DNA of 64,000 nt from Candidatus Doudnabacteria bacterium (GTDB taxonomy: Bacteria; Patescibacteriota; Doudnabacteria; UBA920): NCBI GenBank assembly GCA_016218585.1, contig JACRDK010000004.1:85347-149346 (forward strand), in the 5' to 3' direction. The translations under genes were made by a program, and so were the position numbers. The notes under the pieces were generated by a model, which made no database searches, was not told where the DNA came from, and was given only the letters and a program-made list of their open reading frames with translations. Positions 1-64,000 of this stretch are shown in pieces (the first letter of the stretch is position 1; the number at the start of each line of letters is the position of its first letter).

Positions 1-382
1 CTCCGTTATAGTTTCCCCTTTCAACCTTATATCCGTCGTTAGAAGTTTGGCTCGAATCAAGCCTGTATTGTGATGCCTGTTCGTAAGTCAATTCCGATGC
101 AGTATTGCTATTTACGTCGTACAAAAACAAACGGGTTTCAACATTTACCGGTTTATAATAGGGATCTGTCGTGGTTGCCGGCTGAGGATTTTGTCTTAAG
201 TAGCCATCAACAATTTGGTATTTTGTTTGCCCATAGTAATATGCATTATCTCCTGTAGCATAAATAAAATTATGCTGCGGTTTTTTATTCCAACCGGGAA
301 GGTAAATCGCCATAGCCAGAACAATAATCATTATTATGGGTATAGACAAAGCCAGTATAAGCGGCAAATTTTTTTTGTTCAT
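1..382 (-). CDS. Hypothetical membrane-anchored protein, partial (runs off the window start); N-terminal TM helix then Tyr/Gly-rich soluble part
   Basis: Own translation of the minus strand from ATG at 382: MNKKNLPLILALSIPIIMIIVLAMAIYLPGW... reads about 127 codons with no stop to the window edge. The overlapping + strand ORFs 70..258 and 215..397 are shorter and low-complexity. Confidence 0.5.
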   Translation of the reverse strand, partial: MNKKNLPLILALSIPIIMIIVLAMAIYLPGWNKKPQHNFIYATGDNAYYYGQTKYQIVDGYLRQNPQPATTTDPYYKPVNVETRLFLYDVNSNTASELTYEQASQYRLDSSQTSNDGYKVERGNYNG

Positions 383-441
383 AAATCTTTTATTTAAGGT
401 TGTATTAGCTTAATTATACCATATTCTGTATAATAAGATTT

Positions 442-1128
442 ATGGAAGAACGCGTACAAAAATTTATTAGCCAGGCCGGAGTTGCCAGCCGCAGAAAAGC
501 CGAGGAATTCATTAAATCCGGCCAGGTTCTTATTAATGGCCGAAAGGCTAAGCTAGGAGATAAAGTAAACCCCTCTACTGACATTGTTAAAGTTTACGGT
601 AAAACTGTAAAACCAAACCAGCAGCTGGTTTATATTATGATAAACAAGCCAAAAGGATATGTGGTAAGCAAAAGCGATCCCCAGCACAGAAAAACCGTAT
701 TTGAATTATTACCGGAAGATCTGCGCACTAAGGTCTGGAATGTTGGCAGACTGGATGCCGATACTGAAGGTTTGCTAATATTAACCAACGACGGCGAACT
801 TACCCAGGAACTCTCGCATCCCAAATATGAACACGAAAAAGAATACGAAGTTTCCCTACAGGAATCCCCTAGCGAAAGCCAGTTGGAGCAACTGCGCAGC
901 GGCGTAGAAATAGCAACCGGCACAACTTATCCGGCCCAGGTGAAACAGCGGGACGGGAAAGTGCGAATTACTATTCATGAAGGCAAGAAGCGCCAGGTTC
1001 GCCGCATGTTCACCACAGTTGGACTTACTATTACCAATCTCAAGCGCATCCGCATAAATAAGCTCTTACTTCCTAAAGAGCTGCCAGCGGGCCAATTTAA
1101 ACTTATAAGCAAAGAAGAAATTCTGTAA
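442..1128 (+). CDS. RNA pseudouridine synthase, RsuA/RluB family (S4 domain plus PseudoU_synth_2)
   Basis: N-terminal S4-like RNA-binding motif (RVQKFISQAGVASRRKAEEFI), KPKGYVVS and GRLDADTEGLLILTNDGEL catalytic motif. Confidence 0.85.
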   Translation: MEERVQKFISQAGVASRRKAEEFIKSGQVLINGRKAKLGDKVNPSTDIVKVYGKTVKPNQQLVYIMINKPKGYVVSKSDPQHRKTVFELLPEDLRTKVWNVGRLDADTEGLLILTNDGELTQELSHPKYEHEKEYEVSLQESPSESQLEQLRSGVEIATGTTYPAQVKQRDGKVRITIHEGKKRQVRRMFTTVGLTITNLKRIRINKLLLPKELPAGQFKLISKEEIL

Positions 1129-1152
1129 TTTATGATGTAGGATATAAGATTT

Positions 1153-1962
1153 ATGATTTTGAAAAAATCAAATTTTGTAATAATTTTGTCGGCGGTGATT
1201 CTACTAATCATCGCTTTGCTTTTTATTCATCCCAAAAAACCCGTTAGCAGATTTTCAAGCCAATCCAATACAGACAAAAATCCGACAGAAAACACTTCAC
1301 CAGATGTTCCGGCAGAAAAATTATCAGCCCCGCTGCCCCAGCCGCCTGAAGCTCCGGCGGATAGCGGGCGGGTAATTCCTAAATCTTTAAATTTGAGCGT
1401 TCTTTTCACATCTCAGGCGCCAACTGGTAATTGGGATGAACTTCATGAAGAAACTTGCGAAGAGACCGCCTCATTAATGGCAAATTTTTACTTTAACGGA
1501 CTGCCAGCCGGAAAAACTGGAATCTCTAGCGATATAGCGGAAACGGAACTGGCGAAACTAGTGAGTTGGCAAAAAAGCCGCTTTGGATATTACAAAGACA
1601 CGACAGCTGCGGAAACAGCCAAGTTTATTGAGGAAGTCTATGGCTTAAAAACCATGCTGCTGGAAAATTTCTCGGAAGCTGACTTAAAAAATACTCTGGC
1701 GCAGAATCGACTGGTTATAATACCCGAGAGCGGACAGGCGCTTGGCAACCCGCATTACACTCCTCCGGGGCCGATTTATCATATGCTGCTAGTTAAAGGA
1801 TATGATGAAAATGGAAATTTTATTACCAATGACCCCGGAACTAAATTTGGCCAAAATTATATTTATTCATTTAAGATTTTGTTTGAAAGCGCCGCAGATT
1901 GGGACCATACAACAAACAATATAAACCTAAAACAAAAAGTCGCCATAGTTGTCTGGAAATAA
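1153..1962 (+). CDS. Membrane-anchored protein with Pro-rich linker and possible C39-like (C39_2/YvpB-like) peptidase domain
   Basis: N-terminal TM, PxxP linker, then Q...C(EETASLMANFY) ... H arrangement reminiscent of C39_2; weak. Confidence 0.4.
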   Translation: MILKKSNFVIILSAVILLIIALLFIHPKKPVSRFSSQSNTDKNPTENTSPDVPAEKLSAPLPQPPEAPADSGRVIPKSLNLSVLFTSQAPTGNWDELHEETCEETASLMANFYFNGLPAGKTGISSDIAETELAKLVSWQKSRFGYYKDTTAAETAKFIEEVYGLKTMLLENFSEADLKNTLAQNRLVIIPESGQALGNPHYTPPGPIYHMLLVKGYDENGNFITNDPGTKFGQNYIYSFKILFESAADWDHTTNNINLKQKVAIVVWK

Positions 1963-1965
1963 TTA

Positions 1966-2010
1966 AAAACCGTCCCCCTTTTTCGCTAGAATGGGCGGGA
2001 CGGTTTTTTA
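1966..2010. terminator. Bidirectional rho-independent terminator between convergent genes
   Basis: AAAAACCGTCCC ... GGGACGGTTTTTT hairpin with A-tract upstream and T-tract downstream. Confidence 0.6.
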
Positions 2011-2017
2011 ATTTGAA

Positions 2018-3763
2018 CTAGTTTTCCTGTTCGCCAATTTGCTGGCGCCACATTGCATAATACAAACCTTTTTGATCCAGCAAATCCTGATGTCGGCCTG
2101 ACTCGGCAAGTTTGCCTTTCTCCAAAACATATATCCTGTCGGCATGCATAATGGTAGACAATCGGTGAGCAATTAAAACCGTAATTTGTTCCTGGTTTAC
2201 GGAAAGTTGTTTTATAGTTTCTGTAATCTGTAGTTCAGTTAAAGAATCCAGGGCGGAAGTTGCCTCATCAAACACTAATAGTTGAGGATTGCGCAAAAGC
2301 GCTCTGGCAATAGACAGCCTTTGTTTTTCTCCGCCGGAAACTTTTACCCCACCTTCTCCAATTACCGTATCAAGCCCTTGCGACGCTCTCTGCATTAAAG
2401 TTTGCGCCGCTGCCCTGTCCAAAGCTTTAAACAGCTCCTCATCGGAAGCCTCAGCATTGGCAAATTTTAAGTTATCACGGATTGTGCCGGCAAATAGCTG
2501 GGTGTCCTGGGTAACCAAGCCAATTTGGCCTCTTAAACTTTCCAAGTCAGCGCTGGTTAAATCTATATCGTTATAGCTAATTGCTCCTTCGGCCGGACGA
2601 TACAGCCCAACCAACAACTTAACTAATGTCGTCTTGCCGCTGCCGGACGGACCAACAAAAGCCACTGTCTCCCCGCTTGCAGCCTTAAAGCTTACCTTGT
2701 CTAACGCCGGACGATTGGCGGTTAAATGCTTAAAAGATACATTATTAAAACTAATACTCTCCAACTTGCCGATATTTTTCGGATCTTTTGGTTTTGGCTC
2801 TTTTGGCGTACTTAAAATATCTTTAAAATTCTGCAAAGAAGCCTGTGCCTCGCGGTAGGAGTTAACTACATTACCCAGTTCCTGTAAAGGATTAAATAAA
2901 AAGAAGGAATAAATCCATAGAGAGAAAAACTCGCCCAAAGTTAATGCTTTGGTAAAAACTAAATACATCATGGTAAACAGAATAACCGTGCGCAAAAAAT
3001 TAATTACCGTTCCCTGAATAAAGCTTAACGTTCTTAGATATTTTATTTTTTCCAGTTCCAGCCCTAATATGGCTTCGGTAGTATTATTCAGGCGGCTAAT
3101 TTCCGCTCCCGAAAGCCCCATAGATTTCACCAGTTCAATGTTGCGCAGGCTCTCAGTGGTGGACCCAGCCAAGGCGGTTGTTTGGGCAATAATCTTTATT
3201 TGTACAGTTTTAATCTTGCCGCTTAAAAAAGCGGACAAAAAGCCTAAAATTGGCACCATGGCCAAATATACCGCGGCAATTACCCAGCTAACGGAAAAGG
3301 CATAAACTATTACAAATACAAAACCAATCAAGGTAAAAAATAAAACATTTACCGCGTTGGTAATTAAAGTCTGCACATCCAAGCGAACACGCTGCAATTT
3401 TTCCAGGGTCTCCCCGCTTCTCTGGTCTTCAAATACCTGATACGGCATTTCCAAAGAATGGGCTAGCCCATCGGTGTACATTTTTGCGCCAACTCTCTGA
3501 GTTACCGTGTTAACATAATAGTCCTGAAAATTTTTGGCAATGCGGGAAACCAAAGCCGTTCCCATAGACAATAAAAGCAGCCAGCCGACCCCGTGAAAAA
3601 ATTGAGTTCGGCTAAGCTCATTAAACTTGGTGGCGTAATTATCCATTATCAAACGGAAAATATATGGATCAAGCAAAGAAAATATTTGGTTGACCGCAGC
3701 TAAAAAAAGCGCTAACGCTAAAAGTTTCCAGTATTTTTTTACATACTTGGTTAATATAGACAT
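2018..3763 (-). CDS. ABC transporter permease/ATP-binding fusion protein (exporter type, MsbA/LmrA-like)
   Basis: 6-TM N-domain; Walker A GPSGSGKTT, signature LSGGEKQRLSIARAL, Walker B LVFDEATSALD. Confidence 0.85.
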   Translation of the reverse strand: MSILTKYVKKYWKLLALALFLAAVNQIFSLLDPYIFRLIMDNYATKFNELSRTQFFHGVGWLLLLSMGTALVSRIAKNFQDYYVNTVTQRVGAKMYTDGLAHSLEMPYQVFEDQRSGETLEKLQRVRLDVQTLITNAVNVLFFTLIGFVFVIVYAFSVSWVIAAVYLAMVPILGFLSAFLSGKIKTVQIKIIAQTTALAGSTTESLRNIELVKSMGLSGAEISRLNNTTEAILGLELEKIKYLRTLSFIQGTVINFLRTVILFTMMYLVFTKALTLGEFFSLWIYSFFLFNPLQELGNVVNSYREAQASLQNFKDILSTPKEPKPKDPKNIGKLESISFNNVSFKHLTANRPALDKVSFKAASGETVAFVGPSGSGKTTLVKLLVGLYRPAEGAISYNDIDLTSADLESLRGQIGLVTQDTQLFAGTIRDNLKFANAEASDEELFKALDRAAAQTLMQRASQGLDTVIGEGGVKVSGGEKQRLSIARALLRNPQLLVFDEATSALDSLTELQITETIKQLSVNQEQITVLIAHRLSTIMHADRIYVLEKGKLAESGRHQDLLDQKGLYYAMWRQQIGEQEN

Positions 3764-3831
3764 AAAAAATTATTACTTATGATATAAAAAGAGTCTGCCC
3801 TAATTTTATAAAGGCCAACTCCGGAGAATCT

Positions 3832-5109
3832 TCATTTTATCAGAAACTGGCCAAAAATTGTAGCCACAACTGCCACGGCAATAAATACCGCCGAACCTCT
3901 TAAAAACCACTTGGCAAAACCTTTAGAAATATAAGCTTCTCCCATAATTTCCGGATTTTCAGAAAAACGTATAAGAAAATAAAACAGCACCGGCAATATA
4001 GCGCCGTTTAAATAATTTGCGGCTAAGGTAAGGCCAAACAGGTTAATACTCGGAAACAAAGCAATAAACAAACCTAAAACAATTTGCAAAATAAAGAAAG
4101 TATAAAACACCCGGCCCTTTCCAAAGCTGGCATTTAAGGTTCTTTCGTACCCGAATAGCTCAGTAAAAACATAAGCGGTGGCCAATGGCACAACCGTGAG
4201 GCCTAATAAAGAAGCGGCGAAAAGTCCGGTAGCAAACAAAATGTAAGAAAAATTCCCAGCAAGAGGCTTAATTGCCATAGCAGCAGTTTGCGCATCGGAA
4301 ATAATTGTGTGGTTGGCAAACAAGGTATAGGTTACGGCAATCGCTATCATCCAGGAAAAAATATTGGTTAAGATTGAACCAAAATAAACCTCTGCCCGCT
4401 CTTCTTTTAGTTGTTCCGGCTTTATGCCTTTGTCGGCCACAAAACTGTTTATAAAAAACTGCCCCCAAGCTGTAACCGTAGTTCCCAAAACCGCAATTAA
4501 AGCAAACCAGTAATGAGGATCTCCTATAAAGTTGCGTTCCGGCATAACCAAGCTTTGCTTTAATGCCTGCCCCCAATCGGGCTTGGCCAATACCGCCGAA
4601 ATAATATAAGTTGCGTAAAATAAAATAGTTATAAAAAAGATTCTTTGCAGATTTTTGTAGTTTAAAAAAACAACTGCCAAAATTAAGGCCAGACATACTA
4701 AAACTAACAGCCCCTGCCAGTGCAGCCAGGCAATCCACCACGGCAAATTAAACAACTGGACCGCCGACTTTAACCCGGTAACGTCCTGCAATATTACGCT
4801 CTGATTAGCAACAAAATAAACCAAAAATAAAACCACGGAAACTCTAACGCCATAGTTCTCTCTAATTAAATCGCCAAGGCCCTTGCCGGTGACAATTGCA
4901 ATGCGGGCGCCGATTTCCTGGGTAACCGCCAGTAATAAAGTGGTTAAAATAACAAAATACTGGGAACTCATCCCGTACATTGAGGCCGCTACGGAATATG
5001 TAGCCACTCCAGAGGCGTCATTGTCAGCCATGGCCGTAATTAATCCGGGACCCAAAACTGCCAGGAAAATTAGAAGCCTGGGTTTATTTTTTTGCCAAAA
5101 ATTTTTCAT
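3832..5109 (-). CDS. mntH: NRAMP family divalent metal (Mn2+/Fe2+) transporter
   Basis: N-terminal GPGLITAMADNDASGVATYSVAASMYG motif typical of NRAMP; polytopic membrane protein. Confidence 0.75.
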   Translation of the reverse strand: MKNFWQKNKPRLLIFLAVLGPGLITAMADNDASGVATYSVAASMYGMSSQYFVILTTLLLAVTQEIGARIAIVTGKGLGDLIRENYGVRVSVVLFLVYFVANQSVILQDVTGLKSAVQLFNLPWWIAWLHWQGLLVLVCLALILAVVFLNYKNLQRIFFITILFYATYIISAVLAKPDWGQALKQSLVMPERNFIGDPHYWFALIAVLGTTVTAWGQFFINSFVADKGIKPEQLKEERAEVYFGSILTNIFSWMIAIAVTYTLFANHTIISDAQTAAMAIKPLAGNFSYILFATGLFAASLLGLTVVPLATAYVFTELFGYERTLNASFGKGRVFYTFFILQIVLGLFIALFPSINLFGLTLAANYLNGAILPVLFYFLIRFSENPEIMGEAYISKGFAKWFLRGSAVFIAVAVVATIFGQFLIK

Positions 5110-5210
5110 ACAAAACTATATTTACTAAATACGAATGAATGCTAATACACTAATACTTTGACCCTGTAGATGATAAAGATTATTAGTATGAATTAGTATT
5201 TAGTAAAGTT

Positions 5211-6425
5211 CTAAGCGCTCGGGAATAATTGCCGCATTACGTCGTCAATAGTTACTACGCCAACCAACTTTTTTTCTTTATCTAATACAGCTGCGGTATA
5301 CAAATTATACTTTGTCATTAACTGGATAATTTTCTCAATTTTATCGCCGGGCTTTAAAAAAGCATACGAAGGGAAACGCTTGGCTAAATCGCCAATTTTT
5401 TCCTGAGATTTTGCCAAAAGCAACCTCCTTAAAGAAACAACGCCAATAAATCTGGACTCTTCATAAGTCACATAGACATAAGGCAAAGACCTCATCCCGT
5501 CGGAAACCTTTCTTATTTCTTCGACAACCTGGGCAATAGTCCACTCAGGCCTTACGGCTAAAAAATCCAGAGTCATCAATCCCCCGGCGGTATTGTCCGG
5601 GTAATTCAATAACTTTTTAACGCTCTGCGCTCTGCTGCCTTTTACCTCGGACAAAAACTGGTTTGCCTCATCCCCCGATAAAGTTTTAACTAAGTCCACA
5701 AATTCGTCGCTGGACATTTGCGACATAATTTTCCCGGCGCGCTCCGGACCCAAATACTTTACCAAAACAGTCTGTAATTTTGGATCGACTTCTTCCAATA
5801 CTTTAGCTGCTTCAGTGGAATCCAGGGAAGCCAAAAGGCTGCTGCCAAATTTTACATCCAAGTCTTCCACAATATTAGCTAAGTCTGCCGGATGCAAATG
5901 GCTCAAATCTTCCGCAACGGTGTTCAATTCCAGCCCCTTTTTACTGTCTACCAGAGTTGCCTGGCGCCAGTCTATTAAAGACACAGAAAAAGGCTTGCCG
6001 AAAATTGAGCCGGCGAGCCCTAAGCGTCTTAATATTCCTTTAAAGCTGGAGTCTATTCCCAGCACGCAAACTTTATTTTCAAAATTTCCAATTCTCAAAT
6101 CATTCACCCGGACAACCCTGGTTCCGGCCACATCCACAATCTGCTTATCCAATACCTGTTTTTTTAAATAAACAAACTGAACTGCGGGCAATTCATTTTG
6201 CGCCACCTTATTAAACAAATTTTTCAGCGAGATTTCGCTGCTATTAAAATTTGCCACATATTCATACGGGACAAACTTTCTGCCCTGATGGGTTTTAATT
6301 ACTAAAAACTCCAGCGGGGCAAAGGAGTCTGCCTTTGGCGCAATTAGAATGTCTTCCAATTTGCCAACTGAAACATCGGAGCTGTCGGTAATGGTGTTAT
6401 TTAACAATTCGCTGATATACGGCAT
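5211..6425 (-). CDS. Soluble MgtE-N-terminal-domain plus tandem CBS domain protein (no channel domain)
   Basis: AGGLMT motif of MgtE_N, C-terminal CBS pair (VGVVTIDDVMRQL), no TM segments. Confidence 0.6.
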   Translation of the reverse strand: MPYISELLNNTITDSSDVSVGKLEDILIAPKADSFAPLEFLVIKTHQGRKFVPYEYVANFNSSEISLKNLFNKVAQNELPAVQFVYLKKQVLDKQIVDVAGTRVVRVNDLRIGNFENKVCVLGIDSSFKGILRRLGLAGSIFGKPFSVSLIDWRQATLVDSKKGLELNTVAEDLSHLHPADLANIVEDLDVKFGSSLLASLDSTEAAKVLEEVDPKLQTVLVKYLGPERAGKIMSQMSSDEFVDLVKTLSGDEANQFLSEVKGSRAQSVKKLLNYPDNTAGGLMTLDFLAVRPEWTIAQVVEEIRKVSDGMRSLPYVYVTYEESRFIGVVSLRRLLLAKSQEKIGDLAKRFPSYAFLKPGDKIEKIIQLMTKYNLYTAAVLDKEKKLVGVVTIDDVMRQLFPSA

Positions 6426-6525
6426 AAGCGCAAATTAAAAAATGCAAAATAAATAGCTTTTGCTAAAATATATAATCTTATCTTCTGCTTAATTTTAACA
6501 CACAAATTAAGGTTATGCCACAAAA

Positions 6526-6861
6526 TTACTCACTAATAGCCTTCTTCCCTATTATTGAGACCAGAGTAACTATAATTGATCCCCAAAAGGCCGGCCAAAA
6601 ACCGGCAACTGCAAAACCTTTAACAAAACTGGCGGCCCAAAACATAAGGGCGTTAATCACCAAAAAAAACAAACCAAAAGTAACTATGCTCAATGGCAAG
6701 GTCAATATTTTTAGCAAAGCCCCAAGCGTTATATTTAGCAACCCCAAAACTAGCGCCACTAAAACCGCCACCCAAAAACTGGCAATGGTAATGCCGGGCA
6801 CAATGGAAGCAGCCGCTAATACCCCTAAAGCTGTAAACAACACTCTTAAAACAAATTTCAT
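6526..6861 (-). CDS. Phage holin family protein (DUF360/Phage_holin_4_2-like small membrane protein)
   Basis: 111 aa, 3-4 TM helices, Gly/Ala-rich pattern typical of YvlD/DUF360; preferred over the overlapping + strand ORF 6515..6892. Confidence 0.55.
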   Translation of the reverse strand: MKFVLRVLFTALGVLAAASIVPGITIASFWVAVLVALVLGLLNITLGALLKILTLPLSIVTFGLFFLVINALMFWAASFVKGFAVAGFWPAFWGSIIVTLVSIIGKKAISE

Positions 6862-7014
6862 AGTAATAGAATTAATTGTTACTATATTATAGCATTTTTT
6901 AGCGGTTTTGGGGATCGGGGAATAAATAACAAAAACCCTTATATCTGCTTGACAAAATCCTAAAAAAATATTAGTATTAGTTAGATAAACTAACTATTTG
7001 TAAAACTAACTAAT

Positions 7015-7434
7015 ATGAACTTGAAAAAAAATACGGAAGAGATTGTTGGCGCTTTCCTGGCTGTGTTTCGGGAGCTGAAAAAAAAGCTTTCTTATGGCAA
7101 CCCGCTTTTTCATTTACCTCTGGCCCAAATGGAAGCCTTGCGTTTTGTCCACGAAACAAAGCAGCCGGCGATGAAAGAAATATCCGACCATTTTGGCATT
7201 ACTCCCCCGTCGGCCACCGCCCTTATTAACCACTTGGTAAATTTAGGGTATGTGACCAGAATAGCCAACGGCAAAGACCGCCGGGGCATACGAATAAGCT
7301 TAACCGCTAAAGGCCTAAACATTTTTAACAAGGCCAGCAAACAGCATTGCCAAAGATTGGAAAAATTACTTAGCAAACTTAGCGAAAAAGAAAAGCAGGA
7401 GTTTTTAAAAATATTAAATAAGATGATTAATTAA
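7015..7434 (+). CDS. MarR family transcriptional regulator
   Basis: Winged-HTH motif MKEISDHFGITPPSATALINHLVNLGYVTRIANGKDRRGIRISLTAKG. Confidence 0.8.
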   Translation: MNLKKNTEEIVGAFLAVFRELKKKLSYGNPLFHLPLAQMEALRFVHETKQPAMKEISDHFGITPPSATALINHLVNLGYVTRIANGKDRRGIRISLTAKGLNIFNKASKQHCQRLEKLLSKLSEKEKQEFLKILNKMIN

Positions 7435-7439
7435 AGATT

Positions 7440-8954
7440 ATGACAAAAAACCTATCCAAACCAATTATTGTATCTGTTGCGGGAATTTTGCTTGTATTAG
7501 GAACCGGCGCTTACGCGGAAACTAAGCTGCAAAAAAAACCGAATTATGATTACGTCGAAGCCAAACAAGAAAACCTGCAAACCGGGGTAAAAACCGACGG
7601 CACTGTAAAAGCTGCCGAAAATTTAAGCTTGTCCTTCCAAAAAGGCGGACAAATTTCTGTCATCAAGGTTAAAGTTGGCGACAAAGTAAAAAAAGGAACA
7701 GCTTTAATTTCTCTGGATGCCAAAGATTCTTTAGCCGCGGTTAACCAGGCGAACGCCGCTGTCTCCGCCGCCCAAGCTTCTTATAACAAGCTACTTAACG
7801 GAGCCACCAACGCCGATGCGGAAGTTGCGGAAGTAGCCCTAACCAACGCAAAGCAAACCTTGGAAAATACAACTCAGCAGCAGCAAACTCTGGTTGATAA
7901 TGCTTATAAAAATTTATTAAATGCCGGCCTGGCAGCTACCCCCGGCAGCGGCAACAGCGCCGGAGCGGCTGCTTTTGTTTCCGGAAGCTATACCGGAACG
8001 CAACAAGGCAGCTATACCGTAAGCGTCTACGCCACCGGCAGCGGCTTGCGCTTTAGATATTCAGGACTGGAAGACGGCGACGGAATTGTTGATATAACTC
8101 CCCAACCACTGGGGAAAAAAGGATTGTTCATTCAATTCTCCTCTACTTCCGTCCCCACTAACAACACCTGGACTGTTAACCTGCCTAACACGCAAGGCGT
8201 TGGCTATACTTCATACCTAACCGCTTACCAGGCGGCTCAGCAAAACCAACAGTCAGCCGTCAATGCCGCTCAAAATGCGGTAAACTCCGCTCAAGCAGCT
8301 TTGGACTTAAAAAAGTCAGCGGCCAGACCGGAAGATCTTCAGGCTGCTCAGGCTCAAATAAGCTCAGCCAGGGCTTTGTTGCAATTAGCACAAAACTCTT
8401 ATACCAATAGCATAATCACTGCTCCGATTGATGGAGTTATTACTTCTGTTGACGCAAAAATTGGTGAAACAGCTACCGTAGGAAAGAGCGTTGTGTCTAT
8501 GATTTCTGATCAGCAATTCCAAGTAGAAACCTACCTCTCTGAAAATGAAGTCGGCCAAGTTAAACCCGATGACACCGTTAAAATTACTTTGGATGCTTAC
8601 GGCGACCAGACGGTTTTTGACGCTTCAATAATTACAATAGATCCGGCAGCCACAATTATTAACGGCATTCCCGCTTACAAATTAACCTTGCAGTTCACAC
8701 AAGAAGACAACCGCATTAAAGCCGGTATGGGAGCAAATATTATTGTTGCCGGCCAACAAAAATCCAATATTCTTACAATCCCTCAAAATTCCATTATTAA
8801 ACAAAACGACCAAACTTTTGTTTTAGTTAAAAACCAGCAAGGCCAACCAACGCTTACTGCGGTGCAAACCGGCAGCTTAGGCTTAAACGGCCGGGAAGAA
8901 ATATTAAGCGGACTGGCCCAGGGACAACTGGTCGCCAGCTTCAGCGGAAAATAA
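7440..8954 (+). CDS. Efflux pump periplasmic adaptor (HlyD/membrane fusion protein family), long coiled-coil form
   Basis: N-terminal TM anchor, biotin-lipoyl-like VKVGDKVKKGTALISLD, Ala/Gln-rich coiled coils, beta-barrel IITAPIDGVITSV. Confidence 0.6.
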   Translation: MTKNLSKPIIVSVAGILLVLGTGAYAETKLQKKPNYDYVEAKQENLQTGVKTDGTVKAAENLSLSFQKGGQISVIKVKVGDKVKKGTALISLDAKDSLAAVNQANAAVSAAQASYNKLLNGATNADAEVAEVALTNAKQTLENTTQQQQTLVDNAYKNLLNAGLAATPGSGNSAGAAAFVSGSYTGTQQGSYTVSVYATGSGLRFRYSGLEDGDGIVDITPQPLGKKGLFIQFSSTSVPTNNTWTVNLPNTQGVGYTSYLTAYQAAQQNQQSAVNAAQNAVNSAQAALDLKKSAARPEDLQAAQAQISSARALLQLAQNSYTNSIITAPIDGVITSVDAKIGETATVGKSVVSMISDQQFQVETYLSENEVGQVKPDDTVKITLDAYGDQTVFDASIITIDPAATIINGIPAYKLTLQFTQEDNRIKAGMGANIIVAGQQKSNILTIPQNSIIKQNDQTFVLVKNQQGQPTLTAVQTGSLGLNGREEILSGLAQGQLVASFSGK

Positions 8955-8963
8955 TTATACTTT

Positions 8964-9662
8964 ATGTCTAATACTCTTAAACAGACCGAAGAAAAAATTG
9001 AAACTGCCGCCAAAGAGGCCGTAGAAAAAATTGAAGTTGCGGAAAAAAAACTTATCCATAATCCGTGGGTCAGAAGCGCTGCTGCAATTATTGTAGTTGC
9101 TGCGGTAGTGGCCGGCGGCTTGTATTGGCAGGAGTCCAGCACCAGGGTAAGCATCGACAAGTCGCAAATCTCCGCCCCGTTAATTGCTCTGTCCCCTTCC
9201 AAGGCTGGGCAGCTAAACCAAATTTACGTCAACGAAGGCGACAGCATAAAAAGCAATGCCGCGGTTGCGCAAGTTGGCGATGAATTAATAAAAAGCAAAA
9301 CCAGCGGCGTAGTTGTGGAAGTAAAAAATAATATTGGCAAAAATATTAATCCGGGCGAAACCGTGGTCAACATTATTGACCCAAAAGAAACCAGAGTAGT
9401 TGGGACAATTGAGGAAAACAAAGGCTTGGATAAATTAAAAGTTGGCCAGTTAGCCAGCTTTACCGTGGACGCTTTTGGCTCCAAAACTTACGAAGGCGTT
9501 GTTGATGAAATTAGCCCAACCTCAAAAGCCTCCGGCGTCGTTTTTAATATCTCCGACAAACGCGCTACCCAAGAATTTGAAATTAAAGTCCGTTTCAACC
9601 AGGATAAATATCCGGAATTAAAAAACGGAATGTCCGCCAAACTGACAATCTACATAAAATAG
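8964..9662 (+). CDS. HlyD/EmrA-like membrane fusion protein
   Basis: TM anchor; lipoyl-like VNEGDSIKSNAAVAQV; beta-barrel SGVVVEV; operonic with the downstream MFS pump. Confidence 0.6.
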   Translation: MSNTLKQTEEKIETAAKEAVEKIEVAEKKLIHNPWVRSAAAIIVVAAVVAGGLYWQESSTRVSIDKSQISAPLIALSPSKAGQLNQIYVNEGDSIKSNAAVAQVGDELIKSKTSGVVVEVKNNIGKNINPGETVVNIIDPKETRVVGTIEENKGLDKLKVGQLASFTVDAFGSKTYEGVVDEISPTSKASGVVFNISDKRATQEFEIKVRFNQDKYPELKNGMSAKLTIYIK

Positions 9663-9687
9663 TTTTAATTAAATCGGCAAACCGACT

Positions 9688-11196
9688 ATGGCAAACGAAA
9701 TTCAAACAGATACAAAACTGCAAAAAGACTCCTCCCTAAAATGGTGGATTCTTTTGACTGTTATTGTCGGCACTTTTTTGGGCCGGCTTGACCAGACCAT
9801 TGTTAACCTGGCGCTGCCTAATATAATCAGCGACTTCGGCATATCGGTTTCCGCTGCCGGCTGGATTGCAACGGCTTATATTTTAGCCAATGCCGTGTTC
9901 GTACCAATTTGGGGCAAGCTCGGCGATACTTTGGGCCGCAAAAAAGTTTATATTCTTGGCTTCTCGATTTTTATTTTGGGTTCGGTCTTAGCCGGGTTAT
10001 CCTGGAATTTAAGCTCGATGATAATTTTTCGCGTCATCCAGGCCATAGCGGGCAGCGCCGACTACCCCACTGCTATGGCTATTTTGGCGGTTACATTCCC
10101 AACGGAAAAAGAACGCGCCCAGGCTTTGGGAATCTGGTCCGCCTCTTTTGCCGCTGCGGCTGTATTTGGCCCCCTGCTCGGCGGACCGCTAATTGATAAT
10201 TTTGGCTGGCGATCGGTTTTTTTAATCAACTTGCCAATTGGAATTTTGGGTTTGGTAATGGCTATGAAGTTTATTAAGGAATCCACCTCCGGACAAAAAA
10301 ATCCGGTGTTCGATTGGTGGGGCGCCGTTACTTTAGGAGTTTCTTTAACTTCCCTGGTTTTGGTTTTAGACAAAGGCACTGACTGGGGCTGGCTATCGCT
10401 TAACGCTTGGCTCTGCTATTTTGCCATGGCTGCCTTTGCTTACATTTTTGTAATGATTGAACATAAAGCCAAAGAACCAATTGTCGATTTGAAATTCTTT
10501 AAAATTGGCGCTTTTGTCAACACGCTTATAAACAACTTTATTGTGTTTATGGGTATGATGGGCGGATTATTTTTAATCCCCGTCTTTTCTCAAACCTATA
10601 TGGGCTATAACGCCACCGAAGCCGGCATGCTGTTTATTCCTATGGCCGCGGCATTAATGGCCGCCGCCCCGATTGGCGGAATGCTTACCGGCCGAGTGCA
10701 GCCGCGTTATGTTATTGCCGCCAGCACATTTGTTGCCGCCATTGGGTTATACATGTTCTCCTTCCTCGACGCAAAATCCGGAGCCATTGATATTATCCTG
10801 CCGCTAATTGTAATGGCGTTTGGCATGGGTTTTGGCATGGCCCAGCGCACCAATATTATCGCCTCAGTCGTAGATCCTCATGAGATAGGCATCGCCTCCT
10901 CCATTCTTGCTTTAGCCAGAAATATTGCCGGGGCATTTGGCATTGCGTTCTTTGCCACAATATTAACCAATGTTACCGCCAGCAATGTTTTAAAGCTTGG
11001 CCAACACAGCACAATTCATTCTACCAATCCGGCGGACTACCAAACTTTTATTGGTTTGATAATCTTAAAAGCTCAGGTTGATGCTTATAAAGTCGTCTTC
11101 CTTACGGCAGCCGCGCTGTTGCTAATTGGGGCTGTGAGCGCTCTTTGGATTAAAGTGAACAAGGTTCGAGACGATGTAGAAGTTTTTGTTGAATAA
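9688..11196 (+). CDS. MFS transporter, DHA2 (EmrB/QacA) drug:H+ antiporter family, 14 TMS
   Basis: GRLDQTIVNLALPNIISDFG and motif-A-like GKLGDTLGRKKV; about 14 hydrophobic segments. Confidence 0.85.
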   Translation: MANEIQTDTKLQKDSSLKWWILLTVIVGTFLGRLDQTIVNLALPNIISDFGISVSAAGWIATAYILANAVFVPIWGKLGDTLGRKKVYILGFSIFILGSVLAGLSWNLSSMIIFRVIQAIAGSADYPTAMAILAVTFPTEKERAQALGIWSASFAAAAVFGPLLGGPLIDNFGWRSVFLINLPIGILGLVMAMKFIKESTSGQKNPVFDWWGAVTLGVSLTSLVLVLDKGTDWGWLSLNAWLCYFAMAAFAYIFVMIEHKAKEPIVDLKFFKIGAFVNTLINNFIVFMGMMGGLFLIPVFSQTYMGYNATEAGMLFIPMAAALMAAAPIGGMLTGRVQPRYVIAASTFVAAIGLYMFSFLDAKSGAIDIILPLIVMAFGMGFGMAQRTNIIASVVDPHEIGIASSILALARNIAGAFGIAFFATILTNVTASNVLKLGQHSTIHSTNPADYQTFIGLIILKAQVDAYKVVFLTAAALLLIGAVSALWIKVNKVRDDVEVFVE

Positions 11197-11222
11197 ACCT
11201 GTAAATTGAGGTAAAATTAGGT

Positions 11223-12536
11223 ATGAAAAAAATTATAATTTATCTTGTTTTCGTATTAAATTTAGCTGCTGTTATTTATTTGTGGTTCACCGGAACTTCG
11301 CACTACTTGCTAACCTCAGGCACTCAAAGCGGAATATTAATCGCCTTTGGCCGGTTGTTTGGCCTGTTGGGCGAATTTTTTATTTTATTGCAGTTAATTT
11401 TAATTGGGCGCATAACTTTTGTTGAACAGCAATTCGGCCATGACCGCTTAAACCAGCTTCACCGCTGGGTCGGCTATGGAATTGCTTTATTTTTTTTAGG
11501 CCATCCCCTACTGCTCACTTTGGGTTACGGACAAGCCAGCCAAACCGCCTTCATTCCCCAATTTTTAGATTTTTTAAAAAATTGGGAAGATGTTTTTAAA
11601 GCCTTGCTTGGGCTTATTCTTTTTATCATAGTTATTGTCACATCAATTATTATTGTAAAAAAACGTTTGCGTTACGAAACCTGGCACTTTACCCATATGG
11701 TTATGTATATAGCCATTGCCCTGGTTTTTGGCCACCAGACTAACAGCGGAGATTTAACCTCCGGCAGCCCGCTGTATTACTGGATGACGCTTAATTTTTT
11801 TGTCTTTGGATTAATTTTAATTTTTCGCTGGCTCAGACCGCTTTACCGTTTTTATCAACAGCAATTTTATATTGAAAAAATTGTTCCGGAAACTCCGGGT
11901 GTTTTTTCCATTTATTTAAAAGGGCGCGACCTTAAAAAATACAAATTCTACCCCGGCCAGTTTGCGAACTTAACATTCCTTCAAAGAGGAATGTGGTTTA
12001 CCCATCCCTTCTCTTTTTCCGCCGCCCCTAACGGAGAGTACTTAAGATTTTCCATTAAAGCCTCGGGCGATTTTACCAACAAAATAAACTCGCTAAAACC
12101 CGGCAGCAAAGTAATTATCGACGGGCCTTTGGGAGTATTTACGCCCGCCTCCGCAGTAAAAGATAAATTTTTGTTAATTGCCGGCGGCATCGGCATTACG
12201 CCGATTAGAGCCTTAGCCGAACATTTTGCCAAAGAAGGAAAAAATATTTTCCTGCTTTATGGCATGAGAACTCACCAAGATATTACCTTTAAAGACGAGT
12301 TGGAAAAACTCCAATTAAAATATCATTTTATATTGTCCGAGGTTATTGTCGCCCCCGGCAACGGCTTTGGCCAAGGGCGAATTAATCGCGAAACCATTAA
12401 ACAGCAGGTGCCGGATTTTTTAGAACGCGACATATATCTTTGCGGACCCACGCCAATGATGAAAGGCATACTTGCTGAGCTGAAAGCATTGGGAATGCCA
12501 AAAAAACAAATACATTACGAAAAATTTAACTACTAG
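11223..12536 (+). CDS. Ferric reductase-like transmembrane domain fused to FAD-binding and NAD(P)-binding domains (bacterial NOX/ferric reductase homologue)
   Basis: 6 TM with paired His; HPFSFS FAD motif; GGIGITP NAD(P) motif; CGP near C-terminus. Confidence 0.7.
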   Translation: MKKIIIYLVFVLNLAAVIYLWFTGTSHYLLTSGTQSGILIAFGRLFGLLGEFFILLQLILIGRITFVEQQFGHDRLNQLHRWVGYGIALFFLGHPLLLTLGYGQASQTAFIPQFLDFLKNWEDVFKALLGLILFIIVIVTSIIIVKKRLRYETWHFTHMVMYIAIALVFGHQTNSGDLTSGSPLYYWMTLNFFVFGLILIFRWLRPLYRFYQQQFYIEKIVPETPGVFSIYLKGRDLKKYKFYPGQFANLTFLQRGMWFTHPFSFSAAPNGEYLRFSIKASGDFTNKINSLKPGSKVIIDGPLGVFTPASAVKDKFLLIAGGIGITPIRALAEHFAKEGKNIFLLYGMRTHQDITFKDELEKLQLKYHFILSEVIVAPGNGFGQGRINRETIKQQVPDFLERDIYLCGPTPMMKGILAELKALGMPKKQIHYEKFNY

Positions 12537-12538
12537 TA

Positions 12539-12634
12539 CCGTTTCATTTTAATAATGTCGTTCGCTAATGTTTGAAAACCCATCAAAAGATTGTTATTCA
12601 GAGAATCTTGATAGCTAAATTTAAAATGAAACGG
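12539..12634 (+). promoter_or_regulatory. Long structured leader/terminator element: 13-bp perfect inverted repeat enclosing about 70 nt with an internal hairpin
   Basis: CCGTTTCATTTTA (12539-12551) and TAAAATGAAACGG (12622-12634) perfectly complementary; internal AAGATTG...AATCTT hairpin; lies between the reductase stop and the next gene's RBS. Confidence 0.4.
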
Positions 12635-12711
12635 CACTAGCCTGCCCTGAAACAAAACTCCTTATTTCCCGATATAACCACTGTAAGCAAATAATTAATA
12701 AGGAGTAATTT

Positions 12712-14223
12712 ATGCAGAAAAAAACATTTGCCGTAATGGCGGCAACAATGTTAATGCTTTTGGGGCAAATGCTGCCTCAAACGCTACAAACAGCCTTTGC
12801 CTCGGCTAGCATTCCGGCAGCAGCGACAGTAAACGTCAGCTCGGACAGCAAAACAGCGAGCTCAATAGCCTTGCCCGCAATTATAATAACCGAAGGCGCA
12901 GCGGCTGATGTTGCCATTGGCACATACACCTGGGCTTTGCCCGCTGGCTTTGTTCTTGATACCACAAGCTCAACCGACGTGGTTTATGCAGGAGCAGGTC
13001 TTACCGGCTCGAGCACAGTGAGTTTCGTTGATTCAACTCACTTTAGCATTAATGTTACCGCCACTTCCACGGCCGCTGGAAGCATTACTATTGGCGCAGT
13101 AAACCCGATTAAAGTTAGAGTAACAAACGGCACCCCTTTAGCAACAACCGGTAAAATAACTTTAAGCAGCGGCAGCATTGCCGGAATAACCAATACTTCT
13201 GCTTTTGTAAACTTAGCGCAGGTTCCGGGAGCTGCCACAAAATTAGCATTTAGCCAGCAACCTCCGGCAACTCTAACCGCCAGCACCACTTTGTTTAATG
13301 CTTCAGTAGCGGTGCAGGATCAATTTGGCAATTTAGTAAGCTCCGACAACGGACGCGCCATTAATCTGACGCCGTCTGTAATTAGCTCTTCTCCTTTGGG
13401 AGCAATTTCCGGACAAATAAACATTAATACAACAAATGGCGTAGCAAGCTTTACAAACTTGTCATACAACCAAACAGGAATTATCCAATTGGTGGCGCAA
13501 AGCTCGGGACTAACCACTGCAACCAGCAATGCGATTACTGTTTCCGCCTCAACCGTCACCCCAACTCCAATTCCAACTAATGTAGATTTGCCAAATGGCG
13601 TGTTGGTAAAATTCCCCGGCGACTCGACCATCTATATGGTTGTAAACGGAACCTTAAGACCATTTACTTCTGCCGCAATTTTTAATGCCAGAGGCAAAAA
13701 GTTCCGCGATGTAAAAGAAATTGCCAAAGACTGGTTTAAACATTTCCGTGTTGGCAGACCGGTTGGCGATTCAGATGATGACAACATCCCAACTCCAATT
13801 GTTACCATAACTTTGCCGAGCACAACTCCGGTAAGCAGCATTTCCAGCAGCACTTTAGCCGGACTCCCTAACGGCACTGTAGTTAAAGTTGCAGGCAATC
13901 CGACGGTTTATTTAGTAACCAACGGCCAACTGCAGCCAATTCCTTCTCTGAACGTTTTCCATTCCTGGAAAAAACGTTTTGAAGACATTAAAGAAATTCC
14001 CGCTTCTATCTTAAATACACTACCCTTGGGTTCCCCGGCAACTTTTGCCGACGGCACTCTATTAAAAGGCCCGGGACATACAATTTATGTAGTAAAAGGC
14101 GGACAGCTTTATGGAATTCCCAGCATGAGCGTATTAGCAAAAAACGGCTGGTCCTTAAACAGCGTTTTACAAGTCCAAGCTCAAGACCTTACTTCCCTAA
14201 CAACAGGCGGAGTAGAAAACTAA
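12712..14223 (+). CDS. Secreted Ser/Thr-rich surface protein with three C-terminal ~50-aa repeats
   Basis: Signal peptide MQKKTFAVMAATMLMLLGQ; Ser/Thr-rich beta-rich region; three repeats of the form G(D/N)xT(I/V)Y(M/L/V)V(V/T/K)(N/G)G(T/Q)L(R/Q/Y)P(F/I)xSxxVF. Confidence 0.5.
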   Translation: MQKKTFAVMAATMLMLLGQMLPQTLQTAFASASIPAAATVNVSSDSKTASSIALPAIIITEGAAADVAIGTYTWALPAGFVLDTTSSTDVVYAGAGLTGSSTVSFVDSTHFSINVTATSTAAGSITIGAVNPIKVRVTNGTPLATTGKITLSSGSIAGITNTSAFVNLAQVPGAATKLAFSQQPPATLTASTTLFNASVAVQDQFGNLVSSDNGRAINLTPSVISSSPLGAISGQININTTNGVASFTNLSYNQTGIIQLVAQSSGLTTATSNAITVSASTVTPTPIPTNVDLPNGVLVKFPGDSTIYMVVNGTLRPFTSAAIFNARGKKFRDVKEIAKDWFKHFRVGRPVGDSDDDNIPTPIVTITLPSTTPVSSISSSTLAGLPNGTVVKVAGNPTVYLVTNGQLQPIPSLNVFHSWKKRFEDIKEIPASILNTLPLGSPATFADGTLLKGPGHTIYVVKGGQLYGIPSMSVLAKNGWSLNSVLQVQAQDLTSLTTGGVEN

Positions 14224-14239
14224 ACAAAAAAATTATAAA

Positions 14240-14270
14240 ACCCTTCCGATTAACTTCGGGAGGGTTTTAT
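14240..14270 (+). terminator. Rho-independent terminator
   Basis: AAACCCTTCCGATTAACTTCGGGAGGGTTTTAT hairpin plus U-tract. Confidence 0.6.
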
Positions 14271-14474
14271 AATACCTAGTTAAAATGGAACAGGGTTAAG
14301 TGACACTGAAAAATTCTATGTATTAAACACATGTAAACATTGATATTTTAGGCTTTGAGATCTTTAAAAAAACTGTCTTTTTGGCAGTTTTTTTCAGAAA
14401 AAAATTGTAAAGGCTAATAGTTGTTCATAATATGTTAATATACAATTATGTAAGCAATAAAATGTCCAAAATTT

Positions 14475-15995
14475 ATGTTTAGTGATAAAGTATACCAATT
14501 ATATAAGCCTTTCCGAAATCATTTACGTCATGTGGCTGTAGAAAATGCTTTCTTTGTGATTTGGGCATATGCCAATTTTTTTCAATTTGATACACCATTT
14601 CCAAAAAATATTGAAGTACACCAGGAAATACACAAAACAAAAAACTTACCCAATAGACCTCTGCACGAATGGGAGTTATCTTTGTTGGCAAGAGAAATAG
14701 TAATTAATGGGCAATCCTCGCTATCATTTGCTACAAAGAGCTTTCAAAATTGGATGTATTTTTCTGATGCCATAAACAAGTTAAAAGACTTTGAAAATAA
14801 AGCTTGGCCTGTTTTTGGAGGAATGAACAATATTCAAAAAGAAATCAGAAGAATAAGCCACCGTCAATTTCCTTGGCAGGCAAGAATCAATACTTCATTT
14901 TTTCTTAGGTATTATAAAATTTACAATAATCCCCTAATAAGCAAAATAATTGAAGAAAAAATTGGTATGACCTTACAGCAATGGTATACCATCGGAACAG
15001 CTTTGTTTGGCGCCACCTTAACTAATCCAAAATTTAACATTGACACTGAAATTTCAATATCCAATATAACAATGATAGAATTTAATAAATTTCTAAATCA
15101 TACATCAATTGGCCTTGATGACTTAAAAAAACTAATAAAAAAAGAAGTCTACTTTGATGATAGATTTATATACAGTTTTAATCCCCTAGAATACTACCCT
15201 TTAATTAACATAGGGCTATATTACTACTGTCCAATTCCAACCCTTTTAGCGTGGCGTATTACCTCAGGAATATATTTTGATTTAATTAATGAAAAAAGTT
15301 TTGGGCATCCTTTTGGTTTTGCTTACCAGAATTATATCGAAGAGATTACTAAAGTAGTTTTAGATAAGAAACAATATTCTGTTCATCCCGAACAAAAATA
15401 CATAGTAAATGGCGGTTCTCAAGATAGTATCGATTTAATAGTTAGTCAAAATAATTCGGCTTTATTCATTGAAGCCAAAGCTAAAAGACTTACCGTTAAA
15501 TCAAAAAGCGAGCTAGTTTCTGATTCAAATTATGACAAAGATTTAAATACTTTAGCAGATGATGTTGCTCAAGCATATGCAACGATAGATGATTATTTAG
15601 GAGGCTGTTATAAACATTTTCCTTATACAAATGAGATCAAAATTTATCCATTAATTGTTACCTTAGAAGAATGGTATTTATTAGGCGAGGATGTAAAAGC
15701 ACTAAGAGAAAAGGTTAAAATCAAAATTACCCAAAAAGGCTTAGCACTTGAATATTTGGACTCTATGCCTTACACTGTTTGCTCCACCGTCAATTACGAA
15801 GCATTTGTTCAAATTCTGAATAAACATTCAATTGTGGAGGTTATGGATTTATGGCTCGACCCCGAACGATATGGACATAATTTTGGACAATTTCTATCTA
15901 CCAACTATAAAAGAGAGTATAAATTTATTGACGACTATTTCCCTGGCGAGTTTGAAAAAATATATCCTAAGGGAATCATTTCAGAATCTATTTAG
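14475..15995 (+). CDS. Hypothetical protein (506 aa) in AT-rich islet; C-terminal region with a PD-(D/E)xK-like nuclease motif
   Basis: No recognised family; motif SIDLIVSQNNSALFIEAKAK (D-x12-E-A-K) resembles the PD-(D/E)xK core; local GC clearly lower than neighbours. Confidence 0.4.
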   Translation: MFSDKVYQLYKPFRNHLRHVAVENAFFVIWAYANFFQFDTPFPKNIEVHQEIHKTKNLPNRPLHEWELSLLAREIVINGQSSLSFATKSFQNWMYFSDAINKLKDFENKAWPVFGGMNNIQKEIRRISHRQFPWQARINTSFFLRYYKIYNNPLISKIIEEKIGMTLQQWYTIGTALFGATLTNPKFNIDTEISISNITMIEFNKFLNHTSIGLDDLKKLIKKEVYFDDRFIYSFNPLEYYPLINIGLYYYCPIPTLLAWRITSGIYFDLINEKSFGHPFGFAYQNYIEEITKVVLDKKQYSVHPEQKYIVNGGSQDSIDLIVSQNNSALFIEAKAKRLTVKSKSELVSDSNYDKDLNTLADDVAQAYATIDDYLGGCYKHFPYTNEIKIYPLIVTLEEWYLLGEDVKALREKVKIKITQKGLALEYLDSMPYTVCSTVNYEAFVQILNKHSIVEVMDLWLDPERYGHNFGQFLSTNYKREYKFIDDYFPGEFEKIYPKGIISESI

Positions 15996-16143
15996 GATAT
16001 TGACTACCAGATGTTTTTAGTGTATAATTTTAACACAATAAATGTTTGACACAGCAAACATTTAAGTAGGCTCTTACAAACCTGTGTAAGAGTTTTTTGT
16101 TCCCCCTTGTAACTTTCAACTTTATAACTTGAAACTTACTCAT

Positions 16144-16219
16144 GGCGGCTATGGTATAATGGTTATTACATCGCTCTGTGGCAGCGAGAATTCGGGTTCA
16201 ATTCCCGATAGCCGCCCCA
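16144..16219 (+). tRNA. tRNA-His (anticodon GTG), with encoded G(-1) and CCA
   Basis: Hand-folded: G(-1), acceptor GCGGCTA/TAGCCGC, anticodon arm TCGCT-CTGTGGC-AGCGA (GUG), T-arm TCGGG-TTCAATT-CCCGA, discriminator C73, CCA. Confidence 0.85.
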
Positions 16220-16220
16220 A

Positions 16221-16253
16221 TCAAAAAATCCACCCTAAAGGTGGATTTTTTGA
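16221..16253. terminator. Bidirectional hairpin terminator
   Basis: AAAAAATCCACCCTAAAGGTGGATTTTTT. Confidence 0.6.
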
Positions 16254-16256
16254 TTG

Positions 16257-16811
16257 TTATGCTTCTACATCTTGTTTATCGAGAATAAGCTCAAATAGTT
16301 GTTGCTTAATTTCCTCTATATTATATTCTCGCTGATTCTTAATTCTTAATAGAGATAAATTCGCATTCTTAAAAATACATCCAACCTCTTCATCCCGTTC
16401 AATGCGATTTTCCCTATCATGGGAACGATCATCTAATTCTACGGCCAACAAAGGTTTTCTGCTTTCCAAATCGCAAATTAAAAAATCAACAGACTTTTGG
16501 TTAATATGTTTCCATGCGCCTATCCAGCTTTGTCCACGAATTTTGTAATCTAAGAATGCGTCCAAATGCACCTGAGGAAATACAAAATATTGACCATCAA
16601 CTAAATTTAACAATATGCTATAAAACTCATTCTCAGAAGCCGTCATTACTGAATTTTTGACCCTATATTCGTACTTCCGAGCACGTTTTTGACCAATAAT
16701 CGCTGACAAAATAGCCATAACTACTAGAAGCGCAAAAAGCAACAGCAGCATATGACCACCTTGTGTGGTAAATAAACTAGTTATGATCTCCCAAAAATTT
16801 ATTTTTATCAT
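16257..16811 (-). CDS. Membrane-anchored DUF2726 (restriction-endonuclease-like fold) protein
   Basis: N-terminal TM; SENEFYSIL, FLICD and AVELDDRSH motifs typical of DUF2726/NERD-like PD-(D/E)xK proteins. Confidence 0.6.
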   Translation of the reverse strand: MIKINFWEIITSLFTTQGGHMLLLLFALLVVMAILSAIIGQKRARKYEYRVKNSVMTASENEFYSILLNLVDGQYFVFPQVHLDAFLDYKIRGQSWIGAWKHINQKSVDFLICDLESRKPLLAVELDDRSHDRENRIERDEEVGCIFKNANLSLLRIKNQREYNIEEIKQQLFELILDKQDVEA

Positions 16812-16870
16812 AATTTTGTTTTATTAACAGATATAATTTATAGCTACTTATTATTATTATTGATAAGATT

Positions 16871-17305
16871 TTGCTATACTTAATCAATCTTAACATTAAA
16901 TTGGACTTTATGACTAATCCGACTAAAATGCAAATTAATGAAGACGAATTAAAACAAAAACTTACTCCCGAGCAATATAAGATTTTGCGGGAAAAAGGAA
17001 CTGAAGCGCCTTTTTCTTCTCCCCTGCTAAATGCCCACGACGGGATGTTTGCCTGCGCCGTCTGCGGCCAGGAATTATTTTCCGCCGACACCAAATTTGA
17101 TTCCGGCACCGGCTGGCCAAGCTTTGACCAAGCTATCCCCGGAGCAGTAGAATTTAAAGCAGATAAAGAATATGGGATGGAACGAACAGAGGTAATTTGT
17201 TCCAAATGCGGTTCTCACTTAGGCCACGTGTTTAACGACGGCCCAACTGATACGACAGGCAAGCGCTTTTGCATTAACGGCGCCTGTTTAATTAACAAAA
17301 AATAA
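16871..17305 (+). CDS. msrB: Peptide-methionine (R)-S-oxide reductase MsrB
   Basis: Two CxxC zinc motifs ([18 protein letters not shown]) and GTGWPSF; SelR fold. Confidence 0.9.
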
Positions 17306-17320
17306 ATCTGATATTAAAAA

Positions 17321-17366
17321 ATGTAGTTAGCCGATTCATCGGCTCATAAATGAGCTAACTACAACA
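17321..17366 (+). terminator. Nested hairpin terminator after msrB
   Basis: GTAGTTAGC CGATTCATCGG ... GCTAACTAC. Confidence 0.5.
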
Positions 17367-17444
17367 ATCAAACAACCGTTTTGAAATAAGCTCAATCTAT
17401 TTTAAAAGCCTTTTTGATTAAAAGAGGCTTTTTAAATTTCAAAA

Positions 17445-17684
17445 CTAAAATATTAATCTGGCAATTACTACAGCGCCAATTAGCATCCATATAATATTCA
17501 GCCACAGCGGCTGACGGTCTTTTTTGCTGTAAGCCGCCATTGCAATACCCAATGACCCGGTAAAATTTAGTAATTGATACGGTAAGCCGCCCGGAACAAG
17601 GTAAGAAAAGCTAACCAAAAAATAAGCTCCCAAAATTGCAACTACCCCATACCAGCCAAAAACTTGAATATACTTATTTCTCAT
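17445..17684 (-). CDS. Small hypothetical membrane protein (2-3 TM)
   Basis: 79 aa, hydrophobic segments; coupled to upstream ORF by a 4-nt overlap. Confidence 0.4.
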   Translation of the reverse strand: MRNKYIQVFGWYGVVAILGAYFLVSFSYLVPGGLPYQLLNFTGSLGIAMAAYSKKDRQPLWLNIIWMLIGAVVIARLIF

Positions 17685-18010
17685 TTAATTCCTTTTAATT
17701 GTTTCTTTAATTTCTCAGCCCAGGTTTTCCCGGCGTCCCCGCCCCAAAGCAGCCAGGCAATATAGCCGTTAGATGGTTTTTCCTTGTTAAAAAAATTCTT
17801 GCCTTTTTTGTCCACCTCGTGCCTGGCAAAATATGAGACCATCCGGTAAATAGTATCCGGACTAACTGTTTGCCTGTTTTTTAACTCCCTGGCTCTGGCC
17901 CAGCCTACCGCAGTGCCGCCGCGTTTAAATTTGTGGTGAAGCTCAAGCCCTTTAGCCGCCTCTTTTGCCACGGTAACCGGCGGTTTTAAATTGATTGTTA
18001 TTTTAGCCAT
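17681..18010 (-). CDS. Hypothetical basic protein (109 aa)
   Basis: ORF with good coding periodicity; translationally coupled to the downstream gene; family not recognised. Confidence 0.4.
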   Translation of the reverse strand: MAKITINLKPPVTVAKEAAKGLELHHKFKRGGTAVGWARARELKNRQTVSPDTIYRMVSYFARHEVDKKGKNFFNKEKPSNGYIAWLLWGGDAGKTWAEKLKKQLKGIK

Positions 18011-18014
18011 TAAA

Positions 18015-18812
18015 TTATTTGGTTACTGATAAATCTTTTACTGTTTCGGCCAACACCTTCACACTGCCGGAAACATGTTTTCCCTGTACTCTAATTGTAT
18101 CACTCAAATTAAAAAGTGATAAACTTAAAGTCTTCCCCGATTTATTTTGCAGCTTGGCCTTGGTAATATCTACCCCATAAATTACATTGCCATTGCCAAT
18201 AACCGTTATGGCTCCGTCGCTCTTCATAGTAAGCGTGCCGGTAAAATCTATATTTATTAGGCGCAAAGTGCCATTTACTTCCCTGGCCGCAATAACAGTT
18301 GTGCTGCGGTCCCACGCTCCTTTAACTGTCATGCTCATGCCCAATTCTAAATCTTTAAAAGTAGATGAGCTGCCATTCTTTTTAAACACGGTTAAACTGT
18401 CGGTCTTAATAGTTTGATTGCCATACTTAGAGCTTTGCAAAGTAAAACTCTGGCTCCAAGGGTCAATTTCTGTTATTTTGCCGCTAAAGCTGCCATTATG
18501 CGTATACAGCGACATATTGCGCAAAGAACTTGCACTAATGCTGTTGTCGCCCCAAAGTATTCCTTTAACTTCCACCTTGTCCCCCACTAAAATTTCCGTC
18601 AACCGCATGGGCGCGCCATTTTTCCTGGTAAGCGTTGCTTGGCCAACTTCGGCTGAATATTTTGCTCCGTTGCTGCTGGCAAGCACAACCGTGCTGCCGC
18701 TTATTTTCTGGGCGTAGCCGGTTATGGTTTTTGTCCCTGTTGCCAAAATTATTCCGGGCAACACAAAAAACATTACAACGGCCCCGCAGGCCAAACTGTA
18801 TATTTTTTTCAT
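18015..18812 (-). CDS. Secreted beta-rich protein with DUF5666-like repeats
   Basis: Signal peptide then repeated V(x)VKG...S(I/F)TL...G...(T/V)VxVxxxT motifs. Confidence 0.45.
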   Translation of the reverse strand: MKKIYSLACGAVVMFFVLPGIILATGTKTITGYAQKISGSTVVLASSNGAKYSAEVGQATLTRKNGAPMRLTEILVGDKVEVKGILWGDNSISASSLRNMSLYTHNGSFSGKITEIDPWSQSFTLQSSKYGNQTIKTDSLTVFKKNGSSSTFKDLELGMSMTVKGAWDRSTTVIAAREVNGTLRLINIDFTGTLTMKSDGAITVIGNGNVIYGVDITKAKLQNKSGKTLSLSLFNLSDTIRVQGKHVSGSVKVLAETVKDLSVTK

Positions 18813-18861
18813 TTTATTTCGCGTTAATTTTTATTTCGCCGCGGGCATTTGGACCCGCAGT

Positions 18862-20772
18862 TTAATTTTTATATGATAAAAACTCCACAATCCTATTGTC
18901 CAATAAAATATCGCTTTGCAGCACCGGGCGCTTTAAGTACAAGCCTCCTAAAGTACGGCAGCGTGACAGCGCCACATACAACTGGCCATGGGCAAAGGTA
19001 CCGCCGGCCAAATCCACATAAACTTTGTCAAAAGTTTTTCCCTGGCTTTTATGAATAGTTAAAGCCCAGGCGGGTTTTAACGGATACTGGGTAAATTCAC
19101 CCACGGTTTTAGATTCCACTTTTTGCGTATGCTTGTCCAAATAAAAATTATACATTTCCCAGGTATGCCTGCCAACATAAACTTTTTCTCCGGTTTCCAG
19201 CCCCACTCTAATAAGCAGGTCATTCCCCTCCGGAAATTTAAAACCATTTTCCGAACCGTCTTCCTCCAAATATTCTAAAGCGTCGTCCATTACGTCCCGG
19301 GATTTTACAAAGCCCAAAACCTTTCCCATTGTCCCGTTAACCCATCGCTTTTTTGGATCATTGTTTAGCATCATAACCTGAGCGCCAACTTTTAGCTTAA
19401 GATTTGTTTCCCCGGGCGCGGTTTTGCCTTCCAGTTTTCCGGAAGCATAGCCTTGGAAAACTTTTGCCTGCCCTGGCAGCTGGTTTAAATAATAATCGTT
19501 AACCTGGGAAGCGCGGGAATTAGTCGGGGTTAAATACACCGCAAACTGTTCAAAAGTAAATTTATCGCCTTCTTGTTCGCTTCTGCTATTTAAAACTTCC
19601 AAATGTTCGGTGCTGGCGGCATTGTTGCGCACGGCATTTAAAATTTCCAAAAAGCCCCGGTCTTTTTGCCGATACACGGTTTTTAATTCCATTAACTTAA
19701 AATTTCCGCTTTGAAAACTTCTGGAGTCAAAAAAATATGGGCTCTTATATTCGGCAAACAAGCCGCCGGCGGTAAAATCTTTATCAATAGGCGGCAACTG
19801 GTAAAGGTCGCCAATAAACACCATTTGCACGCCGCCAAACGGCAAATTTCCGGCAGGGCCATTCAGCCTTAAAAATCTGTCCACGCAGTCCAGCAAGTCG
19901 GCGCGCACCATGGAAATTTCGTCTATTACTACCGTACTCAAACGCTGTAATAATTCTTTTTTCCCTCCGCCGGAGGAAATTTTTTTAACCCGACCAATGG
20001 TAATGTCCGGGCCAAACCCGCAAAAAGAATGAATGGTTTGCCCGCCAACATTTACCGCAGCCACGCCGGTTGGCGCCAGCACCACGGTGTTTTTGTTGGT
20101 GTGTGTTTTAAAATATTTAAGCAGCGTAGATTTTCCGGTCCCCGCTTCTCCGGTTAAAAAAATGTTCTCGCGGGTCTCTTCCATTAATTTAAAGCTTGCC
20201 AACATTTCCGGATTGGAAGTTATGTCTATTTCTTCCATGTCTTCTTCCCTGTCATGTTTTGCTGGCTTAAGATGTTCCCCAATGTCTTCCTGCTCATATT
20301 CCACAATATCTTCTATAAGCTGCAATAGCCTTGACCGGATTATGCTTCTTTGCAAATCAACAACTTTGGATAATCTTAATATAAATTTTCGAAAAGTTTC
20401 ATTTTTTGCTAAAAGATATTTCTTATATTCCCGAATAAAAATTTCGTCAGTTTCGGGGGTTGCTGCGCGGCTTGCAGTTTCCAATTTCTTTTTTTTATAT
20501 TCTTCATCGCGCTGTTTTACGGCTTCATAATCCCAGCCCGGAATATTTGGAAAACTCAAAGCCAGCCGTCCGCGAATTCCGTTCGGTCGGCGGCCCAGGA
20601 GCTGCGCCATGGAATCCAAAAAACTTTCAAAGTCGTAATTCTCCTCTAAACATTTTTTGTATTCCGCGTTCAGTAAATTACTCTCCTCTTCATTCCAGCG
20701 CATGCCGGCTTTGGGAAAGTCTTTGCGTATTTGCTCTATTTTAGAAACAGGTTTTTGTTGTGAGTCCTCCAT
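18862..20772 (-). CDS. PIF1/RecD-like superfamily-1 DNA helicase (AAA_30 plus UvrD_C_2-type) with an acidic ~190-aa N-terminal extension
   Basis: Walker A FLTGEAGTGKST, VLAPTGVAAVNVGGQTIHSF, Walker B VVIDEISMV, C-terminal YVALSRCRTLGGLYL motif. Confidence 0.75.
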   Translation of the reverse strand: MEDSQQKPVSKIEQIRKDFPKAGMRWNEEESNLLNAEYKKCLEENYDFESFLDSMAQLLGRRPNGIRGRLALSFPNIPGWDYEAVKQRDEEYKKKKLETASRAATPETDEIFIREYKKYLLAKNETFRKFILRLSKVVDLQRSIIRSRLLQLIEDIVEYEQEDIGEHLKPAKHDREEDMEEIDITSNPEMLASFKLMEETRENIFLTGEAGTGKSTLLKYFKTHTNKNTVVLAPTGVAAVNVGGQTIHSFCGFGPDITIGRVKKISSGGGKKELLQRLSTVVIDEISMVRADLLDCVDRFLRLNGPAGNLPFGGVQMVFIGDLYQLPPIDKDFTAGGLFAEYKSPYFFDSRSFQSGNFKLMELKTVYRQKDRGFLEILNAVRNNAASTEHLEVLNSRSEQEGDKFTFEQFAVYLTPTNSRASQVNDYYLNQLPGQAKVFQGYASGKLEGKTAPGETNLKLKVGAQVMMLNNDPKKRWVNGTMGKVLGFVKSRDVMDDALEYLEEDGSENGFKFPEGNDLLIRVGLETGEKVYVGRHTWEMYNFYLDKHTQKVESKTVGEFTQYPLKPAWALTIHKSQGKTFDKVYVDLAGGTFAHGQLYVALSRCRTLGGLYLKRPVLQSDILLDNRIVEFLSYKN

Positions 20773-20837
20773 AAACTGCTATTTTCTTTATAGTAAACAT
20801 TCGTTCACCCTTTGTCAACAGGCCGGTTGTGGATAAC

Positions 20838-21254
20838 CTAACCTAACATCTTTTTCACAATAAAAGGAGCAAAAAATATAACCGCCAAAACCAGCGGCCA
20901 AAGCCTGCCTTTAAAAAGATTATAATCTGCCAGCATATAGCCCCAGCTTCTCCCGCCCAAAAGCCCCAGGCCAAATTCAAACACCAAGGTAAGGCCAAGC
21001 CAAATTCCGCCGGTTAAAAATAATTTGCCAGCGCTAAACCCGCCAAGATCATTCTTAAAAAATAAATAAGTGTAGAGCAAAAAGAAAACTGATAAAATAA
21101 AAAAGCCAATTACATTTGCGCCAAGCTCCCCCGCTTTTGCTTTATACCAACTTTCGCGAAGCGCGCCGTTTATTATCGGCACCGGAATGAACGCCGCCCA
21201 CATTAAAAAGATTTTTAACATGTTATACTTTCCCCGGCTGAATGGCTCCTTCAA
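20838..21254 (-). CDS. Hypothetical 4-TM membrane protein
   Basis: 138 aa, four hydrophobic helices; overlaps upstream gene by 32 nt. Confidence 0.4.
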   Translation of the reverse strand: MKEPFSRGKYNMLKIFLMWAAFIPVPIINGALRESWYKAKAGELGANVIGFFILSVFFLLYTYLFFKNDLGGFSAGKLFLTGGIWLGLTLVFEFGLGLLGGRSWGYMLADYNLFKGRLWPLVLAVIFFAPFIVKKMLG

Positions 21255-22113
21255 TTAGTTCTTTGGTAAAACCCACGGGCACTTGGCCGGTGCGGGCGTA
21301 ATTATACAAAGCTAACTTAAAAATTGAATCCAGCGTGGTGGAAACAATGGAAAGAACTATCATAATAGCAATAAATAAACCTAAGCCAATAAAAAATGCC
21401 GCCAGTGAATGGAAAATTATTACCATGCCAACAAATAAAGCTGTGAGCAAAAAAATCAGCAAAGCAAAAAATAAACCAACGCCAAAATTTACAATAATGG
21501 TTTCACCCCAGGTTTTTCGAATCATGGCTGCGGATTCTTTAAAGGAATCTTTTATTCCCGTGTTGCCAATTACCAAGGAAGGCAGGCTAAAGTAAGTTAA
21601 AATATTCCATGCCGCCCCAAAAAGTGAGGCAACAATTCTACCTATTAGTTTGGATTTATCGGCAATAATCCGCAAGACAATGCCAACGGTTGCGGAAATA
21701 AAGGACCAAATAAATATTTTATTAAAATTATTTGCGGCGCCATTCATACCATCATGAAAACCCAAGTCTTGTCCGGAGAACCGGCCTTGCACAATTATAA
21801 ACAGCCCCGTCTCAAAAAAGTTTACAATAAAGAAAACCACTAAATAATAAACGAACAAGGTGCTGTACATAACCACGTCGCTAATTTTGCCGTCTTTTGG
21901 CACATCCCAGGTTTGCACATTGCCGTGTAAAATAAAAACAAAAAAGGCAATCCCCATAATCAGCACGGCGAAAATCGTAGTAATTGTCGAAAGTACCGGA
22001 AACCACATAATTTCCTTGTCCTGCTTAAGTACGGCCCAAGACTCCTTAACAATCATCTTGCTGGCTTGAAACTTTCCCAGCTTCACCGGCACTGACGCAT
22101 TTTCTATTGGCAT
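21223..22113 (-). CDS. Hypothetical polytopic membrane protein (DUF4013/GPDPase-membrane-domain-like)
   Basis: 296 aa, 6-7 TM; no catalytic motifs recognised. Confidence 0.4.
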   Translation of the reverse strand: MPIENASVPVKLGKFQASKMIVKESWAVLKQDKEIMWFPVLSTITTIFAVLIMGIAFFVFILHGNVQTWDVPKDGKISDVVMYSTLFVYYLVVFFIVNFFETGLFIIVQGRFSGQDLGFHDGMNGAANNFNKIFIWSFISATVGIVLRIIADKSKLIGRIVASLFGAAWNILTYFSLPSLVIGNTGIKDSFKESAAMIRKTWGETIIVNFGVGLFFALLIFLLTALFVGMVIIFHSLAAFFIGLGLFIAIMIVLSIVSTTLDSIFKLALYNYARTGQVPVGFTKELIEGAIQPGKV

Positions 22114-22143
22114 TTGATTAGATTTAATATTATTCTAAATATA

Positions 22144-22476
22144 TTATATCATTTTTTTCTTTGGTTTTGGCATAGGCAAAATAGCAGCCGTTTGGGAAAC
22201 TAACTCACTAATAAACTTCCTGTCTTCCAATAAATCTCCCGGCACATGGATAGATGGCTTAGCTCCCGGGTAAGCAATTCCCTCCTCATAATTCTTTCCC
22301 ATTATTTTTTTGCCCTCCGGGGTAATTTTAACAAAAACTTCGTCGTTGCATACTAAAGCCACCACTTTGTCTTGGCAGTACAAAGCATACTCGCCAAACA
22401 TTTTCCGCGCTCGTACATTTGCCAAACCGCTTAGTTGGTCAAGCAAATAATCCATTGTAGATTGTTTAGTGGCCAT
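22144..22476 (-). CDS. TfoX/Sxy N-terminal domain protein (competence regulator family)
   Basis: MFGEYALYCQDKVVALVCNDEVFVK matches the TfoX_N core. Confidence 0.7.
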   Translation of the reverse strand: MATKQSTMDYLLDQLSGLANVRARKMFGEYALYCQDKVVALVCNDEVFVKITPEGKKIMGKNYEEGIAYPGAKPSIHVPGDLLEDRKFISELVSQTAAILPMPKPKKKMI

Positions 22477-22517
22477 AATTTATTCTTTAACTTACTTTAA
22501 TTATAGCACTTAAAAAC

Positions 22518-22588
22518 AACTGGACAATTCCTGCCTACCGCAGGCAGGCGCGCGCCTGTCTGTCGAAGCAAAAATTGTCCAGTTGGAT
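22518..22588 (-). terminator. Long nested GC-rich hairpin downstream of the Zn-ribbon gene
   Basis: AACTGGACAATT ... CCTGCCTACCGCAGGCAGG ... AATTGTCCAGTT. Confidence 0.55.
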
Positions 22589-22612
22589 AAGTTTATGATA
22601 GTGCTTTATAAG

Positions 22613-23161
22613 CTACTTTTTCTTTTTGTCTTTAACTGCCGGTTTCTTTTTAGCAGCAGGTTTCGCCAAAATTTTTGGGGCCTCTGCTTTTTTTGCAGGA
22701 GAGGCTTTGACTACCGGAACCGGAGCCACAAAAGCAACTTTGCTTGAGCTGCCGGCTAATTTTTCCATGCTGGTAATTAATCTGTCCAGTTTACCGGTAA
22801 TTTCCGAAAGCTGTCTTTTTATATCATCGTTGGCGGACGGAGGAATACTTTGGCGCGGAGTGGACTGATAGCTTGGCCTGCCTCCAAAAGGTTTTCTGTC
22901 TCCCCTGTCGCCAAAATCACGGCGAGGACCTCTGTCGTCGCTTTCCGCTCGCTTAATGCTAAAACAGGCATTGCAATACACCGGCTTTTCGCCTGTTGGT
23001 TTAAAAGGTACCTCGCACGGCTTACCGCAATTGCTGCAGGTAGCTTGATGCATGTCGCGAGGACGGTCATCACCCCAGCTCTTTTTTCCAAATGAAGGCC
23101 TGCCGTTGCCGTGTCCTTTAAAACCTCCGCCTCTATTCCCGCCACCCTGAAAATTTCCCAT
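22613..23161 (-). CDS. Gly/Arg-rich (RGG-like) protein with CxxC...CxxC zinc ribbon and Lys/Ala/Pro-rich histone-H1-like tail
   Basis: GNRGGGFKGHGNGR; CSNCGKPCEVPFKPTGEKPVYCNAC; C-terminal AKKAEAPKILAKPAAKKKPAVKDKKKK. Confidence 0.5.
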   Translation of the reverse strand: MGNFQGGGNRGGGFKGHGNGRPSFGKKSWGDDRPRDMHQATCSNCGKPCEVPFKPTGEKPVYCNACFSIKRAESDDRGPRRDFGDRGDRKPFGGRPSYQSTPRQSIPPSANDDIKRQLSEITGKLDRLITSMEKLAGSSSKVAFVAPVPVVKASPAKKAEAPKILAKPAAKKKPAVKDKKKK

Positions 23162-23288
23162 AAATTTCTACTTCTTCCCGGCAGCTAGCTGCCTTTATAA
23201 TTTGAATAATGAACTGCTATTCTAGCACTATCTATACTATAACACAATCCCTTTGTCTATGCTTATCAAAAAAATAAACACAAAATTC

Positions 23289-23864
23289 CTAAACTTTCTC
23301 AAAAATCGCGCAATACATCCCTCCGCCAAAATCATCAACCATCTGCTTTAATTTGAAACCCGCTTGTTGCACTTCGTCTATCACCACATTTTTATATACT
23401 CCATGGCCGCCGTAGCTTGCAGGAATGCCTTTAGGCGTGGACATTTTTAAATACCACCTTGGCTCAAAGTCAATAATTGCCAATTGTCCTCCCGGTTTTA
23501 AATGGGAATAAAATGCCGCGTTTTGTTTTGCGCTTTGGGTAAAATGATGATAAACCTTGCACATAAAAATTGCGTCGAACATTTTATCAGGCAAGTTCGG
23601 GCTGTCTTCCCCCGCTTTCGCGGTGTGTAAATTTTTTAGTCCCAATTTTACAGCTTTTGTATTTAATTTATTCAACTTTTCAGCATCGTGTTCGGTGGAA
23701 AAAACAAAACCACTATCGTCAACCGTTTTGGCAACCGCAAAAGACATTAGCCCCTTACCCGCGCCAATTTCCACAACACTTTGGCCAGTGATTATATTCA
23801 ACAGGCTAATTATTTTTTGAGCCTCTTTATTGTGAGTAAAAAAATCCCAGGTACTAAATATCAT
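23289..23864 (-). CDS. Class I SAM-dependent methyltransferase
   Basis: Motif I VVEIGAGKGLMSFAVAK, LKPGGQLAIIDF. Confidence 0.8.
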   Translation of the reverse strand: MIFSTWDFFTHNKEAQKIISLLNIITGQSVVEIGAGKGLMSFAVAKTVDDSGFVFSTEHDAEKLNKLNTKAVKLGLKNLHTAKAGEDSPNLPDKMFDAIFMCKVYHHFTQSAKQNAAFYSHLKPGGQLAIIDFEPRWYLKMSTPKGIPASYGGHGVYKNVVIDEVQQAGFKLKQMVDDFGGGMYCAIFEKV

Positions 23865-23900
23865 AAATATTATCTTTATGACAATATTGAAAAAATAAAC

Positions 23901-24050
23901 TATTTAGTGTCAGTGATAAACACAACCCCGTCTTTAAATGCTGGTTTAACTACCGGCATGCAATCAGCCATCTCAACAAAAACCTCATCTGGGTTTTCAA
24001 CTTCTAATGAGATAGTATTTAAATGCTCAATAAATTCTACTAATTTCATA
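23901..24050 (-). CDS. Possible small ORF (~49 aa) between the methyltransferase and the restriction-modification genes
   Basis: Own translation: MKLVEFIEHLNTISLEVENPDEVFVEMADCMPVVKPAFKDGVVFITDTK; not in the ORF track (<60 aa); no recognisable domain. Confidence 0.25.
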
Positions 24051-24071
24051 CCGAATAATTAAATTTATTTT

Positions 24072-25031
24072 TCAAAATAACTTGTTGAAGCCAGCTGTAT
24101 TAATAAAGAAATTGCCAGTATTCAACTTCAGTGCATTATTTATATCTACTTTTTGACTTTCAATTTTATTTAATGGGCTTTCGCCATCATCAAATTCATT
24201 ATTTTTCAGAATGCTTTTTTTAATTGCATTTTTTAATTTTAAATTCTTAGAAAACAATAAATTGAAATACGCACCATCTAAAAATGAAACCTGATGGAAT
24301 TTTGAATTTACTAATTTATTCTTTAGTATATCAATTAATTCTTTAATCTGTTTGTTTTGAGCCCCTCCACTTATACTAATGTGTTTGGCTTCCAAAAAAT
24401 ATATATCTTTACCATTTTTAACACATAAATCCATTTTTTTATTTTGTGAGTCTTTGCCAATCTGGACTTTAAAGTTTTTTAAAATTCCATTCAGGGTAAA
24501 ATCACCTTTAAACTTTGAAACGCTTTTTTTGTTTTTAATAAAGGTTTCGAATTTTTCCGTGTATAAATAACCTTTTGATTTTAAAATCTTTATTAATTTC
24601 TCTTCCCCTGCTTGTCCTTTTTTGCGGGACGAAGTCTTATCAATTAAGGCCTGAATCCACTCTCCAGGTACAATATCATTTAAATCTCGTTTTTCAAGAT
24701 AAAGTTTGGTGATTTTCTCTAAAGCTTGAAGATTTTTAGAAGCCACTTCAACGGTTGCATCACAAGCATTAATAAAGCACCCAAATTCAGAAAACTGGGC
24801 ATTTTTTTCAAGTAAAATAGCAAGGTTGTGATAAATGTTCTTCTCAACTTTTTTTACTTCTTTACTTTTTTGTTTATTTAGTTCTTTGAGAGTAATTAAT
24901 TGATTTTTGATTTCTTGTGTTTTTTTTGCATACAAACTCAAATCCTTATGTTTTTCTATAAACATGTAAGATTCATCTAGTACTGGCTCAGGGTGATTCG
25001 AACAATGTTTGAGCAATTGTAAATTATTCAT
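24072..25031 (-). CDS. Putative Type II restriction endonuclease (PD-ExK) partner of the adjacent methyltransferase
   Basis: Overlaps methyltransferase by 8 nt; Lys-rich AT-rich gene; DLCVKNGKDIYFLEAK fits D-x13-E-x-K. Confidence 0.45.
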   Translation of the reverse strand: MNNLQLLKHCSNHPEPVLDESYMFIEKHKDLSLYAKKTQEIKNQLITLKELNKQKSKEVKKVEKNIYHNLAILLEKNAQFSEFGCFINACDATVEVASKNLQALEKITKLYLEKRDLNDIVPGEWIQALIDKTSSRKKGQAGEEKLIKILKSKGYLYTEKFETFIKNKKSVSKFKGDFTLNGILKNFKVQIGKDSQNKKMDLCVKNGKDIYFLEAKHISISGGAQNKQIKELIDILKNKLVNSKFHQVSFLDGAYFNLLFSKNLKLKNAIKKSILKNNEFDDGESPLNKIESQKVDINNALKLNTGNFFINTAGFNKLF

Positions 25032-26205
25032 TTGCTAATTTTAATGGTAAAACATTTAAATTCTCATACTTGTTGATAATATTATTAAAATAAATGTGAT
25101 TAATTAATTTATACGCAAAATCAAAAGATATTCTTTTTCTATCTTTATCCCTGTAGTTGGTTAGAAATAAAGAACAATAATCCTGCCTTAACTGCTCAAG
25201 ATTCTTATTGAATAAATTAATAATTTTATTTTGAATAGTAACTGGCAGTGGTTCACTAAAAACTAAATATATCATATGGCGGGATGTTGATTTGCTAATC
25301 AAACACTCCACTCCATAGTTTTTTATATTTTCAAGGGCAATCTTCCCCTTATCAGTACCGCTATCAATTGCCTTCAAAAGCATGACATTAGATTTAGTTA
25401 ATTCAGCAAGTTGTTTTGTAACATAAATGTCAACCCTTTGATCAATGTGGTTATATGCTGCTTTTAACTTAATATCCCCTTTCTGATTGTTTATCATTTC
25501 TTCTGTAAGTCTGTATACTCCTAAATTATTATCTTGGTTTTTTATTTTGCTTACAAATTCTCCTCCAATAATCCATCCATATTTTCTTTCTAGTTTAATC
25601 AAAATATCTTTACCCTCAGGATAAATATGTGTTTTAATCTCAAAACCTTCCTTAAAATAATTAGTTTTCTTTACATAATAAAAAGCAATAACGTTATAAG
25701 TGGTATCTGCAAATACCTGCTGTTTGAAATAATTAATTTCAACTATCTCAAACTTGGAGAAAAAAATATCCCTTATACTTTTTGAATTTTCTGCTGAAAG
25801 AAAATTGATTGGAACAATTACTATTCCCTCGTCACTGTCCATAATAGACTGTAATGCTATTTGATATAAATCTTCAAACTGAAATTTAGAAAAATATTTA
25901 AACTTTGTTTCTTTGGTAGCTTTATTTACATTAAGATAGGGGGGGTTCGTAATTACAAATTTAAATTTAAGCGGTGATAAAATATTGTCATTAAATTTAA
26001 TAGTTTTTTTATTTATATATTTTTTATCAATGTCAAAACCCCTGACATTTTTTGCCCCATTATTTTTGGCCCAAACTAACAAGTCCCCATTTCCTGCAAA
26101 TGGGTCAATAACTTCTTTACCTACAACTCTTTTTTCTAGCCCTTTTAATATATAATCTGAGTTGGTTGTAAAAAACTGTCCTAATTGTTTTTTGTTTCCA
26201 GCCAT
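25024..26205 (-). CDS. N6-adenine DNA methyltransferase, gamma class (TaqI/Eco57I-like)
   Basis: GQFFTT (motif X), DPFAGNGDLL (motif I FxGxG), NPPY (motif IV) in gamma order. Confidence 0.8.
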   Translation of the reverse strand: MAGNKKQLGQFFTTNSDYILKGLEKRVVGKEVIDPFAGNGDLLVWAKNNGAKNVRGFDIDKKYINKKTIKFNDNILSPLKFKFVITNPPYLNVNKATKETKFKYFSKFQFEDLYQIALQSIMDSDEGIVIVPINFLSAENSKSIRDIFFSKFEIVEINYFKQQVFADTTYNVIAFYYVKKTNYFKEGFEIKTHIYPEGKDILIKLERKYGWIIGGEFVSKIKNQDNNLGVYRLTEEMINNQKGDIKLKAAYNHIDQRVDIYVTKQLAELTKSNVMLLKAIDSGTDKGKIALENIKNYGVECLISKSTSRHMIYLVFSEPLPVTIQNKIINLFNKNLEQLRQDYCSLFLTNYRDKDRKRISFDFAYKLINHIYFNNIINKYENLNVLPLKLANE

Positions 26206-26427
26206 ACTTGCTATTTCCTTAATTTCATAGTATACAATCGTTCACCTAACGTCAAAATATAAATTTATTAGGGTTTACTCAATTTTTTGTTAACTTATCC
26301 ACAGTCAAGCTACCAAAATATTTAAACTTTCTTCTTATAATTTTACCTTAATGTAGATCAAATTACAACAAAACCCGCGTTTAGCGGGTTTTGTTTGGTT
26401 ATATACTATAGTCAATCACCTTTTCAA

Positions 26428-26874
26428 CTAGGCTTTAAAAATATTACCTTCTTTAAAAGAATCTTTGACTCCTTCTGGATTTTCTTTTAACTCTTTTCTC
26501 ACAGTAAACCATTCAATCATTCTTTTTGATAGCATGTCGAGTTCTGCGTTCGAAAGCTCCGCAGAACTTTGCGGAATATCAAAACGTTCAGCCAAACCCA
26601 TTCTAAAATTCCACAGATTTTCTATTTCGTTTTTTATATCGGCCTCATAAGGTATTTCTTTATCATTCAAAAACTTTTGCCTTACTACAGCTAACAATTG
26701 AAGGTCGGTTGATGCTGCTATCAATATATTTCTACGTTCGTCCTTCTTTAGAACTTCAGAAACATCTTTTTCATAGAGAGATTCTGTATCCTCATATTCT
26801 TCCAAAAACTTTTCTGGGGAAAGAGCTTTAATTCTCTCAACTAAAATTTTTATATTGTCTTTACTAAAACTCAT
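26428..26874 (-). CDS. Hypothetical acidic protein (148 aa)
   Basis: ORF only; AT-rich; followed by hairpin AAAACCCGCGTTTAGCGGGTTTT (26372-26396). Confidence 0.35.
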   Translation of the reverse strand: MSFSKDNIKILVERIKALSPEKFLEEYEDTESLYEKDVSEVLKKDERRNILIAASTDLQLLAVVRQKFLNDKEIPYEADIKNEIENLWNFRMGLAERFDIPQSSAELSNAELDMLSKRMIEWFTVRKELKENPEGVKDSFKEGNIFKA

Positions 26875-26914
26875 ATTGGTTGCGCTTTAATTTTCATATT
26901 AGAAATTCAATAAA

Positions 26915-27217
26915 TTAAAATTCTGCTATTTTATAAACCAGCCACAATAACACCACTTGTTGAATTAGTAGAAACCCGACACCAAGGGGAAAGTAGGCTT
27001 TGCGGGTTTTGTGGTGAAAAAAGTACATCCCCAAAAAAATTCCCAAAGAGCCAAATGCCGCGGACATTAAAAAGAAGTTTACTTCCGGCAACCGCTCGCT
27101 GTCATTAACGCTTTTTCTTTTATCTATCCCCACCATTATAAAAGCGGCAACGTTTATTATTGCTAAAGCCAAATAAATTAAATTAAAATAATTTTCCATA
27201 ATTACTTTTTCTTCCAT
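26915..27217 (-). CDS. DUF1294 domain membrane protein
   Basis: GIDKRKS...RLPE...GSLGIFLGMYFFHHKTRK matches DUF1294 signature. Confidence 0.75.
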   Translation of the reverse strand: MEEKVIMENYFNLIYLALAIINVAAFIMVGIDKRKSVNDSERLPEVNFFLMSAAFGSLGIFLGMYFFHHKTRKAYFPLGVGFLLIQQVVLLWLVYKIAEF

Positions 27218-27804
27218 TCCTTAATTAATTTATTCTGCAGTTTTTTTGGGAGCAAGTATTTTTTTACATTGCTTTGCCGCTGGCGGAACATTTCCGAAAG
27301 GGTTATAGCCGCAGTAACAGAGAGATTAAAGCTTTGCACAAAACCCTGCATTGGAATATAAATATGCGCGTCGGAAAGATCTATTGCCTCTTTACTTAAG
27401 CCTCGGTGTTCATTGCCAAACACCAGCGCGGTCTTTGGTCCTTTAAGGTCTGTTTTATACAAACTTTTTGCCTTCTCGTCTAAAACCGTGGCAAAAATTT
27501 TGTATCCCTGTTTTTTTAATTTTTTATAACATTCGCGCGCGGAAGAAAATATTTCAAACTCCAGCCATTTGTTAGCGGAAGAAGAAGTCGCCTTCCCAAC
27601 TTTGCGCGGGTTAAACCTCTCCCCTTTGTCAAAAATATAATATACCTTGCCAATGCCAAAACCTTCACAGCTCCGCAAAACCGCCGCCGCATTATGCGGG
27701 TCATGTATATCTTCCAATACTACTATCCCCTCCTGCCTGGCCGTGGCCACAGTTTTAATTTTATTTAACCTTGCTTCGCTTATCATAATTATTATCCCCA
27801 CCAT
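27202..27804 (-). CDS. SpoU/TrmH family RNA 2'-O-methyltransferase
   Basis: HDPHNAAAVLRSCEGFG, ALVFGNEHRGLS, IPMQGFVQSFNLSVTAAI (SPOUT motifs). Confidence 0.8.
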   Translation of the reverse strand: MVGIIIMISEARLNKIKTVATARQEGIVVLEDIHDPHNAAAVLRSCEGFGIGKVYYIFDKGERFNPRKVGKATSSSANKWLEFEIFSSARECYKKLKKQGYKIFATVLDEKAKSLYKTDLKGPKTALVFGNEHRGLSKEAIDLSDAHIYIPMQGFVQSFNLSVTAAITLSEMFRQRQSNVKKYLLPKKLQNKLIKEWKKK

Positions 27805-27854
27805 AGGCTAATTCGTGCGAATTAGCCTATGGTGGATTTTGGCTTTTTTAATAT

Positions 27855-28409
27855 TTAAGACTTTAATAACATAGAAAATTTTTCCCGAAACTTTTTAACC
27901 TTTGGGCTTATAACCACGGCGCAGTATGGGTTGCCGGGATTGTTTAAATAATAATTCTGATGATAGTTTTCCGCCAAGTAAAATTTTTCTAAAGGGCGAA
28001 TTTCGGTAACAATTGGCGAACTATAAATTTTTTCCGCTTCAACTTCTTTAATTACTTCTTCGGCAACTTGCTTCTGCTGCGGCGAGCTATAAAATATAGC
28101 CGAGGCATACTGAGCTCCCACGTCATTGCCCTGCCTGTCTTTGGTAGTCGGATCGTGCACCGCAAAAAATACTTCCAATAATTGTTTAAAGGAAATTACG
28201 CTTGAATCAAATTCTATTTTGGCAACTTCTACGTGTCCCGTATTACCGCCACAAACCTGTTCATAACTCGGGTTTTCCAAACTGCCGCCAGTGTATCCAG
28301 GCAAAACCGAACTTACACCTTTTAAGTTTTGAAACACCGCTTCCGTGCACCAAAAGCAACCGGCACCAAGAACGGCTATTTCTGTTTGTTGATTTTGATT
28401 ATTCATCAT
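27855..28409 (-). CDS. msrA: Peptide-methionine (S)-S-oxide reductase MsrA
   Basis: GAGCFWCTEAVF active-site motif, GY(T)GG. Confidence 0.9.
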   Translation of the reverse strand: MMNNQNQQTEIAVLGAGCFWCTEAVFQNLKGVSSVLPGYTGGSLENPSYEQVCGGNTGHVEVAKIEFDSSVISFKQLLEVFFAVHDPTTKDRQGNDVGAQYASAIFYSSPQQKQVAEEVIKEVEAEKIYSSPIVTEIRPLEKFYLAENYHQNYYLNNPGNPYCAVVISPKVKKFREKFSMLLKS

Positions 28410-28418
28410 AAATAGAAA

Positions 28419-28970
28419 TTAATACACTTTTACTTTAATTATAGCCTCAATAGCTTGCTGTGGGGCGGCTTCCTTTTTTAAACGATAACCATAAAGACCA
28501 CCTTTTTCATCTTTTTCCAAAAATTCTGGATTATACATGGCAACTGCCCCTTTTTCATGGGCAGCTGCATAAGTCAGTAACGGATTTTGATCGTTATCAT
28601 AACGACTTGTTAACTCTGAATATGGGGCGCAAAAAATGATTCCATTTTTACTATAGGTTCCTGTTTGAGCAACTACTTTGGCATCAGATGCGGCAAATCC
28701 GCTATAAAGATATTTCTCTGCTTCTAGTCCTTGCTTTTTCAAATATGCAACAAACCTTTCTATTTTATCAACACTGTCATATCCTTTGGACAAATCCACG
28801 TTGCCTGTTTTTATAACTTTTTTTACTTCACTCTCCTGTTTTTCTTTTGGCTGATTAACAAGTGCGCAATCGGATGCATGTCCAGCATGGTTCGGGTAAC
28901 CGCATGATGGGCAAACAGATCCGGTTTCGTTTTGATTCATTTGATTTATATTAATTATCTCTTTGTTCAT
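28419..28970 (-). CDS. Hypothetical protein with N-terminal CxxC...H...C motif
   Basis: ORF only; CPSCGYPNHAGHASDC. Confidence 0.35.
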   Translation of the reverse strand: MNKEIININQMNQNETGSVCPSCGYPNHAGHASDCALVNQPKEKQESEVKKVIKTGNVDLSKGYDSVDKIERFVAYLKKQGLEAEKYLYSGFAASDAKVVAQTGTYSKNGIIFCAPYSELTSRYDNDQNPLLTYAAAHEKGAVAMYNPEFLEKDEKGGLYGYRLKKEAAPQQAIEAIIKVKVY

Positions 28971-29021
28971 CTACCATCCCTGCCGGCAGGCAGGTACTCA
29001 CTACTCACTACTCACAACCAT

Positions 29022-29525
29022 CTACCTTCCTACCTGATAATAGATATTCGTTCCATTTGGTCCCACGGCAGAAGCTTTTAATACTCCCTGGCCTGCGCCA
29101 ACAGTGGGCTGATTTATACTAGGCAAAGTAATTGGTTCGCTCTCATTTTCCATATTCATATATACCACACAGTGCCCGTCCGCGCTATATTTGTATTTAT
29201 AATTTGTTTTTTCCGAGCTGCCGGTTTTTGGATCAACCGGTAAAAAAGAAGCGTATTGGGCATACTGCGGATATTTAGTTGTTAGTTCAGGCACCAAGTC
29301 CGCTAAGTCATAATCCCCGGCTCCGGCATTGGGCGCGTAGCAGGAAGAAGAATATAACAAACGGCCAATCTGCGCCATATCGGTTTTTCGTTTGGCGTCG
29401 CGCGCCTTTAGCCTGGCTGGCTGTACTGCGACTATTATTATCCCGGCCAACAGGCCAATTATAGCAATTACCACCACCAGTTCAATTATAGTAAAACCTT
29501 GGCTAGTTGTTAGTTTTTTGTTCAT
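29022..29525 (-). CDS. Type IV pilin / pseudopilin (prepilin-type N-terminal cleavage/methylation domain)
   Basis: QGFTIIELVVVIAIIGLLAGIII class-III signal peptide. Confidence 0.8.
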   Translation of the reverse strand: MNKKLTTSQGFTIIELVVVIAIIGLLAGIIIVAVQPARLKARDAKRKTDMAQIGRLLYSSSCYAPNAGAGDYDLADLVPELTTKYPQYAQYASFLPVDPKTGSSEKTNYKYKYSADGHCVVYMNMENESEPITLPSINQPTVGAGQGVLKASAVGPNGTNIYYQVGR

Positions 29526-29589
29526 AGTTGTTAGTTTTTACTTGTATACCCACATCCTTGTATCCTTGTATCCTTAAATACTTACCCCC

Positions 29590-29901
29590 TTACTTCTTCC
29601 ATCGATATTTTTCCATATCCAAGCTAAAGTCTCTTTCTATTTTTATTCCTTCTTTTTCCAATAACTGTTTTTGCAAATCTTTTGTCGCTGTCCAGTTCCC
29701 CTTTATACTAATAACTCCCCCATTGTTAACAACCCGCCACCAGGGAACTTTTTCTGCTGTTGTATCGATGCTGCGCAAAATTCCGCCAACCTGCCTGGCC
29801 GCCCGAGGGCTTCCGGCGGCCGCGGCCGCCTGGCCATAACTAACTACTTTGCCTTTGGGAACTTTTTGCAAAAATTTTATTACATTTTCTTTAAAACCCA
29901 T
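29590..29901 (-). CDS. Alkyltransferase-like (ATL) protein: MGMT DNA-binding domain lacking the acceptor cysteine
   Basis: HTH SYGQAAAAAG...; PWWRVV in place of canonical PCHRVV (Trp replaces Cys, as in ATL proteins). Confidence 0.65.
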   Translation of the reverse strand: MGFKENVIKFLQKVPKGKVVSYGQAAAAAGSPRAARQVGGILRSIDTTAEKVPWWRVVNNGGVISIKGNWTATKDLQKQLLEKEGIKIERDFSLDMEKYRWKK

Positions 29902-30439
29902 AAGCCCTAAGCTCCGCTCTTAACTGTTTGTAATTTGGCGCCGCCTTTGCTACTTCCGCCCAAAATTTTCGGCTATGGTTAAATTCTTTTAAATGGCAAA
30001 CCTCATGCACTACTAAATAGTCCAGCAGTTCAGAGCGCAAATGAACAATCCGGTAATTAAAATTTAAATTCCCTTTCCTACTGCAACTGCCCCAACGGGT
30101 TTTTTGGTTCTTAATTGATATGCGTTGGTAATTAACCCCATAAAATTCCGCCCACTGTTTTACTTTGGCTTGCGCCAAACTTAAAGCCTGGTGTTTAAAC
30201 TTTTTATACTCGCCTCTCACCGCTTTGGCTTTCGGCTTAACCGGATGGGTCTTAAAGTATTCCAGCGCTCGCTTTATCCAGGACAGCTTAGCCGCAACAA
30301 ACTTTTCAGCTGCTCTAATAGCCATACCGGATGGCAGGGTTAATGTAACCGTAGAATCGCAAGCAACCGCCAAGCGCATTTTACGCGCGCGGCGGCTTAC
30401 TTTAATTTGATACGGGACAGAATTATTGTCTTTCAACAT
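29891..30439 (-). CDS. YgjP-like metal-dependent hydrolase (DUF45/M48-like, HExxH)
   Basis: VHEVCHLKEFNHSRKFW motif. Confidence 0.75.
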   Translation of the reverse strand: MLKDNNSVPYQIKVSRRARKMRLAVACDSTVTLTLPSGMAIRAAEKFVAAKLSWIKRALEYFKTHPVKPKAKAVRGEYKKFKHQALSLAQAKVKQWAEFYGVNYQRISIKNQKTRWGSCSRKGNLNFNYRIVHLRSELLDYLVVHEVCHLKEFNHSRKFWAEVAKAAPNYKQLRAELRAYGF

Positions 30440-30444
30440 TCAAA

Positions 30445-30906
30445 TTATTTAAAAATTACGGGAATTTCCAGAGCCGCGTCGTTTTGCGGCAGGCCGGATG
30501 GGTTATCTTTTTTCAAAATTAAGCTGCCGTTGTTCTTGTAACCGGGTTTAACAAATTGTAAAATGGCTTCAAAAGGCACAAAGTTTTCCGTCATCCAATC
30601 CCCGTTGGCTTTGGCAATCCCTTGGGCAATAATTTTACCGTCCCAATCGGTTAAGATTACCGGGAAGCTGGCTTCAAAAAACCACGTCCCCTTAGCCTCG
30701 CCGGTAATTGTCAGCGGGCTGGAGATTTCCTGATGCTCTTTAATATTTAAATTTCTAATATTTTCATTGGCGGCATTAACAGTATTATTTACGGACTGAT
30801 TTTCAACCTTACTCCCTTTCTTGCCGGAAAAAAGCCAAATCCCGCCGGCAACCAACAAAATTACAGAAACAAAAATTAAAGCTCTGTGTTTTGGCTGAAA
30901 AATCAT
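30445..30906 (-). CDS. Membrane-anchored Gmad2 immunoglobulin-like domain protein
   Basis: TM anchor; SPLTITGEAKGTWFFEASFPV...GDWMTENFVPF. Confidence 0.55.
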   Translation of the reverse strand: MIFQPKHRALIFVSVILLVAGGIWLFSGKKGSKVENQSVNNTVNAANENIRNLNIKEHQEISSPLTITGEAKGTWFFEASFPVILTDWDGKIIAQGIAKANGDWMTENFVPFEAILQFVKPGYKNNGSLILKKDNPSGLPQNDAALEIPVIFK

Positions 30907-30911
30907 AAAGG

Positions 30912-31523
30912 TTAAGACATTTTAATTTTACGATATCGCCACAAAAATAAACTCGCCGCAAAAATTGCTCCCAGGGTGTCGGCCAACATATCTTTTTGCG
31001 CATCCCAAATATCTCCTTGGCTGCCCAAAAAAGCAATTCCCGCGCTGCCGCCGTTAGTTATGGCGAATATCCATTCAATTAATTCATAGCCCATAGCTAC
31101 AAAGCCAATGGCAAAAACCGGAAACAAAAATAGCATGATTTTATTTTTTACCAGCTGCTTCATATATAAAAGCTCGGCAATGGCATAAGCATAAAAACCA
31201 ACGGTAAAGTGCGCCACGCGGTCGTAATGATTGCGCTCAAATCCGAACAAGTTAGTAACAAAGCCAAACGGCACGCGTTCAAAGGTATAATATCCGCCAA
31301 TAGTATGCATAAACAGCAACACGCTCATTAAAATATAGGACAGCGGAGAAAATTTAATTCCCTTGGCGTACATAACAGCTAAAGCAATGGCGATGGCGGA
31401 AATGGGAACATTTTCCGCCCACCAGTCCGCCCGGTCATAGGGATTTATGGCGCAAACAACAAACAATATTATATAGAGGACAAATAAGATTTTTGCCGTA
31501 GTGTCGGTTTTAAAAAAATTCAT
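30912..31523 (-). CDS. DUF2238 (YjdF-like) membrane protein
   Basis: HTIGGYYTFERVPFG...FGFERNHYDRVAHFTVGF. Confidence 0.7.
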   Translation of the reverse strand: MNFFKTDTTAKILFVLYIILFVVCAINPYDRADWWAENVPISAIAIALAVMYAKGIKFSPLSYILMSVLLFMHTIGGYYTFERVPFGFVTNLFGFERNHYDRVAHFTVGFYAYAIAELLYMKQLVKNKIMLFLFPVFAIGFVAMGYELIEWIFAITNGGSAGIAFLGSQGDIWDAQKDMLADTLGAIFAASLFLWRYRKIKMS

Positions 31524-31738
31524 ATTTTTTCTTCGGCTGTGTAGCCGACTGTTTTAATTATGCCTTTTATTTTTTCCAGGCTTATTTTGCTTTCATCAAA
31601 CTCCACCGAGATTTGGGCTTTAGCATAGCTAGTGTCCGCCTTAATAACTCCGTCCGTGTCTTCCAACTCCCCGTCTATATTCATAGAACAGGAAGAACAG
31701 TGCATGCCATTTATTTTTAAAATTACTGTCTGTATCAT
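31520..31738 (-). CDS. copZ: Copper chaperone CopZ (HMA domain)
   Basis: GMHCSSCSMNI MxCxxC motif, 72 aa ferredoxin-like. Confidence 0.85.
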   Translation of the reverse strand: MIQTVILKINGMHCSSCSMNIDGELEDTDGVIKADTSYAKAQISVEFDESKISLEKIKGIIKTVGYTAEEKI

Positions 31739-31900
31739 AGCAATTCTTAGTAAAACGTTTTTATAAAAAATAAAGCTTGTAAATTTCTAATTACTAATTA
31801 TTCTAATTTCTAAACAAACCCTAATTCCTAATATCCAATAAAATAAAGGCGAATTAGACATTTAATCATTGGAGATTATTTAGATTAATTAGAAATTAGG

Positions 31901-32932
31901 TTAATTAACATTAATTGTCCCTCTATACATTCCCATACTGCACATAAAGGCAATTTGAGTTGGTTTGCTTGGGCTATGAAAAGTTACCTCGCCGCTGCTG
32001 CCCAGCGGAACAACTTTTTGTACCCCCAATGAAGGGATGGTGAAATCCTGAACGCAGCTGGAACCGCCTTGATTCACTAATTTTATTTTTATATCTGAAT
32101 CTTTTGGCACGGAAAAACTGTTTGGGCTATAACCGGAAGCGCCTATGGTAAGAGTAATGTTTGAATTAGTTTCCCCAACCGCGGTTTGGTTGCCGCTTGG
32201 GCAATAGGCAATGGCGCAAAAAGCTCTGCTTCCAATATCCGTAAGGCTAATTGGCTTGCCGGTTAGCGCCAGCGCGTTATTTAAATTAAACAAAGACAAC
32301 AATATTATGGCAAAAGCGGCGGCGCGAAAAAACTTTTTATGCCAAAAGTCTCCCAAACGAGTGGCAAAATATCCGAGCAAAAAAAAGATCGGGCTGGTTC
32401 CCAAAACAAACGCATACATTATCCCCGCTCCCCTAATAGCGCTGCCGCTGGCTATTGCCAAAGCCATCATGGCCTGGGTTGTACCGCACGGAATGAACAC
32501 CGTAAAAGCCCCCAAAATTGCCGGCGCAAAAATATCTTTACTCTTTGACTGTTTTCTAACCAACCGAGTTAAAAACTTTGGCGGCTGAATTATGAAATAG
32601 CGGAAAAACGGGTGCACGTCTAACAAAGCCATAGCGGTGCCAAACATAAAAATCACCACGGCAAATTGCATAACCAATTTTACAGTGAGCGATAAAGCGA
32701 ACAACGAACCAAACCAGCCAAGAAGCAAGCCTAAAATTGTATAAGCCACAAGCTTCGCCAGCAAAAACCACAAAATTGGCGCAGCTGTTCCTTTTTGCGC
32801 TTCACCCTTTAGCCGCTCCTCTTCCCGCTGAGCAATGGTTGAAGCAAGCAGCCCGCCCTGTACGGCAAGGCAAGTAAGCCCTCCGGTTAGCAGGCCTGTT
32901 AAAAATATTGCGATAAAGGACGTATTTTGCAT
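31901..32932 (-). CDS. Membrane protein: DsbD_2/CcdA-like transmembrane domain fused to a C-terminal cupredoxin-like domain
   Basis: N-terminal FLTGLLTGGLTCLAVQGG; 6-7 TM; C-terminal beta domain with CxxxC...C...M (CAIAYCP, SSCVQDF, FMCSMGMY). Confidence 0.5.
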   Translation of the reverse strand: MQNTSFIAIFLTGLLTGGLTCLAVQGGLLASTIAQREEERLKGEAQKGTAAPILWFLLAKLVAYTILGLLLGWFGSLFALSLTVKLVMQFAVVIFMFGTAMALLDVHPFFRYFIIQPPKFLTRLVRKQSKSKDIFAPAILGAFTVFIPCGTTQAMMALAIASGSAIRGAGIMYAFVLGTSPIFFLLGYFATRLGDFWHKKFFRAAAFAIILLSLFNLNNALALTGKPISLTDIGSRAFCAIAYCPSGNQTAVGETNSNITLTIGASGYSPNSFSVPKDSDIKIKLVNQGGSSCVQDFTIPSLGVQKVVPLGSSGEVTFHSPSKPTQIAFMCSMGMYRGTINVN

Positions 32933-32946
32933 TTAACTAATTTAAA

Positions 32947-33417
32947 TTATTTTTGTTTAATTTTTTTATATAACATGGCAATGGTTAGCAACAGCGCCAC
33001 CCAAACTAAGACAACCGTAATAACGCACATTAACGAATACCAAACAAACTGATGACCATAACCTGACATCATGCCAAACGGAGCAGCCGACATCATGTTA
33101 AAACCATATTGCTGATTTCTTAGCGCCGGGACAGACGAGGTAAAAGTCATTACCGGGTAACTGGGTTTAATTAATCCATACATGTCTTTTTGTTCGTCGG
33201 AAGTCAACTGGCCATTTTGCAATTTTTCCATATAGCCCTCTATTTTTTGAGCATTAGCATCCTGGCTTATTGTTACCGCTCCGCTGCCCGATTGTACTCT
33301 GGTCGTATTCATCATGCCATAACCCGGAACCAGAGCCGCCGCCATTGTGGCCCCTGCCGGCAATAAAATAGCTGCCGCTAAAACTAATCCTAAGAAACTT
33401 TGTTTTTTGGTTGTCAT
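32947..33417 (-). CDS. Met-rich membrane-anchored protein, possible copper-binding accessory protein
   Basis: Signal/anchor plus MMNTT, FNMMSAAPFGMMSGYGH Met motifs, C-terminal TM. Confidence 0.4.
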   Translation of the reverse strand: MTTKKQSFLGLVLAAAILLPAGATMAAALVPGYGMMNTTRVQSGSGAVTISQDANAQKIEGYMEKLQNGQLTSDEQKDMYGLIKPSYPVMTFTSSVPALRNQQYGFNMMSAAPFGMMSGYGHQFVWYSLMCVITVVLVWVALLLTIAMLYKKIKQK

Positions 33418-33491
33418 ATTTTTCTTTTTAATTGTGTTTGTTCTTAATTTACTTATTATCCTTACATACTTATGTCCCTATATACTTACAA

Positions 33492-35795
33492 TTATATTTT
33501 AACACGTTTTAAACGTAGTGAGTTAACCACCACGGAAACAGAAGAAAGAGCCATGGCCAGCCCCGCAAACATTGGGTTTAAGTGCCAACCGAACAACGGA
33601 TAAAACAAACCAGCGGACAGCGGAATGCCAACGACATTGTACGCAAAAGCCCAAAATAAATTTTGTTTAATGGTGCTTAAAGTTTTTTGCGACAAGCGGA
33701 TTGCCCCCAAAATTTTCGTTATATCCCCTTTAAGCAAAGTAATATCCGCCGACTCAATGGCAATGTCGGTGCCGGTTGCCATAGCAATGCCAATATTGCT
33801 TTGAGCCAAAGCCGGCGCGTCATTTATGCCGTCTCCGGCCATTGCCACAACCAAGCCCTGCGCCTGGAGCTGTTTTATTTTTATTGCTTTATCCTGCGGC
33901 AGCGCCCCGGCTAAAACTTCATCTATGCCGATTTGCCTGGCAGCATACTCAGCCGTCTGCTTGTTGTCGCCGGTTAGCATAATTACTTTAATATTTAATT
34001 TATGCAACTGCCTCACTGTTTCTTTGGCCACTTCTTTAATTTTATCGGCAATAATAATTATCCCTAAAACCGCGTGCTCATCCATAACCAAAACCGGAGT
34101 CTTCCCCTGGCCGGTAAATTCGCTGAGTTGATTATTATCAAAATTTAATTTCAAATCTTCCGCTAATTTCGGGCTGCCGACAAAATATTTTTTACCACTA
34201 ATTATCCCTTTCACTCCCCGCCCCTCCAAATTTTCAAAGTCTGTTACTGGTGATAATTTTATATTTTCTTCTTTAGCTTTATTTGCCACGGCATCCGCCA
34301 ATGGGTGCTCAGATTTATTTTCCAGCGACCCTGCAATCTGCAGTAAACTTGCTACTTGATGCTTGCTACTTGATACTTTGATATCAGCGACGGTCGGCTT
34401 CCCTTCCGTTAAGGTTCCGGTTTTGTCCACGACCAATACATTTATGCTTCTAAGCTTTTCCATTGCTTCCGCATTCTTTACTAAAATTCCGTTTTGCGCC
34501 CCTTTGCCAACGCCAACTATTATGGCGGTGGGAGTAGCCAGGCCCAAGGCGCATGGACAGGCAATTACCAAAATACTGACGAAAGACAATATTCCTAACG
34601 ACACGTTTTGGCCAACCAGCAACCATAGCAATAAAGACAACAGCGCAATACCTAAAACTACCGGCACAAAAATTGCGGAAATTTTATCCGCCAACTTTTG
34701 GATTGGCGCTTTAGACCCTTGCGCTTCCCCCACCATTTTTATAATGTGGGCCAGCAGCGTTTCGCCACCGACTTTGGTTGCGCGAAAAATAAAGCTTCCC
34801 TGCTTATTCAGCGTTCCGCCTATTACTTCATCTCCCGCCTGCTTGGTTGCGGGCATGGCTTCCCCGGTAACCATTGCTTCATCTATAGAAGATTTACCTT
34901 CTATAATTACTCCGTCTACCGGCAACTTTGCGCCCGGCTTCACAATTATCAAATCGCCAATTTTAACCTGCTCAACGGAAATTTCTTTTTCTCCTTCAGG
35001 CAATTTTATTATGGCGGTCTTAGCCTGGAGATTCATTAATTTTTCCAAAGCCTGCCCGGTTTTAATTTTGCTTCTTATTTCCAAATATTTTCCTAAGGTA
35101 ATAAAACTCACCACCACAATGGTCACGTCAAAATATGTTTCTCCGGGTAAATTTAAAGTCTTAACCAGATTGGGAAACAACACCACTGCGGCGCTATATG
35201 CATAGGCCGACAGCGTGCCTAAACCTACCAAAGTATCCATATTGGCAGCGCCAAAGCGAACAAAATTCCACAAGCCTTTTAAAAATGGCCGCCCAATCCA
35301 AAATAAAATAATTGTAGCTAAAACTAATAAAATTTTAGAATATACTTCGCCCATTAAAAAGAAACCCGGCAAACCGCTAAAGCCCGCAGCCACAACGTCC
35401 CAGAGCATTGCCAAAAACACTAAACCCGCTACGGGCAAAGCAAAATATAATTTGTGCTTATAACTATTTAGCTCTTTTAGTTTTTCTTCCTTGCTTTGAT
35501 TCAAACCCAAATGCTGGCTGTGATCCATACCGCTCATTACGCTGCCGTCCGGCATAACGTGGCTGCTTGGGTGCGAGGGTTCTTGTTCAAGTAAAAATTT
35601 ATACCCCAACGGTTCAATCTTCTCGGACAAATCCTGCAGGCTCGCCTGTTTTGGATCATATTCCACTTCGGCCGTTTCGGTGCCGTAGTTTACTTCCGCT
35701 CCGGCAACCCCAATCGTTTTTTTTAGAGTTCGCTGAATAACATTAGCGCAAGAAGCGCAATGCATTCCGGCAATTGGAATTTTAACTTTTTTCAT
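33492..35795 (-). CDS. copA: Copper-translocating P1B-type ATPase
   Basis: N-terminal HMA GMHCASCAN; CPC in TM6; DKTGTLT; GDGINDAPAL; HP motif. Confidence 0.9.
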   Translation of the reverse strand: MKKVKIPIAGMHCASCANVIQRTLKKTIGVAGAEVNYGTETAEVEYDPKQASLQDLSEKIEPLGYKFLLEQEPSHPSSHVMPDGSVMSGMDHSQHLGLNQSKEEKLKELNSYKHKLYFALPVAGLVFLAMLWDVVAAGFSGLPGFFLMGEVYSKILLVLATIILFWIGRPFLKGLWNFVRFGAANMDTLVGLGTLSAYAYSAAVVLFPNLVKTLNLPGETYFDVTIVVVSFITLGKYLEIRSKIKTGQALEKLMNLQAKTAIIKLPEGEKEISVEQVKIGDLIIVKPGAKLPVDGVIIEGKSSIDEAMVTGEAMPATKQAGDEVIGGTLNKQGSFIFRATKVGGETLLAHIIKMVGEAQGSKAPIQKLADKISAIFVPVVLGIALLSLLLWLLVGQNVSLGILSFVSILVIACPCALGLATPTAIIVGVGKGAQNGILVKNAEAMEKLRSINVLVVDKTGTLTEGKPTVADIKVSSSKHQVASLLQIAGSLENKSEHPLADAVANKAKEENIKLSPVTDFENLEGRGVKGIISGKKYFVGSPKLAEDLKLNFDNNQLSEFTGQGKTPVLVMDEHAVLGIIIIADKIKEVAKETVRQLHKLNIKVIMLTGDNKQTAEYAARQIGIDEVLAGALPQDKAIKIKQLQAQGLVVAMAGDGINDAPALAQSNIGIAMATGTDIAIESADITLLKGDITKILGAIRLSQKTLSTIKQNLFWAFAYNVVGIPLSAGLFYPLFGWHLNPMFAGLAMALSSVSVVVNSLRLKRVKI

Positions 35796-35796
35796 A

Positions 35797-36063
35797 TTAT
35801 TTGTTTTTTAGCTTGTAAATTTTTACCATTTCTTTTACGGCCTTCTGGCTTTGGCCGTGGGTAAACTGATGTGGGACGTGTTCGGTTAAGTGATTTTCCA
35901 ACAAATCCGCATTAAAGCTCTGCAAGGACTTCTCCACAGCCAGGCTCTGCGTTATTATGTCCACACAATATTTGTCGGCTTCTACCATTTTTTCTATGCC
36001 CACCACCTGCCCGGCAATGCGGTGCAAATGGCTTATTAACTTCTTTTTATACTTTTCTTGCAT
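35797..36063 (-). CDS. csoR: CsoR family copper-sensing repressor
   Basis: HRIAGQVVGIEKMVEADKYCVDIITQ... with the conserved Cys/His copper ligands. Confidence 0.85.
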   Translation of the reverse strand: MQEKYKKKLISHLHRIAGQVVGIEKMVEADKYCVDIITQSLAVEKSLQSFNADLLENHLTEHVPHQFTHGQSQKAVKEMVKIYKLKNK

Positions 36064-36102
36064 AAATCTTATATCTTAATTCATAAATCTTAAATTTACT
36101 AT

Positions 36103-36118
36103 ATACCCCCCTAGGGTA
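36103..36118. promoter_or_regulatory. Candidate CsoR operator
   Basis: ATACCCCCTAGGGTAT pseudo-palindrome about 40 bp upstream of the csoR start, resembling CsoR boxes (TACCC-N-GGGTA). Confidence 0.5.
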
Positions 36119-36438
36119 TGTTGTCAACTAACAATTAAAATATGTGGTTACTAAAAGCATACTAATATTGTTTTGATGTTAACATGATAAAATGCTAAAA
36201 TATCCATATGAACCCCGTAAAAAATTCCATTCTACGGGGAATAATAAAGGTTACTCGGAGTTTAAACTTACGAGGTATTGTACCCAAGGAGCAGACTGCT
36301 TTTCGCAGCTTAAGCTCGCGAGGTATTGAACCTGTATTACTTCCTCGGCTCGCTTGCCTTGCAAGCAAGGCAGCTCGCTCTACGTCGCTAATAAACAGCA
36401 TTTTTACAAGTCCATGAATGTTTTAAAACAGAAAAAAT

Positions 36439-37266
36439 ATGTCAATTTCTAACGGGGTGAATGACCCAATTATTTGTTTTGGCCAACAACCCTGCGGTTT
36501 TTTCCCCAAACGCTACTTAGTGGGAAAAATTAATGCTGCCCGGGCTTTGCAAAAAGACATCGGCGGCAAGATAGTCTTTTTTTATCATGATTCAGATGCC
36601 GACTATAGGGAAACAATTACCGTAATGAAAGATCTGCAAACAGATGCGGAGGTCCGTTTAAATTTTATCCAGGAAAACAAACTGCAAAAAAAATTCTCGC
36701 CGCTTTACTTAAAAAGGATTCCGGCCGGATGGAAAGAAGAAATCTTAAAACAACTGCCCCGCTTTTTACCGCCAGCTCCACCTTATGAGGTTAACGGCAA
36801 ACCGGCAGACAGCCTAAAAGATATTTTTGAGCGAGTAAACGAAAAAACGGTAGCAGATTTTTGCCTGGAGATGTATAGAAAAATGCATTTGCTGGATGGC
36901 ATGGAAATAGTTCGCTCATCGGACAAAGATTTTAGGCTCGCCACCCCCGACATAAAGGGTGAATATTTTGCCGATCTCCCCTACCAGGGAGAAATTGTCC
37001 GCGCCAAGATTGAAAACAACAAAGCGGCGCTGCATGAAGGCGGCGGCAAATACACTTACTTTGATTTGCCGGAGAAAATTGAAAAGTGGCAAATCAACCC
37101 GGGAAAAGACGAAAGGTTTGCCTGGATGAATTCGGTTATTCATTGCACTCACTACATTGCCGGCAACTCGGAATACGAATATATTAAGCGTGAGCAATTC
37201 CCGGAAGTAAAATTTATGAAGCGTGAACAAATTGACCAGCCGGAAATGGCCTGGCTATCTAACTAA
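36439..37266 (+). CDS. Short BshC-like protein (bacillithiol cysteine-adding enzyme family, N-terminal Rossmann-like core only)
   Basis: ICFGQQPCGFFPKRYLVGKINAARAL aligns by eye to the BshC GGQQAGLLTGPLYTIHK motif; KIVFFYHDSDADYRE aligns to the PIFWVAGEDHDLDE block; 275 aa against about 540 for BshC. Confidence 0.45.
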   Translation: MSISNGVNDPIICFGQQPCGFFPKRYLVGKINAARALQKDIGGKIVFFYHDSDADYRETITVMKDLQTDAEVRLNFIQENKLQKKFSPLYLKRIPAGWKEEILKQLPRFLPPAPPYEVNGKPADSLKDIFERVNEKTVADFCLEMYRKMHLLDGMEIVRSSDKDFRLATPDIKGEYFADLPYQGEIVRAKIENNKAALHEGGGKYTYFDLPEKIEKWQINPGKDERFAWMNSVIHCTHYIAGNSEYEYIKREQFPEVKFMKREQIDQPEMAWLSN

Positions 37267-37280
37267 TTAATACCCTATTA

Positions 37281-38015
37281 ATGAAAACCACTATGTCCGC
37301 CAAAGGCGGATCCGCCTTTGGCGGAAGAATACTTGCAATTGGTGCCCACCCGGACGACTTGGAATTTGGCTGCGGCAGTTTGCTGGCCAAAGAAGCCTCT
37401 GCGGGCTCGCAAATAAAACTTTTAGTTCTGTCTAAAGGAGAGGCTGGAACCGCCGGCACGCCCGAAAGCCGCGCCGAAGAATCCCGGGCAGCCGCCAAAT
37501 TAATTGGCGCGGAAATTGAATTTCTGGAAATGGGCGGCGACTGTCATATAAAAAATACAGCCGAGAATGCTTTTGTTATTGCCAAGTACATTCGCGAATT
37601 TAAACCCGATGTCATTTTAGCGCCGCACACGGACGAGAACCAACACCCGGACCACGCGGAAGCCGGAAAAATGGCCCGCGATGCCGCCCGTTTTGCGCGC
37701 TATGGGGGTTTGGCCGAATTAAAAGGCTTAGCTACCCATAAAATTACCGCGCTCTATTATTACCCTGTTACTCAGGATTTTGCCGCTCCGGTTGATTTGG
37801 TGGTTGATACCACCGAAGTTTATGATACCTGGGTAAAAATGATAAATTGCCATAATACCCAGCTGCAAAATAAAGATTATGAGAGCCTGGTTACCGCCCG
37901 CGCCAAGGCGCTTGGCGTAGCCATTGGCACTAAGTCCGCACAAGGGTTATGGAAAAATGACCCTATCAGGCTAAATAATTTATCCGATCTTAACCTGTCA
38001 TCCAGAAATTATTAG
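37281..38015 (+). CDS. PIG-L/LmbE family N-acetylglucosaminyl deacetylase (BshB/MshB-like)
   Basis: ILAIGAHPDDLEFGCGSLLAK, HTDENQHPDH zinc-binding motifs. Confidence 0.8.
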   Translation: MKTTMSAKGGSAFGGRILAIGAHPDDLEFGCGSLLAKEASAGSQIKLLVLSKGEAGTAGTPESRAEESRAAAKLIGAEIEFLEMGGDCHIKNTAENAFVIAKYIREFKPDVILAPHTDENQHPDHAEAGKMARDAARFARYGGLAELKGLATHKITALYYYPVTQDFAAPVDLVVDTTEVYDTWVKMINCHNTQLQNKDYESLVTARAKALGVAIGTKSAQGLWKNDPIRLNNLSDLNLSSRNY

Positions 38016-38069
38016 AAAGAATCGGTATTATCCGTATCATTAGTATTAATCCCTATATCGGCATCATAT

Positions 38070-39200
38070 ATGAAAATTGGAATTGTCTGATATCCTTCCG
38101 TTGGTGGCAGCGGCATTGTGGCAACAAACTTAGGGCTAGAACTGGCGCTCCTGGGGCATCAGGTTCATTTTATTTCTTACGAATCGCCTTTTCGTTTGGA
38201 GAAAAAACATAAAAATATTTTTTTCCACAAAGTTCAAATTAACGAATACAGCCTGTTTAAATATCCGGACTACACCCTGCCGCTGGCCGTTGCCATTGAA
38301 GAAGTGCAAAAAAGATACGGGCTGGACGTAGTGCATGTGCATTACGCCGTGCCGCACGCCACCGCGGCGCTACTGGCTAAAAGAATTATGAGGCAAAATG
38401 GAATTCAACCGCCTAAAATAATTACCACTTTGCATGGAACCGACATTACCCTGCTGGCCAAAGATCCTGCTCTTTTTGAAATAATTAAATATTCGGTTGA
38501 AAGAAGCAACGGCGTAACTGCGGTATCACAAAATTTAAAAAATGATACAATAAAATTTTTAAAAACCGAAAAAGATATTGAGGTTATTTACAATTTTTAT
38601 TCTCCTCCGGCGCCAAAAAAAACCCACAACGCCATGCGCCGAGAACTTAAAATAAAAGACAGCGATGTTTTGGCTATTCATTTGTCTAATGTTCGTCCGG
38701 TAAAAAGAATTCCTGATTTGTTGAAAGTGGCGGCAAAAATGAAAACACAAAAAAACTTTAAACTGTTAATTTTAAGCGGCGGCGATTTTAAACCGTTTAA
38801 ACCGCTAGTTAAAAAACTTAAACTTGGCAAACAACTTATTGTTAAAGAAAATGTTAAAGATATTGAAAACTATTTAAATGCTGCCGACTTAGGGCTTTAC
38901 ACATCGGAAACAGAAAGTTTTGGCATGGGTATTTTGGAAACAATGAGTTATGAAAATCCCATTGTCAGCACTAATGTTGGCGGCGTGCCGGAAGTAATGG
39001 AAGAAGGAAAAAGCGGATTTTTGCTGGCGCTGGGCGATGTTTCCGGAATGGCAAACAAGGTAAAACTTTTGGTGAATAATGAAAATTTAAGAAAACAAAT
39101 GGGACAACACGCCAAAAAAATCGCCTGCGAAAAATTCTGCTCCAAAGTAGTCGTCCCCCAGTATTTGGAATACTACAAAAAAATAATAGAAGAAAAGTAG
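38070..39200 (+). CDS. GT4 glycosyltransferase, BshA-like (N-acetyl-alpha-D-glucosaminyl L-malate synthase family), interrupted by an in-frame TGA at 38088-38090; the ORF track starts at GTG 38118
   Basis: Own translation from ATG 38070: [34 protein letters not shown] matches the BshA N-terminus [22 protein letters not shown] with TGA at the conserved Cys; C-terminal GT4 motifs (E..G....E....G.P.V). Confidence 0.7.
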
Positions 39201-39224
39201 ACAACCCTGATATTAAAACTATAA

Positions 39225-39250
39225 AAACCCCCTTAAAGAAGGGGGTTTTA
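39225..39250 (+). terminator. Rho-independent terminator after the GT4 gene
   Basis: AAAAACCCCCTTAAAGAAGGGGGTTTTATT. Confidence 0.65.
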
Positions 39251-39253
39251 TTA

Positions 39254-39282
39254 TTGACAATTATGTCAATATATGATATAAT
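39254..39282 (+). promoter_or_regulatory. Perfect consensus sigma70 promoter with palindromic -35 region
   Basis: TTGACA (39254-39259), 17-nt spacer, TATAAT (39277-39282); -35 is part of the palindrome TTGACAATTATGTCAA; followed by RBS GGAGGA and ATG at 39313. Confidence 0.6.
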
Positions 39283-39309
39283 AATTACCTACTTCTGAGG
39301 AGGAGTATT

Positions 39310-39612
39310 GTGATGAAGGCCATCATTTTAGTATTTTTTTCGCTCTCCCTGCAGTGTACAGTAGGGCAGGAACCCGCCAAACCGGCACCACCGAGCGGTG
39401 TGACTGCTTCGCAGGGTGCAAAGCCGGCACCGGAGAAGAAGACCGGCAACGAACCGCTCGAGGCCTTGAGCCACGAAGAGGGATGTCGACGGGCAAGGTA
39501 TTTCTTCTACCGACCCGATCGATACCTCCAGCTCACCCGCATGAGCGGAAACGAAAACACGGTGCAGAACATGCTTCTGCACCAGATGACGGCAAACGGT
39601 TGCGACTGGTAG
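39310..39612 (+). CDS. Small secreted protein (100 aa), compositionally GC-rich relative to the genome
   Basis: Signal peptide MMKAIILVFFSLSLQCTVG; Pro/Ala-rich linker; two Cys (EEGC...ANGCDW); preceded by consensus promoter and strong RBS, followed by a terminator; chosen over the antisense ORF 39328..39648. Confidence 0.5.
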   Translation: MMKAIILVFFSLSLQCTVGQEPAKPAPPSGVTASQGAKPAPEKKTGNEPLEALSHEEGCRRARYFFYRPDRYLQLTRMSGNENTVQNMLLHQMTANGCDW

Positions 39613-39638
39613 AACCGGTCGCAGCCAACAACACAAAA

Positions 39639-39678
39639 AACGACGCAAGGGACCCTAAAGGCACCCTGCGTCGTTTTC
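39639..39678 (+). terminator. Rho-independent terminator
   Basis: ACGACGCAAGGGACCCTAAAGGCACCCTGCGTCGTTTTCATTT. Confidence 0.65.
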
Positions 39679-39685
39679 ATTTAAC

Positions 39686-40357
39686 TTATTTTTTCCACTC
39701 TACAATTTTCCCCATTTTAATTTCTATTTTATCCGCGGGGCGCAGATTTTTTATTTGCAGCTTATTTAAAATTTTATAATGTTTTATTTTATCCAGCTTT
39801 TGCGGTATTGCAAAAAGCTGCTCTGTGCTAGTTCGCCAGTTTATTGTTTCCCTTCCCTCTCTCTCTGAGGCAGAGGGATTAAGGGTGAGGGGGTGCTTGT
39901 CAAAAAAACTTAAATCAAAAATTTCCGAATATTCGCGCAATGTTTTTTGCCCGGTGTTTAAAAAATATTCATGGAAGTAAGACATAACCAATTCCCGCAA
40001 AGTTTTATAAACCGGCTCGCGAAAACGCAGTACGCCGTGATTAGTTTTACTTATGGCGCCAAAACAGCCAAATTTTTTATAAATTGCAACTACATGGTCA
40101 TCATCCCCGGGCTTGACCGAACGAAGATCAACCACAAGCGGCCTTGCCCCATGAAATTCCAAAATCGCCACAGCCAAGAGCGCGCCTTCCATACAATGTG
40201 CGGTTTTATGTTTTATAACCTGGCGCGGGGAATAACACGTCTCCCCGCTTTTCTCAAAGTTAAACTTTAACGAATTTAAAAAGCCCTGAATTTTTTGCGG
40301 CGAATTCAGTTTTTTAAAAAGTTTTATTTCCGCTTTTGTATACAATCCATTCTCCAT
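39686..40357 (-). CDS. Transglutaminase-like (Cys-His-Asp) domain protein, putative cysteine protease
   Basis: CMEGALLAVAILEFHGARPLVV...DDDHVVAIYK fits the transglutaminase-core pattern C.E.A...G.PAR.V...H.W.E.Y. Confidence 0.45.
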   Translation of the reverse strand: MENGLYTKAEIKLFKKLNSPQKIQGFLNSLKFNFEKSGETCYSPRQVIKHKTAHCMEGALLAVAILEFHGARPLVVDLRSVKPGDDDHVVAIYKKFGCFGAISKTNHGVLRFREPVYKTLRELVMSYFHEYFLNTGQKTLREYSEIFDLSFFDKHPLTLNPSASEREGRETINWRTSTEQLFAIPQKLDKIKHYKILNKLQIKNLRPADKIEIKMGKIVEWKK

Positions 40358-40392
40358 AAAAACATTCTGGTGTTCTGCAGAATATGAGAATA

Positions 40393-41295
40393 TTATTTTT
40401 TTATTGCGTGGCCGCCAAACTGCTTGCGCATAAGCGCCACAATTTTGTTGGAAAATTTATTTTGATTGGCCGGATCTTCCGACTCGCTGCGGACTTTTAA
40501 GCTGTCTTCTATTACCCGAACATCCACGCCCAATTCGTGGCCGGCGTTAACTGTCCATTCCCCTTCGCCGCTAGCTTTTATATAGCCTTTGGTTCCGGCA
40601 ATATCTTCCCCGTCAAAAATATTATAAACCAAATCTATGAGCCAGCTGCGCACTACGCTGCCCTGCTGGTAAACTTTAGTAACCTGCTTCAAATCCAAAT
40701 TAAAATCGCTGGCTTGCATTACCGCATAGCCTTCGCCAATGGCTTCCATCATTCCGTATTCAATGCCATTATGCACCATTTTTACAAAATGTCCGGCTCC
40801 GTTTTTCCCCATAAGCCCGTAATTTTCCCCGGAAGATAAAACTTTAAAAATAGGTTCTACCACGTGCCATTGTTCTTTTGGTCCGCCAACCATAAGCGCA
40901 AAGCCGTTCTCTTCGCCCCAAACGCCCCCGCTGGTGCCGCAGTCGTAAAATACCACGCCTTTGGCACTTAGCTCCGCGGCTCTCTTTATAGATTCTTTAT
41001 ATAAGCTGTTACCGCCGTCTATAACAATGTCCCCCGCGCGCAAGTGCGGCCCGATTTGCTTTTCAATAAATTCAGCGACTATTTCATGGGGCAACATTAT
41101 CCAAAAAATCCTGGGGCTTTGCGCCATGGCGCCAACAAGCTCGTCAACTTTTTCAAAAGTTTTAACTCCGGCTTTTGCGGCTTCCTCGCGCGGCTCCGGC
41201 GATCGATTCCAGGCCAATACCTCAAAATTATTTTTTTGTAATCTACGGGCAATTTGTATACCCATTTTTCCTAAACCAAAAATTGCAATTTTCAT
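40393..41295 (-). CDS. gnd: 6-phosphogluconate dehydrogenase, short (~300 aa, YqeC/GntZ-type) form
   Basis: MKIAIFGLGKMGIQIARRL Rossmann motif; 6PGD C-terminal domain. Confidence 0.8.
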   Translation of the reverse strand: MKIAIFGLGKMGIQIARRLQKNNFEVLAWNRSPEPREEAAKAGVKTFEKVDELVGAMAQSPRIFWIMLPHEIVAEFIEKQIGPHLRAGDIVIDGGNSLYKESIKRAAELSAKGVVFYDCGTSGGVWGEENGFALMVGGPKEQWHVVEPIFKVLSSGENYGLMGKNGAGHFVKMVHNGIEYGMMEAIGEGYAVMQASDFNLDLKQVTKVYQQGSVVRSWLIDLVYNIFDGEDIAGTKGYIKASGEGEWTVNAGHELGVDVRVIEDSLKVRSESEDPANQNKFSNKIVALMRKQFGGHAIKK

Positions 41296-41304
41296 AAATG
41301 TATA

Positions 41305-41314
41305 GACCGCGGAT
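41305..41314. repeat. Left inverted repeat (GACCGCGGAT) flanking the GxxExxY gene; CGCGGAT occurs twice on this flank
   Basis: Perfect reverse complement of ATCCGCGGTC at 41775-41784; ATCCGCG occurs 3 times on the right flank. Confidence 0.55.
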
Positions 41315-41331
41315 GCGCTGATAAACGCAGA

Positions 41332-41733
41332 TTACGCGGATTTTGTTTTTTGATTAATTATTCGCTTTATTAAAACACTTTTTCTAGTAAATATTGCTAG
41401 TAATCCTAATTCCAAACCGTTTGTTTTTAAATAAGTCATTACTTGATCAAAATATTTTTTGTGGAATTCCTCCGCAACCTTCAACTCAACAACTATGTTA
41501 ATTTTTTCTTCTTTAAATTTAACTAAAAAATCAATAAAGAACTTGGAAATTATTTTATCATCATATTTTAAATTGCAGTACAACTCTCTATCAAAAACCA
41601 AACCTAATTTTTCCAATTCACTCACAAACCCACGCTGATATTCTTTTTCCCGATAACCATAACCGAGCCTGTTATAAACATTATATAACGCTCCGATAAT
41701 CATTTTGGTTTGGTTCTGATATAAAAGTTGCAT
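41332..41733 (-). CDS. GxxExxY family protein (PD-(D/E)xK-fold, TIGR04256-like)
   Basis: IIGALYNVYNRLGYGYREKEYQRGFVSELEKLGL...ADFLV...IVVELK. Confidence 0.8.
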   Translation of the reverse strand: MQLLYQNQTKMIIGALYNVYNRLGYGYREKEYQRGFVSELEKLGLVFDRELYCNLKYDDKIISKFFIDFLVKFKEEKINIVVELKVAEEFHKKYFDQVMTYLKTNGLELGLLAIFTRKSVLIKRIINQKTKSA

Positions 41734-41753
41734 ATTTGCAGTTTTTATCCGCG

Positions 41754-42545
41754 CTATCCTGCCTGCATCCGCGTATCCGCGGTCTTTCTGACCTCAATAC
41801 ACATAAACAGCGGAATTTCCTTGCGGGCTTTGTCTTCCGCCAATTTTCTCGCGCCCTTGTCGCTGGTTTTATGGGAAATCCATTCTTCCAAGCGGCTTAC
41901 TACAAGTCCCGATTTATAAAAAGCTTTAAAATAAACCTGCAGCGGATGGTGAAAAGAATAAGTGAATTTTTTATTCCTCATTTCTTTTACTCCTTGGGTC
42001 ATATCCACGGCCTGGGTAATTTCCGACATATAGCCGTCTATTCTGCGGTACTGAACTTTTTGCTTTTCGTCATAATCCCAATTCGAAGCTCCGGGGACGC
42101 GAAAGGTAGGATGATTTAAAACCAGCACCGCCCTCCCCCCGGGTTTTAGCACCCGGGACATTTCGCCAATGGCCGCCGGCAAATTTTTCATATTTTGCAA
42201 AGCCAAGATGCAAATAGCTGCATCGAAGCGGTTATCAGCAATGCCGTTTAATTTCTCCGCCGACAAAACCAAATAACTTTCGTTCTTGCCGGATTGTGTT
42301 TTTGCCAAAGAAATTAATTCAGCGCCAATATCCACCCCCAAAACTTTAGCTCCAGCCTTTGCCAGTTCGCGCGAAAAATAACCTTGGCCGCAGCCAATAT
42401 CAATTATGTTTTCGCCAGGACTTATATTCAGCAGCCTTAGCAAATTTGGCTTTATTACTTTTTCCTGATAGGTATCTTCCCCTTCTTCTAGTAATTGGTT
42501 ATACCATCCGGCTACTTTACCCCAGGAAGTATTTGAATTGACCAT
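41754..42545 (-). CDS. Class I SAM-dependent methyltransferase (Methyltransf_11-like)
   Basis: IIDIGCGQGYFSRELAKAGAKVLGVDI motif I; LKPGGRAVLV. Confidence 0.8.
   Translation of the reverse strand: MVNSNTSWGKVAGWYNQLLEEGEDTYQEKVIKPNLLRLLNISPGENIIDIGCGQGYFSRELAKAGAKVLGVDIGAELISLAKTQSGKNESYLVLSAEKLNGIADNRFDAAICILALQNMKNLPAAIGEMSRVLKPGGRAVLVLNHPTFRVPGASNWDYDEKQKVQYRRIDGYMSEITQAVDMTQGVKEMRNKKFTYSFHHPLQVYFKAFYKSGLVVSRLEEWISHKTSDKGARKLAEDKARKEIPLFMCIEVRKTADTRMQAG
41775..41784. repeat. Right inverted repeat (ATCCGCGGTC) flanking the GxxExxY gene
   Basis: See left repeat; overlaps the last codons of the downstream methyltransferase ORF. Confidence 0.55.
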
Positions 42546-42681
42546 AATTTAAAAATAAATAAAATTGTATAAATGATATAATTGCCCAAAATTGCGCAAG
42601 ATTGTCCAGAATTGACCAAAAATTAAGTTGCAGAGGTTTAATTTTGTGCAATCTTATTTAATTCTGGGCAATTTTGGGCAA

Positions 42682-44160
42682 TTACTTTGTCCGCCACTCT
42701 CTTAAATCTTTTTTTATAAATTCATCAGCTTCTTTTGGTCCCGCGCTTTTTTGCTTATAGCTAAATACCGGCAAGTTTTTAAACTCAGGATTTTCCGTAA
42801 TGCTGTCTATAAATTTCCAGGAAGATTCTATTTCATCGCTGCGAATAAACAAGCGCTGGTCGCCTTCTATAAAGTCCAACAGCAACCGCTCATACGCCCC
42901 GGGCAGTTCGGTCATAAATGCCTGCTTGTAGCCAAAGCCGTAGTCGCCTTGGTGAATATCTACGCCAAAACCGGGAACTTTGTTGTTGATTTGCAAATGT
43001 ACCGATTCGTCCGGTTGAATGCGAAAAGTTAAAACATTCGCCGTGCAGTTGCGAAAAATACAGCGCGCCGGTTCTTTAAAATGCACCGTAACTTCCGCAA
43101 CTTTTTTATGCAGGGCTTTTCCAGTGCGCAAATAAAACGGCACACCCTGCCAGCGCGGCGTATTAATAAAAACTTTTAGCGCGGCAAAAGTTTCTGTTTG
43201 ACTGTCGGCCTTAACTTCTTTTTTGTATCCCGCATACTGCCCTTTAATAACAGACTGCCTTAACTCCCCTGCTGGCAGCTGCAAAGCTTTTAAAATTTTT
43301 AGCTTCTCGTTGCGAATATCTTCGGTGGTTAAATTATATGGCTCGTTCATGGTAATTAAAGACAGCATTTGCAAAATATGGTTTTGCACAAAATCTTTAA
43401 TCGCTCCGGTCTGGTCGTAATATTCAGCGCGCTTGGCTGTAGTGTCATTCTCCAAAACGCTAATTTCCACATGGTCAATATTTTTGTTATTCCAAAGCGG
43501 CTCAAAAATGCCGTTAGCAAAGCGGACCACCATTAAATTTTGCACTGTTTCCTTGCCTAAATAATGGTCTATGCGGTAAATTTGTTCTTCTTCAAAAAAC
43601 TTCTTTAAAAGCTTATTCAAAGCACTGGCTGACTTATAATTAAAACCAAACGGCTTTTCCACCAAAACTCGAACTTTCCTCTCATGGGCTTTGCAGGACA
43701 TAAGCAGGCCGGAATTTTTTAAAATGTGCGCGATGCCGGAAAAATACTGCGGGCTGGTTGCAAAGTAATACAAGCGATTATAGCAAACGTGCTTGTTTGG
43801 CTGGTCGTGGTCGGATAAAAGCTTTGCCAAACCGGTAAAAGAAGCGACGTCATCAAAATTTCCCTGATAATAAGTTAAGCGCTTTAAAAAAGACTGTTTA
43901 ACCTTTGTCGGCAGTTTTTTTAGCACAGTTGATTTTTTTAAAACAAAATCAAAATAAGATTTTGCGTTTAACTCTTTACGGCCAACGCAAACCAGCCTAA
44001 AACTCTTAGGCAGCATCCCATGCTCTTCCATGCGCAACAAAGCCGGCAATAAATAATCGGCCGAAAGGTCTCCGGTCGCGCCAAAAATTGTTAAAATTGT
44101 CGGCGCTATTTGTTTGCCCGACAAACGTTTTTGAGTATCTTCTACTAAGCTTTTTTTCAT
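42682..44160 (-). CDS. zwf: Glucose-6-phosphate 1-dehydrogenase
   Basis: GATGDLSADYLLPAL NADP site, EKPFG, RIDHYLGKE active-site motif. Confidence 0.9.
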   Translation of the reverse strand: MKKSLVEDTQKRLSGKQIAPTILTIFGATGDLSADYLLPALLRMEEHGMLPKSFRLVCVGRKELNAKSYFDFVLKKSTVLKKLPTKVKQSFLKRLTYYQGNFDDVASFTGLAKLLSDHDQPNKHVCYNRLYYFATSPQYFSGIAHILKNSGLLMSCKAHERKVRVLVEKPFGFNYKSASALNKLLKKFFEEEQIYRIDHYLGKETVQNLMVVRFANGIFEPLWNNKNIDHVEISVLENDTTAKRAEYYDQTGAIKDFVQNHILQMLSLITMNEPYNLTTEDIRNEKLKILKALQLPAGELRQSVIKGQYAGYKKEVKADSQTETFAALKVFINTPRWQGVPFYLRTGKALHKKVAEVTVHFKEPARCIFRNCTANVLTFRIQPDESVHLQINNKVPGFGVDIHQGDYGFGYKQAFMTELPGAYERLLLDFIEGDQRLFIRSDEIESSWKFIDSITENPEFKNLPVFSYKQKSAGPKEADEFIKKDLREWRTK

Positions 44161-44203
44161 ATATTTTCCTTAATTTTAGCACAATCCCAAACCTGCACAA
44201 GCG

Positions 44204-46867
44204 CTATATTTTTGCGGCCTTACGATAAATTAACTTGCGAATTTCATCCACTAAAATTATGGAGAAAGCCAAAACAAAAACCGCAACCCATTCGCCAAAA
44301 GCAAGCGGCTTGGTTTCTAACAGATGATTAAACCACGGCGTGCTGACCGCCACAAATTGAAAAACTAAATTTATGCCGATAGCCAGCCAAACATAAACAT
44401 TGCCAAAAATCCTTTTGTTAAAAACGCTTTTGAACCTGAATCTGCAGTTAAGCGAGTTATACCATTGAAACATTGCAAGCAGCGTAAGCGCCATAGTTTG
44501 AGCCTTAATTGCATCGGCCAAATAATAAACATGATATATATAGAGGGCGCCTAGTGCCATAGTCAGGCCAATAAGCCCAATATGAATCAACATTTGTCGG
44601 TCTATAAAAAACTTAGACAGCCGGCCGCGATTATTTTTAAAAGAATCGCCTTCGTCTTTTTCCAATGCCAGGGCCGCGCCGGAGAGCGGGTCTGTAATTA
44701 AATTTAGCCACAAAATTTGCACCGCGGTTACCGGCACCGGAATCCGCAAAAACAAACTAAACACTACGGTAAGCAATTCTCCAAAAGAAGTTGAAAATAA
44801 AAACTGCAGGGCTTTCTTTATATTGGCGTACATTACCCGGCCTTCTTTTATGGCCGTAACTATGCTGCCCAAATTATCGTCTAATAAAACTATATCCGCC
44901 GCTTCCTTGGCCACTTCTGTTCCAATTTTGCCCATCGCCACCCCAAGGTCGGCCGCCATTAAAGACGGCGCGTCATTAACGCCGTCGCCGGTCATAGCAA
45001 CGGTTAACCCTAAAGCTTTATAGCCCTGAATGATCTTCATTTTGTCTTCGGGAGTAACGCGGGAAAATACCGAAACTTTGGATAATTTTTCTTTTAACTG
45101 CCCGGGAGAAAGTTCCGCGAGTTCCGTTCCTGTTAAAATTATATCCCCTTCCGAAAAAATTCCGGCTTCCACAGCAATAGTCTTGGCTGTATTTTTTAAA
45201 TCGCCGGTTATCATTACAACTTTAACCCCGGCTTCTTTAGCCATGCTTACCGACTTGGCCGCTTCCGGCCTTAACGCGTCCTCTATTCCCCAAAAACCTC
45301 CAAACACCAACTCATTAATATTATCCAGCGGATGGGTTTTGCTTAAATGCTTAAACCCGTAAGCCACCACGCGCAAACCTTTTTTTGCAAATTCTTCCAC
45401 TGCTTCTTCAAAAAGTTTTTGGTCGGCCGAAGTTTTGGCGTGGGTCAAGCCGTTTTCCACATAATGAGAGGCGTGATGCAAAATAACTTCAGGCGCGCCG
45501 GCAATGGCGCAAAAAACTTTTCCTTCATGTTCATAAAAAACAGCGCGAAATTTGTTTTTATATTCAAAAGGAATTTCCGCGGCTTCAACATACTTCTTTT
45601 CTTCCGTTTCTTTGGCAAATCCCAGTTTTTCTCCAAACACCAACATAGCGGCCTCGGTCGGATCGCCGGAAACCTTATAACCGCCGGTATCCTGCACAAA
45701 CTGCACCCCGGCTTTATTTGCCAAGCAAGCCACCAGCGCGCTCTGTTTTACGTCCGCAGACTGATTCTCGTTTTTTCCTCCAAACTGCGCTTCGCCCTTT
45801 GGCTCATAACCATTGCCGGTTACGGAATAAATTTTCTTTCCTGTATATAAATTTTTTATGACCATTTCATTTTTAGTCAGGGTACCGGTCTTGTCTACGG
45901 CAATTATATTCGCTTGGCCCAAAGCCTCCACAGCCTGCATTTTTTTTACCAAAGCGTTCTTTTTGCTCATGCGCCAAACGCCATGAGCCAAAATTAAAGT
46001 TAAAACCAAAGGTAGCCCTTCCGGAATTACAGAAACGCCTAAAGAAACAATTAAGGCAAACATATCTCTGGGAGATTGCCCGGCTTGTGTGCCAAGAATA
46101 AACAAAAAAACGGACATTGCCACTACCAAATAAATAATAAATTTGGAAAGTTTTTTTATATTTTTTTGCAGCGGCATTTCGCTTTCTGGCATTAGCAAAG
46201 TTTGGCTGATTTTTCCAACCTCGGTGTTTATGCCGGTTCCAACAACAACAGCCAGCCCGTCGCCACCCAAAATCGCTGTTCCCTTAAAAACCATATTATG
46301 CTGGGAAGAAATAGGCAAATTTTCATCTGCGAGCGGACCTTCTTTTTTATGGACCGCTGCCGATTCCCCGGTTAAGGCGGATTCATCTGTGCTTAAGTTA
46401 TGTGAAAAAAATACTCTGGCGTCCGCCACCGCGCGCTGCCCTTCCTTTAAAACCAAAATATCTCCCGGGACTATCTCGGCTTCCAAAACAATAACCTCCT
46501 CGCCTCCGCGCAATACCGAAGCCTCCGCCGTAGATAATTTTTTTAAACTCTGCAACATTCTGCCGGCTCTCCCCTCCTGTACCGCCCCAATTACCGCGTT
46601 AATCAACAGGACAGCCAAAATAATATAGGCATCGGTATTTTCCCGCAAATAAAAAATTATGGCTGCGCAAGCCACCAAAATATAAATTAATGGGCTTTGA
46701 AATTGTCGCAAAAAAATAACCAGCCAGCTTTCCGGCGGCTTTTCCGGCAAAATGTTTGCCCCATATTGCTTTAGGCGGGCGCTAACTTCTTGCGGAGTCA
46801 AACCTTTTTCCAGGTCGGTTTTCAGTTCCTGGGCAAGTTGTTGTTTTGTGTATTGATACCAATTCAT
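44204..46867 (-). CDS. P-type ATPase, type IIA/IIB Ca2+ (cation)-transporting
   Basis: Cation_ATPase_N; DKTGTLTKN; TGDLKNTA; TGDGVNDAPSL; 10 TM. Confidence 0.85.
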   Translation of the reverse strand: MNWYQYTKQQLAQELKTDLEKGLTPQEVSARLKQYGANILPEKPPESWLVIFLRQFQSPLIYILVACAAIIFYLRENTDAYIILAVLLINAVIGAVQEGRAGRMLQSLKKLSTAEASVLRGGEEVIVLEAEIVPGDILVLKEGQRAVADARVFFSHNLSTDESALTGESAAVHKKEGPLADENLPISSQHNMVFKGTAILGGDGLAVVVGTGINTEVGKISQTLLMPESEMPLQKNIKKLSKFIIYLVVAMSVFLFILGTQAGQSPRDMFALIVSLGVSVIPEGLPLVLTLILAHGVWRMSKKNALVKKMQAVEALGQANIIAVDKTGTLTKNEMVIKNLYTGKKIYSVTGNGYEPKGEAQFGGKNENQSADVKQSALVACLANKAGVQFVQDTGGYKVSGDPTEAAMLVFGEKLGFAKETEEKKYVEAAEIPFEYKNKFRAVFYEHEGKVFCAIAGAPEVILHHASHYVENGLTHAKTSADQKLFEEAVEEFAKKGLRVVAYGFKHLSKTHPLDNINELVFGGFWGIEDALRPEAAKSVSMAKEAGVKVVMITGDLKNTAKTIAVEAGIFSEGDIILTGTELAELSPGQLKEKLSKVSVFSRVTPEDKMKIIQGYKALGLTVAMTGDGVNDAPSLMAADLGVAMGKIGTEVAKEAADIVLLDDNLGSIVTAIKEGRVMYANIKKALQFLFSTSFGELLTVVFSLFLRIPVPVTAVQILWLNLITDPLSGAALALEKDEGDSFKNNRGRLSKFFIDRQMLIHIGLIGLTMALGALYIYHVYYLADAIKAQTMALTLLAMFQWYNSLNCRFRFKSVFNKRIFGNVYVWLAIGINLVFQFVAVSTPWFNHLLETKPLAFGEWVAVFVLAFSIILVDEIRKLIYRKAAKI

Positions 46868-46946
46868 GCTAAGACTAGAATTAAGAATCTTGAATCATGA
46901 ATTATGTTTTGCTTCTATATTCCTAACTCATGATTCTATTTTTAAA

Positions 46947-47978
46947 TTATTTTTCGGCTCCCGCCTGAAGACTGATGCGGTAAATATCAAGTAAGGCTAA
47001 AAAGACAGCCATTAAAATCGGTCCGAGCAAAAAACCAAGCGGACCAAAAAACTGCAAGCCGCCAATAACGCTAAACAAGACTAATAGCGGGTGAATGTTT
47101 GTTCTCGAGCCAATTAATTTTGGGCTTATAATATTATCAATCGTGCCCACGGCAATAGCTCCCCATATAGCCATGCCAACCGCCTGGCCGGTATGCCCTA
47201 CTATAAATAAATATATTACCGCCGGAATAATAGACAGCGAGGTGCCTAAGTTTGGGACTAAGGCCGCCAAGACCGTAAAAGCGCCCCAAAGAAAAGCTCC
47301 GGGAACTCCAAAAATTAAAAATCCCACAACCGCAACAGCACTCTGAGTCAAAGCAATTAAAAATGAACCCTTAACAAGACCGGTAACCGCCGCCTCAACT
47401 TTGGTAACTAAAATATCTTCGTTTTCGGCTGATAAAGGAAAAATAGAATAAACATAGCTTTTAACTTTTTTGCCGTCACGCAATAAATAATAAGCGGTAA
47501 AAAATATTAAAATTAAAGAAACAATAAAACTGGCTAAGTTGGAAAAGACAGCCGTTATTCCAACAAAGGCATTGGCCGCTAAACCGGAAATTTTTTGCGC
47601 CAGGTCGCTTAAAAATTTTAAAGCGTATTCCTGAGTTGGACCGGGCAAACTTTGTATAAAGGAAGTCTTGTCAAAAGATATGCTTCCCTGCTTATAGGAG
47701 TTAAACAAACTGTTAAGTTCATTAAATAACGTTTGCCCAAGCAAATATAATGGCACTATGATAATTAATAAAATAAGAAGAATGGTTAAAAAGGCTGCCC
47801 AGGATTCGCTTTTAATTTCCTTGCATAGCCTGGTGTAGACCGGAGAAAATAAAATTGCCAAAATTGCTCCTAAGGCTAAAAGTTTTAAAAATGGCAACCA
47901 AACAAAAAAGACCACGACCCCTACTAAGCCAAGCAGCAATAGAAAAGTAATTGTTTGTTGTTTTTGGTTTGTAATCAT
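46947..47978 (-). CDS. AI-2E family transporter (PerM/UPF0118)
   Basis: 8 TM permease with the AI-2E pattern; paralogue of the adjacent gene. Confidence 0.8.
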   Translation of the reverse strand: MITNQKQQTITFLLLLGLVGVVVFFVWLPFLKLLALGAILAILFSPVYTRLCKEIKSESWAAFLTILLILLIIIVPLYLLGQTLFNELNSLFNSYKQGSISFDKTSFIQSLPGPTQEYALKFLSDLAQKISGLAANAFVGITAVFSNLASFIVSLILIFFTAYYLLRDGKKVKSYVYSIFPLSAENEDILVTKVEAAVTGLVKGSFLIALTQSAVAVVGFLIFGVPGAFLWGAFTVLAALVPNLGTSLSIIPAVIYLFIVGHTGQAVGMAIWGAIAVGTIDNIISPKLIGSRTNIHPLLVLFSVIGGLQFFGPLGFLLGPILMAVFLALLDIYRISLQAGAEK

Positions 47979-47983
47979 AAAAA

Positions 47984-49021
47984 TTATTTAGTTACTAGTT
48001 CTTTGTCTTTGCCGGAATAAATATCCACCAAGGCCATAAACATGGCCATTAAAATTGGGCCGATTAAAAATCCTAAATAGCCAAACAAGACCAATCCTCC
48101 CAAAATACTCAGCAAGGTAACCAACGGATGCAAGTTAGTTTTATAACCAATTAGCTTAGGGCTGATAAAATTACCGATCCCTTGGATTGTTACAAATGCC
48201 CAAATTGTCATACCCACAGCCGCGCCCGTGTGTCCGGAAATAAACAAATAAGCAATTGCCGGAATTAAAGACAATAAAGTTCCAACGGTTGGCACTAAGG
48301 AAGCTAAAACCGTAAACACGCCCCAGAGCAGCGGCTGAGATACGCCGAAAATAATAAAGCCAACCGTAGAAGCGGCGCCTTGCAACAAGGCAACAGTAAA
48401 CGAGCCTTGGACCACGCCATTTATGGCCATTTCTAATTTTTTTACCAGCAAAGCTTCGTGGCTTTGTTCCAGAGGAAATATTCGTTCAATAAAAGCCCGC
48501 AACCTGCTGCCGTCTTTAAGTAAGTAATAAAAAGTAAAGGCTACCAAAATTACGTCCAAAATAAATCCGGCAATGTTAGCGGCAATATCGGTAAGGCTTT
48601 GAAAAGCGTTTCCGGCGAAGGCCGAAGCCTTTGCGGAAATATTATTTAAAATATTTTGCGCCACACCCTGAACCGGCCCGGACAAATGGCTAACAAAGTT
48701 ATTTAAATTGGCAGCTAGGGAACCCTGGCTCGCCTGCTGTGTATAGACATTTACAATTTCATTAAATACCAGCTGCCCAATGCCGTACACAGGAACAATA
48801 ACTAAAATTAATGCAATTATTAAAGTGATGGCGGAGGCCAAACTTTCCGACTTAATGTTCTTGGAAATTTTTAACTTAACCGGTGAAAATAGCACAGCCA
48901 AAATTCCGCCTAAGGCTATTAGCTCAAAAAACGGCAAAAACATTAAGGCCACAGTTAAGCCGACAATTGCGAACAGAATATAGAAGCTAATGTTTTGAAT
49001 TTTGTTTCCGGATGAGGCCAT
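47984..49021 (-). CDS. AI-2E family transporter (tandem paralogue)
   Basis: Same architecture as 46947..47978 with recognisable pairwise similarity (FGV...LLWG.FTVLA.LVP..GT.LS.IPA..YLFI.GHTG). Confidence 0.8.
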   Translation of the reverse strand: MASSGNKIQNISFYILFAIVGLTVALMFLPFFELIALGGILAVLFSPVKLKISKNIKSESLASAITLIIALILVIVPVYGIGQLVFNEIVNVYTQQASQGSLAANLNNFVSHLSGPVQGVAQNILNNISAKASAFAGNAFQSLTDIAANIAGFILDVILVAFTFYYLLKDGSRLRAFIERIFPLEQSHEALLVKKLEMAINGVVQGSFTVALLQGAASTVGFIIFGVSQPLLWGVFTVLASLVPTVGTLLSLIPAIAYLFISGHTGAAVGMTIWAFVTIQGIGNFISPKLIGYKTNLHPLVTLLSILGGLVLFGYLGFLIGPILMAMFMALVDIYSGKDKELVTK

Positions 49022-49217
49022 AAATATATTTAATTATCTCTCCGTTAAATTATAGCAAATAATTGACAAAAAGGCACTATTTATGCTATATTTTATACAT
49101 CTGCCCTAGAGGTTTTTGGGCAATTTTTATTTGATAAATTAGATTTAAGATTGGCGATTTAAGATTAAAGTCTTGTCCCTTCTATAATCTGTTAACTTTA
49201 ATCCATAATCTAATATT

Positions 49218-51056
49218 ATGAAAAGAGACAACATAAGAAATATTGCCATTATTGCCCACGTTGACCACGGCAAAACCACGCTGGTAGACGCCATGCTCAA
49301 ACAGACACAAACTGTGAAAGTCAACGACGACACCAAAGATTTAATAATGGACTCCATGGATTTGGAGCGTGAACGCGGAATTACCATTCGCGCCAAAAAC
49401 GCTTCCCTTATTTACAATGGCACCAAAATTAATATTGTAGACACTCCGGGACACGCCGACTTTGGCGGTGAAGTAGAACGCACCTTAAGAATGGCTGACG
49501 GTGTTTTGCTGTTGGTGGATGCTAAAGAAGGCCCAATGCCTCAAACTAAGTTCGTGCTTAAAAAAGCTTTGGAACTTGGCCTTAAAGCTATTGTGGTAAT
49601 AAACAAAGTAGATAAAGACGGCGCTGCTCCCGATGCAACCGTAGACAAAACTTTTGATTTATTTGTCAGCTTAAACGCCAGCCATGAGCAATTGGATTTC
49701 CCGATTATTTATGCTTCCGGTTTTAAGGGCTTGGCCGACACAGATTTAGACAGCTTAAAAACCAAAATCGCTTCCGGCGCCGAACCAGACGTCGCTCCCC
49801 TGTTTGACGCGATAATAAAATTTATTCCGGCTCCGGATGTAAAACCCGAAGATCCTTTTGCCATGCTCGTTTTAGCTTTAAAGTATGACAACTACAAAGG
49901 CAAGCTTGGTATTGGCAAGATTGTTTCCGGCGGCGTAAAAAAAGCGCAAAACATTGCGCGCATTAACCCGGCCGGGCAAGCAACAGTCGGCAAAGCCACT
50001 GCTTTGCAAATGTACGAAGGCTTGGCGCCAATTGACGTGGAAGAAGCCACAGCCGGCGATATTGTTGCCGTTGGCGGATTTGATGATATTTCCATTGGCG
50101 AAACTTTAACCGACCCAACCAGCCCAATCCATTTAGAGCCCGTGGAAATTGAACCGCCAACCATAAAAATGACTTTTGGCGTGAACACTTCCCCGTTTGC
50201 CGGCAAAGAAGGTAAATTTGTTACCTCCAGAAATTTGCGCGACCGCCTTTATAAAGAACTGGAAGTTAACGTGGCGCTTAAAGTTGAGCCTTCAGAAGAA
50301 GGCGCGGAAAGCTTTTTGGTTTCCGGACGCGGTGAATTACATTTGGGCGTGTTGATTGAAACTATGCGCAGAGAAGGTTTTGAATTGCAAGTTTCTCAGC
50401 CGCAAGTTATTTATCACGAAAAAGACGGGCAGAAAATGGAACCTTACGAAATGGTTACCATTGACGTTCCTTCCGAATACCAAGGCGCGGTCATTGAAAA
50501 TCTTGGACGACGCGGCGGCGAGTTATTGCATATGGATTCTTCCAACAATACCGAATTGCACGCGGAATATTTAATTCCAACACGCGGTCTTATTGGTTTA
50601 AAAAACCTGCTCCTTACCCAGACCCGCGGCACTGTTATTTTAAACAACTTGTTCGACAGCTATAAGCCGGTTCATGAAATTGACACTCACGTTAATGACC
50701 ACGGCAGCTTAATTTCTTCCGAAACAGGCGTGTCTAATGCTTACGGATTAAACAATGCCCAGGAACGCGGTATTTTGTTTATTGGCCCTGCCGTAGAAGT
50801 TTATGAAGGTATGGTTGTTGGTAAAAATGCTTTAAACAGCGATATTGAATTAAATGTTTGTAAGACCAAAAAACTTACCAACATTCGCTCCTCCGGCACC
50901 GACGAAGCAATTATTTTAACTCCTCCCCGCCCGGTAGAACTGGACTTTGCTCTTGAATACATTGGTCCGGATGAACTGGTGGAAGTTACCCCGCAATCAA
51001 TTAGAATCCGCAAAAAAATCCTTTCCGCGACCGAACGCAAACGCGCCGCGAGATAA
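49218..51056 (+). CDS. typA: Translational GTPase TypA/BipA
   Basis: [17 protein letters not shown]1, DTPGHADF G3, NKVD G4, EF-G-like domains. Confidence 0.95.
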
Positions 51057-51069
51057 AAATTATACAAAT

Positions 51070-51105
51070 GAAAACAGCGCTCAAGTCCTCCGGGTTCGAG
51101 CGCTG
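51070..51105. terminator. Bidirectional terminator after typA
   Basis: AACAGCGCTCAAGTCCTCCGGGTTCGAGCGCTGTTTTGTT. Confidence 0.65.
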
Positions 51106-51134
51106 TTTTGTTGCTTGACGGCCTGGTCATTGTG

Positions 51135-51530
51135 TTATCTGATGCCGCCGCTGAACATATTGGCCATTAGCTCGTCCCGATTAGGCCCGCCGAGCCCCGT
51201 TCTGCGAGCAGAAGCAGAACCGGCAGTGCATGGTTGAGATGGCGAAACACTCGCAGTGACAAGCGAGAAATCAACCTCGTCGGGCGAACAAAAAAAATAA
51301 AAGACCAGCTGCTGCGGAAGCATCCACGCATGTCCGTCTTCTATCATTTTGTGATAGAACAGCCAAAGATGATTTATGATTGAAGTCTTTGTCTGCTCAG
51401 TCATGTCTTCAAAACCATCCGTACGATACCATTGCCGAAACAACTCCTCACCAATTTCTAACTGACGATGTTTTGGGCAGTTTGGTTGAGCCGCCTCAAC
51501 CAATAGATCATAAACTTCCTTTTGGGTCAT
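51135..51530 (-). CDS. Hypothetical small protein B (131 aa) of a tandem GC-rich cassette
   Basis: ORF preceded on the minus strand by promoter-like TTTTTTTTGGTATGGTAA and RBS AGAAGGAGGGG; codon usage atypical (CGT, CAG, CTG-rich); C-terminal 40 aa low complexity, possibly read-through. Confidence 0.4.
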   Translation of the reverse strand: MTQKEVYDLLVEAAQPNCPKHRQLEIGEELFRQWYRTDGFEDMTEQTKTSIINHLWLFYHKMIEDGHAWMLPQQLVFYFFCSPDEVDFSLVTASVSPSQPCTAGSASARRTGLGGPNRDELMANMFSGGIR

Positions 51531-51600
51531 AAACCCCTCCTTCTGGATTCACAGACGATTTACCATACCAAAAAAAATAAAAATTGTCTATAAAAACAAT

Positions 51601-51625
51601 GGGCGTCGACATGCTGTCGACGCCC
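51601..51625 (-). terminator. Hairpin terminator separating the two tandem small genes
   Basis: GGGCGTCGACATGCTGTCGACGCCC. Confidence 0.6.
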
Positions 51626-51641
51626 ATTCTGATACCTAACG

Positions 51642-51950
51642 TTATCCGCCACCTACAAGGGAACCCCATTTAATAGGGCTGTTGCTGCCTGGCTTTGTCT
51701 GGGTTTGGATGAATTCATCGAGCCTGGATGTCGGCATCGCTTTGGTCAGATGGACCATACCGATAGTGCCGATTTGGCCGGCCAAGTCACTCTTGGCCTT
51801 TGCAGCGTAGTTGTCGAGGCTGGCAGTAGCACAGACGTGCCTGCCAAAAAGCCTGGCCTCTAGACCGAATTTTGCCAGCAGCGCCTTTGCTGTCTCAAAG
51901 AGGACGCCCTCTCTAAGAACAATGACTATAAGTACAGATCGTTCCTGCAT
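51642..51950 (-). CDS. Hypothetical small protein A (102 aa) of a tandem GC-rich cassette
   Basis: Same duplicated leader (TTTTTTTTGGTATGGTAAGG...GAGAAGGGGGG) upstream on the minus strand; MQERSVLIVIVLREGVLFETAKALLAKFGLEA...; family not recognised. Confidence 0.4.
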   Translation of the reverse strand: MQERSVLIVIVLREGVLFETAKALLAKFGLEARLFGRHVCATASLDNYAAKAKSDLAGQIGTIGMVHLTKAMPTSRLDEFIQTQTKPGSNSPIKWGSLVGGG

Positions 51951-51999
51951 AAGTCCCCCCTTCTCAATCCAACAGAGACCTTACCATACCAAAAAAAAT

Positions 52000-52027
52000 A
52001 AAGGCTGTCCAGAAAAGGACAGTCTTT
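52000..52027 (-). terminator. Hairpin terminator upstream of the cassette (downstream of holA)
   Basis: AAAGGCTGTCCAGAAAAGGACAGTCTTT; second hairpin CCCTCCCCTTATGAGGGGAGGG at 52081-52102. Confidence 0.55.
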
Positions 52028-52103
52028 AAATATTGCCATACGTTTTCTCCAAGAGATTAGCACTTAACAGCCTCTCCCTACCCTCCCCTTATGAGGGGAG
52101 GGG

Positions 52104-53150
52104 CTAAAACAGCTGCACTACAATTAAGTCCAACAAAACGCGCGGCGGGGTGCTGGAGGTTTTAAGCTCTTCATCCAGCGCTTTTAACTTATTTAAAAAA
52201 TCCAAAACTTTTTTATTGGCAAAACGGCTGGCAATTTTCTTCATAACAAACAAGCGGCCGCTTTTCCACCCGGTCATTTCCAAAATATCGCCTTCGGTTT
52301 TCTTTTGTTCAGTTAAATCCTGAATCATGGCAACATTACGGAATTGCTCAGCCAGCAATGCATTTAACTGGATAATTGCCGTTTTTTCGTCTGCGGTTGC
52401 CTGCTGGCGCAAAAATCCATGCATTAACTGAAGCGATTTTTGTTTATCGTTATCGGCAATGGCATTGGTAAGCTCAAATACATCCACTTCCCCATTTTCT
52501 GAAACTAAATTATTTACATCTTTTGCCTGAAGAACAGAACCGTTGGCAAAGGCAGCTAATTTTTTTAGCTCGGAATCGGCCTGCCATAAATTATAAACTT
52601 CTTGAACATCTATAATTTTTCCGCCAACTTTAGTTTCTTTTGCTGCATCGCGGCCCAAGCGAACGGCCAACGCTTCCAAAGCCTCGTTGTCCATTGAAAG
52701 TTTGTAATCCTGAGCGCGTTGTTTTAACCAGTTATTCAATTCTTCCCCGTGCGGCAAAGCAAACTGCCTAACTTCAACTTTTGGATTAGCCAACATTTTT
52801 TTATTGTCGGCATTTCTTTTGTCCAGTTTTTCCTCTAAAAAAATTATATGATTTTTGCCGCCAGCCAAAGAATTTACAATGGCCTCGTCTGCAAATTTGG
52901 CGGCCATATTTCTTAAGACGTAAATTTTTTGCTTAGAAAACAGGTCCTGGCCGGCCAAATCCTCGGCCATAGGCATATTCTCGGCATCACTAAAAATTTC
53001 AGGCTTAATGCCCAATTTTTGCTCTAAAACGGCCACTTGTTGCTGTTTCTCAAAGTCATTTGGGCCTAAAAACAAATATAACATAACTCCCTTGAAAATA
53101 TTAGATAAATATGGTAAAATATCAAAGACTTGAAAATTTGCTACCCTCAC
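52104..53150 (-). CDS. holA: DNA polymerase III delta subunit
   Basis: Length and pattern typical of holA; likely true start at internal MLYLFLGP; moderate. Confidence 0.6.
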   Translation of the reverse strand: MRVANFQVFDILPYLSNIFKGVMLYLFLGPNDFEKQQQVAVLEQKLGIKPEIFSDAENMPMAEDLAGQDLFSKQKIYVLRNMAAKFADEAIVNSLAGGKNHIIFLEEKLDKRNADNKKMLANPKVEVRQFALPHGEELNNWLKQRAQDYKLSMDNEALEALAVRLGRDAAKETKVGGKIIDVQEVYNLWQADSELKKLAAFANGSVLQAKDVNNLVSENGEVDVFELTNAIADNDKQKSLQLMHGFLRQQATADEKTAIIQLNALLAEQFRNVAMIQDLTEQKKTEGDILEMTGWKSGRLFVMKKIASRFANKKVLDFLNKLKALDEELKTSSTPPRVLLDLIVVQLF

Positions 53151-53152
53151 AT

Positions 53153-53228
53153 GGGTCGGTAGCTCAGCTGGTAGAGCAGTAGCCTCTTAAGCTATTTGTC
53201 GTGGGTTCGACCCCCACCCGACCCACCA
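53153..53228 (+). tRNA. tRNA-Lys (anticodon CTT) with encoded CCA
   Basis: Hand-folded cloverleaf: GGGTCGG/CCGACCC acceptor, D-arm GCTC..GAGC, anticodon arm GTAGC-CTCTTAA-GCTAT, T-arm GTGGG-TTCGACC-CCCAC. Confidence 0.85.
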
Positions 53229-53432
53229 CGTCGTTCGCGAACGACGTGGCCCACCATGCACCATTCGCTCGTTTTCAGACGACTAGTTCATCATAGAATA
53301 ATGACATCACTAATTGATGTCATTTTTTATTAGGCGCCCAATGGTGCTCCCGGCAACCTGCCCGTCCTGTCTACCGATAGGCAGGCGGCAGGCAGGGATT
53401 CGTCTTCTGGTATACGATTCAGATTCTAAATT

Positions 53433-53508
53433 TCTGGTGCACCCGGCAAGATTCGAACTTGCTACCTTCCCGATGTACATCGGGACGCTCCCCGCCCGCA
53501 CGACTCGT
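53433..53508 (-). ncRNA. tRNA-like 3' element (hairpin plus T-arm plus 7-nt acceptor strand plus ACCA) lacking a canonical 5' half
   Basis: Reverse complement ends ...CCCGATGTACATCGGGAAGGTA GCAAG TTCGAAT CTTGC CGGGTGC A CCA; matching 5' acceptor strand GCACCCG lies 136 nt upstream at 53638-53644, on the other side of tRNA-Arg. Confidence 0.35.
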
Positions 53509-53583
53509 CTGGTGACCTCGGCAGGAATCGAACCTACATCACTGGTTTCGAAGACCAGTGCTCTATCCATTGAGCTACGAGGC
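53509..53583 (-). tRNA. tRNA-Arg (anticodon TCG) with encoded CCA
   Basis: Reverse complement GGCCTCGTAGCTCAATGGATAGAGCACTGGTCTTCGAAACCAGTGATGTAGGTTCGATTCCTGCCGAGGTCACCA folds as a cloverleaf. Confidence 0.8.
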
Positions 53584-53708
53584 CGTCAGGCGAGTCGAGC
53601 GGATATCCAAATGCCTGTCCGCCTCGGGCGGAAGCTTACGGGTGCATTTATCCCAATAATTATAGCTTAAGCCGAAAGTTTGCGCTACATAGGCCCAATT
53701 ACAAAAAT

Positions 53709-53745
53709 ACCCGCCCCAGCTTAAGTTGAGGCGGGTATTTATTTG
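53709..53745. terminator. Bidirectional hairpin terminator
   Basis: AAATACCCGCCCCAGCTTAAGTTGAGGCGGGTATTTATTT. Confidence 0.6.
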
Positions 53746-53749
53746 AGAC

Positions 53750-54064
53750 CTATTGGGAAACTGAGTTATCAAAGGGATTGACGGTAACAGAATTTGAGGG
53801 TTCAAAATTTTGCGCGTTCTTTATCCTGTTAACTACAAGGTCATACTTGGTAAAGTCTATTCTCACACCCTGATCTTTTATTGCCACCTGTGGTTCGCTG
53901 CGAAAATCCATAATTATTTTTACCGATGTTTGAATTTCAAATATTTCCGCCGCTATAATTAACAAAAAAACTACAAAAAATAGCCAGCTCAAATTACGGC
54001 CAAGTTTATTGGTAAAATTTTTAAAAGCAATTATATTGATATTAATTTTATTTAAATTAGCCAT
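53750..54064 (-). CDS. Hypothetical membrane-anchored protein, last gene of the pilus assembly operon (PilP-like position)
   Basis: 104 aa, single N-terminal TM; operonic with pilO. Confidence 0.4.
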   Translation of the reverse strand: MANLNKININIIAFKNFTNKLGRNLSWLFFVVFLLIIAAEIFEIQTSVKIIMDFRSEPQVAIKDQGVRIDFTKYDLVVNRIKNAQNFEPSNSVTVNPFDNSVSQ

Positions 54065-54065
54065 A

Positions 54066-54617
54066 TTATTTGCTTAAGTAAAAATTGGCGGTTAAGTTTG
54101 CCGACACTGTTCCCCTGTCGGCGCTGCTTAGGCTTACGCTAGTTAAATTGGTGACAAATCCAAGATTTTCCAAAACTTCAATATAATTAACAACCTGCTC
54201 CAAACTGCCGTTTAAGTTTATGCCATAAGGAACCATGGCTATAGATGTGGCTGTTTTGGCTTTGGCTGCTGTAGCCACTGTACCGCTTATGCCGGACAAT
54301 TGCATTTGCACTCCGACTTTGTCCGCCCAAGTTTCTAAGGTTTCAATTTCTTTTACTAAGGCAACATCCTTGCTAAAAAAATTGTCCGGTTGGTACTGTT
54401 TTTTTGCTAAAGTCTGCAAATCCTGTTGAGCCTTTAAGTAACTGGCTTTTTCTGCTTTCAGCAAAGCCAATTCCTGCCTTTGTTTTGCCATTGAGTCTAC
54501 AATCTTTTGGTTTGACTCATCCAATATTCCAAAAATAAACAAAAACATAACCAAACTGACCGCCAACCAGGAGGTAAATAAAATTATAACTTTATTTTTT
54601 GCGGAAAATTTTCCCAT
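54066..54617 (-). CDS. pilO: Type IV pilus assembly protein PilO-like
   Basis: N-terminal TM, coiled coil (QRQELALLKAEKASYLKAQQDLQ), position after pilN. Confidence 0.6.
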   Translation of the reverse strand: MGKFSAKNKVIILFTSWLAVSLVMFLFIFGILDESNQKIVDSMAKQRQELALLKAEKASYLKAQQDLQTLAKKQYQPDNFFSKDVALVKEIETLETWADKVGVQMQLSGISGTVATAAKAKTATSIAMVPYGINLNGSLEQVVNYIEVLENLGFVTNLTSVSLSSADRGTVSANLTANFYLSK

Positions 54618-54618
54618 A

Positions 54619-55173
54619 TTATTTTAACAGGCTATCCTGGATGCTAAAGGTAAAATGAAACGGTGAATTATTTGGCTTTGCAACATTTTCTAATGGATAG
54701 TCAACATTATAAAATTCTGCGCTATCTTTAAGAATATTATTATATAGCTGAATAACGGTTTCGCGGCTGGAACTCAAACCATTTATAGTGATGGTCTTTT
54801 TAACCGGCTCAACAACAAAAGTATTTATTTTTGTGCCCGGCGGCGGCAAAACCACAAAGGCCTTTATAACCTTTGACCATTTAGGCGAAGAGTTTGCCAA
54901 ATTTTGGAAATCTGAAACCGTATCATTTACCGCTTTAATTTTTTTCTTAATATCAGCATTCTCCTGTTTGCTTACCTGGCCTTGCAAGTCTGCAATTTCC
55001 GCCTTATAAACCCCGGCTTCAATTTGTAAATAAAACTTTGTGCCAAACTGGGCCATAAGAACTAAAATAAAACTAAAAGCCGTAGCCCAAACCAAAACCC
55101 ACAAACTATGAAGCATAACTTCATAGTGCAGCTCTCTCTGTTTATTTTTTGGCAACAGGTTAATTAATTTCAT
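54619..55173 (-). CDS. pilN: Type IV pilus assembly protein PilN-like
   Basis: INLLPKNKQRE N-terminus, single TM, typical PilN start. Confidence 0.65.
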   Translation of the reverse strand: MKLINLLPKNKQRELHYEVMLHSLWVLVWATAFSFILVLMAQFGTKFYLQIEAGVYKAEIADLQGQVSKQENADIKKKIKAVNDTVSDFQNLANSSPKWSKVIKAFVVLPPPGTKINTFVVEPVKKTITINGLSSSRETVIQLYNNILKDSAEFYNVDYPLENVAKPNNSPFHFTFSIQDSLLK

Positions 55174-55179
55174 ATAAAT

Positions 55180-56247
55180 TTAGTAAACATCAAAGTTCAT
55201 CCCCCGATGAGCCAAGCCGATAGCGGTAACATAGCCCAGGCTATCCAGGCTTTCCATTTGCGGGGTTTTTAAGCCCGGCAAATTTTGCCAGGGATTTGCC
55301 AGCTCAACCTTAGCCACTCCCGCCTCCTGCATTTGTGGGGCTAAAAAGTCAATTAAATTTTTAAGCTTGGCGCTGCCGCCGGCCAAAATAATGCTGCTTA
55401 CTTGTTTTTCGGAATGTTCATTATGGAATTTTAAAATATTTTTTATTTCGGCGCTTAAGTTATTCAACACCGGCAAAACCACCGTGCGGATATTTGGATA
55501 TTCCGTGGTATTAGAGATTCCAACTTTTCTTTTTATTTCTTCGGCCTTGCTGCTGGAAACCCCCATTGTCCTGGCAATACTTTCGGTAAAAGCATTTCCG
55601 CCAATAGGAATGGTTGAGGTAAATTGCAAATTACCCTCCTCCACCATAATTAAGCTGCTGCGGCTGGCGCTAATGTCTACAATCAATACGGTTTCTTTGC
55701 TGTCCTGCGGGATAACAGCTCTATGGCAACTTTGCGACTCAACTTCTAAAGCTACTACTTTTAAACCGGCGCGCTCTAATGTTTCCAAAAATCCATCCAC
55801 AAACTGTTTTGGCGAGGCAACCATTAAAATATTCATTTTATCCCCTGTTTCGCCAATCTTTTGCCAATCTAAATAAACCTGGTCTATAGGCAGCGGGATA
55901 AAGCTTTCCGCTTCAAATGGTACGGCATTCTCCGCTTCTTTTTCACTCATTAAGGGAATCTGAATTACTCTAACAAAAGATTTTGATTCCGGCAGGCTGG
56001 CCACGACAAAATTAGTATCAATTTTTCCAAATTGAGGCTTTTGCAAAATTTGCTTAACTAGGAAATTAAAAGTTTTTCCGTCGGTGACAGCGTCGTTAAT
56101 TATCATCCCCTTGGGCAACGACACTTCGCCAAATCCTTTTAAAATAGATTCTTTTTTGTTTCCGTGAAATTGGGCAATTTTTAAGGTGGCGTTGCTAACA
56201 TCCAATCCAAATGCCGGTAAATTTTTAGACAAAAAGTTAAATTTCAC
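55180..56247 (-). CDS. pilM: Type IV pilus assembly protein PilM (actin-like ATPase fold)
   Basis: FGLDVSNATLKIAQ start, ILAGGSAKLKNL C-terminal motif. Confidence 0.8.
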   Translation of the reverse strand: MKFNFLSKNLPAFGLDVSNATLKIAQFHGNKKESILKGFGEVSLPKGMIINDAVTDGKTFNFLVKQILQKPQFGKIDTNFVVASLPESKSFVRVIQIPLMSEKEAENAVPFEAESFIPLPIDQVYLDWQKIGETGDKMNILMVASPKQFVDGFLETLERAGLKVVALEVESQSCHRAVIPQDSKETVLIVDISASRSSLIMVEEGNLQFTSTIPIGGNAFTESIARTMGVSSSKAEEIKRKVGISNTTEYPNIRTVVLPVLNNLSAEIKNILKFHNEHSEKQVSSIILAGGSAKLKNLIDFLAPQMQEAGVAKVELANPWQNLPGLKTPQMESLDSLGYVTAIGLAHRGMNFDVY

Positions 56248-56342
56248 AATTTTTTTCTCCAGATTAAATATAACAGGAATATTTAAAAAAATGAAGCTCT
56301 GCTAGCATCCTATATCCTAGATACTAAATTCTAAATGCTATT

Positions 56343-57551
56343 TTATTGAATTGTCTGGCTAATGCTATATATAGGGGCAATAAGCGCCATTGCCAAAAAT
56401 CCCACCACGCCTCCAATAAACAAAAGCAATAAAGGCTCGATAATTGAAGACAGGTTTTTTAAGGTTACGTCCACCTCTTCTTCATAATGGCCGGCGAGTT
56501 GCTCCAAAATTTCCTGAACAGTGCCGGATTCCTCCCCCACCTGTATCATTTGTACGACTAAGACCGGAAATAAATTTTCATTTTTGCTTAGGGATTCCGT
56601 TAACGGCTTGCCTAATTTAACATCAACAGCGGATTGTTTAACCAAATCTTTATAGGGTATATTGTCCAGGGAGTCGGCAGCCACATCCAAAGCCTGAACA
56701 ATAGGAATGCCGCTTTTAAGCAGCGAGCTCAAAATTCTGGAGAAGCGCGCTAAATTTATTTTCTTGATAATGGTATTTATAACCATAAACCGCAACAGGA
56801 AGTTATCTGCCAAAACCCGGCCGGTGTATGTTCTAAGAAATGCAATAAACGCTATAACAAAACCAATTAAACCTGCAATTACTAAAAACGCGTGAGCACT
56901 CATAAAATCAGCAAACACCATTACCACTTTAGTGGTAATGGGCAAATCGCCGCCAAAATCTTTAAAAACAGAAGTAAGGTTAGGCAAAACAAAAATTGAC
57001 ATCAGTACGCCAATTATTAACATCGCGACTACAATTACAGCGGGATAAATCATTGCTCCCTTAGTTTTGCTTCTAAGATCCGCCTCGCGATGAAGCTGAA
57101 TGCTTAAATATTCAAGGCTCTTGTCCAAGTTACCGGACACCTCCCCTACTTTAATCATGCTGAAAAAAATGTTGGAAAATACATTCGGATATTTTTCCAA
57201 AGCTTCCGAAAGGCCTTTCCCCTGCTCTACCTGATTATAAATATCGGTTAAAATATTTTTAAATTTTACATTTTTGGTTTGCTTAACTTGAATTTGCAAG
57301 CCGCGGCTTATGGAAATTCCGGCTTTGAGCATTACACTCAAATTTTCCACAAAATTAATTTTTTCATCCAAAGAAACGGTGGAAATATTTCTTAAAAAAT
57401 CCACCACAGACTTTTTTTGCTGCTCTTCAATATGCGTAAGCAACAGCCCCTGCTCCTTTAGGATATGTCCGGCAGCGGTAATATTTGGGGCCTGTATGCT
57501 GGATGTTTCCTTCTGCCCCGCTTTAGTTATGGCTGTATAGGTAAATTCCAT
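56343..57551 (-). CDS. pilC: Type IV pilus platform protein PilC (GspF family)
   Basis: Two T2SSF repeats, ~400 aa, 3 TM. Confidence 0.85.
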   Translation of the reverse strand: MEFTYTAITKAGQKETSSIQAPNITAAGHILKEQGLLLTHIEEQQKKSVVDFLRNISTVSLDEKINFVENLSVMLKAGISISRGLQIQVKQTKNVKFKNILTDIYNQVEQGKGLSEALEKYPNVFSNIFFSMIKVGEVSGNLDKSLEYLSIQLHREADLRSKTKGAMIYPAVIVVAMLIIGVLMSIFVLPNLTSVFKDFGGDLPITTKVVMVFADFMSAHAFLVIAGLIGFVIAFIAFLRTYTGRVLADNFLLRFMVINTIIKKINLARFSRILSSLLKSGIPIVQALDVAADSLDNIPYKDLVKQSAVDVKLGKPLTESLSKNENLFPVLVVQMIQVGEESGTVQEILEQLAGHYEEEVDVTLKNLSSIIEPLLLLFIGGVVGFLAMALIAPIYSISQTIQ

Positions 57552-57729
57552 AAAACTACAGAAATACTGATTAAACTAATCTACAGAAAACTACAGAATA
57601 TATAAACATATTTTACTGGTTTTACAAATGGCAAACTTTTTAAATCATTAAGTCTTTAAAAAAGCAAAAAAAGATTTTAAAACACGGCTTCTGTAGGTTT
57701 CCGTAGTGCCCCATTGTAGCTTCTTGATT

Positions 57730-59508
57730 CTATTCTTTGCTTACCCTGACAATTTCTTCAATGGTGGTAATCCCTTTTAGGGCTTTTATAAAACCATCTT
57801 CCCACATAAGCACCATACCTTCTTTTTCTCCCTGCTCCTGAATTTCCTGGGCGCTTTTGTGCGCCATGATCATTTGCGCCACGGTATGGGTAACTTCTAA
57901 AATTTCATGCAAGCCCATTCGGCCTTTATAACCGGTATGGCCGCATTTGTCGCAGCCTTGGCCTTTATAAAACTTTAAATCTTTTAGGGTTTTAGTTTTT
58001 GCCGGAACCTGGCCTTCGCGAATTAAAATTGGCAAAAGCTTATCCATATGAAATTGCTTTGAGAGCGAGTCAATCACCGCATCATCAATTTTCATTTCCG
58101 CTTGGCAGTCTTTACAAATAACGCGCACCAAACGCTGAGCCAATACGGCGTTGACTGTTGAAGCTATTAAATAAGGTTCAACGCCAATATCCAACAAGCG
58201 AGGAAGAGCGGCGGCCGAGCTGTTTGTGTGCAGCGTGCTAAACACTATATGTCCGGTCATGGCCGCGTGAACCGCTTCTTCAGCGGTTTCCCGATCGCGA
58301 ATTTCACCAATCATAATAATGTTTGGGTCTTGGCGCAACAAAGCCCTTAAACCGATGTCAAAAGTTAAACCAATTTTAGGATTAACCTGCATCTGGTTAG
58401 CTCCGACAATGCGATATTCTACCGGATCTTCAATGGTAGAAATGTTTACCGACTTGGTATTTAACATAGACAAAACAGTATACAAAGTGGTGGATTTTCC
58501 GCTTCCGGTAGGGCCGGTGACCAACAACATGCCGTGCGGTTTTTTTATGTTCCGGCTAATGGTATCGAGCGAAGCTTGCTCAAAACCCAATTCTTCCAAA
58601 GTCATGGCTTTAGCAGATTCGTCCAACAAACGTATAACCACCTTTTCTCCGTCAAAAATAGGTATGGTGGAAACGCGCAAAGAAAACTTATAACCGTCTT
58701 TTTCAATTTTAAAGCGGCCATCCTGAGGCAAGCGATGTTCGTCAATTTTCAAATTTGAAAGTACTTTAATGCGCGCCACGATTGCCGCCTGGATTACTTT
58801 AGGCAGCGTCATTACATCGTGCAATACACCGTCAATGCGATAGCGAACCACCACTGAACTTTCCTGCGGTTCAATGTGAATATCTGAAGCTTTTTCAAAA
58901 ACAGCATACTCAAGCAATGTGTCTACCACGCGAATCACGGGAATTTCTTCCGCCATTTTTTTCAACGAATCGTCAGCGCTGCTCTCCCCTTCCGGAGAAG
59001 AAACAAGCGGCTTGCTTTCCGGGGTAAACAAATGTTTGATTTCTTTTTCCAAAGAAGAATGATACTTGGAAAGGCCAAAATCCAAGCTGGTTTTCCCAAT
59101 CAAAAAAGTTTTTATATTTAGTCCGGTTTTCTTTTGAATAAACTCTTTTGTCTGTATGTCTTCCGGGTCTGTCATGGCCAAAGACAAATCGTCCTTGGTT
59201 TTGGCAAAACTAATTACCTGATGCCTATGTGCAATTGGCTCTGGGACCAAATTAAGCACGTCCTGGGCAATTTGCTGGGTAGTTAAATCCAATACAGGCA
59301 CGCCTAACAGGGCGGACTTAATTTGTAAAAGTTTGGCTTCATTAAGAACTTTTTTTTCTACAAGAAAATCTTCCCAAGGCGTCGGCACCTTAAGCTGCAT
59401 TCTTTCTTTTTCCAGTGTTTCTATTTTATCGGCGCTTAAAACTTTGTTTTCTTTTAAGGCCAAATTTAACTGCTGCTTATCCATAAATGCGCGTTTAGAA
59501 AGCCACAA
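57730..59508 (-). CDS. pilB: Type IV pilus assembly ATPase PilB (GspE family)
   Basis: Walker A GPTGSGKSTTLY, TIEDPVEY, tetracysteine CKDC...CDKCGHTGYKGR. Confidence 0.9.
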   Translation of the reverse strand: MWLSKRAFMDKQQLNLALKENKVLSADKIETLEKERMQLKVPTPWEDFLVEKKVLNEAKLLQIKSALLGVPVLDLTTQQIAQDVLNLVPEPIAHRHQVISFAKTKDDLSLAMTDPEDIQTKEFIQKKTGLNIKTFLIGKTSLDFGLSKYHSSLEKEIKHLFTPESKPLVSSPEGESSADDSLKKMAEEIPVIRVVDTLLEYAVFEKASDIHIEPQESSVVVRYRIDGVLHDVMTLPKVIQAAIVARIKVLSNLKIDEHRLPQDGRFKIEKDGYKFSLRVSTIPIFDGEKVVIRLLDESAKAMTLEELGFEQASLDTISRNIKKPHGMLLVTGPTGSGKSTTLYTVLSMLNTKSVNISTIEDPVEYRIVGANQMQVNPKIGLTFDIGLRALLRQDPNIIMIGEIRDRETAEEAVHAAMTGHIVFSTLHTNSSAAALPRLLDIGVEPYLIASTVNAVLAQRLVRVICKDCQAEMKIDDAVIDSLSKQFHMDKLLPILIREGQVPAKTKTLKDLKFYKGQGCDKCGHTGYKGRMGLHEILEVTHTVAQMIMAHKSAQEIQEQGEKEGMVLMWEDGFIKALKGITTIEEIVRVSKE

Positions 59509-59703
59509 AATGCTCTAAAAATTAGATTCTGCGGATTTTTGTAGATAAAAAATTTATTTCTGCAATATTTTGTTTCATTTCTTCTAACTAGACTAAGATA
59601 TTATACCACAAAAGTTCTGAGCAACCAAATTTTGTCAGGGAAAAGGCCATTGCAACTAAAATTTCCAACAATTAACCGCGATTTGATAAATCAAATCGCG
59701 GTT

Positions 59704-59800
59704 TTCTATCTTTCTATCTTTCTATCTTTCTATCTTTCTATCTTTCTATCTTTCTATCTTTCTATCTTTCTATCTTTCTATCTTTCTATCTTTCTATCTT
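59704..59800. repeat. Perfect microsatellite (TTCTATCT)x~12
   Basis: About 97 bp of uninterrupted 8-bp tandem repeat between the sugar transferase stop and the pilB upstream region; preceded by perfect palindrome ACCGCGATTTGA-TAAA-TCAAATCGCGGT (59674-59701). Confidence 0.9.
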
Positions 59801-61102
59801 TCATCGTCCTTGCCAGGTAAAAATATAATAAACTGTTTTTAAAATTATTTCCAAATCAAACAAAAAGCTTCGATGCTTTATATAATATAAATCGTACTGA
59901 AGTTTTAACTTGGTTTCTTCCACGCTGCCGGCATATATGTTTAACTGGGCCCAACCGGTGAGTCCCGGCTTAACCAAATGCCGTTCGTCATAAAAAGGAA
60001 TTTTTTGTTTTAATTCTTCCACAATGTGCGGCTGTTCCGGGCGAGGACCAACCAAACTCATAGTGCCTAGCAACAAATTTATAAACTGGGGCCATTCGTC
60101 AATCCGGCTTTTGCGCAAAAACTTCCCCACGCCGGTAATTCTTGGATCATTAACCGAAGTCCAGGTATTAGTAGCTCCCCCGCTCATGGTGCGGTATTTA
60201 TAAACTTTAAAAATTTCCCCTTTCTTGCCAATGCGTTCCTGGATAAACAGCACGGGTCCGCGGCTGGACAGCTTAATTAACAAAGCACAAAAAGGAAAGC
60301 TAATGGCAAAACCCAAAAAACCTACCAGTCCGAAAATCAAATCAACGAGTCTTTTTATTAAATTATAAAATCTCTTTTCCTGATAGTTAATGTTTTCCAG
60401 GAACCAAATTTCATTAATTTGAGAAAGATAAACCCGCCGGAGCAATTGTTCGTAAAAATTCTTATGGTTATAAAATTTTACTCCCAGCGTCCTAAGCTTA
60501 TATAGATTTTCCGAAACTTGAGGATTGGCATGCAAATTATCCGGCAAAATAATATTGGCATTTTTTTCAAATGAACTGAGTTCCAGATTCTTTTCATTTA
60601 CATGGCCCAAAACTTTATAACCCAAATAACCCTGATGCTTAATTTCTGTCTCCAATTCAACCAGCTCGTTGTTAAATGAAAACAAATAAACCCCTTCTAT
60701 AAAACGGCTTTTTAAAAAATATTTAACAAGCAGGTGCCAAACTAAAATTAAAACAAAAGCTACCCCGACATTTATTAACAAAAATCTCCTGGGGGTTAAA
60801 ATTAAGTTCGGCTGCAGGTAAAAATACATTACGGCAATTAAAAAATTAATTACCATAGCCGAGATTAAATTAAAAAACAAACTGGAATAACGGCGGAAGG
60901 AAGGAGTCTCAAATAAACCATGAATAAAAAACACTAAAAGCCAAAAAGCATAAATTATGGTGAACGTATTAAAATACGCCGGGTTTTGCTGGACATCGGA
61001 AATTCTCCCAAAACGCAACAAGGCCGAAATGTATAGGCCGGCATAAAGCAAAATTACATCCGGCACCAGAACTAACCAAAAAATAATAGTTTTTTTATTC
61101 AC
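59801..61102 (-). CDS. Polyprenyl-phosphate sugar phosphotransferase (WbaP/bacterial sugar transferase family)
   Basis: C-terminal LVGPRPEQPHIVEE and GLTGWAQLN motifs; N-terminal TM bundle. Confidence 0.85.
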   Translation of the reverse strand: MNKKTIIFWLVLVPDVILLYAGLYISALLRFGRISDVQQNPAYFNTFTIIYAFWLLVFFIHGLFETPSFRRYSSLFFNLISAMVINFLIAVMYFYLQPNLILTPRRFLLINVGVAFVLILVWHLLVKYFLKSRFIEGVYLFSFNNELVELETEIKHQGYLGYKVLGHVNEKNLELSSFEKNANIILPDNLHANPQVSENLYKLRTLGVKFYNHKNFYEQLLRRVYLSQINEIWFLENINYQEKRFYNLIKRLVDLIFGLVGFLGFAISFPFCALLIKLSSRGPVLFIQERIGKKGEIFKVYKYRTMSGGATNTWTSVNDPRITGVGKFLRKSRIDEWPQFINLLLGTMSLVGPRPEQPHIVEELKQKIPFYDERHLVKPGLTGWAQLNIYAGSVEETKLKLQYDLYYIKHRSFLFDLEIILKTVYYIFTWQGR

Positions 61103-61111
61103 GTATGTAAT

Positions 61112-61651
61112 TTAAATTTTTAAATCTTTTAGCTTAGGAAACTCCGCGTCGCGCTTAGCCACAATCGGATTCTGCTCCGGCCAGGCTATGTTTAAATCTG
61201 GGTCATTCCAAACTATTCCTTTTTCAGCCTGAGGATTATATTCCGCAGTAGTTTTATACATAACTTTTGCCGTATCGGAAAGGACAACGAAGCCGTGAGC
61301 AAAGCCATCCGGGACATAAAATGCTTTGCCATCCCCCTCTGCAAGCTCTACCCCCTGCCATTTGCCATAAGTGGGTGAACCAGGCCTTATATCCACGCCT
61401 ACATCCCAAATTTTGCCTTCTATGGCGCGCACCAACTTGCCTTGGCCAAATGGAGCCGTTTGGAAATGCAAGCCCCTCAATACCCCTTTTAAGGAAAAAG
61501 AGAAATTATCTTGAACGAAATCGGGCAAACCAAACTCAGTAAATACGGTTTTTTTATAGCTTTCAATAAAATAGCCCCTATTGTCCGAATAAACATCAGA
61601 CTTAATAAGCAGCAACCCTTGAATTTCAAATTGTTGAGAAGTAGCAGGCAT
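61112..61651 (-). CDS. rfbC: dTDP-4-dehydrorhamnose 3,5-epimerase
   Basis: RGLHFQ and cupin fold motifs. Confidence 0.85.
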   Translation of the reverse strand: MPATSQQFEIQGLLLIKSDVYSDNRGYFIESYKKTVFTEFGLPDFVQDNFSFSLKGVLRGLHFQTAPFGQGKLVRAIEGKIWDVGVDIRPGSPTYGKWQGVELAEGDGKAFYVPDGFAHGFVVLSDTAKVMYKTTAEYNPQAEKGIVWNDPDLNIAWPEQNPIVAKRDAEFPKLKDLKI

Positions 61652-61661
61652 TAAATTTGGT

Positions 61662-62417
61662 TTAATTAAATAAAACCCTTATTTCTAATATGGCCTTAGC
61701 CAGCCAGTAGCCCGGATAGCTGGAACGATTATGGGCAATAAGCCTAGCTTGCTTATTTAAAAAAGCCTTAAACCTGGCTTTATTATAATTTGGAAGGCGG
61801 TATAACGTAAAGGCCTCTTGAAAATTATGCATATCCCCCAATTTGCCCATTCTCAGCCATAGGTCGTAATCTTCGGCAAAGTCATCTTCGTCTTTTACAA
61901 AGCCGCCCGCCTCAATAGCCGCCTCTCTGCGAAACATGACAGTGGAAGTAAAAAAGTTATTCCTCAACAACATTGTCCGTCTAATATTTTTGTCTTCCTG
62001 TGGCCTAATTCTTAATTTATAATTCCTAATTCCTAATTTTACTTTTATTCCCCCGCCGCACAGAACCGCTTCTTTATGGCTATCTAAATACGCAACCTGT
62101 TTTTTTAACTTATCTTTATCAATCCACTCATCATCATCGTCCAAATATGCGACATATTCACCTGTCGATGCCAATAAAGCTTCCTGCCTGCTGGCAGTAA
62201 TTCCTATTGATTTCGCATGTGTGATAATTTTTAAATTTTTAAATTTTTCTGCTTTTAAATTCTCCAATATTTCTTTTGTGTTGTCTGTGCTGCCGTCGTC
62301 AACCACGACTATTTCGTAGTCTTTAAAGCTTTGTTGTTCCACGCTCAAAATCGCCTGCCAAAGCTCGGCAGAGCGATTTTTTGTCAAAATGTTTATAGAA
62401 ATTTTTGCGCTGCTCAT
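61662..62417 (-). CDS. Family 2 glycosyltransferase
   Basis: [20 protein letters not shown] (DxD). Confidence 0.8.
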
Positions 62418-63379
62418 GACTTCATTTTAACTATTCCTTCAAAATAAGCAATAGTCTTAGCAAGGCCGTCATGCAGTTGGATCTTTGGACTCCACCCCAG
62501 ATTATTTTGAGCCAATGCTATGTTAGGCCGCCGTTGCTTAGGGTCATCTTTTGGCAAATCTTTAAAAATAATTTTGCTTTTGGAACCAGTTAACTTAATT
62601 ACCAGATTAGCTAACTGTAAAATTGTAAACTCTTTAGGGTTTCCTAAATTAACCGGTCCATAAAAATTCGACTTGCCCATAACTTTAACTATTCCTGAAA
62701 TTAAATCATCTACATACTGAAAGCTTCTGGTCTGCTGACCTTTACCATAAATAGTAATTGGTTTACCTTGCAAGGCTTGAACTATAAAATTAGAGACAAC
62801 ACGCCCGTCATCCGGGTCCATATTTGGGCCGTAGGTGTTAAAAATTCTAATAATCTTTGCCTCGACTCCATACATTCTTCGAAAATCGGAACATAGTGTC
62901 TCCCCTGCCCTTTTACTTTCGTCATAGCAACTACGAATTCCAATAGTATTAACGTTACCCCAATAGCTTTCAGTTTGAGGGTGCACCAATGGATCGCCGT
63001 AAATTTCCGAGGTTGAAGCAAACAAAAATTTTGCCTGATTTTTTCTAGCCAGTTCCAATAAGTTCCAACACCCCCAAACGTTAGCCTGAAAAGTTGCAAG
63101 CGGATTTTTTTGATAATGCGGAGGGGAAGCCGGGGAAGCTAAGTGATAAATTTCACTAACTTTTAAATTTAATGGCTTTACTACATCATGAACTTTAAAA
63201 ATAAACCTTGGATTCTTTAAAAAAGGTTTAATATTAATTTTTCGTCCGGTATGCAAATTATCAACGCACACTACATTGTGCCCTGCTTCTAAAAGCGCTG
63301 AGCATAAATGGGAACCTAAAAATCCTGCTCCGCCGGCAACTAAAACTGTTTTTTTAATTTTTGACTTTTTTAGGATCAT
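62414..63379 (-). CDS. NAD-dependent UDP-glucuronate decarboxylase (UXS-like short-chain dehydratase/epimerase); probable start at ATG 63379 (MILKKS)
   Basis: [10 protein letters not shown] Rossmann motif, YxxxK active site region; ORF-track start 63418 would overlap ugd by 65 nt. Confidence 0.75.
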
Positions 63380-64000
63380 TTGGATTCTTATGCTTATTAC
63401 GTAAAAAATATTCCTCACTTAGTCCGCTCTTTTTTAATAGCTTTCTATTTACTTCTCTCATTGCCTTTAAAAGCGGCATTTTGACTTTCTTTTTTTCGGC
63501 AAACTCCAATATGGCATTAACATCTTTTGGAAAACAGGAACCGCCATAGCCGCGATAGCCTCCATGTGCCACATCTAAATGAGACGGGCTAATGCGCTTA
63601 TCTTCGCCAACTGCCAGCCTTACCTCTTCATAATTTAAACCCAGACCCCGACAAAGCTCAAAAAATTCATTGGCAAAAACCACCTTTAAGGACAAGAAGG
63701 TATTAGCCATATACTTCACTGTCTCGGCTTCGGTTGCAGGCATTGTTTCTGAATAGGAAGATTTTGGCAGAAGTTTTAAAACATCTACGGCAACGGTTTT
63801 GCTCTTGGATGTATAACCAACAATTTGCCTGTCCGGGTGAATAAAATCCTGATAAGCAGAAACTTCTTTTAAAAATTCTGGATTAAACAAAAATTTATGC
63901 TTAGGGTATTTTTTTTGCAAATTTTCGGTTGTACCAGGAACAACCGAAGACTTAATAACAATGGTTTTGGAATTTTCCAGAACCTGGATTGCGGCTTCCA
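63354..64000 (-). CDS. ugd: UDP-glucose 6-dehydrogenase, C-terminal part (gene continues beyond window end)
   Basis: GGSCFPKD catalytic Cys motif; reading frame open to position 64000. Confidence 0.8.

What the first reader, a model, noticed from the sequence alone, without database searches (positions are those of the whole stretch)
53433..53644. tRNA-Arg nested inside a split tRNA-like structure
On the minus strand, a canonical tRNA-Arg(TCG) at 53509-53583 is immediately followed by a 76-nt element. That element ends in a perfect T-arm (GCAAG-TTCGAAT-CTTGC), a 7-nt acceptor strand CGGGTGC, discriminator A and CCA, but it has no 5' acceptor or D/anticodon arms. The exactly complementary 5' acceptor strand GCACCCG occurs 136 nt upstream (53638-53644), on the other side of tRNA-Arg. 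A 7-mer match within 80 nt has a chance probability of about 0.5%. A second long-range 7-bp pairing, CCGCCCG with CGGGCGG, also bridges the two flanks. This could be a tRNA gene disrupted by insertion of a tRNA-Arg-carrying segment, an att-site duplication left by a mobile element, or a genuine tRNA-like ncRNA that encloses a tRNA. Together with the tRNA-Lys 280 bp away on the opposite strand, this makes the locus a tRNA hotspot.
Basis: seen in the sequence. Interest (0 to 1): 0.6.

Follow-up and report, generated by a model that had tools for sequence, protein, structure and literature searches.

The report
tRNA-Arg gene nested inside tRNA-Arg gene
The resident arginine tRNA gene of this Candidate Phyla Radiation (CPR, Patescibacteria) bacterium is split in its D-loop by a small GC-rich, inverted-repeat-flanked cassette carrying a complete replacement arginine tRNA, and similar "tRNA-in-tRNA" cassettes recur in many CPR genomes, apparently undescribed.

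Summary
Related Doudnabacteria have one intact tRNA-Arg(UCG) at this locus. Its 5' end, D-loop and last 33 nt are identical to the "split" outer element, so the outer element is the ancestral gene.

That gene is cut between positions 21 and 22 by a 113-bp cassette (53491-53603). The cassette is a 19-nt flank, a different complete tRNA-Arg(UCG) (53510-53584), and a 19-nt complementary flank. The outer gene has also gained a 19-nt mini-hairpin, and an 18-nt palindrome replaces its anticodon arm, so here it is a relic.

The arrangement recurs:
- 9 of about 27 Doudnabacteria loci carry nested tRNA-Arg, one with several layers.
- The 18-mer CCGCCCGACTCGCCTGAC lies directly before a complete tRNA-Arg in 35 low-GC metagenome contexts. 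Three source taxa could be named: Magasanikbacteria, Kerfeldbacteria, Doudnabacteria.
- It sits at position 21/22 or 35/36, with no target duplication and no nearby transposase.
- Inner and outer anticodons match in 21 of 21 readable cases.

Best reading: a self-targeting, non-autonomous tRNA-Arg replacement cassette. How it moves is unknown. I found no description in the literature searched.

The parts
53659..53687 (-). Promoter-like block upstream of the outer gene (TAGCGC, 17 nt, TATAAT; -10 hexamer at 53659-53664). It presumably drives the whole nested transcript.
   Evidence: The block is conserved with the intact loci L002 and L017 in alignment A2. The simple promoter scan did not call it, so its function is inferred.
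53633..53645 (-). Outer (ancestral, type-A) tRNA-Arg 5' part. It holds acceptor strand GCACCCG (53639-53645), U8 A9, one extra A, and D-stem GCT.
   Evidence: Identical to positions 1-12 of the L002/L017 tRNA-Arg apart from the extra A.
53614..53632 (-). 19-nt GC-rich mini-hairpin insertion TCCGCCCGAGGCGGACAGG inside the outer D-stem.
   Evidence: Absent from intact relatives. Homologous mini-hairpins of the form (C/T)CCGCC-NNN-GGCGG(G/A)CAGG occur in outer tRNA-Arg copies elsewhere: L054 and L070 (reverse orientation, at position 37/38) and L115.
53604..53613 (-). Outer tRNA C13 plus D-loop ATTTGGATA (positions 13-21).
   Evidence: Identical to L002/L017. The cassette follows directly after A21.
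53585..53603 (-). Cassette 5' flank TCCGCTCGACTCGCCTGAC, which ends immediately before G1 of the inner tRNA.
   Evidence: One mismatch to the family motif CCGCCCGACTCGCC. The same flank occurs in L014, L027 and L044 and in the low-GC metagenome contexts.
53510..53584 (-). Inner, complete tRNA-Arg(UCG) of type B with encoded CCA. It is the only intact tRNA-Arg at the locus.
   Evidence: Called by ARAGORN. Rfam RF00005 scores 72.4 bits. The sequence differs from the type-A gene of most relatives and resembles the inner tRNAs of L015, L029, L019, L095 and L142.
53491..53509 (-). Cassette 3' flank GACGAGTCGTGCGGGCGGG, complementary to the 5' flank.
   Evidence: Inverted repeat I2. The flank helix appears in the MFE fold. 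It is homologous to the family 3' flank ACGAGTCAGGCGGGCGGG.
53486..53490 (-). Outer tRNA D-stem 3' strand GAGC plus G26 (positions 22-26).
   Evidence: Identical to L002/L017. This places the insertion point at position 21/22.
53468..53485 (-). 18-nt perfect palindrome TCCCGATGTACATCGGGA occupying the place of the outer anticodon arm (CTTGGCTTCGAACCAAG in relatives).
   Evidence: Inverted repeat I11. ARAGORN reads the reconstructed outer as tRNA-?(gtac) with an 8-nt loop. Related TCCCGAC...GTCGGGA hairpins occur in other outer copies.
53435..53467 (-). Outer tRNA variable loop, T arm, acceptor 3' strand, discriminator A and CCA.
   Evidence: 33 of 33 identical to L002/L017.
53342..53402 (-). 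Older relic: CGAATCC, then a 39-nt GC-rich hairpin (53357-53395), then TTGCCGGGAGCACCA. This is a second tRNA-Arg 3' end with a hairpin inserted at the T-loop.
   Evidence: Direct repeat D2. With the hairpin removed it aligns 21 of 22 to the T-loop-to-CCA segment of type A, and only 0.0005 of shuffles score as high.
53300..53324 (.). Hairpin between the Arg locus and the convergent tRNA-Lys. It probably acts as a terminator in both directions.
   Evidence: The scan called a terminator on the + strand. The hairpin also appears in the minus-strand fold.

Best explanation
**What is there.** The locus holds the lineage's resident single-copy tRNA-Arg(UCG) gene (type A). It has been interrupted exactly between D-loop nucleotide A21 and G22 by a 113-bp non-coding cassette (53491-53603). 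The cassette consists of a 19-nt GC-rich flank, a complete and different tRNA-Arg(UCG) (type B), and a 19-nt complementary flank.

**How it works (inferred).** The inner tRNA is now the working gene.
- It is transcribed from the old gene's promoter as part of one precursor.
- The two flanks pair into a rod of about 15 bp that stacks on the inner acceptor stem.
- This rod holds the inner tRNA ends together, away from the homologous outer fragments, so that ordinary 5' and 3' tRNA-end processing can release it.

**The outer gene.** In this genome the outer gene is a relic. It keeps a perfect acceptor stem, D-loop and T arm. It has gained a second mini-hairpin, and its anticodon arm has been replaced by a palindrome. 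A still older 3' relic lies downstream.

**The family.** The cassette belongs to a family specific to tRNA-Arg genes of CPR bacteria. Members insert into tRNA loops (21/22, 35/36, T-loop), carry the same isoacceptor that they disrupt, and can stack in several layers. They decay by recombination between the inner and outer direct repeats.

**Shown and inferred.** The anatomy, the homology to intact genes, the recurrence, the site precision and the same-anticodon rule are shown. That the cassette is a mobile, self-targeting replacement element is inferred. So is its spread by homologous recombination or transformation, or by an unidentified trans-acting enzyme, and so is the role of the flanks in RNA folding and processing.
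For: **Orthology.** The syntenic loci L002 and L017 (pilM...99-aa ORF, tRNA-Arg, tRNA-Lys, holA) carry one intact tRNA whose 5' 12 nt, D-loop, GAGCG and last 33 nt equal the outer pieces. The promoter block is shared.

**Recurrence in Doudnabacteria.**
- Outer relics plus a flanked inner tRNA-Arg occur in L010, L014, L015, L019, L027, L028, L033 and L037.
- Type A sits inside type B in L014 and L037. Type B sits inside type A in the window, L015 and L019.
- 35-nt flanks of nested genes form duplexes of -26 to -40 kcal/mol (-18.9 in L033), against -6 to -19 for un-nested genes.

**Flank helix.** Its sequence varies but it stays paired. Cells are 96% paired, 10 of 12 pairs change on both sides, and slid controls give 42-48%.

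**Wider family.**
- The 18-mer CCGCYCGACTCGCCTGAC is followed within 0-2 nt by a complete tRNA-Arg (tcg, tct, cct, ccg or gcg) in 35 distinct low-GC contexts.
- Upstream pieces align to inner positions 1-21 or 1-35, and downstream pieces to positions 22-end or 36-end.
- Hosts include Magasanikbacteria, Kerfeldbacteria and Doudnabacteria. Their holA is only 22-28% identical to the window's.
- Inner and outer anticodons are the same in 21 of 21 readable cases.

**Outer copies are less constrained.**
- Extra hairpins, mismatched D-stems and one-sided forms occur.
- L054 and L079 share identical inner tRNA bodies, but their outer 3' parts differ at about 10 positions (my count from the sequences).

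**No encoded mobility protein nearby.** No transposase or integrase recurs within 3 kb. No known RNA family other than tRNA is found.

**Not an assembly artefact.** An independent assembly (L001) reproduces the window's junctions, and the nested locus L019 lies on a 949-kb contig.

**In-silico folding.** The flanks raise the pair probability of the inner cloverleaf where inner and outer are alike: L095 0.86 versus 0.57, L162 0.54 versus 0.11, L053 0.85 versus 0.48.
Against: - No mobilising enzyme, target-site duplication or empty/filled polymorphism between very close strains was found, so mobility is inferred only from distribution.
- About one third of outer copies would be intact tRNA-Arg genes if the cassette were removed precisely. 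Most simple cases I checked by eye keep 7 of 7 acceptor pairs (sequences; the automated count was unreliable). This could mean selection on the outer copy rather than recent insertion.
- The same-anticodon rule and near-identical inner and outer bodies in some loci (L095 1.00, L094 0.95, L162 0.95) also fit local duplication or gene conversion.
- In the window itself, deleting the flanks in silico does not change the inner fold (0.954 in both cases).
- The arms for the covariation test were chosen by eye.
- There are no expression data.
Confidence: 0.7

Rival explanations
1. The nested gene is a functional two-in-one architecture. The cassette acts as a tRNA-containing intervening sequence. 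After the inner tRNA is cut out, the outer halves are either ligated (a new bacterial tRNA splicing route) or stay together as a two-piece tRNA held by the acceptor and D stems. One precursor would then yield two tRNA-Arg molecules, or a tRNA plus a tRNA-like RNA.
For: - Outer acceptor stems remain 7 of 7 complementary in the window and in most simple F1 cases, with lineage-specific sequences.
- L054 shows a compensatory outer D-stem, GTTT/AAAC, across the insert.
- Six reconstructed outers are called tRNA-Arg with the matching anticodon by ARAGORN.
- The window's outer sequence minus its inserts is a perfect cloverleaf.
- Junctions are nucleotide-precise, and the flank helix is conserved by covariation, as for RNA-level elements.
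Against: - The window's outer copy has no Arg anticodon arm.
- Many outers carry extra hairpins, chimeric D-stems or deletions, or lack the 3' half altogether.
- Outers diverge faster than inners.
- No bulge-helix-bulge motif appears in the predicted folds, and no ribozyme or intron family is found.
- Inner and outer always have the same anticodon, so the outer adds no decoding capacity.
Confidence: 0.12
2. There is no dedicated mobile element. The nesting results from local duplication, illegitimate recombination or gene conversion among tRNA-Arg alleles taken up by natural transformation. The GC-rich inverted flanks would be leftover leader/trailer processing stems of normal tRNA-Arg genes.
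For: - Stem-flanked tRNA-Arg genes without any outer relic exist (L044, L032, L018).
- Inner and outer bodies are near-identical in some loci.
- One-sided forms are common and fit recombination between direct repeats.
- Type IV pilus genes sit next to the locus.
- No transposase is nearby.
Against: - The 18-nt flank is identical across hosts whose holA is only 22-28% identical.
- Insertion falls at the same two nucleotide positions in many genes and in five isoacceptors.
- Some inner tRNAs are identical between loci while their outers differ.
- Repeated layering (L014, L165) is hard to obtain from random recombination.
Confidence: 0.12
3. The locus encodes a tmRNA-like or other tRNA-like non-coding RNA that encloses a tRNA.
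For: The acceptor stem, T arm and CCA are intact, and the whole region folds stably (z = -4.25 and -5.9).
Against: - ARAGORN finds no tmRNA.
- No Rfam family other than tRNA reaches threshold, even at E up to 10.
- There is no G3-U70 pair and no tag reading frame.
- The outer pieces are simply the orthologous tRNA-Arg gene of relatives.
Confidence: 0.03
4. The structure is a metagenome assembly artefact that merges two strain alleles.
For: The source is a metagenome-assembled genome, and two tRNA-Arg types coexist in the lineage.
Against: - An independent Logan assembly (L001) has the identical outer 5' end, mini-hairpin, flank and inner junction.
- The same architecture occurs in dozens of assemblies from different projects and assemblers.
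Confidence: 0.01

Closest known systems
Integrative elements (phage, plasmid or ICE) that insert into tRNA genes and carry a replacement copy of the displaced tRNA segment, for example pNOB8/SSV-type elements and the Caldiarchaeum tRNA-Thr case (PMC3293823)
   Same: In both, insertion into a tRNA gene is made harmless because the element brings its own copy. A relic fragment of the old gene is left beside it.
   Different: - This element is only 113 bp and encodes no integrase or recombinase.
- It brings a whole tRNA rather than a 3' segment.
- It sits inside the D-loop (21/22) or anticodon loop (35/36), so the old gene encloses the new one.
- It is restricted to tRNA-Arg.
Archaeal enzymatically spliced tRNA introns at non-canonical positions, mobile introns and split or tri-split tRNAs (Thermoproteales, Nanoarchaeum, Caldivirga; summarised in PMC10714607 and PMC4033280)
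   Same: Both show GC-rich complementary sequences next to tRNA halves and insertions in D-, anticodon- and T-loops. Several insertions can occur per gene, and there is evidence of spread between tRNA genes.
   Different: - The host here is a bacterium.
- No bulge-helix-bulge motif is predicted at the junctions.
- The insert contains a full tRNA of the same isoacceptor.
- Many outer copies are clearly decayed.
- Splicing is neither shown nor needed.
Intervening sequences of bacterial 23S/16S rRNA, which are excised by RNase III without re-ligation (from my own knowledge)
   Same: In both, an extended helix is inserted into a loop of a structural RNA gene. The insert could be removed at the RNA level, leaving fragments held together by the host RNA's structure.
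   Different: The host RNA here is a tRNA, the insert carries a functional gene, and processing has not been tested.
MITEs, REPINs and other small palindromic insertion elements, including the GC clusters of yeast mitochondrial DNA (from my own knowledge)
   Same: All are short, non-coding, GC-rich inverted-repeat elements in an AT-rich genome. Mini-hairpin derivatives also occur here.
   Different: - There is no target-site duplication.
- The element is not dispersed; it occurs nowhere else in the 64-kb window.
- It is specific to tRNA-Arg loops.
- It carries a tRNA cargo.
- Its subterminal stem covaries rather than being conserved.
Group I introns in bacterial tRNA genes (PMC4033280)
   Same: They are the only established class of interruption of bacterial tRNA genes.
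   Different: Group I introns need a catalytic core of roughly 100 nt with about 10 helices and sit mostly at position 37/38. This insert has no Rfam intron match and sits at 21/22.

Membership tests
Canonical bacterial tRNA (inner gene 53510-53584) | A cloverleaf that matches the tRNA covariance model and has an anticodon assignment | tested here: met
   Rfam RF00005 scores 72.4 bits against a gathering score of 29. ARAGORN calls tRNA-Arg(tcg).
Functional tRNA-Arg (outer gene) | A contiguous gene, or a removable intron of a known class | tested here: not met
   The outer gene has two insertions (53614-53632 and 53491-53603). Neither matches an intron family.
Functional tRNA-Arg (outer gene) | An anticodon arm with an Arg anticodon (C35) | tested here: not met
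   The arm is replaced by the palindrome TCCCGATGTACATCGGGA. ARAGORN reads tRNA-?(gtac) with an 8-nt loop.
Functional tRNA-Arg (outer gene) | Paired acceptor stem, T arm and CCA | tested here: met
   The acceptor is 7 of 7 paired and the T stem 5 of 5. The 3' 33 nt equal those of the intact L002/L017 gene.
tmRNA (one-piece or permuted two-piece) | Detection by ARAGORN or the Rfam tmRNA models, a G3-U70 pair, and a tag reading frame | tested here: not met
   ARAGORN finds no tmRNA and Rfam gives no tmRNA hit even at E up to 10. Acceptor pair 3-70 is A-U.
Group I intron in a tRNA gene | A catalytic core detectable by covariance models, usually at position 37/38 | tested here: not met
   There is no intron family in the window or in seven other nested loci. 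The insert is 113 bp, of which 75 are a tRNA.
Archaeal-type (BHB) tRNA intron | A bulge-helix-bulge or relaxed hBH motif at both exon-intron junctions | tested here: not met
   MFE folds of the window and five other loci show a continuous rod that emerges from the D-loop. None shows two 3-nt bulges separated by 4 bp. These are thermodynamic predictions only.
Archaeal-type (BHB) tRNA intron | A splicing endonuclease and ligase encoded in the genome | not tested
   Only a 64-kb window was available.
MITE / TIR transposon | Terminal inverted repeats | tested here: met
   The family ends are CCCGCCCG...CGGGCGGG. The window's flanks are 80% complementary over 25 nt when extended into the acceptor stem.
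MITE / TIR transposon | Target-site duplication | tested here: not met
   Outer pieces abut as 1-21 | 22-end or 1-35 | 36-end, with no repeated bases.
MITE / TIR transposon | Dispersed copies, and a cognate transposase somewhere | tested here: inconclusive
   - There is no other copy in the window.
- No ORF family recurs within 3 kb in 43 loci.
- Whole genomes were not searched.
Integrase-mediated integrative element at a tRNA gene | An adjacent integrase gene and att direct repeats of the tRNA 3' end bounding the element | tested here: not met
   The neighbouring genes are pil genes and holA. A 15-nt repeat of the 3' end does exist, but it bounds only 93 nt of non-coding DNA.
rRNA-type intervening sequence (RNase III, no re-ligation) | An extended double-stranded stem inserted in a loop, which is cleaved out in vivo | not testable with these tools
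   The stem is present. Cleavage would require RNA data.

The most novel reading that the evidence does not exclude
CPR bacteria may process "tRNA-in-tRNA" precursors so that both molecules are used. The inner tRNA would be released by end-processing enzymes. The outer halves would then be ligated, or would function as a two-piece tRNA or tRNA-like RNA. That would be a protein-dependent tRNA intron or fragmentation pathway not known in bacteria, with the conserved GC-rich rod as its recognition element.
Probability: 0.12. Interest if true: 0.95.

Novelty: categorically new. Interest (0 to 1): 0.82.

Why it matters
**A new kind of tRNA gene disruption.** Known disruptions of tRNA genes are group I introns, enzymatically spliced introns, split, tri-split and permuted genes, and integrase-mediated insertions. 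A complete tRNA gene nested at a fixed nucleotide inside another tRNA gene of the same isoacceptor is not on that list (PMC4033280). Seven full-text searches returned nothing like it. The nesting comes with conserved inverted flanks and can stack in several layers.

**If the cassette is a self-targeting replacement element.** It would be a minimal selfish gene. It survives because it destroys and simultaneously replaces an essential single-copy gene. It would also offer a handle on how DNA moves between CPR lineages, which cannot be cultured.

**If the outer copies are used.** Bacteria would have an unrecognised tRNA splicing or fragmentation route.

**Practical consequences.**
- tRNA finders report only the inner gene, so relics and layers go unannotated.
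- The repeated allele swaps may explain why acceptor stems of this tRNA vary so much while its body barely changes.

Tried and rejected
**Known RNA classes**
- tmRNA or two-piece tmRNA: rejected. ARAGORN and Rfam find none, there is no G3-U70 pair, and the outer pieces are orthologous to a plain tRNA.
- Class II tRNA (Leu or Tyr) with a long variable arm: rejected once L002 showed the 3' 33 nt belong to tRNA-Arg.
- Group I intron or a known ribozyme in the flanks: no Rfam hit in the window at E up to 10, or in seven other nested loci.
- Bulge-helix-bulge intron: not seen in the predicted folds.

**Mobility and dispersal**
- An autonomous partner gene nearby: ORF clustering within 3 kb of the 43 loci found only syntenic housekeeping genes.
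- A phage vector: the 18-mer has no match in viral contigs.
- Genome-wide GC-hairpin MITEs: perfect GC-rich hairpins elsewhere in the window are ordinary terminator-like hairpins, and none belongs to this family.
- A DNA-uptake-sequence idea: rejected for the same reason, because the motif occurs only at tRNA-Arg.

**Attempts that were inconclusive**
- Flanks as a folding "insulator". The in-silico effect appears only where inner and outer are similar. There is none in the window itself.
- Automated scoring of outer acceptor stems. It was unreliable where ARAGORN ends differ or extra hairpins intervene, so I relied on manual reading of sequences.

**Literature**
- Searches on nested, split or disrupted tRNAs in CPR/Patescibacteria returned nothing relevant.
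Full report
**1. The observation**

On the minus strand, ARAGORN and Rfam find one tRNA-Arg(tcg) at 53510-53584. It scores 72.4 bits against a gathering score of 29. A convergent tRNA-Lys(ctt) lies at 53153-53228.

Downstream of the tRNA-Arg the sequence ends in GCAAG-TTCGAAT-CTTGC-CGGGTGC-A-CCA at 53435-53467. The complementary GCACCCG lies at 53639-53645.

The 212-nt region folds as a nested structure that is more stable than all 200 shuffles (z = -4.25). No tmRNA is found. No Rfam family other than tRNA comes near its gathering score, even at E up to 10.

**2. What the outer element is**

The neighbouring holA (52104-53150) is 100% identical to a protein of a Candidatus Doudnabacteria MAG. 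Relatives share the gene order pilM ... small ORF, tRNA-Arg, tRNA-Lys, holA.

In L002 and L017 this position holds one ordinary 77-nt tRNA-Arg(UCG):

GCACCCGTAGCTCATTTGGATAGAGCGCTTGGCTTCGAACCAAGAGGTAGCAAGTTCGAATCTTGCCGGGTGCACCA

The window contains the following pieces of this gene, in order:

| Piece | Window coordinates | Match to L002/L017 |
|---|---|---|
| GCACCCGTA(A)GCT | 53633-53645 | positions 1-12 plus one extra A |
| CATTTGGATA | 53604-53613 | positions 13-21 |
| GAGCG | 53486-53490 | positions 22-26 |
| last 33 nt | 53435-53467 | 33 of 33 |

The promoter-like block TAGCGC-N17-TATAAT upstream is also shared. The "split tRNA-like structure" is therefore the ancestral tRNA-Arg gene.

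Three things interrupt or replace it:
- a 19-nt mini-hairpin at 53614-53632;
- a 113-bp cassette at 53491-53603, lying exactly between A21 and G22. It consists of flank TCCGCTCGACTCGCCTGAC, the inner tRNA, and flank GACGAGTCGTGCGGGCGGG;
- an 18-nt perfect palindrome at 53468-53485 in place of the 17-nt anticodon arm.

With the two inserts removed in silico, the outer sequence is a perfect cloverleaf. Its "anticodon" loop, however, is the 8-nt AUGUACAU, so in this genome it cannot be a tRNA-Arg.

A further relic lies downstream at 53342-53402. It is CGAATCC, then a 39-nt hairpin, then TTGCCGGGAGCACCA. With the hairpin removed it matches the T-loop-to-CCA segment at 21 of 22 positions, and only 0.0005 of shuffles score as high.

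**3. The arrangement recurs in the lineage**

I fetched 36 species-level holA loci in addition to those found earlier.

*Two tRNA-Arg(UCG) types.* They alternate at this locus:
- type A, 77 nt, with an invariant body and highly variable acceptor stems;
- type B, 75-76 nt, which is the window's inner gene.

*Nested loci.* Nine of about 27 loci with a tRNA-Arg show a flanked inner gene inside recognisable outer relics. These are the window, L010, L014, L015, L019, L027, L028, L033 and L037.
- Type B sits inside type A in the window, L015 and L019.
- Type A sits inside type B in L014 and L037.
- L014 holds two live tRNAs and relics of further copies, with an additional flank beyond them.

*Insertion points.* All lie in the parts of the gene that form tRNA loops: the D-loop, the T-loop or the anticodon loop.

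*Flank pairing.* 35-nt flanks of nested genes give duplexes of -26 to -40 kcal/mol (-18.9 in L033). Un-nested genes give -6 to -19.

*Covariation of the stem.* Stem sequences differ between genomes but remain complementary. Examples are CCCCACACTTTC/GAAAGTGTGGGG, CCCCGCTAAATT/AATTTAGCGGGG and CCCTGTCGCTCA/TGAGCGACAGGG. Over 11 elements, 96% of cells pair and 10 of 12 pairs change on both sides. Slid controls give 42-48%. The arms were picked by eye, so this test is partly circular.

*Conserved positions.* Only the outermost two or three stem pairs (C-G) are conserved. Three elements also share a TGAAG tail.

*Flanks without relics.* Three genes (L044, L032, L018) have the flanks but no detectable outer relic.

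**4. The same cassette far beyond Doudnabacteria**

The high-GC hits are chance matches inside unrelated sequence.

Among contigs with GC of 0.52 or less there are 46 distinct contexts, and 35 of them share one pattern. The 18-mer is followed within 0-2 nt by a complete tRNA-Arg with anticodon cct (15), tct (10), tcg (6), ccg (3) or gcg (1).

*Junction anatomy.*
- The 18-mer follows ...GGATA-C, the end of a tRNA-Arg D-loop, or in six loci ...CTTC-C, inside the anticodon.
- Where both sides survive, the inner tRNA is followed by 1-16 nt and then (A/G)CGAGTCAGGCGGGCGGG.
- The sequence then resumes at position 22 (GARC...) or position 36 (TAAG...) of an outer tRNA-Arg.
- No bases are duplicated at the junction.

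*Variants.*
- One locus (L088) has a tRNA-Val nested in a tRNA-Val, at the same 21/22 site, with the flanks in reverse orientation.
- L165 shows two successive identical insertions.
- L094 has two adjacent nested genes (gcg and tct).

*Hosts.* They include Magasanikbacteria (L054), Kerfeldbacteria (L100) and Doudnabacteria (L162). holA proteins on these contigs are only 22-28% identical to the window's, yet the flank is identical.

**5. Regularities that constrain the mechanism**

(a) *Same anticodon.* Inner and outer have the same anticodon in 21 of 21 readable two-sided cases, spread over five anticodons.

(b) *Body similarity varies.* Some inner bodies are nearly identical to their own outer: L095 1.00, L094 0.95, L162 0.95. 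Others are identical to inner genes of other contigs while their own outer differs, as in L054 and L079. Both import of foreign alleles and local homogenisation therefore occur.

(c) *One-sided forms.* About 40% of hits keep only the 5' flank. Recombination between the directly repeated inner and outer bodies would produce exactly this.

(d) *Decay of the outer copies.* They carry extra mini-hairpins, mismatched D-stems and deletions. Six reconstructed outers are still called tRNA-Arg with the matching anticodon by ARAGORN. Most simple cases keep 7 of 7 acceptor pairs (read).

(e) *No encoded mobility function.*
- No transposase or integrase family recurs within 3 kb of the 43 loci. Only syntenic housekeeping genes recur.
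- The motif is absent from IMG/VR.
- It occurs nowhere else in the 64-kb window.
- Rfam finds nothing but tRNAs in seven nested loci.

(f) *Predicted fold.* MFE folds give an outer cloverleaf whose D-loop carries a rod, CCCGCC.GACUCG.CUG / CAG.CGAGUC.GGCGGG. The rod has two C.A mismatches in the standard flank pair and stacks on the inner acceptor stem.

(g) *Effect of the flanks in silico.* They raise the pair probability of the inner cloverleaf where inner and outer are similar: L095 0.86 versus 0.57 when deleted, L162 0.54 versus 0.11, L053 0.85 versus 0.48. They have no effect in the window or in L072, L081, L141 and L144.

**6. Interpretation**

*Shown:*
- the anatomy;
- the identity of the outer pieces with an intact orthologous gene;
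- the precise and recurrent insertion sites;
- the conservation or covariation of the flanks;
- the tRNA-Arg specificity;
- the same-anticodon rule;
- the layering;
- the decay of outer copies.

*Inferred:* the cassette behaves as a non-autonomous, self-targeting replacement element.
- It can persist in an essential single-copy gene only because it supplies the same isoacceptor.
- Each new functional copy again contains the target sequence (GGATA|GARC), which explains the layered arrangement.
- Redundancy is then lost by recombination between inner and outer repeats.

*How it moves is unknown.* I see two candidates:
- Homology-driven transfer. The outer halves act as arms during natural transformation or ectopic conversion between tRNA-Arg genes. 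This would explain the Arg specificity without any enzyme.
- An unidentified enzyme encoded elsewhere that recognises the stem base on folded single-stranded DNA or RNA.

*Role of the flanks (inferred).* They clamp the inner tRNA's ends and present it for normal end processing.

**7. Rivals**

- *A functional two-in-one gene, spliced or two-piece.* This is the most interesting reading that the data do not exclude (about 0.12). It is contradicted for this window by the lost anticodon arm.
- *Pure recombination without a dedicated element.* About 0.12. It struggles with the identical 18-mer across distant hosts and with the fixed insertion sites.
- *A tmRNA-like ncRNA, or an assembly artefact.* Both are effectively excluded. 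L001 independently reproduces the junctions, and the nested locus L019 lies on a 949-kb contig.

**8. Comparison with known systems, and novelty**

The logic resembles integrative elements that carry a replacement tRNA segment (PMC3293823). The anatomy resembles archaeal multi-intron and split tRNAs (PMC10714607, PMC4033280), and also rRNA intervening sequences. The defining features of each were tested where possible and were not met:
- no integrase;
- no bulge-helix-bulge motif;
- no catalytic intron;
- no target-site duplication;
- no dispersed copies.

The review table of tRNA gene types (PMC4033280) has no nested class. For bacteria it lists only group I introns. Seven literature searches found no description. 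I therefore rate the finding as a new kind of tRNA gene organisation and insertion element.

**Caveats:**
- The mechanism is unresolved.
- The census is biased towards one exact 18-mer.
- Taxon names are available for only three of the metagenome hosts.
- There are no expression data.

Noticed in passing
window 53226-53262 (+): The CCA end of tRNA-Lys(ctt) overlaps a 24-nt perfect palindrome, CCACGTCGTTCGCGAACGACGTGG (53226-53249). Directly after it come a repeat of CCCACCA and then TGCACCA. This may be another palindromic insertion or 3'-end relic, this time at the neighbouring tRNA.
   Followed up: partly
L002, L007, L010-L045 (tRNA-Lys next to holA): The orientation of tRNA-Lys(ctt) relative to holA flips between Doudnabacteria genomes, about half + and half -. 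In L018, L032, L044 and L045 the tRNA-Arg is inverted as well. The small tRNA region is therefore rearranged repeatedly.
   Followed up: no
L005 and L006, 95-520: In these relatives the tRNA-Arg is absent between tRNA-Lys and holA. In its place is a 79-aa GIY-YIG nuclease ORF (Pfam PF01541, E = 8e-19), bounded by direct repeats TTCGCCAAGGCTACGAAGTGCAGGCAC. It looks like a small mobile nuclease cassette beside a tRNA.
   Followed up: partly
L014 1130-1600: This locus shows several layers of nesting. A type-B outer tRNA-Arg carries a type-A tRNA-Arg cassette in its D-loop and a third, odd tRNA-Arg (A1-C72 mismatch, 52 bits) in its T-loop. Further relics (ATA..., ATTCAAATCCTG, CCGAGTGCGCACCA) and another 3' flank lie beyond.
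   Followed up: partly
L088 around 351: This is the only non-Arg case. A tRNA-Val(GAC) is nested at position 21/22 of another tRNA-Val, with the same flank pair in reverse orientation relative to the tRNAs. In that orientation the two C.A mismatches of the RNA rod become G.U pairs.
   Followed up: no
type-A tRNA-Arg genes of L002-L045: Positions 8-48 of the type-A tRNA-Arg(UCG) are almost invariant across species. The first 5-6 acceptor pairs differ in nearly every genome, always with compensatory changes (GCACCCG, GACTCCG, GCTCTCG, GACCTCG, GTGCCCG, GTGTCCG ...). Repeated cassette replacement may contribute to this.
   Followed up: no
L007 2680-2745: Upstream of an intact tRNA-Arg lies a 5' relic, GCACC[TGCCTGCCGGCAGGCAGG]CCCGTAGtTCATT. 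It is a tRNA 5' fragment carrying a CCTGCC...GGCAGG mini-hairpin. The same hairpin type sits at position 21/22 in L050 and L134 and in the window's older relic.
   Followed up: partly
L094 (two nested genes about 210 bp apart): One inner and outer pair has anticodon GCG, which is unusual for bacterial tRNA-Arg. Both nested genes share an identical D-loop hairpin, GTCCCGACCCAAAGGGCGTCGGGAT, ahead of the cassette, which suggests conversion between isoacceptor genes.
   Followed up: no
L013 2040-2200 and L039 1980-2110: These loci keep tRNA-Lys, but ARAGORN finds no tRNA-Arg. The corresponding stretch is unusually GC-rich and full of short palindromes, so it may be a heavily degraded cassette pile.
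   Followed up: no
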